From NCBI GenBank assembly GCA_965645245.1, contig OZ287077.1, forward strand, positions 930,001-994,000: a stretch of DNA of 64,000 bases, read 5' to 3'. Under the pieces are notes generated by a model. That model was not told where the DNA came from and searched no databases. It worked only from the letters and a program-made list of their open reading frames with translations. Origin of the DNA: Massalongia carnosa. Its lineage: Eukaryota. The translations under genes and the position numbers were made by a program. This document shows positions 1 to 64,000 of the stretch, piece after piece (positions within the stretch are counted from its first letter, which is position 1; each line of letters starts with the position of its first letter).

Positions 1-418
1 TTTAAGGCCTGGCGACTGGGCAATTGTGATCTTGCACAGAAAGATTAGCCTTGGAGAAAAGGATGAAGGAGATCCAAGGTTCGAGTATGCCTTCATTACC
101 CCTCGGAATGCCGGCTCCAGCGGGTCGGGTCCTGGATTTTTAATCATGGACATAAGGTCTTTCCTCGTAGAGATAACGGACGCTACTGAAACGAAGCAGT
201 TGACAAAACATTGGGAGCGCACCCTGGGTGACAACAGTGTCATTCACCCATGTGACGAGCATGACGTACAGGGTATGATACGCTCGCTCTTTACCAAAAA
301 GCCCGATCCGCCAAAGAAAGCTGGCAGTGATGGCGGCCAGCCTACGGAGAATTCCAGGCTAGAAGCAGGCATAGTCTCACTTAAAGGTGATAATACCGGT
401 GAAGATCCAGCTCCTTGA
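1..418 (+). CDS. Probable 3' end of an unknown protein-coding gene, running off the left edge of the window
   Basis: Frame 2 is open from the window start to TGA at 416-418 and has plausible protein composition; no motif recognised. Confidence 0.35.
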   Translation, partial: LRPGDWAIVILHRKISLGEKDEGDPRFEYAFITPRNAGSSGSGPGFLIMDIRSFLVEITDATETKQLTKHWERTLGDNSVIHPCDEHDVQGMIRSLFTKKPDPPKKAGSDGGQPTENSRLEAGIVSLKGDNTGEDPAP

Positions 419-835
419 AAAGGTTACAAAGACTTATGGAAGCGTTGGCCTGCCTCGAGCTTCTCCATAGATAAAGTAGCTAAAGCACTGCAGTTAATAA
501 CTAGCTTAGACAGCCTTACCAGTTATAGATTATGATAGGGTCAATATTTTCATGCATGATGAATTTTATGTGCTCCCCCAAATGCGAAAGATACTTGCCT
601 GTGAGCTTGAAGCTCATAAGAGTCCAATCAGGGAGCTCACCTTTCAAATGACGAAAAGTGGCCCGACGAGAAGCCGAAGCGGAAATGCGCTCCAACATTA
701 TTACTCCACCCTCCCTCATGAGCATTATCCTCGTCATTACCCCCCGGCGCTAATACCATCCCCCCACTACCAATCCCCGCACTAAAACAACCAACCCACC
801 AACGAACCAACCAAATCCCTCTCAAACCCCCTCAA

Positions 836-1821
836 ATGTCCACCCGCCGCGGCGTCGGCCTCTCGGCCTTCCATAACCACAGCTCGGTCTCCACCTCGTA
901 CGCCACGCACGGGGCATCCCTCCGCAGCACGCACCTCTCCGCCCTGCGTACGCAACTCTCCGTCTTCCAGTCCCAGCTGCATGCCTTCGCTCTGCAACAC
1001 GCCGACGCGATTCGCTCGCAGCCCGCCTTCCGTGCCGAGTTCACGCGCATGTGCGACGCCATCGGCGTCGATCCCCTGGCTGCGAGAGTCAGCGACGCGA
1101 ATCTCGAGAAGCGACCGGAGGGGGGGGGGGGGGGGAGGAGGAGGGGGGGGGTGGTGGGGGGGCGGTGGAAGTGGTGGTGGTGGAGGGGGGCTTTTGTTGG
1201 CAGCGGCGGGGAAGAGGAGAAGGAGCAGGTGGGGGCAGGGAAAGGGAGGAGGGGAGGCCGGGGATTTGCAGCTGAGGCTGGCGATGCGCGTGGTGGAGAT
1301 TTGTCGAAGGGGCAGGGCCGAGAATGGTGGATTGTTGGCTGTGGGCGAGTGTCGGGAAATGGTCAAGAGCCGGCAGGCGATTGGTGGTGAGGCGGAGGTT
1401 ACCGAGTACGTTTCCCCTACCTCCCTCTGCACGCTAGTCTTCGCCATAGTGGGGCGTTATCGGGAAAAAAAGAGCTGATTCCGTGGTTCCCTCCTTGGTT
1501 TTGCCTTGCAGCGAAGATATCCTGCAGGCGGTGGAATCGCTCCGCCCGCTCGGCTCGGGCTTCTCGATCGTGACGGTCGGCAGCCGGCAGATGATCCGGT
1601 CGATTCCCAAGGAGCTTGGTACCGATCAGGCGACGGGGCTAGAGGCTATCCAGGCGCTTGGCTTCATCACGGCGCGCATGCTGGAGAATAATCTTGGGTG
1701 GGAGCATGAGCGGGCGGAGACGGTGTTGGAGGATCTGTTGGCGGACTCGCTGGTGTGGGTGGATCTTCAGACGGAGCAGAGGGAATACTGGGCGCCACCT
1801 ACGGACACCGGGGAGGACTGA
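836..1821 (+). CDS. SNF8: ESCRT-II subunit Snf8/Vps22 (EAP30 family); intron 1406-1511; apparent +1 frameshift in the G-run region 1120-1190
   Basis: N-terminal RRGVGLSAF...FRAEFTRMCDAIGVDPLA; then, in another frame, AMRVVEICRRGRAENGGLL; exon 2 DILQAVESLRPLGSGF...RSIPKEL...WVDLQTEQREYW. Intron GTACGT...TTGCAG. Confidence 0.9.
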
Positions 1822-2017
1822 GATGAGGGTTTAAGAGGTTGTTGGTATAGTGAAAAATGCATTCATTCGTGTAGGCTTACATACTTTCCTGTCCATATGT
1901 TTCCAGCCAGCTCGGCGATTTAAGGCGCTACAGAGCAGTGCCCCTTGCCTAATCAAAGGTATCCGTCGACAGCCGCAGCTCGCAAACGCTAGACCCTCAA
2001 TAGGAAACTACGGCAAC

Positions 2018-4796
2018 TTAGGCCTTGATCGCACCGCCCAGAGCACCTCCTCCAAATTGCTGCCCACCGCGCGTTCGACTTCCCCCTCTATCGCCTCGCT
2101 GACCCCCCCTCCCCCCTCGTCCACCACGTCCGCCTCTTCCACCCTGGCCACCTTGTCGCTCAAACGCGTTGGCAGTTCCTTGAGTCCGTTGCTCCAACGT
2201 TCTCTCGTTGGCCTCGAGCAGCCCGCTTGCTTTGTCGCTGAGTGTAAGTGCCAAGCTCTGCAACCTTGACAACTCCACACCTTTCCGGAAAATGATTGCA
2301 CTGTTGACTTGATCTAGCGCAGCTGCCAATTCCTCGTGCGAAATCATTTTGCTGACGACCGCAGCTACCTTTGTCTCCGAAAGCTCGAACATGGAGGCGA
2401 GGGTGCTCACGGCAAGAGTGTCATAAAACGGAGCATAGGTGAACAGGTATGTTCTCAAGCCTTCCTCTTGAATCTGCTCGGACAACATGTTCTTGATCTT
2501 TTCGGATTCAGCCATTAGCTCCCAGATCTTAATTGAATTTATGAGCTCGGCTGCCTTCTTCCATTCGCCAGCCGCTAATGCTCTCGAAGCTTGCATGACA
2601 TGATCACGCGTGTTCTCAGGCGGGCCGGTGAAGATCTGGCGTTCGTGGAATTCGAGAAGGCGACGGTACGTCTTGCTGATAATTCTCTTCTTGATATCAG
2701 GGGATGAGCCTGTCTGTGCAAGAAGGGGGATTTCGAGAAGCATGGAGCAGGTAAGATATACGCATTCGAGAAGCTCAAGGTTAATGTGCATGTGGAAGGG
2801 TAGTTGTCGTTGACGCTCTAGGCGCTCCTGCTCCGGTGTTACTTGGGAGTATCGCTGAATCATAACGCCCTGAGCCAGAAGCTCCTTTTGTCTACCGCTC
2901 CCGCAGATCTCCTGCAACGTAATTTGCGATTCATAAACAAGATTAGCCCTGAAAGCGCACAAGCCTACCTGCACTAAAGTGCGATTGAATAGAATCTGGG
3001 TATTAATATTGAAATTACCAATTGTCTCCTGCAAATGGGACATCAGCAGCATGTCTCGAGCTCGGTAGTACTGGTCGTGAAGAGCGAAATAGTATACTTG
3101 GCACAAATATGCCCTGGCCCGAATGATATCCACACTGTGTTTGAAGAGATAAGTGCTCAACGTCCGCACCAATGCGGCTGTATCTGGGGAGCTTCTGCGG
3201 GGGGTGACATCCGAGTTTAATTGACATGGAATTGCATTCCATGCCGTTTCTTCGAGTATGTTCACTACTTGAGCGGGCTAAACATAAAATATCAGCGCTT
3301 GAGCGATTCTTAATTTTTCTGTGTTGTGGTAAACCTTAAAGTAGATGTGTTCAAGCCGCCTCATTACCACTCGGTTTGCGCTGTCTTGAGCTGTCTCAAG
3401 CTTGGTGTCCCTTTGAAGGTCTTCCACATACAAAAGACCCCGGATGATGTTTGTGTAAAGTGCCTGTTCATCACTGAGTCTTTCGATATATTCCGCTGTG
3501 TGAGGATCTATATGCTGAAGGGACCGAGTAAGCTCATCATCGAGACGCTCAATAATCGAAACAATACTGCCTGGGATGCGCAGTTTTTCACCAGCAACAG
3601 GTTGTGGTGGTTTCTCGTCATCCTCCCACTCCTCCGCATTTTCAAGCACGACCATATTCCGATTATCTTCAAGGACTTCTAAAAGCTTGCCAAACTCATG
3701 CTCGGCCCTATAAATAGTTTTAGACATGTCTCCTAATCTAAGGCTTCCAAAAAAATAGTCTTACAGTTTCCATTGCTCTTGCGGCATAAATGTAGCAGTT
3801 GAACCCGATGTCAAATCAAAGCGTGTTGAAATCAACGTCAACAAGACCCGAATGGTCTGATATGGAGTAGTAGCCACGGCTAGCAATTTCTCCATTATTC
3901 TGATTTGCTCCGCACGATCGGTATTCTTCTTTCCTCGAGACTCAACGATTGACCGTAAATGCTTGAATATACTCTCAGGGGTATACTGTAGAGTTTTCCC
4001 TCCACGACCGACTGTCTCAAAGCCTTCGTCATCTCCAACATCAATACCCTCAACATAAACGGACCAGCCTCGAACATCGTGGATACTAGATATGGCTATG
4101 GCCGGCACTACAGCACCTAGATCCTCCTCCTCATCCGACATCATGTATTCCCCTTTGTCTTCTCGATACTTGTCGATCTCGGCTGTATAATCTTTGTTGT
4201 TCTTCTTGATCTTCTGCTTCATTGCATTGAGGCCTTTCGCGTTGGTAGCATTCATTTTCTTAGTCGAAACCTTCTGCTTGGCGATAGTCTCATTCATAAA
4301 GTCTTCGAGATCGGAGATGGTCTTGACATACACCTTGGGTGTTTTATCTTGGGTAGTCATCTTGGTAACCTGGCGATTAAGTTTATCAAATTCTAGGAGA
4401 TAAATTATAGAGTTAGCTCTGCTGACACCGCAGTATCATTTATAGCTGACCTGTAGATATCGAGCTCCAATCGTTGATTTTTTCTGCATTCTCTATCAGT
4501 TTCACAACTGTTTCTAATTCTTCCACTCGTTTGTCCTTTGCGCTCTTCACGATGGTAACCTTATCTTCGTCTTCGCTCTCATCGCTTGAGACCTGATCTC
4601 GTAGAAACTTAGATACTCCCGATTTCCCTTGTCCCTCCGAGTCTGAAGAGGATGCGTCCTCGTCATCTGAAGCTTCTTCATCCTCATCAGATCCATCTTC
4701 CGACTTTTGTTCTGCTTCCTCTTCGCTGTAAAGCTCTTCTTCGTCTGAGGAACTGCTCTCACTGGAGCTATCACCTGGAGTAAAGAATCTAGACAT
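2018..4796 (-). CDS. NIP1: Translation initiation factor eIF3 subunit C; exons 4796-4451, 4392-3765, 3707-3335, 3277-2018
   Basis: MSRFF start, acidic N-terminus, [57 protein letters not shown] domain; GT-AG introns join the ORFs in frame. Confidence 0.97.
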
Positions 4797-5246
4797 GTTG
4801 GATTAAGAGCTTAGGAGACGAGTATTGAAAATCTACACATTGGTAAAAACGCTATAGTGTGAAAGTGTGGCTAAAGTTTAACCGAGACTTTTTACAGCTA
4901 GTAATACAAGATTTAATCGTCGGCCTCGCTTAGCTGCCTCCATACGAGGTGTACCACCTCTAGTCGGGGAAAGCGGTCTGCGTAGGCAAGCGATCTGCGT
5001 AGTTTCAATCTCAGGATTCACCCATTTTACCACCTATTTTGCAGCTTTTTGCAACACTTCTCGACCGCAACCTACGACCGTTAGCTGTTATTATTCATAC
5101 CATAGATAGATATCAACTGCACATCCTAACTACTCATTGATTAACCGGGATATTCACCTTTATTCAATCGCGACCGCATCAGTTGCATGCCTCCTATTTC
5201 GTCAATCACTCTCTCCCTATTTCATCAACCGCTCCCCACCTCAATC

Positions 5247-6395
5247 ATGAATAGCAGCAGCATCATGAATAAGAACCTTATTATAACCAGTGATTCTATT
5301 GCAACGCGCGTGCAAAATGCTAAGCAGTTTTATTAGAAAACCCCAAGGAGAGCATCGTTTGCGCTGCTCGAATCTTCAACCTCGTCGACATCACTCTATA
5401 CAGTTCAATTGAACGTGAAAAGATGCCGTCGAAGAAAATTGAAGGGTAGAACAAAATACTAGAGGAGCATCAGGTCAGAGCCATTCACGAATTCATTCGA
5501 TCTCTGAATGCGTATGGCATTCAACCTACTCATAAAGTGGCTTTTGCTGCCATTAAGACTCTGAAACGTGCTCAAGATGCCGAATTCAATGATCCAAGTC
5601 CGCGGTGGTTTAGGCAACGGTGGGAAGACAATGGCCTGCACAAGATAAAGACTAAGCCGCTGGCAGTTGTTCGATATACTGCGGCTCGGGAGTCAGATGT
5701 AAGATTATGGTTTGATCGATATCAGCGGGTTCTTGCAGAGTTGGGGATAACTCATTCACAAGATATCTGGAACTTTGATAAAGCAGGATTTCGAGTTGAG
5801 TGTATGAAGGGTCATGAAATTCTACTTCCATCAGATATTAAGGAGTTCTATTCAATCAGTCCAGAAAATCGCAAATCTCTCATCATAATCGAAAGCATCA
5901 ACGCCGCCGGTCATCAACCACCTTCTCCCGTTTCAATTATGCAAGGTCGTAGAATAATGCAGAACTGGTTCCAAGAGGGGCTGCCCACGGGGACTCTGAC
6001 TGAAGTATCAAAAAGTGGGTTCATCACCGATAAAATAGCAATTGAATTTTTGAAGCATTTCATTGCGAATACAAACTCGGGGCCTACAAAGCAGTAGAAA
6101 TTGATGCTCATGGATAATCATGGGACTTAGTTATTGCACCCCTGAGTTTATAAAGCTTGCCAATGAAAATCACATTCGCCCTCTTCCCCTGATACCACAT
6201 CTGACTCATTGTATGCAACCCCTTGATGTGGGCGTATTTCAACCCTATAAGCATTGGCATGATAAGGCTATCCAAGATGTCCTTGCAGAGATCAACACTA
6301 AGAATAATGAGAATGATGAGGGTGATGAGGGTGATGAGGATGAGCAGTTTAACTTTTATCAAGGGGGCTATCGTCAGACTAGGAGTAACTATTAG
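5247..6395 (+). pseudogene. Degenerate pogo-family DDE_1 transposase of element A
   Basis: WNFDKAGFRV, LMDNHG, HCMQPLDVGVFQPYKHWH motifs; several stops and frameshifts; the C-terminal region present in element B is missing. Confidence 0.88.
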
Positions 6396-6737
6396 AACGC
6401 ACAGTTGATATATATCTACTTATTAATAATGTTTGCAAATGAGGTTGAAAATAAAGCAAATGGAGGTTGCAAATCATGATGAGACGGCGTCGCAAATGAG
6501 TTGTAAATAGGTGATAAAACTGGTGAAATTGGAAAAATATAATGCATTCCCGGTTGATAAATTAGCAGTTAGGATGTGCAGTTGATATCTATCTATGGTA
6601 TGATTAATAACAGCTAACGGTCGTAGGTTGCGGTCGAGAAGTGTTGCAAAAAGCTGCAAAATAGGTGGTAAAATGGGTGAATCCTAAGATTGAAACTACG
6701 CAGATCGCTTGCCTACGCAGACCGCTTTCCCCAACTA

Positions 6738-9227
6738 ATCGTCGGCTAGTCGCTCGCTTAATCCTCTCCCTCCAAGAAGCATTCGCTTCTAGTCGGGGAA
6801 AGCAATCTTCGTAGGAAAGCGAAGCTTCACCACCACATCACTAAAGCACCACCGCATCATTTAAATTACTATTACATTTACTATCACATTATTATATTAT
6901 TATCACATCATAAACCATTGCTATCTATATCTACAATGGATTCTGTATCCTTACAAACACGTATTAGTGATGCTAAAACATTCTTGTTGGAAAATCCTGA
7001 CGAACGAACTGCATGCGCAGCTCAGATATTCAAAATTCGGCCTACAACGTTGTACAGCTCTATTGCGACTGATAAGAAATCTTCTTTTTCTGATATGAAA
7101 TCTTCTTCTAACAAGAAATCTTCTTCCAGTGCAAAAAGTGCAAGAGGTGGACAAAACAAAATACTTGAGGAGCATCAAGTAAAAGCGATTCATCACTTTA
7201 TTCGATCGTTACTTGCACAGGGTATTCAGCCATCGCACGGAGTTGTATTCAATGCAATTGTCAGTTTAAAACGCGGGCAAAATCCTGAGTCGAGTGGACC
7301 TACTCTACGCTGGTTCAGAACATGGTGGAAAAAGAATAACCTACACAAGATCAAGACTAAGCCATTAGCAATGATACGATTCACCGCTGCACAAGAGAAG
7401 GATATACAAGCATGGTTTGTAGATTATAGACAAGCTTTAAAGATGTTACAGATCAAAACAAAGAAGAATATTGTCAATTTCGATGAGGCAGGCTTTCGTG
7501 TTGGGTGTATGAAAGGGCATCAAATTCTGGCACCCACAGACGTATTAGAAGTTAGATTCTATATTCTTATTCATTTATTCAGCAAGTTAAATATATATTT
7601 AGTTCTATGCGATAAGTCCTGAAAATCGTAAATCTCTCACGATATTTGAATGCATCAATGCAGCGGGCGACTATCCTCCACCACCTTTAATTCTTATACA
7701 AGGACATGAAATCATGATGGACTGGTTTTCAAAAGAGCTGCCAAAGGGAACTCGAATTATACCTTCAGAAAACGGATTTACCTCTGACAAGATAGCACAG
7801 GTATTTCTTCAGCATTATATTGATCATTCAGACTCTGGACCAGAAGCAGACTGGAAAATAATGCTCATGGATAATCATGGCAGTCATTGTACTCCTGAGT
7901 TCATAGCACTTGCTAACATAAATCACATTCGTCCTTATCCACTTATACCGCATCTTACACACTGTATGCAGCCGCTTGATGTTGGAGTATTTCAACCTTA
8001 TAAACACTGGCATGATATGGCAATTCAAGATGCTCTACTGGAATTTAATGTTGAGTATACATTACAGCGATTTCTTGCGGATCTTACTAAGATACGTGAT
8101 AATACTTTCAAGAAATGTACTATTCGAAGTGCTTTTGAGAAATCAGGAATGTGGCCTGTTAATGCTAAAAACTGCATCTCACTGCTTAAAACTTTCAAGC
8201 CGCCTGCTGCTCAAGAAAAGCTACACAATAAAGAAAAAGAGCCCACTCTTCCAATCTTGCCTCATATTTAGCCAACATCCTCAATGGATGTTGAAATAGG
8301 ACTTCAAACATGGCAGAAGAAAATTCAACAAGGAATGTTGTGGAGTGATCCGGCTCGCTCAGAGCAATTTGAGTCGTTTGTTAATAATACAAAAAACGTT
8401 TGTACACAAGCTACGTTTAATGATATTCAATTATCTATATATCAGAAAAGAAGAGAAGATGACTTAAAACAGAAATCTACCTCTCGTAAGCGATTACGAA
8501 CCTTAGGTTCAGGATTAGGGCTTACTAAAGAGAATGCTGAGGAGATGCTTGCAGCAAAGGAAAAACAAGCTAAAGAAACAGAAGCAAAGAAGCAGCATCA
8601 GACATGGATGAAGATTTGGCGTATGGAAAGAGACGCCAAATATGCCGAAGGAGTGATTGCTCGAAAGCAAGAAAGAAAACGTTTACGACAAATTAAAGAG
8701 CTTTCAAAACAAGATCTTGCTATTTCCTCCGAGCATCTTATTCCTATTCCCGATCCCGAAGCAATTTGGAAGGCAACAGATGTTACTTGGCAAGAAGAAG
8801 AGAGAAAGAAAGCGAAAAAGACTAAATCTCAAGTATATAATGAAGATGAAGATGAAGATGAGGCGGAGACAACATTCATCACAGATGTTACAGGTGATTC
8901 TTCTTTGCAAAGAGATTTTCTGCCGTTTGATGAAGACGATACTGATGGAGGCAACGAGTCTGACAATGATGTACAAGAACAATTAGGATATTACTAGGTT
9001 TCAGCTCTTTATTAAAGCGGCAATAGTAATTTAACGATATGATAATAAATAATAATGTGATAGTAAATGTAATAGTAATTTAAATGATGCGGTGGTGCTT
9101 TAGTGATGTGGTGGTGGTTTAACGTTGCGAGCCTACGAAGCTTCGCTTTCCTACGAAGTTTGTTTTCCCCGACTAGAAGCGAATGCTTCTTGGAGGGAGA
9201 GGATTAAGCGAGCGACTAGCCGACGAT
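6738..9227 (+). mobile_element. pogo/Fot1-type DNA transposon B nested in the right TIR of element A
   Basis: TA duplication at 6736-37 and 9228-29; long TIRs beginning ATCGTCGGCTAGTCGCTCGCTTAATCC (6738-~6900 and ~9045-9227). Confidence 0.93.
6936..8997 (+). pseudogene. Near-intact pogo transposase; intron 7551-7602; one in-frame premature TAG at 8269-8271
   Basis: NFDEAGF, MDNHGSH and MQPLDVG DDD motifs. Splicing 7551-7602 gives EFYAISPENRKSL, matching element A. ORFs 7714-8271 and 8284-8997 are in the same frame. Confidence 0.88.
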
Positions 9228-10143
9228 TAGAGGTGGTACACCTCGTATGGAGGCAGCTAAGCGAGGCCGACGATTACTGATTAGGCTTAGTTACGGGCTG
9301 TTTGGGAGTTATTCATCTATTTCACAGGTTCACGACGGAATGTTCCTTTTTTTACTATCTCTAACAAATTATCTTCTAATTATTCTCCAAAATATCTGAA
9401 CTACATCAGTAAACAGTGACAGCTACGAAACAAGTGACTCGCAAAAGAACGAAATTAAGTCTACTCGGATAAAGTTTACGGATATGAAATCTGAGGCGTA
9501 CGTCTAGGAGAATAGGGTGTACATACTGCTAGCTGTTAGAGTACATTTACTTAAGACAAACAACACGCAAAAAGTCATACTTTCTTTGAATACCAATCTT
9601 TGATTGGCTACGCTACAAGAGATGTTCATGAAGACAATGATTTGGTTACCCAATGGCAGTGCTTAAGTTTCATTGGGGCCTTCGCGATCACGGCTGGATG
9701 TTCGTCCAAGTACCCGAAGCCTAGACTGCATTTTCCTGTGGCTGAGAATGAGTCGTGTCTTTCAAATTCTCCCGCCAAGCCCTGGGACGCTCCTACGGCA
9801 AAATAACGTGTAAAACAAGTCATAGAGTGACTGCCTAACGCATATAAAATGGGGCAAGGCCAGTAGACATGAAAATTTACCGGCTGTGGTAGGCGATGCG
9901 GTCTGAATGGTGCTACCAGTATGCAGGCTCAACACTGGTACACAAGACTGGTTCAGGTGTTTCAATACTTCTCCCTGGATCCTTCTACATAACCATGATT
10001 TCGTAGTTGAATAACAGGCAACCAGACACTGTTATTTTCCAAGGCTGGGTCTTCGATGATGACATATGCTCAGCCTTCATGACCAAGTATGCTTGCGGGC
10101 AGACGAAACAGGCGTATCTAGAATCTTTGCCTCCATAGTTGAT

Positions 10144-13248
<3,105 letters not shown>

Positions 13249-13965
13249 ACTACCTTCTTACTCTCAATATTGACCCTAGACTTGACGTTGTCGAGATGCG
13301 AAAACGAAGTGGTTCACTCCGCGTAAGCGAAACACTTAAAGACCGCCCAGAGAAGTCCTATCAAGTGTACTACTACCCTCAAGAGCCCTGTTGTATTGAA
13401 TTTAGACAGACAGATACCAAGATCTGCGGATTGTCTGTTGCGCTGTTCGTTGTCTAAGCGTTTCTGTAAGTTGTAGAGACAACCAAAATGCTTAACGGAT
13501 CACGACATTAATTTTGAGAGTCGGTGGATGGACGTTGGCTTGAACAGATATTATGAAGCAGAACTTGGCTGTTTGGCTATCGTGATGGTCCAAAAGATTG
13601 GTGTTCTTGTCTGCACTCGTATGACTTGGGCGGTAGAGTGAAATTGGCGAGCACTGCACCCGGTAATTACCTCGGATTCCTTCAAAAGCGTTTATTGGCC
13701 TTGAAGTTATACTGTAAAACTATCCAGGTATGGGCGCGGTAAGGGTAATGTTGCATGCTTGGAACATTGGCACAACGAGAATCCGATTGGATTTGGGATA
13801 AACAGAGTCAGTCCATGACACCTCCGCACCAAATGTTACTCTGGATGATTGACGATGGCTGATGGCTGAGGAAAGGTCCTGCGCAGGACCCTGATTTAGG
13901 CTTAGCTTGGGCCCTCGCTTAAGTACCTAGCGGTACCTAAGTGTGCTAAGGTAGCACGGTAGTTA

Positions 13966-15302
13966 CAGTACTAGGTCAAAAGTTTCCGACAGCCCCACCA
14001 TCAACTTTTTACCCTCCCACTGCTTTGAATTATCAACTATCAAGTTGTTATTTTGATGTCTTGAAACTTCGTACGATGATTACATACATTATAGCAAGCA
14101 CAATGGGCTGAGAAAATATTTTTAATATTTCGTATACCATCCTTTTGACTGGATGCAAGCTTCAATCCTCCTTTCCATGCTGTCTACTAAACTCTTCAGC
14201 ATTTCCTCATCTATCAAGGCCCATGCTTCTTCCAAAGCTTTCCAAAGTACCTTGCGGACCCTATCATCACTACCAGTCACTGAGTCGATGTCCGGATTGA
14301 CCTGGTAGACGAGCTTCTTGAGCACGTACCAAACGTGCTCGATGGGATTCAAATTAGGGGAATAAGGGGGCCAATCGATGACTGTTATACCGTTTTCATC
14401 GAACCATTTCTTCACCTTTTTGGTAGTGTGAATGGGGGCATTATCCTGCATGAAAATGAGACCTGGTTCCCAAATTCCAAGCAGATTATCGTTCAATAAT
14501 TCCAAATATGAATTCGCGGAGTACCCCATCTTCTTTGCCTCGAAATCGCGGGCCAATTTGTAAAGATCCGACCTCCCCCCCCCCAAAAAAGCCCCCCATA
14601 CCATGACCTTGACCTCTTTTCCTTTGCCGTACGGTTGTATCATAGGTTTTTTCCATTTTTCGTCCGGAAACCTAAACACCCATTGACGCTGTTTTCCCGA
14701 CCCCTTTTCCACCGAGCACTCGTCTGACCATATTATTTTTGACCACTGCTCAAAAGTCCACTCACGCCGAAGCAAGCACTAGTCTAGTCTCTTCTTTGCC
14801 ACCTCGGGCGTCAATAAAGGTCGCTTTTTTGCTAGCCAGTTTGTTATACCATAGTCTTTGAGCGTCCGATAGAGAGTGGATCGACTACATTGCACCTCAA
14901 CCTCCGTACGCAGCTGCGCGTAGGTGATGCGTGGATTGATTCGCGCAAGTTTGATGATACGTCTTCGATCACGGTTCGAAAATATTCTAGGCCGACCCGA
15001 TCGCGATTTGGACTTTTCGTTGTTGCGTTCTGGGTGATTTTTGAAGAGTGTAAATGACGGTAGTTCGAGGCACATTTAATGTCTTTGCAGTTCGGCCGGT
15101 GCATGTCCCAACGCCTGGGCTCCAATAATCATACCTCTTTGACATTGATTCAATTCGGTATTACGAAGCTTATTACCAGAAATTCAAGTCAACGGAGTGC
15201 GTTGCATGGTGAAATGATAAGGTCAAAGTTGATGGGTTGGTAGGTTAAAACGCGAAATCACGAAAATCGCGGGTAGAGTCGGAAACTTTTGACACGGGAC
15301 TG
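13966..15302 (-). mobile_element. Tc1/impala-like DNA transposon of ~1.34 kb
   Basis: Flanked by TA; imperfect ~25-bp TIRs CAGTactagGTCAAAAGTTTCCGAC and CAGTcccgtGTCAAAAGTTTCCGAC. Confidence 0.9.
14122..15207 (-). pseudogene. Tc1-type DDE transposase with in-frame stops and a frameshift
   Basis: SRSGRPR HTH linker, IWSDECS, FMQDNAPIH, WPPYSPNLNPIEHVW, KGWYTKY; broken N-terminal half. Confidence 0.9.
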
Positions 15303-15669
15303 TAGGCCTCTAGTCGCACCATGTATGTACCAACCTTTACCTAATGTAACTCAAATATGTAGTCCTGTCTAAACTACAAGTACCTAAAACATCTATCTAT
15401 CACGCTTCACAGAAACTCACAATAGCTGACAAAAACTGGCCATATATACCTTCATCATAAGATCTAGTTGTGAATGACCATAGATGCAGCTGAGTTTTCC
15501 TATGTATTAAGGCGGGCACGTGGCTTCTCACCTCAACAACTCCAAGGCATATTAATCTGCAGTAGTACGGGTGCTCAGATTGTGCTTAAAATACCCGATA
15601 ACTTTGGAGAAGGTGTTTTCTATGGCCTTGGTCAGACCTGTCTTGTCGCCAGAGCATTCACTGTACATA

Positions 15670-18600
15670 ATGGACCCTCCGGTACAAACTCCTGAAAAAT
15701 TCGAGGAGTTCGAGAGTACCAAGGAAGGTGTACAGCAGACTACAAGCCAAGCATTTGATGTTGAATCGGACGCCAGTGCCAGCTATATGAGTATACATGG
15801 AAAAGATGAAGCTAGTCGGCTTAAGGCGCTTGCTACGGAGGTGCGAGATCAAAATGACCTCGAACGTGATATTGGTCGACAAGTCAGTGGATCCGGTGGT
15901 ATCTTACAAGTTATACGCTCACTGCGCTATCCTAGGCAGGTCAACTACTTACAGAGCAAGCTAATGAAAGAGATCAAAAACGCATAGAAAAAACCTTAGG
16001 GGACAAGGAGTGAGCCTGTTATCCATGAAACTTGCACATGAGAGCTGTCCTGCTATGCTGGCTGACGTCTTACTCGATAGAAAACTCCAATCCTTGGTTC
16101 GCAAGTTACACGAGCGGCTGAGACACCTTACTAGTCCTGCGGCTGCAGCTCGTATGAAGGACGAGATTCAACATATGGAAGCAAGCATCAAGACATTAGA
16201 TAGAGATTTGGAGCAAATAGAGGAGCGGATTCGGCATAGAAAGGCTGATGAAACCAGTCCAATTGTTGTCACAACGGAGGATGTGGGGAACAGAAAGATG
16301 CCCGATGAGACTCAGCGAGAGTTCCTTATCCGAACCGGAAAGATCACCCCATTTTCCAAAATGCCTAAGCGCTCTATTACTCGATCAGACTCTACCCTCC
16401 AGGGAGTACTCTTGGATGCAGAAGATGACGTGTCTGATGAAGAGCTTGTAGTGAATGAGACCGGTGTCCAAGAGACTTTATCGCATCGAAATTTAATACA
16501 ACCTGGATTCATTGATGCTCTAGATAACGATAAAAATACAAAGTCTCCGAATAACTACAAAATATCCAGGAAGCGACGCCGTCTTCATGTTAATGGCCGA
16601 CGGGAGAGTCTTGTACACCAAGAAATCAAAAACACTTCTGATGACGAGTATGTTACTTCGCCCGATGATACAATGGATGGGGCTTATGATCCTGAAATGA
16701 CTGATCAGACACTTGGGGGTGAAGGTGAAACAGATGAGGAAATAGAGACAGATATTGATTTAAAAGTTAACACAGTTCCGATTAGACAAAAGCCTATCAG
16801 CAAACGAAAATCAAAATCTCAAAACGAATCTTCCCTTGGAGAGACTCTAACGGATCTGGATGATGGAAATGAGAGGCTGTATCAGGATCGGCTACATAGT
16901 TGGATTGCCAGAAGAAGCGCAGCAAGAGCAAAAGCCAAAATAAGAAGCGCGTCAAATAAAACTGAAGGCAAACTCGATGCAGAGGCAACAGAAGGACGTG
17001 AAGTTGGTGCGGAAGCTGATACAGCCGATATTCTTGACGAAGTCGGCGATGAATGGTATCTCCCTCATCCAGTCACACCTGATTCAGCCTTCGAAGGCAG
17101 CTATCGCATTCCTGGGGATATTTATCCTTCTCTTTTCGATTATCAAAAAACTGGCGTGCAATGGCTTTGGGAATTATATTCTCAGAAAGTTGGTGGTATC
17201 GTTGGAGATGAAATGGGTTTAGGCAAAACGATCCAAGTCATTTCCTTTTTAGCCGGCCTGCATTACAGCAAGAAGATCACACGCCCAATCATTATTGTTG
17301 CTCCGGCTACAGTCATGAAGCAATGGGTCAATGAATTTCATACTTGGTGGCCACCTTTCCGTGTTTCAATTCTCCACACTTCTGGTAGCGGTATGCTTGA
17401 TATAGGTCGTGAGGCAAAGAGGGAAGACGAGCTCTTGTCGGAGGTGCCAGGATCTCTCCGAAGTAAACCTTTAACAAAAGGACAGAAGGCGGCAAAGAAG
17501 ATTGTGCAGCGCGTTATCCAACAAGGCCATGTTCTGATCACTACTTATTCAGGTTTACAGACTTACGCGGACCTCTTGATACCAGTCGAATGGGAATATG
17601 CTGTTCTTGACGAGGGGCACAAGATCCGGAACCCAAATACAGCTATTACAATATATTGTAAAGAACTCCGGACTGCAAATCGCATAATTTTATCCGGGAC
17701 GCCTATGCAGAACAACCTTATCGAGCTTTGGTCGTTATTTGACTTTATTTTTCCAATGCGATTAGGTACCTTGGTCAACTTTCGACAACAGTTTGAATTT
17801 CCAATCCGCCAAGGCGGTTACGCGAATGCTTCAAATCTTCAAGTGCAAACCGCTATGAAATGTGCCGAGACTCTAAAAGACACAATTTCACCCTATCTAT
17901 TGCAGCGGTTCAAGGCAGATGTTGCGTCTGACCTTCCAAAGAAAAGTGAGCAAGTGCTGTTTTGTAAGCTCACCAAACTTCAGCGCGATACATATGAAGG
18001 TTTCCTCAACTCAGATGATCTTACATCTATTATGGATGGCAAGCGCCATGTGTTGTATGGCGTGGACCTTTTGCGGAAGATTTGCAATCACCCTGACCTT
18101 ATAGACCACAAACACTTGTCTATCAAACCGGAGTATAACTATGGTAGCGGCTCTAAGTCCGGGAAAATGCAAGTTGTAAAGGCATTACTGGAACTCTGGA
18201 AGGATCAAGGTCACAAAACATTACTTTTCGCGCAGCATCGTATTATGCTTGATATCCTCGAAAAATTCATCAAGTCTCTCCAAGGCTTCAGTATACGTCG
18301 TATGGACGGAAACACTCCCATCCAAAATCGGCAAAGTATGGTCGACGAGTTCAATACCTGTTCAGACATTCATGTTTTCCTCTTAACAACCAAAGTTGGA
18401 GGACTCGGCATAAATCTCACCGGGGCCAACCGAGTGATTATCTACGATCCTGACTGGAATCCGTCAACAGATATCCAAGCGCGAGAACGAGCGTGGCGAC
18501 TTGGCCAGAAGCGCGAAGTTATGATTTACCGTTTGATGACGGCTGGGACAATCGAGGAGAAGATATATCATCGCCAGCTTTTCAAACAATTCCTTACAAA

Positions 18601-19528
18601 CAAAATACTAAGAGACCCAAAGCAACGGCAAACCTTCCAGATGAGAGACCTTCATGATCTTTTTACGCTAGGTGGTGCTGACGAGCGAGTGACAGAGACC
18701 AGCGAGTTGTTTAAGGGTACTGAGGTTAAGTTTACCACCGATACTCCATCCTCGCTACCTGCGGCCGGAACAGCTTTTGTGGATAGTGCAGCTGCATCGG
18801 GCCGTAACGGCTTCGATGACAGTTCTTCCGTTCGTAACATAACTGGAGTTGCATCGCTCGAGCCTTTCCACAATGAAGCCGAGAGCAAAGCAGCCGGTAG
18901 AGAAATAGAGAACTCGGAAGATCGGGTCATGCAGGGCATTTTTGCCCGCTCCGGCGTTCATTCCGCTCTCGAACATGATCAGATCGTCAACGGAAAGATC
19001 ATTCTAGCCGCGGATCCAAAAATAATTGAGCGGGAAGCGAAAAAGGTTGCGGCCGAGGCAGCGCAAGAACTGAGAAAGGCAGGAGAGGTGGCCAAAACCG
19101 TACCGGTTGGCACTCCTACATGGACCGGTCTGTTTGGCATAGCAGGGAGGCCCAGCCAGCAGGCAGCATCACGAGGTTTTGGTCCGGGCAGAGGTGGACC
19201 ATCGTCTTCAAGTATCTTGGCAGGATTGCAAAGTCGACAGAACATGAACGGCTTCACAGGTCCACCAGGGATAAATTTACTAACTGAGAGGCAGCCGATA
19301 GGCAGCCATGCAAGATCTAAAGGGGTTGACTTCATGAAAATGATTCGTGACTACCTTATCGCTCATGGAGGGCAAGTATACACTCGAATGTTAATTGATC
19401 ATTTCAACCGACACTGTCCTACCCCAGACAAGACGGCCGAGTTCAAGGAGATGCTGAAGGAGATTGCAAATCTTGAAAAAGGAGGGCGAGGACGAGGGAA
19501 ATGGGTTCTGAAGGAAGAATATAAGTGA
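15670..19528 (+). CDS. RAD26: SNF2-family transcription-coupled repair ATPase Rad26/Rhp26 (CSB/ERCC6); introns ~15883-15934 and 16010-16080
   Basis: GDEMGLGKT, LDEGHKIRNP, SGTPMQN, GGYANASNLQV, LLTTKVGGLGINLTGANRVIIYDPDWNPSTD; C-terminal winged-helix-like region ending WVLKEEY. Confidence 0.95.
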
Positions 19529-20251
19529 GTCTTTTATTGATTGATAGATACCCTGGAGGTTCTGGGAGATGTCATTCGACGAGGCGATGTATCAAAATAC
19601 GGGTTAGGTAACGCTTGTACGCAGACCCTTGATGCCAAGGATATTTCACGTGACGTAAAATTTGGCGAGTTTTATTAAGCTTTCCTTTATGAGTCTTAGC
19701 GCTTTGATTTTACTGCATTAAATGGTACGGTAAGAAAAATGCGCACAGAAGAATACTAGTACTAGTACAATTGTTCGTCTGCATTATTCGGCGTATAGTT
19801 AGTTACTTAAATACAAGAAGGAAATATAGCTAATTACCTAATCATATTGCTCAAAATAGCTAGGTATCCACGGTACCTTCCACTCTAGGTTCCCGAGATA
19901 CTAAGCACATCCTGCACATTGATAAATAAATCGTCCCTAGCCAGCTTCTTATGACCACAACCTTCGCTCACTCCTATTTTCTCATCTTCCTTCGTTGCCC
20001 TTCGTTAGGAGAGACCACTCGCTAAGCTCCTTGTCTTTTCTTTGATTTATCGTTCTGCTCGCTTTTGGACTAGCTTGGAGACAGGGAAGTTTTCGGGACT
20101 GCAGAAGTTGTGTAACCATAACAACGATAACAGCAAGAACTTCCCGCATCTTCGACATATTATCTGTTCGGAAAAACAGCAAAGGCTACCGATTCTCGAT
20201 AGTGTATGTACGGGAGACATAAACTGGGACCCTTTCACTCGTTCAACCATT

Positions 20252-21201
20252 ATGATTCAACGACTTCGACTCCCTCATATTCTCCTAACCTTAATCGTCT
20301 TTTTATCTTTCACATCAGCTTGGCCATGGCCTCCTACAGTAGAGCACATAGAAGGCTTAATTTTCAGACGGCAGGATAAATCGAAGAGCGATAAGGGTAT
20401 GTGCTCACACATGGCTGACGCAAAACTTATGGCTTACGGCTTGTAGAATCATCCGGCTCCACTACTCAGAGCAATAAATCGGTCGTCTCTTCCGGGAAAG
20501 ATTCTCAAACAAAGGATGGGACCATCACGTCGGCTGCTTCTGGCAAAGCCACACAACAAACTGGATCTTCGAAAACCACCTCGAAATCCTCAAAATCCAC
20601 TCCCATTGATAATCGAGCACCGGTGGGCGGGATTGCCATGATCACACCGGCACCAATTGCACCTGCCGAATACTATAAGATAGGAGATAATGTTGAATTT
20701 GTTTGGAACTACACTTCCCTTTTGGCTACGCCCAGGGCTATTGATGTTCTCGTAACTTGCAATGGCAACAAGCAAACGTATACCATTTCGAACAATGCAA
20801 CTTTTGAACCCACTGGAAGAGTGGTTTGGGATACGTCTGCAGATGAGACGGGCCCGGCTCCATTGCTTACAGAATCTTACACACTTGTGATTCAAGATGC
20901 AGATGAGGATCCCACCGCTGTAGCAAAGCCCGGTCATTTAGGGAGTTACAATCAATTTCGTTTTGGCATGTACCTCAAGCAGGCTTATCTGCCAAGGGAT
21001 AGTACGTAACCCGCATTGTTAAGGTAATATCGGATCGAATTAGAATCGCTAACACCCGTCGTGCTAGAATGGACATGTGCAACGTGCAGCGGTGCGTTTT
21101 CAGATATGCAGCAACAAACACTCAAGTTCGTCTTCGGCATGTGCACTATCACTGTCTTTTCCTTCACGTGGTTTGCTGGCGGCTTCGGTGTACTCTTCTA
21201 G
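20252..21201 (+). CDS. Conserved fungal signal-peptide / Ser-Thr-rich / C-terminal transmembrane protein of unknown function (3 exons)
   Basis: Signal peptide followed by WPWPP; S/T/K-rich linker; GGIAMITP...YYKIGDNVEFVWNYTSL domain; last exon WTCATCSGA...FGMCTITVFSFTWF; GT-AG introns ~20397-20446 and ~21003-21068. Confidence 0.8.
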
Positions 21202-22891
21202 AACGTTCCGGAAGAGGTACACGGCCGTCCATTTAGAATCTTCTCTTCATGTAATTTCCAAACTCTATAACGATTTGTGCAATGATTGGATGCCCGGATA
21301 GGCCGGTTGGCAATCGTGTTGGCGTTCATTGTGTTGTCTGGTTGATATGGCTTTTAGCGACGGGGAACGGCAGCGGATAAGTGAAAGCGAACTAATAGTT
21401 GTGGTCCCAATTTACTCCCTACAATCTGTCTTCATCTCGTTTATACTATCTTCAGGAACCCGCATTGCTCTCATCATCGCTCCTGCGCTTTCTGCATTCC
21501 TAGGAGAAAAGGCGATTATCGAGTTTGTCATCATCTCCGTCGTCCCCCCCACCAGGCGGTCTTCCGCGTTTGGGCATCAACACCACTATTTCTTGTTCTT
21601 ACTGATCATGATGCTTTCAAACCAGCGCACCAGCGCACAATCCATTTCCGATAGAAGGGAGACGGGACAAGCAAGAAAGAAGACGGGACGAGCAAACCAT
21701 GGTCGTCACGCATTGATATATTTCCCGCCAGTGCAACCTTTCAGATGCTTCGTTTGGACCATCCACCATGACCATCAACCCAGCCGCCCCCTTCACTTAG
21801 CATATTCTTAGTCCTCTCAACCCACAAAGCCTTCACCTCATCCAGCATTCAAACTCACCCTTAATCGGTAGCATCTTAATCACCATACACTAGCCCTCCT
21901 TCCAAGTAAGAGCTGCACCACGCTTCACCAGCGCTCTCCATCCAGCAACCCACCTTTCACCCCATTCAATCCCGACAGAAGGACACAAATTTTTTTCCAA
22001 GACGGCAAATACCCTCCTTGCTGCATTCCATTGTTGTATTTCCAATTTTGCTGCCCTCCCCGCGCGGCCATCGCTTCACGAAATTGAAACGCGATGCCTT
22101 GTCCCGAAAACCTTAGCAGTGCGAAACCCCCGGGCTGGACTGCAGCCATGGCGACGTTCGCGCAAAAGCTTCTACGCAACGGCGAGGAAGTAAAATCGGT
22201 TGTCATCCTGCTGGAGACGGAATGGCCGGCGATGGAAGGTAAGGTGGGGACTAAATGGATTGATGGGTTGAGGCAGTAGTCGGGGTGGTGGGGGTAATGT
22301 TTGGGGGAAATATAGGGAATCGGAGGGGGGGATATATAAGGCTAGCATGTCGAACGGAAGAGCCGCAATAATGCCAGAGACCGCGGTGAAAGTTCTTCCA
22401 GCGAAGAGACTCACAGGGGTTTCGAAGGGGGCCGCAACTTTCCATCTTCCTCGTGGGAACATATGCATCACGTTGGAACCGCAACTTGGAAGCCCCCTTA
22501 GGTAGACATACAGTTTCTTTAGACATCTCTCTTACTATTGGATCTACGAGATTTTTTGAGAGGGGGGGATTAGATGAGCGTTTGTTGGACTCTTTGGGGG
22601 GGGGGGGGTTCTTCATGATGCAGGATAACTTAGGGGAACGAATTCGGTGTAGGGGTGCGGCCAGATTGATAGGCAGGAACGGGATCGAAGGGACAGATTC
22701 ACTCCCAGCTTAGAAACAGGATTGGGGGCTGCTCGATTGATATACCTGTTGTGTGTATGTGGACGTACTAGGTGGGTAAATACCGTCTCGTGTTCTCTTT
22801 CTCCCCCCTTTTTTTTAAAAAAAAAATAACAAATATTTTTGTGAAATCTAGTTTAATATTTCGTGTTGGATGGATGGGATAAGTTCTTTAT

Positions 22892-23401
22892 GATGATGTG
22901 TTCATACTCCGATATGACACCGGCCGTAGGCCGGCCCATGCGGGCAAAGCTATCTAAGTTATGTTACATGGAAAACCTTTCACAGGTGTAAAAAACCATA
23001 TCCCTTGATACCCGTCCAATGTGACTACGGGTCAACGTCGGGCGGGAGACGCAGTGCAAAAGACGTGTGGGAACTGTAATGCCTTGTGAAAAGAGAAGAA
23101 AGAAAGAAAGGTTCAACTATTGTTGATTGTACAATAATGTTGATGCTAGTGAGAATTGATTCAATAAGCCTGTTTTCATTAGCCAAGCAGTTAGTATCTT
23201 CAGAGTTTTTGATGATTTGGTCAGCTGCTGATAGTCGCTCGTGCCGGCGGCGCGAAACATCTGTTCTCTATTGTCAATAAGTCTGCAGAACATGATTACA
23301 TGTTCTGGAGTTTGTCTGTGCCAGCCACATGAGCAGGCCGGTGAGGTGACGGAGGGCACCCGTCGCTTGTAGAGGAAGTCAGCTAACCCGATCTTGCCAG
23401 T
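22892..23401 (-). mobile_element. 5'-truncated non-LTR retrotransposon (Tad1/I-like LINE), 3' end, copy 1
   Basis: 15-bp TSD GGATAAGTTCTTTAT at 22877-22891 and 23402-23416; ORF2 C-terminal TGKIGLADFL...CSCGWHRQTPEHVIMFC zinc knuckle; short (ATC)n tail. Confidence 0.88.
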
Positions 23402-24046
23402 GGATAAGTTCTTTATATGTATTGTATTGTACGTAATTATGTATGGGTTTTGGGAACCTCCCTCCCTACCTCCGCTACTTTCCTCATCTACCCTACTACC
23501 CCGCCTGTTCTGAGCGGGATGATTGCCCCTGTTTTGCGTGGGGGATGGGTGGATGGGAAACACATGCGGAGCGATTGGCATAACATGTAAATGAATAAAC
23601 GAATGAACGAATGAACGAATGGATGGATGGATGGATGGAGGCGGGTTACATATAATGTACTCCGTACAGGAGGGTAGGTAGGTATCTAAGAAGTTGGGAC
23701 GGGTATGTAGGTGGTAGGTGGTTTAGCGGGGGGAGCGGATTGGTATTATGCATTACAATGACGGGATGGATGGATGAATGAACGGGTTTTTGAGTCTGGA
23801 TCGACCCTACCTAGAGCTGGCTGGATGACGTGTTGGAGCATGGCGTGTGTGTGTGTGGGTGTGTGGTGTCATGAGTGGGAACATTGTTCTCGCTCGCTCG
23901 ACGAACTGATTTTACTTCCTCCCCCCACCTCCTCCTTTCTTGGGATCCCAATCCCGCCTTTTCTACAGCTCCTGGTCCTGGTCGTGGTCCTGGTTCAGCT
24001 CCAGAGCTCCGCAAAACGCAACCAAACCCCACCCTTAATCGATCAA

Positions 24047-25585
24047 TCAATACGTCCTCGCCACATTCCTCAAATACCAATCCACCAGCCTGCGGCCGAC
24101 CTTAGCCTCGCTCACGTGGATCAGATCCCCTTGCATGGCGTAGTCCAAGTCATTCGCGTTGACGACGTCACCATCCAGCAAGCCGCCCTCGCTCCAACGG
24201 ACCTGGCGGCTGCGCTGCTTGTTGACAAGGAGCCAGCCGCGCAGCTTGTCGGGCTCGACCTCGAGGAAGCCCGCAAGCTTTTTCAGGTCCATGGTGGTGT
24301 AGAGCTTGAGGTAGGACTTAACGGTGGGAGACCACATGGTGTTTTTGACCTCGTCGAGGAAAATGGCTAGATGGTGGTCGACGGGGTCGACGTTGAGGCC
24401 GGGGTTGTCGAAGTCCGGGGGGGTCGGCGAGATGAATTTGGGGCAGGCGACGCGGAAGAGTTCCTCGAAGAGGGGGAGGGCGTCGGGCCCGCCGCGCTGC
24501 AGGCGCGTGAGCTGGTCGCCGTACTTGTCGCGCAGAGCCGTGTGGATGGTGTCGTCGAGCTTGGTGGGATGGAAAGCGATGCAGATCGCCACAAGGGCAT
24601 GCATTTGGTCGTTCTTCTTGCTGATGCTGTCGTACTGCGGCGCGTTCTTCTGGAAGTTCTTGGTGCGCGACACGTAGACGAGGATGTGCGAGAACATGCG
24701 GATGGCGTCGGCGTAGCGGCGCAGCATCATGTAGCTGAAGCCGACGTAGTAGTAGGTCGTGAAGTGCGCCGCCATCACCCGCGCGAACATGGCTTTTTTG
24801 TTGAGCTCGATGTCATCGAGTGTCTTGAGCGCAAGGCTAAAGTCACCCAGAAGGCAGTGCACGCGCAGCAAGCCGATGATGCTGAAGTACCCCAGCATGC
24901 GGTAGAGCGGGCGGGTGCCGTAGTCGCCCGCCACCGCCATTGGGTCTTCATTGCGCTTCATAGCTTCCAGCTGCTCGTTGATTTGTGAGCGCTGGATCAG
25001 CGAGTAGAGCACGTTGAGCACCGAGTAGCAGCCCCATGTATTGGGGTTATCCCGTAGGAGTTGCGATTCTTCTTCATTGGCGTTAGTGCGGGCGGCGCGG
25101 TTGCGATAACGGCAGAAGGATTCGAATTGGTAGATGAATTCATCGATAACGTCCCAGGCCCAGTAGTACTGCGACTCTGTTAGACACCTTTCATTCCAAT
25201 CCTGCCAATAGGAATGGAGCTAGGGGCTCACCGAGGGGACCTCCAGATCTACAGGACCGTCGGAATTGAGGATGTAGTGGAATAGATTGCAGTAATTATC
25301 ATAGCTCGTAAACTTCGTCTCTAACGTTGCCTGATACTCCAGTGGTGTTGCAGCTGCAGCGAGCTGAGCTTGCATATCCTGCAATTGCCCTCCTCCTCCT
25401 CCTCCCCCTCCTCCTCCCCCTCCTCCGCCCATTGAAGTGGACCGATCCAGCTCACTTAACCCATCGTCAAAGTGGACTTGCTCTTGGTAGTCGTTAACTA
25501 AAGTATCTTCCTCTTGGTCGGACTCATCCTCGATTACTTTTTGACGGTCGGCCGTCTGGTACGGCGCTCGTTGGTAGAGTGCCAT
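24047..25585 (-). CDS. EIF3L: Translation initiation factor eIF3 subunit L; one intron ~25169-25232
   Basis: SYDNYCNLFHYILNSDGPV, YYWAWDVIDEFIYQF, LGYFSIIGLLRVHCLLGD, ACPKFISP, SYLKLYTTM. Confidence 0.95.
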
Positions 25586-26170
25586 GTCGTGCCGTGTCGT
25601 CTGGAGGAGTTTGTGGATTTGAGAATTTGGACGGGAGATAAATTTTGCGGGCTTCTCGCTTCCGTCAGTCTTACCCGGTTAGTTATCTCGCTAGCTTTTC
25701 ACGGAACAATAGCACGAATAGGTATGTATGGGAACTGGAAACAGAGAAGCTGTAGAGACTCATAGTCTTTTGAATTATGTTTTGCTTTCATACACAAGAG
25801 AAAGAAGCCTTCAAGTTTTCTTTTCTTTCCTATTTTGTAACCGAGCGCTTGAACATTATTCCAAGGAATTTCCGCCCCTCGTCTCCGCTCTCCGCTGTTC
25901 ACCTTTGGCGCCTCTCCGCTGCTTTCCCTATAACGTTAGACGGCACCAGGTCTTTCTCGGCCTGGTAATGCGAGATTCTCCTCGGGGCCTTTTGAGCATA
26001 CTCAGTTCATTGTCTAGAATTTGGTTTGATGAAGCTATGCAACTCATAATTCGTTCAATAATCTAGTTTAGCAGAATCCACCCGAAATACGTAACGCCTC
26101 GCTCATCTAAAACGCCCACGCTATGCTAAGAATTCCTTCTAACGCCTAATAAACAGAACAGCCCTTCCTC

Positions 26171-26955
26171 TCAATTAAAATCACCGGCACCATGGTCTGT
26201 GCGCGCACCATAATCTCTTCGCTTCCCCACGCTCCTCTGAGCAGATGTTGAGCAAATGATTGCGCTGATCGTGACCGGGTGGTTACGGTTCTTAGTGAAA
26301 ACTGCTCCATCATTTGCAGCAGTGGCTGGTCCACCAATAGGTCTTTTGGCTTGAGCGTCGGCAAAAGCTTGGCAAGAGACGCGGCTAACATCTACCCCAG
26401 TGGCTGCCACAAGGACTAGATCCAGACCAGTGGTACCGAAGGTGGACTTGGCGGTCAAGAAGATGGAGCCATCGGCCGGACGTCGTTCTGGAAGGTGTCG
26501 GATTCGATTTCTAGTTGGAGCCGAGCTGTGACTCTAGAGGTGCTGGAGCCCGGTGTGCCTTTCTTGAGGCCGTTGGCGGAGTTGGAGCACAAGAATGCAC
26601 CAATAGGAACTGCGTCTTTGATGTTGGAATCAACGCCACCATCAGAGGTTGGGCTGAAGCTGACAGGCGCTGCTGATGTAAAAGGGGCGCCGAGAGGGAC
26701 GGTTGCGGCGTTGTCGCTGAAGGCTTGACAGATGGCATTTGGGTCGTCAAGGCTAACGGAGACCCCTGCTGAGGCTTGAGTTTGGCCCAAGGTGGAGAAC
26801 ACTTGATCGAGAGTGACGGTCACACCCGCGGCCGAATCACCGTCACCGGTTTTTACGACAAGTTGAACAGTCTTGGCGGAGGTGGAAACTGGCATGGCCA
26901 CCGTTAGAGCGGCAAAGAAGGAAGCCGAACCGATAAGAATATAAGTGGTCTTCAT
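26171..26955 (-). CDS. Small secreted protein with two repeated Cys-containing domains; single-base frameshift near 26478
   Basis: Signal peptide MKTTYILIGSASFFAALTVA. Repeat 1: AICQAFSD...IGAFLCS. Repeat 2, in the next frame: VSCQAFAD...ISAIICS. TATA-like CTATATAG near 27145. Confidence 0.7.
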
Positions 26956-27564
26956 GTTGAAGTAGGAAATGGAACTCCGGGTTTAAGATCGATAATGGTG
27001 GAATATAGGAGAATTGGAAAGGAAAGTAGACAGTGGGCCAAGGAAAATGACAAATGAAATGTAGAGATAGTGTTGAGGAAAGAAAGATGCGATTGTAGAG
27101 ATGAAGAATGGAATGAGATTAACAGAATGGATGCTTTGCAGTCTATATAGTAAACGATGGTAGCCACCACCAAGCTTCAGCGTCTCCACGAGTCCAACTT
27201 TTGCTAACATTCTTTAGGAGTAGCAACTGACACTGTCAGTCTAGCCGCATTCCACAACTCTTCTTGATTTAGCTAGGCCCAACATAGACCTCACTCAAAA
27301 TACACAAACTATTTGAGTCAGCCATACATTTCCCTTCCGGAGTCTTCGCTAGTTTGTTAGTGGCAGATTGTGTAAGCAATAACGAAGCACGGAATTTAGA
27401 TGTGTGAGCGATAACAATATACGGAATAATGACACTAAGGATTTAGCGAAGCGCCACCGCCCCTTTTCTATATTTGATTTATCGTCTCTATTTTCTACAT
27501 CAACCTCATTTTCAAACGATATAATGCTTTAAAAATCAGGCCTACATACAAACTTATGACATCA

Positions 27565-29460
27565 TCAATTTACATCACTGTCATCAGATATGATGATGAT
27601 GATGATGTATTCATACTCCGATATGACACCGGCCGTAGGCCGGCCCATGCGGGCAAAGCTATCTAAGTTATGTTACATGGAAAACCTTTCACAGGTGTAA
27701 AAACCATGTCCCTTGATACCCGTCCGATGTGACTACGGGTCGACGTCGGGCGGGAGACGCAGTTCAAAAGACGTGTGGGAACTGTAATGCCTTGTGAAAA
27801 GAGAAGAAAGAAAGAAAGGTTCAACTATTGTTGATTTTACAATAATGTTGATGCTAGTGAGAATTGATTCAATAAGCCTGTTTTCATTAGCCAAGCAGTT
27901 AGTATCTTCAGAGTTTTTGATGATTTGGTCAGCTGCTGATAGTCGCTCGTGCCGGCGGCGCGAAACATCTGTTCTCTATTGTCAATAAGTCTGCAGAACA
28001 TGATTACATGTTCTGGAGTTTGTCTGTGCCAGCCACATGAGCAGGCCGGTGAGGTGACGGAGGGCACCCGTCGCTTGTAGAGGAAGTCAGCTAACCCGAT
28101 CTTGCCAGTGCGGAACTGTCATCAGATATAATGTCTTTACAATAACGAATGCGACGATCTTCGGTATTGTATGGTCGAATCACACCATTGTCTCGACCCT
28201 CTCGATACTCATTTCCTCCATTCAAAGCGATGACTTCCTCTATATGTCGTGGAATTCATTCTATCCAGTGCTGAATCTGTTTTTGTTTCAGACTTTTTGT
28301 CCAACACTGAGTCCATGTTTTGGTAGCCGTTATGCGATTTCGAGGTGCTCCTTTTCGTGTGGTTTTTCTTTTCATCCAGGACCAACATTGCTCGATCATG
28401 TTCAAATCGGGAGAATTACCCGGCCACAATAAATGCAAGACTCCTGCATCCATAAAGACGAGGGCTTGATGTTTAGAAGCATGACTGGGAGCCTTGTCCT
28501 CCTGTACAATAGTATCGGGACGATCTTTCATACATTCTTTGGCAAACGGTAGAAGTTTGGAAAGAAGAATGATCTTTTGATAACGATACCAGTCGATGCC
28601 TCCTTTGCCTTTTCGGACCACTTTTCCATGCTTTTCGTCCCATCTCCAGGCAGGTTTTCGGCCTCCTTTGGTACGCAGTCCCATTCGTTTCATCCCCGTT
28701 TCCAATTCCCAATTTTGTTTCACTAGAGGCTCTAGTGCCTCATTGATTTAGTCAATTTCTTTTTGAGCGGCGTGTTTTTCTGCTGCTGTCTCCGGCTTCC
28801 ATATATGAAAAAGACCTTTCTTTTCATACGAAAAACAACCCCAAAACATGAACTCGGAACATCCTTTCCATCTACGTCGGATGCATGTTTGAGCATATTT
28901 TTCGTTTGGAGTTCGCCATTGAAGTCTTCGTCCTCGTCGAGAGCCCAACACGACACTGGTTTCATCGCTCCATATAAAATTCTTCCAATCATCGAGAGTC
29001 CAGTGACGATAGCGCCAATAAAATTGCAATCGAGCTTCTTTCATTGCTGAATCAAGGCCCGGTTTCATGGTAGCTTTGCAGGAACGAAAATTATTGCGTC
29101 GAAGAACATTGAGGATAGTTGTAGATGAAACTCCGTGTTCATATCCCAAAACGGCTGAAGATTTTCTCTACTATTTCGATCATGACGAACGTTATTTAAA
29201 ATGGCCTGTTCTATCTCAGGCGTCACTTTGAGAGGACGTCCTGAACGAGGTGCATCTTGCACGTATTCTACCTTCAGTATTCGCGAAACAGTGGGATCAT
29301 ATCCTCGATCTCGTGCCTTGCGTTTGAGATAGCTGATAGACTGAATGGAGACTCCGGTGACTGCTTGAACGACTTTGGCTGTTATGCCATGTTCAATCAA
29401 AGATAATGCTTGTAACTTTTGACCAATGGTCAGACTATTGTTCTGAGTTCGTGATGTCAT
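27565..29460 (-). pseudogene. Degenerate Tc1-type transposase
   Basis: DAPRSGRP, FIWSDETSV, MFWGCFS, QEDKAPSH, WPGNSPDLNMIEQCW, NGGNEYREG; stops and frameshifts. Removing the LINE plus one TSD restores the C-terminus RIRYCKDIISDDSDVN*. Confidence 0.87.
27592..28114 (-). mobile_element. 5'-truncated non-LTR retrotransposon 3' end, copy 2 (near-identical to copy 1)
   Basis: 15-bp TSD ACTGTCATCAGATAT at 27577-27591 and 28115-28129; longer (ATC)n tail; only about 6 substitutions and a 1-bp indel relative to copy 1. Confidence 0.9.
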
Positions 29461-29879
29461 GATTTGAAGCATATAAAATTTTACTTGATGATATTTGATA
29501 AATAAAAGATGCTGCATAGGTCAAAGTTTATAATATCTATAAGAAACCCCTATTGAATTGTTAGCGTTCTTTATGCATGACGCGAAAACAGCACGAATGC
29601 ACGCTATCAAGGACTTTTCGTGTCAACCTCCGTAGGGATGGAAGGCGTGGTCCAAGGATTCTTAATGAAGCCCCCTCCGGCTCCTTTTATTCCGGTGTAC
29701 GAAGTACAGAGAACATAAGAAATACCTCTGTATGTACATATTCTGTCTGTACTTTGCATGTACTCTGCAAGTACATATCCCACCAACCTAGCCTACCAGA
29801 TATGTAATAAATGACCTCATCAAAATTATATCAAAATCATATCAAATCATACCAAATCCAAAGAGCTCAACCACTCCTT

Positions 29880-31285
29880 ATGGCTCCTGTCTACAAAATT
29901 GCCATCATCCAACTCTACCCAGAGGTATCCTCTCCAACCTTCCTGGACCTTCTCTCCTCCCCCCACTTCCTCCCCAACTCTCACCACCACTCCTAGCTAA
30001 ACCACCTCACTTCCGTCCTAGCCCCTTCAACTTGAACTTAACTACCAAAAAGCCGCGCACTATATCGCCACTGCCACCTCCCAAGGCGCTCACCTTGCCG
30101 TACTCCCCGAATACCATCTATCCAATTGGCTCCCTCTCGCCGCCAACTTTCTCGGCCTCTGCGCGCAATGGCGCGTCTACCTTGACAAGTACCGCGCCCT
30201 GGCGCGATCGCACAACATCTGCATCGTGCCGGGCACTATCGTCGAGTATCACCGTGACGAGGTGACGGATGAGACGAGACTGGTGAATGTGGCGTACTTC
30301 ATCGGCAATGACGGGGAGGTGCTGGGGCGGTATGAGAAGAAGAATTTGTGGTAACATCATAATAATCTAACCTCTTGCCTTTTTTTCCCCCGCGGAGCAC
30401 TTTTCGGAAGCCCCTTGCCTATTAAGGGCACGAATCCGGAGTGAGATGGGAAACGTTTTGTCGAAAGCTAACCCGCCCTTGCCCCCACTTCTGACGCAAA
30501 GAGAACAGGCACCCCGAACGCCCCCACCTCACCTCCAGCGCTCACGACCCGCATACCGTGATTCAAACCCCGCTCGGCCCCGTCGGCCTCCTCATCTGCT
30601 GGGACCTGGCATTTCCTGAAGCGTTCCGGGAGCTGATCGGAGGGGGAGCCAAAATCATCATAATCCCAACTTTCTGTTCGTTTCCCCTATTTTCCCCCAA
30701 TGTGTTCTCCTCCCTCCACCCTCATACCGCCTCCCATACTCGTCACGGTACCTGATACACATAGAAGAAAACCGCAACTAACATCACCCCCCTTCCCCCA
30801 TTTTTTACAAAATAACAGGGACCTTAAGCGATTGCAATCCCGCCGGTCTAGCCCTAAACCCCCTCTCCGAAGCCCTCTTCGTCACATCCACCCTCACCTC
30901 CCGTGCCTTCGAGAACACCTGCGCCATCATCTTCGCCAACGCCGGCGGTCCGCCTTCCTCTTCCATAGCGCCTCCCTTACCCGTTCCAACCGCTCAACCT
31001 CCTTCCTTCCCTCCACCCCACCCCCTCCCTAATCCCCAAACATCTATCCCTACCCCCGCACCTCTCCACTACATGGGCCTCTCCTGCGCCACGCTACCTT
31101 TCGTCGGCACGCTGGGCGCCGCCACCAAGGACAGTGCCGACGAAGGCATGAGTGTAGTGGAGCTGGACATGGAGATCGTCGAGGAGGCAGAGCGGAACTA
31201 TGGGGTGAGGCGGGACATGGCGGGAGAGGAGTGGCATTATGAGTACCGGCACGGGCGAAGGGGGGGGGAGTGGGCGTGGGGATGA
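29880..31285 (+). CDS. Carbon-nitrogen hydrolase / nitrilase-superfamily protein (multi-exon)
   Basis: YKIAIIQL, LPEYHL (Glu), YEKKNLWHPER (Lys), GLLICWDLAFPEAFREL (Cys), RAFENTCAIIFANAGG. Confidence 0.9.
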
Positions 31286-32146
31286 TGATGATGATGATGA
31301 AGGGGAAGGGAATGAGGAGTGGAAGTTGCACAACAAGAGAAGAAAAGAAAAAATGACAAGCCATCGTTCTAGGCGGGAAAGACTCCTGAAGGGTTTTCTT
31401 CGCACCTGTCTCCCATCCATACCAGACCCTCCCTTCCCGCAAAATTTTCATTCAGAGTATCGTAACCCCGATAGATAAAGGGGCCTCCTTGGAAAATATT
31501 CGGCATGAAGTGCTATTTCCATTGCGTACACCCTAGGGAAAAAGAAATTGGCTATGGACAAAACCCCTCCCAACACGCCCCCTTCTCCCAATCCCCCAAT
31601 CCCCCAATCCACCATCAGTCATATACAGGGAGAGAAAGCCAAGATAGGAGGCGCGCTGCGAGAAATACTCCCCACAACCCCTCAAACCACCTGAAGGATG
31701 GATTTGTCTTTCTTGTTCCACCTGTCCTCCACAGAATAAGTATTTGCCCGGAAAGGAAATTGGGGGAAGAAATGAATAAAGGAAGAAAGGGAGAGACAGA
31801 GGGAACCGCGCGTGTAAACCGGGTATCTAATGGAAATAGTACCTTGGTGTAACTGAGGGAAAACTAAGAAAGACACCGAACGCTATGGACGTGGTATAAG
31901 GGAACAGCGAAAAAAAAATGAAATAGGTTTCTTGCATCCATATCTCATTACCATTCATCCTTCGTCCATCACTTAGCTCGAGCTCAAGGCGTCACTTTAG
32001 CTCAGTGATGTACTGTGGTCGCAAAACGAATGTGGCGAGGACAAGGGATCGAGGTTAGTTATTTTTTAGGTAAAAGCATCAATGTCCGCATAATAGCTCT
32101 AGTACGGTGTTTCCAAGGAAGAACCCCCAAGGTCACCGAAGGATTG

Positions 32147-33770
32147 TCACACGACGACCACACGGGCATTCCATGGCGAGCGATGGTTCATCGGCGAAAA
32201 TGCCGCTATGACCTTAGCGGGTTCTTCATCGGAGCCATCTTCGTCGCCGTCTTCTGTTCCATCCATATTCAGCATTTGGAAGCGGTTGACCATGGGGTTC
32301 AACTTCTTGGTAGGCTGCGGTGCATTCTCCTTCCTGGGCGCATGCTGCACCTTCGGCAGGGACTGCGCGCACTCGTCAGGATACCATTCAATCCTCATTC
32401 CTTTGTACACTGCTCTTGACATCATACAAGTTCTGGCAAACAGAGAATTGTGTATCGAGTTTAGAGAAAGGAAGGCATCACCGTTCTGGAAAGCAATGCT
32501 GATCACGATGAGGTTGTGGATGTGGTCCAGGTCCTCACGAAGACGTTCTTCAGTAATGTTTGGATGAATGCCTCGGATTATCAGATTTCGTGTTGCGCCA
32601 ATCCCAATTTTGTTTGCAACATGACCCGGGAGGACGAATTGCCGGTCGTTCCAAGAAAATTCGATCTATGACCCTCATCAGCTCCATATTTTACCCCTAA
32701 AGTCATAAATTACCCTTTTTCCATGTATGTAGATATCATTCCGTTTCGCATAGCTTAAGAATTCTTGTGCAGCAGCTCCTTCAATGAATGATATGCTAGC
32801 ACTGCGCTCGTTGGCGCGCAAAAATATGTCCAAAACGGCACCTCCACGAATTACATCGACAATGTCTTTGTGGGTTGTACGTTCCGACAGGTTCTTGGCA
32901 ACGATGGTTCGCTGGTCAGCCCTCGGGTATTGTTGCTTTTCGGGTCTGGCAATGGGGGAACAGTGGTCATCTTTCTCGAGGTCTGACGGAAAAGAACCAT
33001 CGTCTTGCGCAGAACTATACTGACGCGCGCAAAGCCCTGCCCGCTCCTTGTGAAGACCATTTGAATCCAATTGATTCCTGGGAGGCCACCCTGAATGGGG
33101 AGCCGACGGACGAGACATGGTAACAGAAGCCTTAGCCTGACTGCTGAAGATATTGACTCCTCCATTGACTTCTCCCTCTTCGTCGGTGAATGTATCAGCT
33201 GGGGTTGGAGTGGCTTCGTCACCGCCACGAATTAATGTCTAATTTCAGCGTAAGTGCAGCCAGGAATTCGGCTAAGAAGCGCAACATGCCTCTAAAGTAT
33301 CCGGTGCTATACCTCCGCGGTACAGAGCATCTCTGAGACTTGCTAATGCCATGATTAGCGTTTGAGCTGATTATACGTTGACTAGGTTATACACGATCGC
33401 GATAAGCCCAGGGAACACACTATACTCCTGAGCCATTCGTAACTAAAGCCGTTCAGCGTTAGAGACTGACTAATCATAACGTCGGCGACGACTCACAAGG
33501 TTATCATGATCGACCTTTGGGATGCTGACTATCGGCAGATCCACTGGTGTGGTAAGATCTTGGCCAGAAGCATGCTACACAGATCATAAGCGTCCTTGGA
33601 GTTTGCTGATTCCGCCCCAATGAGGACTGACAAACTCAGCTCTGCTAGGCAACGTCAGTTCACTAAGTCTTGAGGGTTTTGGGTGGGGTAATGGGAACAG
33701 GGCTGTTGCAAACGTACCGTCGAAGCAAAGTCTCAAAATATGCTTTATCTATCGTCACCGTAGCTGCCAT
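32147..33770 (-). CDS. RRM RNA-binding protein (Nrd1/Msa2-like) with several small 5' exons
   Basis: MAATVTIDKAYFETLLRR start; RTIVAKNLSERTTHKDIV and GATRNLIIRG RRM motifs; LNSIHNSLFARTCMMSR...YPDECA. Confidence 0.85.
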
Positions 33771-36132
33771 GATGCTTAGCTATGGGTCTAGACAAGCAAG
33801 ATTGGCCACAGGGGTTTGTGGGAAACGAAAAGGAAGAAATATGGTTCCAACGCTGCGTATATCATGCGGACAACATGAGGATATCACCATCACGCCCCAA
33901 ACTAAGGCTTATCAAAATGATGGCAAGCGCTTGCTTAGCCTTACCAGTTTCACCTTCCCGTCACAAACATGATTGGACCAGAGTAACTTTAAGCTTATTA
34001 TGTCAGCTCGCACTTCCTTCCAGAAATTTAAGCATATCGAGTATATGCCCATTGGGTTAGTCTTCAAAACTAAAATTACGAAATATGAAACGTACCTCAG
34101 TTATATATTTAGAGTCTTTTACAGAGTAGTTACCACACTTCTGAGAACGATCCAGACTCTCGGAAAGCAGTTGGTATTTTCAGACTTACAGTGCAAAATC
34201 GCCGTTTTGTGACACGTCTTTTGAGATGATTGATCATCATTGTTAAACAATTTGTTACACAGTTAACAAACATGGTTTAAACGTTTAAAGTTTAGGGTAT
34301 TGTTTAAATCAACTGAAACGTTGTCTCGGAAGACTCCTTGCGTCTCCACCGAAGCCTCTTAAAATGACACTCCTTCACCTCCTCCATCATCTTCACTTTT
34401 TCAGGATCCTTTCCGAGGGAGAATGTAGCAACATAATAAAAAGGGTAACGGGATTCCATATTTATCCTATGATAAATTCTTGCTATTGCTTGCTTTAACT
34501 CAGTCTCAATTAATCTCTTTTTCTGTATCTCAAACGTCTGACAGCAATGGAGGTATGTAGCTCAAGTTAGCTAAGGAGCAAACCAAACAAGATGAAGCTC
34601 ATAAGCCACTACTTAGAAGCCGGCAGTTGATCTCGGAGAGAATTAGGTTGATGGTCAGAATTGCTGCAGTTGCTATGAAAAAAATGAGATCGATAGAGAG
34701 GGTGAAGGTATTGTGAAAATATCAGTAACCTTCCGTGGTGGTTTTTAATACTATAAGCATTTGTGTGAACATATTGAAAATATGTCGGATTATATGATGA
34801 GGGAAAGAAGAAAGAAGAGGCTTCACCCTAACACGCCAATATAAATGACTTTCTTTCATTCAGAAACCGAGATACTTTATATACATATGTCTACAGTTTA
34901 GTCTGTATAATCCGCGTCAGAAGCAGGGAGTTACGTCCTCAGAAAATTAATTCTTAAATTCCTCCCTCAGCTTTCTTGCTCCTCAGGGCAAGAACCTAGC
35001 GTAATTTCTCACATCATTATCGATTTCTCCGTATGAGGTTTCATCTTCGCAAGGTACTATCAAACGCAGTGGTGTTCTAGGCATCTTGAATTAGCCACTT
35101 GGTCAGAATACTTCGAGCATGGCGAAAAGGCCATATCTTCGCCTTTTACATTCATATAAGCGTTGACGGGATGACGACTCAAGTTTATTCTGGTGGTACT
35201 GATCACTTATTAGAAGCTATCCTTGTTGATTGTTGGATATACATTGACGAAGGTAAGATAAGCTACAAGAAGGGAGCTCAATTCCTAGGGTATGTTACAA
35301 ACTTGCTCACTCTCTCTCCTTTTCAACCATCGACCTAAATAATGAGACGCATAGAGAACCAAACCCTCGGAATCGATCTTTCCGTCAGCTGGACGAATTC
35401 AACTTTGAGTAAACCTTACTACTATTCCTAGACCTTCGAGCTCTTTAGCTTTCAGTTGACAAAGCCTGTGATGGAACAATAAACAAACCGACAAATTTTG
35501 TTTATTGCTTCGGGGGCAAGCATTCTTGTGAGTATAACGTAGCGAAATCCTACCGCATGCCACGAGAGTCGATATGGAGTTTTACATTTGATGGTGGGCC
35601 GAAGTAATAGGTTCTAGTAGTGCAAACCCATTCCCATCGACCTTAAAACGGCCTGCGGGAGGAGCTTCGGCATATGATGATTTTAACGGTTACCATCTTG
35701 GAGGATTCGTTGACCTCGGTACTAGCCCTGATGTATACTTCCCTGTGGGATAGACAAGGGTTTTAACTGGTCTGATTTCTTTCGAGTTTGAGTCTTTTGA
35801 CGATTCGCAACGCGACAGGCGAAAGTGTTTTTTTGGCTTCTCGATCTAAAAATGGAGTCCTGAATAGTTCAAGGCCCATGGTGAATGTTCTTGCATATGG
35901 GGTTGACGGTATTCTTGTAATCACGGGATTCAATGATGCTAGTTTCAACAACATCACGGTTTATAACAAGCACACACGCCGCTGGCTTTCTCAGGCAGCA
36001 ACACGGACCATCCCAGCTCTTCGGGAAATATTCTGCGTTGCTGGGATTCAATCGAGTAATGTATCTTCTCACCGGATGAACTTTATCACCACACCCATCA
36101 AAATCAACCCACAATATTCCAATTGGTCTAAA

Positions 36133-38048
36133 ATGGTCAACGAAGCAGCTATTCAGGAAGCGATTATTGATTTAAAATCCCAGAAAGCTCCTAATTTTGC
36201 TGCTACTGCTAAAAAGCATAGCGTACCTCGTTTGACCTTACCGCGTCGCTTCAAAGGCGAAACCGTCTCGAGCGCCGAAGCTCACTCTAGACATCATAAG
36301 CTACTGACCAATGCTCAAGAATCGGTCCTCATTGAGCATATTCGAAAGCTTTCGGACCGGGGTATTCATCCCACTCCTCAAATACTCGAAAATCTGGTTT
36401 TGGAGTTTGTGAGAAAGCACATCGGGAAGTGCTGGGTCTATCGATTTCTAGAGCGCTACGAAAATGAGCTTACAAGCGTATATCTACGCAATATCGACAA
36501 TCTAGGCATATTGCGGATAATTCTAAGCATTTTGAACATTACTTTGCAGTCGTACTAGCCCATTTCCCCTCATTTCCCTATAACCTATGCTTATGCCGCT
36601 GAACTGACCCTAGACCCCCTAGCTCCAGGAGAAGATCGAAAAATACCACATCAAGCCCTCGAACATATACAACTTTGATGAAAAAGCCTTCCTAATGGGT
36701 ATGTGTCGTACTATGAAGCGTATCGTACCGATTGATCACCTTCGAAGCAAAAAGACGCTCAGTTCGAGTCAGGACGGATCTCGCGAGTTCATCTCCCTTT
36801 TGGCTACGATTTGCGCCGACGGTAGCGCTCTAACACCAGCTTTGATCTGTCAGGGGGATTCGTACGATCTACAAGATACCTGGCTCGAAGATTATGACTG
36901 CTCATCAGATGAAGCTTACTTTGCTGTATTCAAATAGGGCTGGACCAATGAAGAACTGGGGCTTTCCTGGCTTTCAAAGCTTTTCGAACCGATTACGCGC
37001 AAAAAGGCAGGTAACGCTAGGCGCCTATTGATTATGGATGGTCATTCGAGCCATGTAAACATGAAGTTTATCGAGTTATGCGATAATCATGGGATTATTC
37101 TAGCTATTTGCCCCCGCATTCTACACATCGGTTATAGCCCCTGGATGTTGGAATCTTCTCACCGCTCTCTACCGCCTATTCGAACCAAATTGACCCTTTG
37201 ATCCAGTCGAGCCAGGGCTTCTCTCGAGTTACTAAGCGTAGCTTTTGGTCTATGTTCCGTACGGCATGGAAAACAGCCCTAAGCTTCGAAAATATACGCT
37301 CAGCTTTCGCTGCCACTGCGGTTTACCCACTATGCCCCGAAAAGGTTATAAACCAGCTCAAAAGGAAGACTCCATCACCAATTCAAAGCGATAGCGAATC
37401 TAAGAAAAAGACTCCGGGCTCCGTACGAGGTGTACGAAGAGCAGTCAAAGCGATTCGATCCGAAACGACCGACATAGCTGCAGGACTGGATTTGATGATT
37501 CGAGCAAGCGAGAAACTAGCAATTAAAAATGATATACTGGAACACGATTATTGGGCTTCGTACAGCACTAGTAGATGAAAAAAAAACGCCGGAGAAGGGG
37601 GAAACCGATGGGTCTATTTTTCAAAGATGAGCCCGGGTAGGCTATGTTCTTTTCTCCGGCTAAAATTGCTGCGGTTCGGACCCGTCAAGAGGAGCTCGAG
37701 GCTCAGAAAGAACAGGAGAAGCTTGAAAAGGAAGTAGAGCGTCAAAATCGGGCTGCTGAGAGGGAGCGCAAAGCTCAGGAAGCTCAGGAACGGCGCGAAA
37801 CTAGGCAGAAGACTCGTGCTGAAAAGCTGGAGCAGAAGCAGCGCGAAAAAGAAGCTCGTACGAAGCAGAAGGAGCTTAACAAGCAGCTTAGGCTTGAAGA
37901 GCAGTCAGAAAAGGATCAAAAGAAGCAAGCTACTATAGCTAGAAAGCGAAAACTGGAGGATCCACCTCCTATAGAGCCGAAACTGCCCGAAACGAGAGTA
38001 GCTCGTAGCGGACGCACTGTAGTGATTCCTTCTAAGTTTAAGGAGTAG
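36133..38048 (+). pseudogene. Degenerate pogo transposase (HTH-CENPB plus DDE_1), intron ~36552-36622
   Basis: AATAKKHSVPRLTL HTH, YNFDEKAF, QDGSREFISLLATICADGS, IMDGHSSH, PLDVGIFSPL; stops and frameshifts. Confidence 0.87.
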
Positions 38049-38169
38049 AAAATATCTGTATCGTGTTCGTACAATGCTATTTACCCTTTCATATGATTTT
38101 TATAGCTTTATATTCATTGTTCATCGAGATATTCTAGTTTTAGGTCGTAGTTACCATTTCTGGAGGGGT

Positions 38170-38373
38170 GTTCATCCGGTGATAAAGTTCATCCGGTGAT
38201 AAAGTTCATCCGGTGATAAAGTTCATCCGGTGATAAAGTTCATCCGGTGATAAAGTTCATCCGGTGATAAAGTTCATCCGGTGATAAAGTTCATCCGGTG
38301 ATAAAGTTCATCCGGTGATAAAGTTCATCCGGTGATAAAGTTCATCCGGTGATAAAGTTCATCCGGTGATAAA
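38170..38373 (+). repeat. Perfect tandem array of 12 x 17 bp GTTCATCCGGTGATAAA in the right TIR of element C
   Basis: Counted directly; the unit is the reverse complement of the left-TIR motif TTTATCACCGGATGAAC. Confidence 0.97.
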
Positions 38374-40102
38374 ATACCTTAATGATAGCTATGTACGAGT
38401 TGCAGATCATCCCGCTAAACATAAGGTGTTAGCTTGCTTGGCCAACGACAGATTTCTTCACGGGGGTAAGATCATTGGCGGTTCCACCAACGCAGGCCTA
38501 GACGACATTTATGTACTTTCGCTACCAGCGTTTCGGTGGTTTCATGGCAATCAAATATCTGGTCAAGGAAGGCCCGGACACACTTGTCATGCCACCGGGA
38601 GTGGCCAGATGATATTCATCGGAGGGGTTGGTAACAGTCAGTATATTGCTGATATTAGATAAGGCTGGAACGGCACCGCAGATGTTTGGATCAAGGAATA
38701 GGTGTCTTTAACATGACTTCTTTGGAGTAGAAAGACTCATACCAGGCAAACCCAGGCAGCTATACGCAACCTGATGTTGTCCAGCAGTATTACGTCGAAA
38801 GGTGGATAAAATCCCCTCGCTCAAATTCCGGTTTAAAGGACGTCCATTCTTAGCCAACCTTAGTACATCTCATTACCCTTCCCAATGGGCATCGGCAGAA
38901 ATTCGAGAGCTATTTCAACCAACACCATCCCATGCAAGACAAGCTGCCCTCGCCGGCATTACCATTGGTTGCGTCGCATCGATCCTCCTCAGTGTGTTCG
39001 CAGCGTGGCGCTATCTGCGATAGAAGAAGAACAGGTTCACCGCGCAACGGGCTCACGACGAAGCTGAGTTGCGCGAGACCGCTGGATTTCTTATGTTAGA
39101 CTCCACCCTGATGGTGGGGGCCTCCGCCGTGTGCCGGCCGTGGGAGATGTCCAATTCCAGCCAGTTGGTTGAGATCTCCGCTACCGGCCAGCTCTATAAG
39201 ATTGGCTGCAGGCAAGGTGGACAAGTGGATCGACCCCCGAACTGGCTGTCGTGAGGGTCACCCAGCAAGCTCACCCGGCGAAACGTGGCGCTGGTTGGGG
39301 GTGATGGGAGTGGCCATAGGCATCGAAGATGCGGTTCCGTCTCGCTCGTCCGCTTCATGCCTAACTACCTTCCCTTTCTCGACTGCCCATGCCATCCATA
39401 GTCTTTGGTGTATACATTCTGGGTTTCGTACATTTAGGGAACAAGGTACTCTGTATACGATGTTATCTGCAGGACCCCGGATCTTTACGCCAACCCGTTC
39501 AAGCTTTGTTTCTCCCACGACCAGACTCTGTGGAAACGGGCCGACCACACCGTAGTCGTAACTGCCGAACACGCCATGACTCTCCCCAGTCAGTTGTGGG
39601 CCTGTCCGGTATGAGCCGTGGGTAGCTCTGGATTCCGAGAAAGTTGTGTCGTTCGGTCAAAACTGACGCCTTCTTCTAGCGCCGGAAAGCTAAGGCTCCG
39701 TTCGCATGCGTCAAAGCGCCATTTCACTCGCCAATCCTAGGTACCTTGTACCTAATCTGTAGGTAGGTACGGAGTAGGTATCTGAGGATCATTTGGATAA
39801 CTTGACGTCGGATTTGCTGTACAGAGTAATTTACACATTACGCACGTCTGAAAGTAGTTGGAGTAGTTCAACGGTGATGCATTGTTGGCATGTCGAGAAG
39901 GTTTCAGGGCAATGGATTGTATTTCGAACGCCCACCCCAAAAGGTAGATCAGTACTGTATCACAGGGATTTCTGAGGATTGATGACGCGTACCTTTTGGG
40001 TATGGTTTTGTGGTTTTGTGGCTTAGCATAGACGTCGAGTTATCGATTTGCTGCATTCAATGAAGCGATGATACCTCGACACCTTGCCAGGTAATGAGGT
40101 TT

Positions 40103-40218
40103 TGCCTGGCTGCCTGGCTGCCTGGCTGCTTGGCTGCTTGGCTGCTTGGCTGCTTGGTAGCTTGGTTGCATGGCTGCATGGCTGCATGGCTGCATGGCTG
40201 CATGGCTGCATGGCTGCA
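40103..40218 (+). repeat. 8-bp variant tandem repeat (TGCCTGGC, then TGCTTGGC, then TGCATGGC)
   Basis: About 14 units, seen directly. Confidence 0.9.
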
Positions 40219-40941
40219 CGACTGATACAATACCGAGTACTTCGTACGGAGTACTCGGTGCTCTGTACTCGATACTCGGGACTCTGCAGCCGTACAGAGT
40301 ACCGATACCCGATACGGAATGGTCTGTTCTCCATCGGTCACCGTCTCCGTCCTGCCACTTGCCATCTGTTCTCCTAATTACAGAGCAGTCTACGGAGTAC
40401 TATGTACGACCTCATCAAACGTGAACCACCAATCACCGATCACCGACCGCAACGGCCGTTTCTTTGTTGGCATGAAACCTGAAGTCAAAACCCCCTTGCC
40501 CGGAAGAAGAAATGGCGAACAAGACCAAAATAATGCATTTTCGAACTCTATCGTCTCTCTCTTTCTTTCTTTTTCTTGTTGCATTCGTCACCCTTTGCAC
40601 CCCTCGCCCTTCTCGGCGCAGTTCAGGCCTTCCGCTTCCTCACTTAATCGGGGCGCTAGCGTTGGGTATGTCAAGCCCCCAAAACCGACGTAGCTCCGTC
40701 TCCTCCCTCATATTCTCCAGAATGTAACCTTCCGCAGCTAAACGAAAACCCCCCCCCTACGCTGCACTCTGGACTCGTCAGCTTTTCATGGGCCGTGACT
40801 CGCTCTCGTCCAGATCGTAGAACATACAAAAATACACCAAGTACCAATTACGAAATATAGAGAGAGTGAACACCTTTTGGCACTTCGACTCCTCCCGTTT
40901 CCACTCCCTTCGTTGTAGCCGCAAACCTGTCCATTGTCGCG

Positions 40942-42531
40942 ATGAGGTCGACACGTCTTGGCATAGTCTTGGCTTTAGGTACGTGCTGGCCACAATTTCA
41001 ACCACCTTGTCTCGACGGGCTTCTTGTGCATGACCCCGAAGCGCTGCTGACCTCAACACCCAAAAGCAATTATCGCCCGTACGCAACTTGCCAATAACTG
41101 TCCCACATCTGCCCAAGGTGCTTGCTACAGCGTCAACGTCCCTGATGCCTCTGCCAGCAGCGGAAATGGGGACATCTACTTCCAAATCCAGGGCCCCTCG
41201 TCGTTGCAATGGATCGGTCTGGGCCAAGGCGGGCAGAACCAGATGAGAAACTCGAACATCTTCATCGTGTACGCCGACGCTACCGGCTCCAACATCACCC
41301 TCTCGCCGCGCCTGGGCGTGCAAGAGGTCGAGCCGCAATTCAACAGCAAAGCGCAAGTCTCGCTGCTCGAAGGGTCGGGGATAGCCAACGGGAAAATCAC
41401 CGCCAACGTGCGCTGTACGTAGGCCCTTCCCCACCAGAGTGGGTCGCAATGCGTTAACATGGATCTTTGCGCGTAGGTTCCAGCTGCACCAGTTGGGGTA
41501 GCGGCACCATGGATTTGACTTCTAGCAATACGCCATGGATTTGGGCCGTCAAAAGCGGCAACGCCATCAAAGACAATTCCCAATCCGCCGACCTGCATCA
41601 GCACGACATCATGGGCAACATCAACTTTGACCTGACGGTCGCCAAAGGCGGAAACTCCCTCAACCCCTTCGTCGCGCAAACCGATCCAAGCGCCACCGCG
41701 GGCGCTGCCGGCACCGCGCCCACGTCCACACTGGGGGGGGGCAGCTTCCAGGGTGCTTCCTCGAGCGGAGGCGGTGCCGATCTCAAACTCATCAACGCGG
41801 CGACGATTGCGCATGGAACCATCATGGGTCTTGCGTTTGTGCTCTTCTTCCCCGTGGGCGCGATTCTCATCCGGGTCTTCTCCTTCCCCGGCCTCTTGTG
41901 GGTACACGCCGCGACGCAGCTGTTCGCATACATGATGGCGATCGCGGGCCTGGGGCTGGGCGTCTACATTGCTCTGCATCCGGATCGTCAGGTTCGAGCT
42001 ACCTCCTCCTCCATTCCTCCCTTTTCTCTTTTCTTGGTTGCTGCACAAATCCCCATTTCCCCTCCGCAAAAGAAGCCTCAAGCTAACACCATCACCTTCA
42101 CTCTACCTCGGCAGATCAACGTCTACCATCCCATCCTCGGCCTCCTCGTCGTTTCCCTTCTCGCCTTCCAGCCCGCTCTCGGCCTTACCCATCACTTCTT
42201 CTTCAAGCGCACGTCTCGCCGCACCTTCTGGACCACGGCGCACGTCTGGCTCGGCCGCGCGCTCGTCACGCTCGGCATCATCAACGGCGGCTTGGGCCTA
42301 CGGCTGAGCGGCAACACGAAAACGGGCGAGGTGGCGTACGGCGTCGTGGCGGCCCTGGTGTGGCTGGTTTGGATGGCCGTTGCGGTTACGAGAGATGTCA
42401 AAGGTAGCGGGCGCGAACGGGTCGGGGCTGGCGAGCAGAAGAGGTTGAGGAGCCCGGGGGAAAGCGAGGAGGGGATTCGAAGGGAGAGGGGGGGGGAGGG
42501 GGTTCCTTTGGAAGCGTGGGAGGGACGGTGA
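40942..42531 (+). CDS. Integral membrane protein with a CDH-like cytochrome (DOMON-type) domain and a cytochrome b561 domain (multi-exon)
   Basis: Signal peptide; DIYFQIQGP..WIGLGQG..M..NITLSPRLG; WIWA..LHQHD; AHGTIMGLAFVLFFPVGA; WVHA; HPILG; THH; HVWLGR..GIINGGLG. Confidence 0.88.
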
Positions 42532-42657
42532 GGTTTTTGCGGCAAGGAAAGGAGGGGTGCGGGGCGTTCGTGGGAGTATGGATTGGGTAGGATAGAGAGC
42601 CGCGGGGTTTCGGAAGGTTTGATTTCCAAGCAACACACCGAACTTGACGTGGGATTC

Positions 42658-42753
42658 TTGTTCACCCGTTTTCCAACCTGGTAGGTCACACCTAACGGTG
42701 GATGGTTGTTCACCCGTTTTCCAACCTGGTAGGTCACACCTAACGGTGGATGG
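42658..42753 (+). repeat. Perfect 48-bp tandem duplication between convergent genes
   Basis: TTGTTCACCCGTTTTCCAACCTGGTAGGTCACACCTAACGGTGGATGG occurs twice in tandem. Confidence 0.95.
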
Positions 42754-42881
42754 ATTCTCCGACGGAAACGAGATAGACAGGACCGCTTTAGAAGGACCGC
42801 TTTAGAATTGATTTTACACTTGTGGGGTTTTCCCTTTTCTTCTCCAATCCACCACCAGCTCGACGACAATCACCCCAAAAT

Positions 42882-44246
42882 TCACAACTCCACCATCATG
42901 GGCGCATACTCCCCCCTCTCGTCCTCGCCCTCCAGCTCCGCAACCTCCATCTCCACCTCCTCCCCGTCTTCCAGCTGCAGGGTCCCTCTGCGCACGAAGG
43001 AGTCGCCGGTGTCATCGTCGCCGAGACGTAGATGCGTGGTCAGGAGGCGGAGGGCGGTTTTGACGGGTGTGATTTTTGCTGCTGCTGATGACGGTGGTGG
43101 TGGTGGTGGTAGAGTCTTTTCGGATTTGGGTTCGACTTCTGCGCCATCGACATCGACATCCACATCCACATCCACATCCGCCAGAATCCGCCGAAACCCA
43201 TTCACCAGCGCCTGCAGCTCGCCTTCCAGCTCAAACAACCCCCCTCCCCCTTCCCCACCACCGCCGCCATCATCAGCGTCCTCGGAGCACGCGTCCGCGG
43301 CCCGCAATTGCGCGAGTAGCAAGCGCAGGCAGCTTGCGAAGTAGGCCGGATGCGCGGGCACGGCGCGCGAGCTGGTGAGCGTGAGGCGGAGGATGCGCTG
43401 CCATTCTTGCTGCGAGGAGTGGTTCGCCAGGAGCAGGGCATGCAGGAACGAGAGCTGGAGAGCACCGAGGAGGAGGGGGAAGGTTGCTGCTACTTCCTTC
43501 TGTGTATCCGCCGTGGTGTTGGTGTTGACTTCGGCTTCGACGTCGGCTTCGCGACGCTCGGTTTCCAGGCGCCTGGCTAGGTCTTGCAACGCCCAGCTGC
43601 GGTCCGTGGCCCCTTCGGTTCGTTCGCGCCCAATGGCGCCAGGTCGCCAGGTGCGTTTCAGATCAATGCCCAGCGTTTGCAAGGGCCGGTCAGGCCCGTT
43701 GGCGTGCGGCATGTCCAGGCCCGGGATATGATCCGTGTCTTCGGGGGCGCTACTGGAGGTGGAGATAGCCCAGCCGTCATGCTGCGGGCCGAGCAGGCGT
43801 GAGAGCAAAAAGGGCGTGATGTAGTGCGTTAATAGCGGCCAGTCGGCGTCCGGCGAGTTGGGTTGCTTGTAGGGCATCAGATTCTTTTCCCACAAGGCGG
43901 GCAGGCGGGCGCGGTGGCTGGGTTCGGCGGTGGCGGAGCAGGGGATGAGAGAGGCGGAGTTGAGATCCCAAAGGAAGATTTGGAGGGGTTGGGAGGAGGG
44001 GAGGGAGGAGGAGGAGGAGGAACCGGAGGTTGTGGTGGGATTGGGGATAAAGAACCAGAGGCCGGAGCGGAGGGAGTGGGACGGGGTTTCGGCTGCGAAG
44101 AGGAAGTGTGGGCCTGGGGGGAGGTTTTTGATGCCATGAAAGGTGGAGGTTGTCGTTAGAGTTTGAAGGTCGATGCCGAGGAGGATGGAGGGGGGGAGGG
44201 AGTAGAGGAGGACGGTGGGCGTAGGGGGGAAGGGTGAGGAAAGCAT
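42882..44246 (-). CDS. AAR2: U5 snRNP assembly factor Aar2
   Basis: GIDLQTL..FHGIKNLPPGPHF, IDLKRTWRPGAIGRERTEGATDRSWAL, LQLSFL..N.S...W, C-terminal EDERGEYAPMMVEL. Confidence 0.9.
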   Translation of the reverse strand: MLSSPFPPTPTVLLYSLPPSILLGIDLQTLTTTSTFHGIKNLPPGPHFLFAAETPSHSLRSGLWFFIPNPTTTSGSSSSSSLPSSQPLQIFLWDLNSASLIPCSATAEPSHRARLPALWEKNLMPYKQPNSPDADWPLLTHYITPFLLSRLLGPQHDGWAISTSSSAPEDTDHIPGLDMPHANGPDRPLQTLGIDLKRTWRPGAIGRERTEGATDRSWALQDLARRLETERREADVEAEVNTNTTADTQKEVAATFPLLLGALQLSFLHALLLANHSSQQEWQRILRLTLTSSRAVPAHPAYFASCLRLLLAQLRAADACSEDADDGGGGGEGGGGLFELEGELQALVNGFRRILADVDVDVDVDVDGAEVEPKSEKTLPPPPPPSSAAAKITPVKTALRLLTTHLRLGDDDTGDSFVRRGTLQLEDGEEVEMEVAELEGEDERGEYAPMMVEL

Positions 44247-44571
44247 TTAGGAGGGGGTTGGGTAGTCAGGGTGGAGGGGCGATGGCGGGGGGATCAATCA
44301 ATTTTATGATTACCGCGAGTAATAGCAACTTTAGGGTTTGGGTCTTGTCAAGATAAATCTAATGGTGTCTGAATAATAAATAATACATGATTCTGGCACT
44401 AGAATTTTCCGTTGTAAGAGCACGGTTTTTGGAGTCACCTTGCATTCTAGCTAATGTACGTATCTATTACTAGAACAGGCCTATCATGAAGATCAGGCGA
44501 ATGCCATTCTCCTTGTTTCTGCTATTCCCCTTAAAACCAAATCGCACACCAACAGTCCGCAATCCAACCAC

Positions 44572-45252
<681 letters not shown>

Positions 45253-45604
45253 TTTAGGTCAATAATGATTTAGTTGACGGGCGGAATGCGTGAAGAAAAT
45301 GTTTTGATCGTAGATTTGGAAATCTTAGCGCAAGCGTGCAGTGTGCCCTAACTTAAGGCTAGTGATCCTAAATCAGTTTAGCGGAATCTATGGAACTCAT
45401 TCTTAGGCGAAATTAAAACGTGAAAAGAATCTTTCTATTTCTGTCTCTCACCTTTCCAAACTGATACTTATCAAGCCAACGTTGCACTGCATATACGGAA
45501 TGGGATCCCTCAGCTTACTCAATTGCTTTCACCTGATATTGAAATGCAAGCCTTCGTGCTTAATCCAATTTTCCTGCCCTTTTTAACTACCAAGCACGCG
45601 AGCC

Positions 45605-47620
45605 ATGATCAACTGGATTAATTCTATGGGTTCATATGAGTTCACCGCCAATATGGAGAACACTACAGTCGGGATTATAGGCATGGGCGATATGGGCAAA
45701 ATGTACGCGAGAAGGATCAGTGATGCTGGATGGAGGTAAAGCAGCCCTGACGAACACAAGCTGTATGATGCTTGTGCCTGTCGTGTGAGTCTAAACCTCC
45801 TTCCTATGGCGCCGCTTGATTGCAATGATGACTTGAGTGCATTTGGCTCGAGTACGGCCCAAGTATCATCGTGGAAACCATTTTGGCTCCTTGCTGCTGC
45901 TTGGGTTGTCGATGATGTAAATTCTCAGCTACCTTAATTTATATGTCTGAACCTTCAATCTTCAGTTTTCGATCTACAACCTTTGAAGCTGTTAGCATCT
46001 AGCTAACATGCCAACTCTACAGGTAAAACTCGCAAAGCCTTCTGCAGAATTGATGTCTTACTGGAGCATCTCAGTGGCTGATTCTCCGACCTGCACAGGG
46101 TACATGCCTGCGATAGGGCGGAAAACTTCAATGCATTGAAGGAGGAGTTTTCTGGCCGGGTATATATTTCACTACATCATTTGAGCGTCCACATGTAACT
46201 AAGTAGCAAGGTAGAGCAATGTACACATATATCCAAATGGTCACCTTGTCTCCAGATCTAGCGACTGGATCCTGTACAGCGTGGAAGCCGAAGCTGTTGA
46301 GAAGATCGTTGCAATGTATGGTCCATGTATGGCAGACGATTTGCGCAACCATGAGACCCTAAACCAGCTACTAATCCCCGTTCTAGCCACGAAGCAAGGC
46401 GCCATCGTGGGCGGGCAAACCTCGTGCAAAGCACCGGAAATGGCCGCTTTCGAGAAATACCTCCCTACCGACGTCCAGATCGTTTCCTGCCATTCACTGC
46501 ACGGCCCCAAAATTGACCCCCGAGGCCAACCGCTGGTCATTATCAAACACCGCGCATCGCAGAAGAGCTTCGAACTCGTTGAACGCATCCTCTCCTGCTT
46601 TGGATCGTCGCAGGTCAACCTCACCGCGCTGAAACACGACCGTATCACCGCCGACACGCAGGCCGTGACCCATGCGGCGTTCTTGAGCATGGGCACGGCG
46701 TGGTGTGCCAACAACCAGTTCCCCTGGGAACACGAGCGGTACGTGGGCGGCATCGAGAACGTCAAGACCAATCTGATGCTGCGGATCTACTCGAACAAAT
46801 GGCACGTCTACGCCGGCCTCGCCATCCTCAACCCGGCTGCCAAGACGCAGATAAAGCAGTACGCCGAATCGGTCACGGAACTGTTCAAACTGATGCTCGG
46901 TGGGCATCAGGAGGAACTCGACACGCGAGTCCGCACGGCGGGAGAAGCCGTATTTGGCGGCCAGCGAGACGCACAGTTACTGCTGCGCGACGAAGTTCTG
47001 GATCGCTTTTCGCTGGGTAACGTCCCGAAGCAGCGGAAGCCGAACAACCATCTCAGTCTCCTGGCCATGGTGGATTGTTGGTGGAAACTCGGCATTATCC
47101 CTTACGACCACATGATCTGCTCCACTCCGGTCAGTCCTTGTTTTTGCCCCTCCCTTGCTCTGCTGAGCAACGAGTCAGAGATGAAAACCCGTTCTTACTT
47201 CATGCCTGTAGCTCTTCCGTCTTTGGCTCGGCGTAACCGAGTACCTATTCCGCAAACCCCAGCTCCTGAACGAAATCATCAACACCGCCATAAACGACAA
47301 CACCTTCCGCTCCGACGACTTGGAATTCACCTTTGCCGCTCGTGTGAGTCTTTCCCTTTTCCAATCCCTTTTCACTTTCCCCTCCTCCTCCAAACCCCCC
47401 CCCCCTCCTTTTCCAAAAATCCTTCCCTAGAAGGAAAAAACCCCCTCTAAAAACGAAAAAAATTTCCCCCCCTTAGGGCTGGTCCGACTGCGTCTCCTTT
47501 GGAGATTTCCCCTCGTACCGCGACCGCTTCGAGCGCTGCCAGCGCTACTTCGCCCCGCGCTTTCCCGAGGCTACGCGCGTGGGCAACGAGATGATCCGGA
47601 CGATTTTAGAGAAGATGTAA
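45605..47620 (+). CDS. TYR1: Prephenate dehydrogenase; introns 45736-46098, 46160-46214, 46328-46386, 47130-47211, ~47344-47477
   Basis: GIIGMGDMGKMYA Rossmann motif, GWRVHACD, GGQTSCKAPE, CHSLHGP, HDRITADTQAVTHAAFLSMG, DHMICSTPLFRLWLG. Confidence 0.96.
45821..45955 (+). ncRNA. snR13: Intronic box C/D snoRNA, snR13-like (guide for LSU rRNA Am2280/Am2281 in yeast numbering)
   Basis: Box C ATGATGA at 45825-31. Guide GCATTTGGCT at 45839-48 is complementary to LSU rRNA AGCCAAATGC. GCTACCTTAA at 45928-37 is complementary to the adjacent TTAAGGTAGC. Box D CTGA at 45947-50. The TGAGTGCATTTGGCTCGAGT block matches my recollection of yeast snR13. Confidence 0.88.
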
Positions 47621-48706
47621 GGGAGAGAGATTGGTTTAGTGGGTGGGAGGGTCTTATTTCTTCTTCTTTCCGTTTTCTTCCGAAACGGAGAAAAATTCCG
47701 ATCGATACATACATGGGGGGAATGAATACGTTGCTACTACTGCTACTCCCGGGGTAAGGCGAAGAAGAAGAAGAAGAAGGAGAAGAAGCCAAGCCTCGAT
47801 CGCGGAAAAGCCGCAAATGATGGGGATCCATCTTTCTAACTAACTAGCTAGGAAATGAAAAACTTTGTGGTTTTCTTCGTCTGCTTCTTCAGCGTAAGGG
47901 ATTTGGGTTAGCAATGAATACATATACACATACCTGCTATGGACGTGGCGATTTCTTCTGACGTGGGGGGGGGAGGCGGAAAGGGAGGGGATGAATGGAA
48001 TTTGGAAAGGTTTCACAAAACCGTGATAGAGACTTGGATCTTTTGGAGGGAGAGTTTGGAATTCTTAATAGAAGCCAAGGTCCAAAAACTCAAAAGGCCT
48101 AGCTCAAAGCCCGAGAGCCTACGCAGGAGACTTAACCATGACTATATACAAACAAGATACGTTCCTCCAACTTCCCCCTGGCAATATACCTAGTTTCAAA
48201 AATCTCCTCGCAGTGGCAACATCACAACAAGATTCAAAGGGAAGAGAAATCTGCCCATAAAAAACTCCTCACCTTGGCTCCCTAAAATAGGGAACTTACA
48301 AGAGCCATCCACCTAGCCAACCCACCCACCCAAAATGCCGCTGAATGACCGAAAAGTAGATGGTCAAGTACAAATAAAAATTGCTAGATATGTGGGAAGA
48401 AAAGGGAAAAAAATACGCCGGGGGCCCTATATCACTACTTAGGGCATGCGGTGCTCGTAAGGATTAGAAAGGTGCTAGGTCCGTGTAGCCATATTCCGCA
48501 TACGGAGGCATGTAGTAGAGCGGTAACAATGTTTGGTCCGTCCATTTCCATGTTCGAGGTCCGATACGTGATGACGCTGTACAAGATGCTAGGATGAAGA
48601 CGAAGAAATCGTTTGGTGAGGATTCAGGGAGTTGAAGGCCTTATGCGGGGAAGAAGGTAGGAATAAGATAGTGGACTAGAACAGACAAGATGACACCTCC
48701 AAGTAG

Positions 48707-50526
48707 TCATAAAAGGTTGCAGGAGTTATTTGAGGCCCTAAATAAGTGATTGTAAAACAGAGAATTAGTCTTCATTCGTCTAGCATAGCAACATCATTGG
48801 CTTTGCATCAGTTCAGTGTCTTCGTCTGGGGTGGACGGTGCTTCCTCGGACCCGGAAGACTCTGTTTCATCCCTTTGTGCCCAGAAGCATGTGTCAGAAT
48901 TGTCAACGCCAGGTCGAGCACGGGCGACAAGAGCATGGGCAAGAGGGCACAAAATAAAAAGGGAGCAACCTACCACCGCTGAGCCTCAATTCTCCGCACC
49001 CATCGCGCCGTGATCTTTAACCGTTCCCTGACGCTGGTGGTCGGAATCAACTTGTATTTCTCGTCGTCGGCAATGGGTAAAATGCTCGCGAGCCAAAATG
49101 GAAACAGGGCAGGGTCATCCGGGGGTGATCCATACGAAGCAATCACCGGCTCATGTAACCAGGGGGCTGCAGCAGCACGCATCCGAGCGATGAAATCCAG
49201 GCCAATCTTCAGCAACTCAAACGTCGACATCTGATCAAACTGAGCCAGAAGATCGTTCCTTACCGGTGGCGGGCCTCGAGTTTCGCTTGCTTCAATCTGC
49301 TCTTCTTCCGCCAGAGAGATGTCGTCCATCCGCTCAATATTCCCGACGATATAACCGTCAAGCATGCCCCAATCTTTAACTCGAAATCGAGATAACCCGC
49401 GGGTCTCGATCAAACTTCGACCATCAGGCATCATCTCCATGCTGATGATATGTAACAAAGTTCCGTATTGCATGAATTGAGTGGCACCCAGTTCCCCTTG
49501 TACCTCGCCCCTGCGATTGTACATCATCATTCCAAACTTACGATCACCGCTCTCGATAGCTCTCCTGATCATAAGCCTGTACCGGGGTTCGAAAATATGA
49601 AGGAATGTAGGCATAGACGGGTACGCCAGCGTGCACACAAACAGAGGCACATTCTTTTCCCCCTCCATGGATATCTCCTCTTGCGCAGCGGCTTCAGCCC
49701 TTGCGGCCACCAGATCTGGACAAATACCGCTTAGAAGCTTCGCCACGCGTTGATTGCTCGGCTCATGGAGAACTCCCGGGGGCATGGGAAGAAGCCTCCG
49801 ACATATCGGACATGAACTCGAATGATCCAGCACACGAGCCACACATTTCCGGCAGAAAGTATGACCGCAAGCGGTGGTTAAGGGGTCCAACAATAAGCCA
49901 TAGCAGACTTGGCACTCCATCTCGCTTTTCATGATTTCCTTTAAACAGTCCAACATGGTTGAATCCAAGTGTTCGTAGCTATCCCCGATGGGCGACATGG
50001 TCTGATAAGCAACCTCCGAGTCATACCTGAGTTCGCCAAGATCGGCCATTGTGTACGTCGCAGCCAACCTGCCGCCTTGAAATACTCGTGATCGAGGAAC
50101 ATCTTGCTCTTTCGAACTGTCCACAACATTCCTCCACCGTGGTCTCTCATCTAGTAATGTCGGGGTGTTGGTTGTACTCGGCCTCCAACGTGCGACCTCG
50201 ATGCTGATGCGTTCCATGACCTTGGCCAACATGACGTCTTGGCTGCAATCGCCCAAGGAATGTTCTACCCCGCATTCGGCAAATGGGCAATCAAATCCTT
50301 CTTGACGGTTTGCCGTCATTGGGTACGATATATTTCTTCGTTTGTGCAGCTCCGGCAAACATTTGCGACATATCGAATTCCCGCATGGAAGGGTCATGGG
50401 TATGCGGAGAGGAAGAGAACATTGTGAACATTGAATCAAGCGAATGATCGCTCGAGCGCCAAGGTGGGGGTTCACCATCTGAGTGGACGGCGGCGGCTGT
50501 TTTCCGGGAGCGAAAGCGTTACCCAT
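48707..50526 (-). CDS. crgA: RING-finger plus LON N-terminal (substrate-binding) domain protein, CrgA/LONRF-like; predicted terminal intron 48738-48973
   Basis: Two RING-type motifs (CSQC..TLPCGNSICRKC; CQVC..DPLTTACGHTFCRKC..CPICR) and LON domain PLFVCTLAYPSMPTFLHIFEPRYRLMIRR. Start codon uncertain. Confidence 0.88.
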
Positions 50527-51959
50527 CAAAGCGGCTTCCAGAGGTGTTGATCAAAGACGAGGGTGGATTGGAGGTATTGGCGCCTGCGGTCAGGTCTGTT
50601 CGCCGTCACCATCAATCATCTGCTTCGTTCAAGCCCCTCCATCTGCCACCACGAGTTAAGTTGCCAGTGTTGACGAGGACGAGTTGGGCGGTGGAGAGCG
50701 TTAGGTTTAACGAAAGGATTTATGGGGCTGAATGCAGTATGCCGAGTTTTGAGGTACGTCGACCGTTACTAAGCGTGAGATGTGGGATTACCACCGGATT
50801 ACACTTGGAAGGTGGAATGTGGGAGATATAGATGGTGATGGTGAGGGATTGAAGTACAAGAATGAAGAGGGGGAACGGTGTAACAAGCTTGGCTTTCAGC
50901 GCTCACTGTAACCTTGTCGAGTCTAAATGATTATATGTCAAGGTTTTTCCACATTGGATGATTCGAGAAGAAAGCATGGTTGGTTCGTAGCTGGAGAGTT
51001 TAAATGGATAACGAGGGAGGATGTTTGGGTGGGGGGAAGGGAGGGGATTGGGGGGATTGGGGGGATTGGGATGTCACTGCAGGCTGCTGCATTCAATACG
51101 TTGAAATTTGGGGCCGCCGGAATGGACGGTGGAGAGTTTGTCCGGTCCAATCCAAATCCACCAAAACAAGACTCTTCTTATACTGCGTCTTTTAGACCCA
51201 AGCTTAGAGCTTGCTCACTCCGAACAGAGCACTCAATCCAAGGTCGATCATGTACCAATCCAAAGCGTTGAGCTGATGGGGGAATTTACTTAATCTTAGA
51301 CGGTGTGTGGTTACCAACGATACCAAAGTCCAGAGGACTTTGACCGCAGGTAACTACTCTATATGCTCTATATGCTCTATATGCTCTATATGCTCTATAT
51401 GTTCTATATTCTTGGTATTTTGTACCGAGTACCGAGTACCTCGGAAGATATTGCACGGTATTACCATTGGATAATCATTGCTCAATCACCCCTGGATCAA
51501 AAGGTGGACCTGGGGCAGGGGGCGGTATCCGAGTCATCACGGCCTTCGCCTTAATCATCAAACCCAGCCATAGTCGAGCGAAAAGGATTAACATAAAATG
51601 ATGATAACACCCCTGTGGACTCGATCGAGACATGGAATGATGTACGTCATTATTGCATTAAGCCACACTTAGTCTCTTTATGGTTGGATTCCGTTAGCGC
51701 CTTTAGAGCTCTTCCTAACAAACAAACAACTCTCCTCGCAGAGTTTTCCAGCAAAAAATGTAAGCGCTGACATCTCGTAAGTTAGTGAGAGTGTGTGACG
51801 AAGGTATCCTGACAATTAACGTGCCTCGACAATCGAGTAATGCAGCTGTGATCAAAATTATCCTTACGAGGCTTGCAGCGCCAAATCCACGACTTGTGGA
51901 TGATACCCCTGTCAGATCCTGCTCAACGTTTCAAAGGTTACAACGTCCTTTGCCCGTGT

Positions 51960-52045
51960 GAGGCAAGTCGGCTGTGGATTCAATCGATACTGCCGTCGGA
52001 ATACCAAAGGGACTTCCCGCTTCCCCTGTAGCATTCGCCATGGGC
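51960..52045 (+). pseudogene. Possible highly degenerate LINE reverse-transcriptase relic
   Basis: TAVGIPKGLPASPVAF resembles the RT motif GIPQGSPLSPILF; no other clear motif. Confidence 0.25.
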
Positions 52046-52761
52046 CCCACCCACCACCCCCGCCAGCATGGATTGATACATGTCATGATGAACGTGCTGG
52101 CCGAACGGGAAGGGAGTGCATTCTTCCTCGCGATCGCCGTTCAAAGGTTCCATCGTTCAGGCGCTCAACGAGGCAATCACGAGGGATTCATTTGATTCGT
52201 CAAACTCACTTCACGCCGGGCGGGAGGACGAGTATGTATCTACGCTGCTGAATCCCCTACCGATTATACCACACCACACAACTGGGTACAGAGTACGTAT
52301 GGTCAAATCCAGGAAACCAAGAAAATGCCCTAACGTCCGTCTGGCTTGGAAACCTTGACCCCTTCAAATGTCACCTGAATACAGAGTACTTACGAGTATT
52401 CTAGACCAACATTCCTTGTTAAAAGTACATACTGGTTACGTGTGACGGGGGAGGACACCCCATACTTCGAATATGCCGTCAGCGGTGAGGGCAACGGCAC
52501 CTGCGTCGTTCACTCGGCGTACTATCGACCTCGTCATCATGTGCCTTTCGTTCCTCTCGTTCCCCATGCCATCAAACCTTCTTAAACCCTAGGAACCCTC
52601 CAACCCGAGAACTCCTCGCCTATCTGGTATCCCAGTCATACAGCCCGATAGTTCCGAAAAAGGACCGATTTACCCGCGGACACACCGATCATCCCGAAAC
52701 ACCGACGCTATGCTACATGCACGTGAGACTGACGCGGAGAGAGGGAAAGATCAGGCGCTTG

Positions 52762-55700
52762 CTAGGCTTCGTCCGACTCGTCATCCAACACAATATGTCT
52801 CATTACACTTTTGTCGAAGAGATCGATCACAAATCGCCGGACCGGTAGACGAAAGCTGTGGCTTTCAAGTACCACCATGACTTTTCGAAAGAAGGTGGCG
52901 GAGCTGAATTTCTCCGCCGCTTTCGACTTCATCCTATCGGTGCGTAAGCAGCGGTATGCAAAATGATAATGATAGGTGTTACAAGTAAAGGTCTCCTGCT
53001 GCCCTTTTCGTGAGCACCGAATTGCCCAAATCAGCGATCAGGTTGAGTATGCGCGCATTCACCGGATCGTCCTCAGAAGTCCATTGGTCTGATGCCTTGT
53101 TCGGCTGCCGTTGCCGTCGAATAGAGTCGGATTTTGTGCCTAGGTTCATCTACGGGATATGTTAAATTTTTATGTCTTGGCTAGAGCCGATGTTTCAATA
53201 CTCACCGAAAATAGTACCCCCAGATGAGGAGGTAGACAGTAGCCAAGCGAAAGTCCGCGATCGTCGATTGCAGAAATCCACCCATGCTCAGCTAGAATCT
53301 CCATTCCATGAAGGCTTCGAGAAACAAGGCCAAGCACGAAGAACGCCGTGCCTCTCATGGTCATGACATCTGAATTCGCCGCTATTCTGACAATCCATGC
53401 TATTACGTCTGTTTCTTCAAGAAACGGGGCACCCAGGTCCATTGATCCAACATTTCCCACAGCCCATAAGCAGCCCTTGACCTTCAGCATTGTATCCTGG
53501 TCATTGGCCTCAGACCCCGATTCTCGAATGGTTGCAACAAATTCGCCAAAATGTCCAGACTCCTTTAGGAGGTTGCAGCCTTCAACTGTTCGAGTAAGCT
53601 CTCGATAGAAGTGTGGAGGTACTGTTCCATAATCATGTGGTTGCGAATTCTCGTCACTACTCCACTTGGGTCGCTCCGGTGGAACAGAAAGTGCGCGGGA
53701 CAGCGAAGCTTCAACTAGATTTACATAACTGTCATTTCGGCCCTGCGTTGCGTCAGGCAAATATGTTTTATATTATAGTGGTGGCTTACTAGAAACCAGT
53801 CGTCCATCTCTTGGGTAATGTAATCCAGGCCATCGAGATATTGGTAGCCCAAGGATGTGGAAAGAAATCTAATCGGTTAGATAATGGAGATAAGGTAATA
53901 CGTAGTAGATCATACCGAAGAAGTAATGGTGCTCCTATCTCCCCAAGGTGATCCAAAGCCGGACGGCATCTCACGACGTACTCCAAATGCGATTTTTGGT
54001 TGCAGGCTTCTTCGAGAACTTGCACGGCCGCCTCACAAACATCTACTTCGGGATCGTATAGCTGCGTCACCAGCAGTCGAATAGCCCATTCACAGCGCCT
54101 TGGCTCGTCTTTATGTGGATGCTTGCCCTGCACAGGCGTTGTCGCGTACCGGCGTAAAAGTTTAGTGGCATATATGCGAATATTCTGCAACAGTTAGCGT
54201 AATGATAATAACGCAAGATGCAACGCCGTACTTTAGCACATGCAGTAAGTCCTTTAGATAGCATTACACGGAGATGGCTATCCCTACACAAGGTCAGTTT
54301 AGAAAGACCTTGCACCGTGGGGTGGCTTACAAGGAAAAGTCCATGTTACCAAGCAAGGCTTGAATGAGATCATCACGACCTTTTAAATCCATGATGTGGT
54401 AAAACATATTAATCATTCGCCAACGCTCAATAATATGGAGCCCATTTTGATCGCCGCTAAGAGCACCAAGAAGTGCGAAGTAGCCTCCAGTCAAGGTTTC
54501 CGAAAGTCGATATGGCGAGAACAGAGGCGATGTTGACGCCAGACCACTCATCTGCGAGCGCATATGTTAGAAATATCGAATATATTTAAAGATGGGTTAC
54601 AAATTTTTGTTTGCTCCTCACGACGGGTGCTTTGAACAATTGGAAAGTAGGAATATCCTACCGTGTCAACTTGAGCGAGGCACTCAGCCAATTGTCTCAG
54701 GAGCTTGCTCTCAGTGAGATACCCAATTCCTTCAGAACTGTGCAGTAAGGTCTTAAGAAGTGCGCGGCCTGCCCGTACATACCGCTGATTAGGCTTCGTA
54801 TTCCTAGCATCCGAGAATCTGTACTTGAAAGGCCGATAAAACCCGATGAGTCGTTTTAAAAACTTAGAGGCTCTGATCGCTTCTTCTAACCGTCGTGGAT
54901 TTAGCAGTGGCCCTTCCAGAAGATCATTGATAAGATCCCATCTCCATTTCAGGTAATTTGCAGTAGCAAGGACCTGCGTCTCGAGTAGTAGAGATCGAAA
55001 TTGGAGATCATCAATCTCAGAGCTTATTTTTGGCCTGATAGTATCAGCTGGTCGTGACGACAGGGTGTATTCTTGCGGTCTAGTAGACGCTGCTGGTTGT
55101 GTTTTCGAGACTAGCCCAGATCGATGAAGAGTGCGATTAACACTATCGATCTGGTAGATCATGGCAGATGCAAGTGGAAAACTCTGAATCTCCCCTTGCG
55201 ATGCCGATTTCAGTAGAGTCGGCATAACCTGGACGTTGGCGCTCACGATGCTGTTAAGTAAATCGTTTGCAAGTTTCATTACTTCACCGAGGAGTAGGGT
55301 AGCCTTTCGCTTTAGAGTAGTATCGGAGGCATCCTCAACAAGATCGGACAAGGCCTAGAATATTTTAGTTCCGACTTGCATAGGTGAGTTAATAGGAAAC
55401 TACCTTGAGCATGCCACATTCAATGAATATAGCCAGGAGCAAAGTCGTAAAATGATCGGTAAGACTGAAGTTGCAGCTATGCTCGTCATGATCGAGTTTA
55501 ATGCCTTGAGTATAACTCTCGGTCTTCAGATTTGCAACACGACCATATGTGGTCAATCTTCGACCTGCCAAATATGATGACGTCCATGATGGAGGTGTGA
55601 TATGCAGAACATCAAACAACAGGTCCAAGATTAGCTCCCGTGCAAAAGGGACAGGATAGTACAAGGACAGCATTAAAGAGGTGATGGCAGCAAATTTACC

Positions 55701-57131
55701 CCTGGATAACCCAAAAATTCCTGGCCACGTCTTCAAGACTGCGGCAATCAGCCTTGCATTCGACTTTAATTTCTCTTCATGCCCATGCACAATTATAGGG
55801 TCCGTGAACGGAGTAAACACTGCTTCCAATTCATGCCCTGACTCAAGATATTGCCGTTGCTGAGGGTTATCAAGTAAGTGTAAAAATGCAATTGCCATTG
55901 TGTCGAATCCGTGATAGTTGCCCTCCACAAACGTGGTTGCAAGTGGTGCAATTGCTCCAGCAGAGACGGCTGTTGAAGGATCTCGAATGAGCAGTTCGGA
56001 AATGGTCAAAATTGCCATGCTTCTGAGCCGATCATCATGATGCTCTGCAATGGAAACGACAGTACATATTACTCCGTTTGAAAGCTCGTGTACTCCTTCC
56101 TTGACATCTAAGAATGCTCGTACAAATTTGAGAGCCTGTTCTCGCTCAATACTAGCTTTGCTTTCCTTGACCAGCGATAAGATTACTAAATCGTCTGTGT
56201 TTAGCCCTCGTATGAGCTGGAGCGATCTGCGATCTGCGATCGCGTGTCTTGTCACTCGATATCCAGCTGCTACAACCTCTCTACTTTCGCTAAGGAGCAT
56301 AGTCTGAACACGTAGTCCAAAGATTGGCCAGGCTAGATCATACTTCAGAGTTGGATATCGTTTAAAAAGTTCCACAAGGTTGTTAGCCCTCTCGACATAG
56401 TAATCTGGTTGCATGCCTTCAAGCTCAAGGGCTTGTAGGATCTCTGCAAGAATGTACGTTGGCGACTCCGATTCGAGATCATCGGCATAGTGTTCCTGTT
56501 CCAAAATTTCTTGAATGCGTGCTGGAGATTTCAAAGGGCTTCCTTGGAACAGTCCAGACAGGCGACTTCTGTTGGGTGTACTAGGACGATTGGCTCGATC
56601 AACCTCGATTTCAAGCTGAGACTTGAGCTCCACGATTTTACGATTGGAAGAACTTAACTCCGACTCGACTTTGAGTCTCTGTTCTTTGGTTTGTTTGGCA
56701 TTCTTCGAGATTAGCGCTTCCAGCAGATTCTCGGACCCGATTTTGATTTTCGTCTCTTTGTTGATTTTATCTCGAAGATCAATTTGTCGCTGCTCCGACG
56801 TCGTAGTATTTTCTAGGTTAGCATAATCTCCACCTGTGAAGCCGCCAAAATCTGCTCTTGGTGTGCCTATCCGGGAAACGGTCGCACTTTTCAGATCGGA
56901 GCTAAAGCTCCCCGGGGGGGGCGCTTGTGCCAAAGATGAACCTCTTGGGCCAAATGCGACTGATATATTCGACAGCGAGCGACCATCTCTTCCTTCCCTC
57001 GCCGGAGGATGGAGCCCCTCCTTGGGCCCATATTTATCGCCACCACCTTGATTCGACATCGAACGCCCATGACGGGCTAAAAGGCTTTGTGTGGGTGTCA
57101 CCGATGTCCCCGTCCCGATTGATGATGTCAT
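52762..57131 (-). CDS. AVO3: TORC2 subunit Rictor/Avo3/Ste20 (multi-exon)
   Basis: HR1-like KETKIKIGSENLLEAL, EREQALKFVRAF, FYRPFKYRFS, LVTQLYDPEVDVC, KGCLWAVGNVGS, RGTAFFVLGL, FRLPVRRFVIDLFD. Confidence 0.95.
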
Positions 57132-58306
57132 GACCTCCCATTCACATTGAAGTGATCAACCTGCGCCGTATTGATGGAATATGTCCTTCATCTGGGACGG
57201 CCATTGATGTACCATCAACATCCCCTTCCAGCCAGCATAGTCCAAAGTCGATTATGTTCCTTTGATGATTCGGTACACAGCTGTCAGCGATTCAACATGC
57301 GACCAGAATCAAGCCATGCGCATAATTAAAGAACGGATGGAATGATACCAGATACACAGCCGGGCCAGCTGAGGATACGCATTCGGTTTTATAATCTAAT
57401 TGTGGCTCCGAAGTGACTGTGACATGTTTGGAACAGCTTGAAATAGCTTTGAGTGCAATGCTCAGACGTGATTGTTTGGTATTTATCTAGCCATTAGCGC
57501 AGAGTACTTGGCTCTGTCTAGTGACTATGCGTCTTGAAATGCCAAGATCCAGTTTTCCATAGTAAACAAACACACCCCCACTATTTGAACTTCATATTGT
57601 CAAGACTCCATCTTACAAGGTTCTATACTCTTTATTTTCCATATGTTCATCTGCTGCTGTGAGGCAATACCTATCGCTGCTTCATCTAATGCTTACGTGC
57701 TGACTTCGTGCCTAATCCCATTCTTTTTCACCAATAATCGCCATCATTCCTCTTCTTCCCTCTTCCGCTCCTCAACCCGTTCAATTCTCGACGCAATGAA
57801 TCGTTTTTGAGCTTCTCAGAAAGCAAAGTGCGAAGTACTCCTAATGCTCGCGATAATTCTCGTAATTCGAAAATACACAGACACCTACAACAAAATGCCC
57901 TGTATGAATTTCCACACCTCTATGATGAGGTCGAATGGAGATACCATATGAAGCAAACAAATAATCAATTCAATTTTATTTCATCTTCATATCTTAGCCA
58001 TCCAAACAATGCTATGAGAAATGAAAACTAGTTAAATGAAAACATCACATGGTGGAAGAAAACCCACTACCGAACGGGGCCTTATATTTTTGCATGTGAG
58101 GAAATAAATCTCACTTACAAGTTAAATATTCGCAATTGCCTTTTCTGTTCCTTTTACCGAAATAAGTCTCAGCCAATCACACTCTATTAGTGTACCTATA
58201 TATTTTTGCTCACTTGTCTATTTCACTCAAGAAGCAGAAAATCTTTTATTTAAATTGATTGACTCTAAATCTTGACTTCGTCAACTTCTATTTTCCTATC
58301 AGGCTC

Positions 58307-59827
58307 ATGGCTGCTGTTGCATCCTCGCCTCAGAATTCACCTTTCGGGAGGCGTACAAGGCGCTCACCCAAAGTTCAAGAGCTACAACGTGCCCCCAACT
58401 ATGTGGATATCTACACTGGCTCGCCTCTGGGTCAGTTCCTAAGTTTTGGAAGCGAATCTCAGTCTTCTGGCCAGGCGCAGCTCTTAAGTCAGTCTCAGTC
58501 TCAGGGTTATTCTCATGCGCACCCACAGCATCTACCACGATGGCAAGGTCCCAGGGGTTTTGGCGCCCAACACATCAATGACCATATTCCATTTTCCCTT
58601 TGGAGCGAAGACAAGCAGGATTTTAGGGGCGCTACTTCTCCGGAGAAGAGATACATTCAGGAAAAATACGGTGCAGAAAGGCTTGAGTTCCACGGCTACC
58701 TCATAGTCATCGAAACCTCCAACCCGCCAAAACCAGTTCCACTAACCGTCGCCGGTACCCCAGCCATTTTTGTTCCTCCTGGCCAGAGGAGAAAGTTTAT
58801 GTGCGGATCAACCCCATATCCCAACCCTCGACTTCCAGATCCGTGTCCACACCTTAGTTGGAAAAGAATGGAGACACCCCAAAAGTCGCAGATGGCAGAT
58901 ATTATCAATACGCTCATAGAACTAGCAAACATCCGAAGAGTAAATTTTTTGCCGGCTTCAATTGTGGTCGAAATTGCCTATGGAGACGGGCGTGTCTATC
59001 CGAGCGCGACTTTGCCAGGTATTGTGGCCGGTCTTTCAACCACATATCATCACGACGCCATTCCGTTCTTCAGCTCCATGAGAGACCATACACGCGAGCG
59101 CTTGCTAGACCCATGTCAATATCTTCCGGGGTCTCGCATTGGCTCACTTGCTCAAGATGGTACTAATTACCTCCGAGAGCCTTCTTGGGGTGTCCTCAGC
59201 CCAGGAGTAAGGGTGTCAACTGGCTTCTCTACTAGTTCTGGGATGTGTGCCGAGGCCGTTCAGTCCACTACATGTGGTATTCGTCTGCGAAAGGGGGCTT
59301 CTGAGTATGTCTCCGTTGCCAATCACGGATTTCTGGCAAACAACGAGGTATTCCACCCAGCACCTGACGGCGACAAAATTGGAGATATTGTAGACAGGTA
59401 CCCAGAGCTTGACATTGCGATGGTCCAGCTTACTCCAGCCCATTCTAGCAGGTTTTCTAATCAGATGTATTTTCAAGCAGAGCCACCACAACGACTGGTC
59501 GAAATGTGTGACCTAGTCCGAGGCACGTGGTTTGAAGTGGACGGTATGAGCACAGGCCTGGTTTCATTTCTATACATGATCGATGCATGGGAAAAGCCTA
59601 TTAGACCACCTGGACATCCCGAAATTCCTGTTCTTCAGTGGAAGCGGAACAACGTTCTTCGAATTTTTGGAGCGTCCAACCCAGAATTAATGGACGGACT
59701 TTGTGGAGCACCATTCGTTGAGATAGGGACTGGCAACGTTGCTGGCTTTTTCCATTTGGCAAATGGGGATTGGGCCGAGTGTGCTGCGTTAGACGACCTC
59801 ATCGCAGAGAGATGGGAAGTCGCATAA
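58307..59827 (+). CDS. Intronless 506-aa protein with a putative chymotrypsin-fold peptidase domain and a Cys nucleophile
   Basis: Long intact ORF; STTCGIRL..VSVANHGF (His), ELDIAMVQL (Asp), DGLCGAPFV..VAGFFH (Cys); CCAAT near 58173 and a TATA-like sequence near 58197 upstream. Confidence 0.75.
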   Translation: MAAVASSPQNSPFGRRTRRSPKVQELQRAPNYVDIYTGSPLGQFLSFGSESQSSGQAQLLSQSQSQGYSHAHPQHLPRWQGPRGFGAQHINDHIPFSLWSEDKQDFRGATSPEKRYIQEKYGAERLEFHGYLIVIETSNPPKPVPLTVAGTPAIFVPPGQRRKFMCGSTPYPNPRLPDPCPHLSWKRMETPQKSQMADIINTLIELANIRRVNFLPASIVVEIAYGDGRVYPSATLPGIVAGLSTTYHHDAIPFFSSMRDHTRERLLDPCQYLPGSRIGSLAQDGTNYLREPSWGVLSPGVRVSTGFSTSSGMCAEAVQSTTCGIRLRKGASEYVSVANHGFLANNEVFHPAPDGDKIGDIVDRYPELDIAMVQLTPAHSSRFSNQMYFQAEPPQRLVEMCDLVRGTWFEVDGMSTGLVSFLYMIDAWEKPIRPPGHPEIPVLQWKRNNVLRIFGASNPELMDGLCGAPFVEIGTGNVAGFFHLANGDWAECAALDDLIAERWEVA

Positions 59828-60623
59828 TACGATGGTGAAGTAGAGTAGTCTGAGAACGAATCTTTAGATGGGAGATGGACATAATGACTAGGGACGTTGG
59901 ATGCTTATAGTTTCAGGCTTCTACTGGGAGGTTTTTGGGGAGTATTCCTCTAGCTCTTGATTTCTCGAAGGGAAAAATCCACAATGGAATGTATATACTA
60001 TTTGAAATTATCGAAGCCAGTGATCATATACATGTCCCGTGTCAACCATCACGAACACAAAATAATTTACATATGTGCCTTGTTTCGTGACTGCATGAGT
60101 AAAGTAGTTCAGGATTAGGTGTCATGAGGGTATCATGAGGTTAAAGCTTTTCCGAAAAGGGTGAGACCAACATATATCCGTCGACTCTAGAAGATTTTCC
60201 CAATTGTACAAGAGATAGAGAGGAAGAGCCGGCCTTTTTCAACACTACCTAGGTACGTGGGTTACAGGTATGATTTGAATTTGGCATCACCCAGGTGAAG
60301 TGCCATATCACCCCTGATGCACCGGTCACCCGCTGAAGCCGTCTCTAGGAGAACTCTAGCTTATTTATATTAACAAGATGTAGATACGGTAGGATATTTA
60401 TGCAGACAGGTGATAGGTAAGTAATTACATACCATAGCCACCTAAGTATGTGGGCAGATTGCTCTATATCTATCCTCTACTGCTAGGCTAGTCTGAGACA
60501 TGACATCATATTTTATGGCCCTTGGTGCCTTTGTGTCATGTAGCTGCCTCTTCTTTCTGAATGATAACGCTTTTACCTATTGGAAATCTTTGCCTCCAAG
60601 TCGCTCATGAGGCTACCATTTGC

Positions 60624-60812
60624 CCGGCTCCTGCCGAAAGGCGCAGGATCGGTGCATACTCAAGATGTTCTTTAGCATTCTTAGGTGGCAGAGGTTTGAT
60701 GCCCGGCATCGGAGTCCGCCGACAACAAGAAGTGAATGAATAAGTCGATTAGGCATTCACCTCGAGACAACCTATGTTTAAGTTATCGTGGAGTCTCCTT
60801 AAGATAGATAAC
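60624..60812 (+). promoter_or_regulatory. Two UaY-type CGG-N6-CCG sites (60625-36; full TCGG-N6-CCGA at 60709-22) and clustered GATA sites upstream of uricase
   Basis: TCGGagtccgCCGA matches the Aspergillus UaY consensus; TTATC, AGATAG and AGATAA lie at ~60783-60812. Confidence 0.75.
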
Positions 60813-60879
60813 CATAAAGCCTCGAAGGTGATCATAGCTCCTTTTCTCAATTTCCAGGCTTTGTGAATACTCATTCAAG

Positions 60880-61880
60880 ATGGCTCGGCTTTCATCTGCT
60901 CGTTATGGCAAGGACAACATCCGGGTCTACAAGGTTCACCGTGATGTCCAGAGTGGGACACAAACCGTGGTCGAGATGACGGTCTGCGTAATTCTCGAAG
61001 GGGATATTGACATGTCGTAAGAATTTCTAAGGAATTTCAAGGAAGATTACTGTCTAGAGCCTTAAAGTAACGCAGATCAGATACACAGCAGCTGACAATA
61101 GCGTCATTGTTCCTACAGACACAATCAAGAATACAGTCTACATACTAGCAAAGCAGCATCCTGTCACGCCTCCTGAGCTGTTTGGAGCTGTCCTAGCTAC
61201 CCATTTCGTCAAAACCTACTCCCATATCCACAGAGCCAACGCTAGAGTTGTCACTCACCGATGGACACGTATCACAGTTGACGGCAATCTCCATCCACAT
61301 GCATTCATGCAAGACGGTGTGGAGACCCGGAGTGTCGAAGCCACAGCGAACAAAAACGAAGGGATCGATATTCGATCTGCTATAGCAGGGCTCTTGGTGC
61401 TTAAAAGTACTGGCTCCGCGTTTCATAGTTTCATTCAAGATGAGTATACTACACTACCAGAAGTCAACGACAGAATCCTTAGCACGGACGTCGATTGTGG
61501 TTGGGTCTGGAATACATTTGGTGCAGTCGCAGACGTGGAATTATCAATTCTTCAGTTCGATGATGCATGGAATGCTGCGCGAAAAATTACCCTTGATACG
61601 TTTGCTACAGATAATAGCGCAAGCGTTCAGAACACCATGTACAAGATGTGTGAGCAGATTCTTGCAGCTGTCCCTACTGTCAAAACGGTTGACTATTCGC
61701 TGCCTAACAAACATTACTTTGAAATTGGTATGTTGTCAGACCAAGAGATGTAACGGCAGGGCTGATGTATGCGCAGATCTAAGCTGGCATAAGGGTCTTA
61801 AGAACATGGGGGAAGATGCAGAGGTGTATGCACCACAATCAAATCCCAACGGTCTCATTAAATGCACCGTTTCTCGATAA
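60880..61880 (+). CDS. uaZ: Urate oxidase (uricase); introns 61017-61080 and 61728-61776
   Basis: ARYGKDNIRVYKV, DNSVIVPTDTIKNT, HPHAF, VLKSTGSAF, SASVQNTMYKM, YSLPNKHYFEIDLSWH. Confidence 0.97.
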
Positions 61881-62061
61881 GGGTACATAGATAGGAGCCA
61901 TCAATTGCTACTTGATAGGGCTGGTCTCAAGCGATATTCTAGATGAAAAACCATAGAGACACGCGCACTTGCAACGAAAAGAGTGATCTGATACACTTTC
62001 AAGCTCTACACTCATTCGCCAATCATAACGCCATGTGAATGCCTTCAAATGCGTTTGAATG

Positions 62062-62836
62062 CTATATTGACTTCGCCTCTACAATCTCTGCTTTCATCTC
62101 GGGCACATCATTTACCCTTGTCCTCCCATCAAACTTGATCAGATTCTGCTTGTATGGATGCGCAGCCCCTTCAAACACTAGTCACCATATGTTAGCTACG
62201 TTTTCAGCGCAGACCATTTTCGTTCCCATCTCCTAAGGAATGCTCCTTCTCCTCCCCCGGGCCCCCCCTCCCTCCTCGGCTCACCTAGAATCATCAACCG
62301 CCTCTCCAATTGCCCCTTTAGAAAGAAACCGCCCTCTCACCTTTTAACCTCTCCAACATTGGAGCCCTCAACCGATTCTTCGGCAACATGCCTCTAACCG
62401 CCCTCTTCAGCACCTCCCCCCCCCCCCACTTGCTCATCAACGCTCCCATGTTGGCGCTCTTCAGCGCCCCGGGCCTGGTCGTCTGCTTGTAGTACAGCTT
62501 CTGCTGCATCTTGCGGCCCGTGACGAGCAGATCGGTGCACCCGGTAGCCACGACGTAGTCGCCGCAGTCAGTGGATGGGTCCCAGATGGGCTTGTGCTTC
62601 CCCATAAGGAGGACCGCGATGCGGGACGCGACACGACCGAGCGGGGGGGACGAAAGGGAGGAAAGGGAGACGTGGTGCCAGGTTCGGGAGTAGGCTAGGC
62701 GGGTCTGTTTGAGGAAAGGAAGTTAAAACTTCGGAGGGAGAGAGGGGACGGGTATAAAGGGAATCGAATAAGTTTTAGGGAAAGGCAGGAGGAGGGGAGG
62801 GATTAGTTCTCTTACTCGGCCTATGTTTTGCGACAT
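62062..62836 (-). CDS. MRPL23: Mitochondrial ribosomal protein uL13m (3 exons)
   Basis: MSQNIGRTRLAYSRTWHHV, LGRVASRIAVLLMGKHKPIWDPSTDCGDYVV, AVRGMLPKNRLR, VFEGAAHPYKQN. Confidence 0.93.
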
Positions 62837-63145
62837 CTTTGGGTGGGGGGATTCTTCGGTTGAGTTACTTATAGCTGCATTGGCGGAGGGTGGAGATAGG
62901 GTGCGTAATGATTGCTCGGTTCAGGATTCGAAGATATCTGAGAGAAGAGTACCTAAATCCCGTTGAATCTAGTACACGCCGTACTAGAGCTCTTAATGAT
63001 GATGCGCAGGCGCACGGGCAAGGAAGAAAATACATACCAGTCCTCGGGTCGGAGAAACCTTAGTTACCCCCAAACCATGTTCGTCCTCCCCGCCAAATTA
63101 CTTTTTTTTAAAGATTTACCCCCGCCCTTCTCCCCCTTCTCTGCT

Positions 63146-64000
63146 ATGAGCGTGCTGCTCCTCAAACGAGCCACCTACGCCACCAGCATTGCCAGTATAT
63201 CCACTGCCATTATCTACCACCAACTCTCGCCGAAGACGTCCACGCCGGAGACCGCGGGAGGAATGATTCTACCCACCTACCAAGCCACCTTTTCCGTTCC
63301 CCTATCCTGCGGTTCCTGCGTCAGTGATATCTCCACCGCGCTATCGGCTCTGCCCGGTATATATACCTTTCTCATCCCCCCCCCCCCCAAAACCCGGGCA
63401 TGGCACTCCTACAACATTCACTTTTAAAACTAGATGATGGATTTGTGAACATAACGGTCTTAGTCTATGGTTATGAGCAAGAATCTTTGCTTTAATATTA
63501 ACTAACCCCCTCCTTTCCAAAATTTATAGGCGTCCATTCAACCTCCTTCTCCATCCCCTCCCAAATTGTCACCACCACAGGCACTGCAGCCCCCTCATCA
63601 ATAATAACTGCCATCCAATCTACCGGCCGCCCTGCCATTGTCCGCGGCTCCGGCGCTCCAAACTGTATTTTCCCATCTCCTTCCCTTTCCCTCCACAACA
63701 ACCCAAAAACCCTATTCATTTTCCCCTGTCCACCTCCCTCTTCTAAAATGCCCAAATAAAGTCCCTCGCTAAGTTCTTAAAAATTTTAGCCGCAGCTGTA
63801 ACAATCCTTGAACAATCACCCTCCCCCAACCTCAACGCTAATTCCTCGTCCTCGCCCTCGTCCTCATCCCCAATCCACGGCCTCATCCGCCTCATCCAAC
63901 TCTCTCCTAACCGCTCCCTCATCGACGTTTCCCTCTCCCAGCTCCCGCCCGGCACATACGCCGCCACGCTGCGGCAGAGCGGCGACATCTCGCGCGGGGC
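63146..64000 (+). CDS. CCS1: Copper chaperone for SOD1, truncated by the right edge of the window
   Basis: HMA domain ATFSVPLSCGSC; GTAAPSSIITAIQSTGRPAIVRGSG; AAVTILE..IHGLIRLIQL..PGTYAATLRQSGDISRG. Confidence 0.9.

Follow-up and report, generated by a model that had tools for sequence, protein, structure and literature searches.

A snoRNA-bearing intron of a fungal TYR1 gene, probably nested, with a conserved inner set of splice signals

Nested introns of fungi are, to our knowledge, mostly seen as by-products of intron gain, and we know of no reason for the sensu lato cases to persist. Position-dependent, splicing-coupled assembly of C/D snoRNPs is known mainly from vertebrates, and in yeast the box C/D snoRNA snR13 is produced from an independent gene rather than from an intron. 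Its homologue in Neurospora crassa, CD1, is tabled as a 125-nt RNA located in an intron (PMC2780460 Table 1, supplements 1 and 4), and a review places the optimum for splicing-factor-assisted C/D snoRNP assembly at about 50 nt from snoRNA to branch point (PMC8162545). We analysed a 64,000-nt stretch of a Massalongia carnosa contig (hereafter the window) in which an snR13-type snoRNA lies in intron 1 of a protein-coding gene, within a second, inner set of splice signals (Table 1). Judging from the DNA, this is probably a nested intron, a stwintron sensu lato, whose snoRNA-bearing inner unit would be excised first.

Intron 1 of TYR1 and its snoRNA

The host gene is one that, following the first-pass annotation, we take to be TYR1. 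The encoded protein matches Pfam PDH_C weakly (E 2e-4; 22 bits, exactly the cut-off of 22), and the exon 4 query has 184 metagenome relatives confirmed by tblastn. There are in-frame ATGs at 45605, 45626 and 45653, the last being the methionine at which alignments of TYR1 orthologues begin. The remaining mapped introns measure 55, 60 and 82 nt. The start of the uS11 gene and the TYR1 ATG are about 370 nt apart, and of 25 lineage representatives, 20 have TYR1 in head-to-head orientation with a ribosomal protein gene.

Table 1. Features of the TYR1 locus, in window coordinates
Feature	Position	Strand	Details
Ribosomal protein uS11 (RPS14) gene	44731..45258	-	divergent from TYR1
TYR1 (prephenate dehydrogenase) exon 1	45626..45735	+	ends in phase 2 (..GGA TGG AG)
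TYR1 intron 1, whole intervening sequence	45736..46098	+	363 nt; removal joins GWR to VHACD
5' outer segment	45736..45784	+	49 nt; opens with outer donor GTAAAG (45736-45741)
Inner intron (putative)	45785..46022	+	238 nt; GTGAGT, snoRNA, GCTAAC, CAG
Inner donor GTGAGT	45785-45790	+	
Box C/D snoRNA	45826..45950	+	125 nt from box C through box D; CD1 (N. crassa) / snR13 (yeast) orthologue
snoRNA box C TGATGA	45826-45831	+	
snoRNA guide GCATTTGGC	45839-45847	+	
snoRNA D' TCGA	45848-45851	+	
snoRNA C' TGATGT	45913-45918	+	
snoRNA second rRNA-complementary element GCTACCTTAA	45928-45937	+	
snoRNA box D CTGA	45947-45950	+	
Inner branch site GCTAAC	46002-46007	+	branch A46006
Inner acceptor CAG	46020-46022	+	GTAAAA adjoins at 46023-46028
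3' outer segment	46023..46098	+	76 nt; opens with GTAAAA (46023-28), a possible recursive donor
Outer branch site GCTGAT	46077-46082	+	A46081
True acceptor CAG	46096-46098	+	
TYR1 exon 2 (G + VHACDRAENFNALKEEFSGR)	46099..46159	+	followed by a 55-nt intron
TYR1 exon 4, in-frame part	46389..47129	+	247 aa; search query; Pfam PDH_C match

Every motif listed in the first-pass annotation is present at the position given there, and its statement that the whole of intron 1 must go holds: exon 1 (...GGA TGG AG) joins exon 2 (G GTA CAT GCC TGC GAT), and in 67 related loci the protein reads GW[R/K] followed by V.ACD without extra residues. The outer donor departs from consensus at +5 and +6. Taken together, the two outer segments form a 125-nt external intron with a branch site of its own. 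A gap of 43 nt separates the outer donor hexamer from the inner intron, and another of 54 nt separates the inner intron from the outer branch element. Two canonical U2 introns, each with donor, branch site and acceptor, are thus nested in the window, as they are in 21 of 23 snoRNA-bearing lineages. The inner one interrupts neither the donor, the branch site nor the acceptor of the outer one, which places the arrangement among stwintrons sensu lato and not sensu stricto. Since the outer signals are uninterrupted, removal of the 363 nt in one step would give an identical mRNA, so two steps are not obligatory.

Other roles for the outer segments were rejected. Against a separate short intron or a micro-exon in the 5' segment, no branch site there is combined with an AG at a usable distance, and an AG precedes the inner donor in only 5 of 21 lineages. 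The ATG found before the inner donor in several lineages is out of frame as an alternative protein start (worked by hand for L046). Over 21 lineages, neither a hairpin in the 5' segment (mean z against shuffles -0.4) nor pairing of the two outer segments (mean z -0.1) stood out. A hairpin in the 5' segment is present in some lineages, the window included (z -2.5).

The snoRNA itself has its boxes in the order C, D', C', D. They are invariant across 23 aligned sequences, and the guide against large-subunit rRNA precedes D'. Its guide GCAUUUGGCU and D' are identical to the published CD1:26S pairing diagram (compared via the diagram, with the fifth-nucleotide rule), and its central helix covaries, with compensatory changes in seven pairs. 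This RNA, described in the first-pass annotation as snR13-like, matches CD1, the listed snR13 homologue of N. crassa. snR13 does not correspond to vertebrate U15, which the N. crassa table pairs with snR75 (PMC2780460). Rfam had no family at gathering score in the window, where matches at E up to 10 were at chance level alone (snoZ155, SNORD110); ten related loci searched at E up to 1 gave no match.

Conservation and constraint of the inner signals

We took 80 TYR1 loci from metagenomes, of which 67 had both flanking exons; together with the window these give 53 different sequences, which group into 25 lineages at 93% amino-acid identity. The 13 loci left out of the counts lacked the snoRNA motif in the available DNA (L019, L039, L042, L045, L059), had no usable exon 1 match (L050, L051, L055, L057, L062, L063), or fell below the exon 2 threshold (L022 and L031, both of which have the nested pattern by eye).

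Intron 1 occupies an identical position and phase in 24 of the 25 lineages and contains the snoRNA in 23. Conservation of the inner signals in TYR1 orthologues, a check proposed with the first-pass annotation, came out in its favour: both signal sets are kept in 21 of the 23 snoRNA-bearing lineages with nearly fixed geometry, although these lineages share ancestry and the counts are not independent events. Across the 21, the inner donor lies 35-45 nt from box C, the inner branch A lies 11-18 nt from its AG, the inner intron measures 229-259 nt and the reconstituted external intron 77-164 nt. Box D ends 56 nt from A46006 and 131 nt from the outer branch A in the window; the claim that box D sits at the spacing favourable to splicing-coupled assembly (about 50 nt upstream of a branch point) extends to all 21 nested lineages, with the inner branch A at 51-68 nt. 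The 3' outer segment holds a CTRAY 8-40 nt from the true acceptor in 19 of 21, no branch site of this form being found in L037 and L046. Dinucleotide shuffles of the flanks would lead us to expect the inner donor in 1.0 lineages and the inner branch site plus AG in 1.4; they were observed in 20/23 and 21/23, respectively. Tyr1 exon 4 of the lineages keeping the nested arrangement is only 68-84% identical to that of the window. A double arrangement kept in almost all of these related fungi is probably used.

In one clade only, formed by L026/L038 and L056 (support 100/98), the acceptor abuts exon 2 directly and the inner donor is absent; inner donor, branch site and acceptor are gone together. 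As this one clade (two lineages) has a simple snoRNA intron, the nested form is not required for snoRNA production. At the position of intron 1, L053/L054 carry an intron of 56 nt that has no snoRNA, which is what losing the inner unit alone would leave. The TYR1 tree is unrooted (midpoint only) and is compatible with either a nested or a short-intron ancestor.

Constraint was measured within the seven lineages with multiple sequences. Variable sites amounted to 2/42 for the inner donor, 2/35 for the inner branch site and 1/21 for the inner acceptor, compared to 1/42 for the outer donor, 1/21 for the outer acceptor and 61/895 for the snoRNA. Together, the inner signals vary at 5/98 sites vs 411/1298 for the remaining intron positions (Fisher p = 7e-10), a level of constraint equal to that of the true splice sites and the snoRNA. 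The inner signals are also closer to consensus than the outer ones. GTRNGT is matched by inner donors in 19/21 lineages and by outer donors in 8/21 (14/19 for donors of the intron after exon 4), and CTRAC by 19/21 inner and 11/19 outer branch sites. Finally, a composite pattern of donor, box C, box D, branch site and YAG at the observed spacings has a single match on both strands of the window, at exactly 45785-46022. Related loci totalling 506,530 bases yield 36 matches, all in the TYR1 unit and none elsewhere; over about 1 Mb, counting both strands, there are no false matches. The inner unit is more than chance.

Proposed nested splicing and its rivals

From the conservation of the DNA we infer actual splicing at the inner sites, an inside-out order and a reason for selection. 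In the mechanism we favour, the inner intron would be a cassette of fixed geometry: a consensus donor some 41 nt before box C, then the snoRNA of CD1/snR13 type, a CTRAC branch site matching consensus about 56 nt past box D, and about 14 nt further a YAG. The unit 45785-46022 would be spliced before the external intron, and its lariat debranched and then trimmed to the snoRNA. This would leave the 125-nt external intron (45736-45784 plus 46023-46098), to be removed by ordinary splicing through GTAAAG, A46081 and CAG46098. Of the two branch sites, the inner one alone has the favoured spacing to box D, about 50 nt, and position-dependent, splicing-coupled C/D snoRNP assembly is the likely reason why the inner sites persist. 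A transcript using that branch site could yield TYR1 mRNA only by pairing it with an inner donor, since the outer donor is then still available for the second step.

The first-pass annotation had proposed two-step splicing by either a nested or a recursive route, and conservation separates the two. The nested half is strongly supported by constrained inner signals in 21/23 lineages; the recursive half fares worse. An internal AG/GT that would regenerate a donor does occur in the window, at CAG/GTAAAA (46020-46028), and the outer donor could be joined to CAG46022 and the regenerated GAG/GTAAAA donor to CAG46098, GTAAAA being about as near consensus as the original GTAAAG. Short fungal introns do this in the C. 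neoformans BOT1 example (bioRxiv 10.1101/224170), and it is also documented for snoRNA polycistrons (PMC5033589). Yet of the 21 lineages, just 3 (the window, L037 and L077) have a GT directly after the inner acceptor, vs 1.3 expected (binomial p 0.14), so the recursive site is not conserved, and this route would give the strongly constrained inner donor no role. We regard it as very unlikely to be the main route here. It is scarcely credible that an ordinary long intron hosting a snoRNA has the inner motifs by chance or retains them as decaying relics: each short motif is by itself not rare in one 363-nt sequence, but the excess over shuffles, the low variability and the specificity of the composite pattern described above already contradict it.

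Two further readings accept that the inner motifs matter. The 363 nt might be removed in one step, with non-catalytic binding of U1 and U2 at the inner motifs aiding snoRNP assembly or protecting the nascent RNA. The mRNA would come out correct, and the spacing between box D and the inner branch site fits the optimum reported in the review (PMC8162545). Nevertheless, without catalysis there would be no need to keep a YAG 11-18 nt past the branch A (1/21 variable sites), to have another complete branch site in the 3' outer segment (19/21 lineages), or to maintain a 5' outer segment long enough to yield an external intron of normal size, which makes this explanation quite improbable. Alternatively, the two sets could be spliced mainly in cross-combination (inner donor to outer acceptor, or outer donor to inner acceptor), giving unproductive, stop-containing TYR1 isoforms. 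The double set would then work as a switch, regulating Tyr1 output or uncoupling the snoRNA from mRNA yield, and not as a plain two-step pathway. The weaker outer donors speak for it, as does the stop that follows directly after the GWR codon when either outer segment is retained. So does the head-to-head ribosomal protein gene, which may tie TYR1 transcription to ribosome demand and not to tyrosine demand. Against this, the inner donor, branch site and acceptor hold the geometry of one self-contained intron and are lost jointly in the one clade lacking them, and external-intron lengths are not multiples of three, so that no alternative protein is encoded. On balance we consider cross-combination unlikely.

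Under nested splicing, one can speculate that the design is an adaptive gate uncoupling a ribosome-biogenesis RNA from its metabolic host, an idea that we offer tentatively and hold to be doubtful. TYR1 might be driven from the region shared with uS11, each transcript giving up its snoRNA through the strong inner intron. Removal of the external intron, with its weak donor, might then be confined to a regulated fraction, the rest keeping a stop directly after exon 1 and being degraded. If true, this logic would explain selection for a whole extra intron over one long intron.

Whatever its regulation, the TYR1 inner intron combines a constraint matching that of real splice sites across widely diverged fungi with a geometry centred on the snoRNA, and this offers a concrete, testable rationale for the persistence of a nested intron. 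It suggests that splicing-coupled C/D snoRNP assembly may suffice in filamentous fungi to maintain an extra intron. Annotation from the final exon junction alone would miss such units; since the composite pattern has no false matches in about 1 Mb, similar cassettes could be searched for genome-wide.

Comparison with described snoRNAs and nested introns

The window snoRNA resembles N. crassa CD1 in the order of its elements (box C, guide, D'-type box, C', GCUACCUUA element, box D; PMC2780460), and the first 30 nt or so are nearly identical. CD1 and snR13 share with it CUUGAGUGCAUUUGGCU after box C (PMC2780460; PMC4174444) and a 10-bp guide upstream of a D'-type box which, by the fifth-position rule, points to the middle A of an rRNA AAA triplet. 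The differences are D', UCGA in the window and UAGA in N. crassa, and the central part, which diverges in sequence while covarying.

The first-pass annotation had called a snoRNA released by its own internal intron a little-described route. This stands for a protein-coding host, but nested or recursive splicing of fungal snoRNAs and stwintrons sensu lato are already in print. What is new is a deeply conserved nested intron around a snoRNA in a protein-coding gene; nested introns themselves have been published. The one paper found to bring together stwintrons and snoRNAs touches on the latter only in passing. Our search returned no paper joining snR13 and prephenate dehydrogenase, and the matches for snoRNA plus prephenate dehydrogenase look unrelated by title and opening of the abstract.

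Spliceosome profiling in C. neoformans (bioRxiv 10.1101/224170) describes smaller introns excised from a large one (391 nt in one example), with the same final junction as in one-step splicing. Those 13 cases were found from RNA and are not presented, in the part of the preprint considered, as conserved or snoRNA-bearing, whereas the TYR1 case rests on conservation.

Stwintrons share with TYR1 intron 1 the two complete nested U2-type introns and a predicted inside-out excision via an intermediate still holding the external intron. The short intron of L053/54 and the simple snoRNA intron of L026/38 and L056 parallel "cropped" introns, resembling the loss of one unit. TYR1 differs in having an inner intron that leaves all three external signals whole, so that splicing in one step would work as well; this inner intron carries a functional snoRNA; and the arrangement persists across lineages as diverged in Tyr1 exon 4 as reported above.

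The polycistronic snoRNA hosts of fungi, as far as the excerpts of PMC5033589 and PMC3596301 describe them, also place snoRNA introns against or inside each other, with one snoRNA per intron at fixed splice-site distances and an ordered splicing that regenerates or preserves splice sites. Their transcripts are non-coding, however, and exons of just 0-1 nt separate their several snoRNA introns, while TYR1, a protein-coding metabolic gene, has a single snoRNA in an intron of phase 2, so that here the second splicing step must restore an open reading frame.

Layout of TYR1 intron 1 and its snoRNA

The first-pass annotation held that the whole of 45736-46098 has to be removed to make the TYR1 protein, that this is long for an intron here, and that a second set of splice signals lies inside, around a snoRNA. 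We read region 44800-47300, located the motifs by script and found every one at its annotated place. Exon 1 and exon 2 sequences agree with the proposed junction, and from the exon ends it follows that all 363 nt must go; three more TYR1 introns that we mapped measure 55, 60, and 82 nt. The observed layout of splice signals is thus real and confirmed as first described.

Features of TYR1 intron 1 and its surroundings in the window (motifs located by script)
Feature	Position	Strand	Remark
uS11 (RPS14) gene	44731-45258	-	upstream of and divergent (head-to-head) to TYR1
TYR1 exon 1 end	45735	+	..GGA TGG AG
Inner donor	45785-45790	+	GTGAGT
snoRNA box C	45826-45831	+	
snoRNA guide	45839-45847	+	GCATTTGGC
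D'-type box	45848-45851	+	TCGA
C'	45913-45918	+	
Second rRNA-complementary element	45928-45937	+	GCTACCTTAA (invariant, GCTACCT)
snoRNA box D	45947-45950	+	
Inner branch site	46002-46007	+	GCTAAC
Inner acceptor	end 46022	+	CAG, GTAAAA directly after
Outer branch site	46077-46082	+	GCTGAT
True acceptor	end 46098	+	CAG
TYR1 exon 2 start	46099	+	G GTA CAT GCC TGC GAT

No Rfam family recognised the snoRNA in searches of the window and related loci. In the Neurospora crassa survey (PMC2780460), snoRNA CD1 has the same order of elements, and its first ~30 nt are almost identical; it is listed there as a 125-nt, cloned, Northern-positive, intron-located RNA whose D' guides 26S-Am2242, and as the homologue of yeast snR13, the targets of which are A2280m and A2281m of 25S rRNA (PMC4174444). 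Because of this resemblance, together with boxes and guides that are invariant in 23 aligned orthologues and compensatory changes in 7 pairs of the central helix, the label "snR13-like" proved correct. A T-rich spacer puts the second element 9-14 nt away from box D, at odds with the fifth-nucleotide rule; the element appears to be complementary to the rRNA immediately 5' of the site targeted by the guide, and it may serve accessory base-pairing rather than as a second methylation guide. The 34 nt at 45819-45852 (box C and guide) have 1-mismatch matches on low-depth contigs of runs X2 and X3 that are unlike the window elsewhere; these contigs probably come from a different organism in the samples that has this snoRNA.

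Two sets of splice signals in related loci

Scanning metagenome contigs with TYR1 exon 4 gave 80 TYR1 loci (68-84% identity), in 67 of which exons 1 and 2 were both located; with the window these make 68 sequences, 53 of them distinct, in 25 lineages (93% identity). The 13 loci left out lack flanks, and two of them (L022, L031) show the same nested pattern by eye. The codon position of intron 1 and its phase are unchanged in 24 of 25 lineages, and 23 retain it with the snoRNA, unlike the introns flanking exon 4, which are missing in many (for example, both in L017, L026, L048, L056, and L058). Compared with near relatives L023 and L027, one locus (L025:780-908) has 16 extra codons, in frame, in exon 1, which may reflect an insertion or a small additional intron.

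The exon 4 translation (247 aa) scores exactly the cut-off of Pfam PDH_C, the dimerisation domain of prephenate dehydrogenase, and the neighbouring product matches Pfam Ribosomal_S11 (E 5e-16). This uS11 gene precedes TYR1 in 20 of 25 lineage representatives; L024, L026, and L058 have <900 nt of upstream sequence, and in L015 and L053 it was not found within >3 kb upstream of TYR1. A common promoter region could link snoRNA output with ribosome production.

As for conservation of the internal signals, of the 23 lineages with the snoRNA, 21 have a second donor, branch site and acceptor surrounding it. The sequence around these motifs is unalignable between lineages. In dinucleotide shuffles of each flank the inner donor would be expected in 1.0 lineages (observed 20/23) and the inner branch site with AG in 1.4 (observed 21/23). 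A strict composite pattern, run over both strands of the window, matched only the inner snoRNA unit; across 506,530 bases of the related loci, all of its 36 matches were TYR1 units. Over the 21 lineages, the inner donor stands 35-45 nt (median 41) from box C and the inner branch A 11-18 nt (14) from AG; box D to inner branch A, annotated at about 55 nt, has a median of 56 (51-68). The inner intron spans 229-259 nt (238), the 5' outer segment 41-124 (51) and the 3' outer segment 26-76 (47), the latter with a CTRAY of its own in 19/21; removal of the inner intron would leave an external intron of 77-164 nt (96). At 45748-45784 the window's 5' outer segment contains a hairpin with core ACAAGC/GCTTGT (z -2.5). 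Unrelated hairpins occur in this segment of several other lineages, among them L065 (z -3.2) and L040 (z -2.3), and no overall signal was found across lineages.

Distinct sequences were aligned within the seven lineages having at least three. Variable positions numbered 411/1298 in ordinary intron, 2/42 in the inner donor, 2/35 in the inner branch site and 1/21 in the inner acceptor (pooled 5/98 vs background, Fisher p = 7e-10), compared with 1/42, 7/35, and 1/21 in the outer donor, branch site and acceptor, and 61/895 in the snoRNA. The inner signals are protected as much as the splice sites from which the mRNA is made.

Nested or recursive splicing

The annotation had left two routes: an inner intron spliced within an external one, or recursive splicing at AG|GT (46022/46023). 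The latter is open to the window in principle, yet GT follows the inner acceptor in just 3/21 lineages (window, L037, L077; p 0.14). The recursive site is therefore not conserved, and the recursive reading would at best be confined to the window. Conservation of both signal sets strongly supports the nested reading. GTRNGT is matched by inner donors in 19/21 lineages vs 8/21 for outer donors (14/19 for the intron after exon 4), and CTRAC by 19/21 inner vs 11/19 outer branch sites; this stronger pair argues for inner-first splicing. We infer from these patterns that the inner intron would be removed first, releasing the snoRNA, and the 125-nt external intron second. For splicing-coupled assembly of C/D snoRNPs, a review (PMC8162545) puts the best position at ~50 nt upstream of the branch point, which only the inner branch site satisfies. 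According to the N. crassa survey (PMC2780460), most intronic snoRNAs are located 41-60 nt from the 5' splice site, a distance that the inner donor also keeps here.

Exceptional lineages fall among nested ones in a midpoint-rooted tree (otherwise unrooted, some forks weak). A single clade, L026/L038 plus L056 (support 100/98), has a simple snoRNA intron: the acceptor abuts exon 2 and the inner donor is absent too. Joint absence of 3' outer segment and inner donor fits the nested model, because an inner donor would be useful only if the outer donor has later splicing left. In L053/L054 the intron at the site measures 56 nt, with no snoRNA found within 8.8 kb, and L058 has no intron there.

Comparison with known nested introns

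Published work describes close counterparts: stwintrons "sensu lato", a canonical intron inside another, either unit of which can be lost (PMC8469720); non-coding polycistrons of snoRNAs in Candida and further fungi, where both nested and recursive splicing occur (PMC5033589, PMC3596301); and 13 nested cases with 1 recursive in C. neoformans spliceosome profiling (bioRxiv 10.1101/224170). Within the one library searched, no literature connected snoRNAs with the introns of prephenate dehydrogenase genes, and "stwintron" and "snoRNA" met in one paper, which names the snoRNA in passing. The predicted nested snoRNA intron of TYR1 is a new, deeply conserved form of the already known nested introns.
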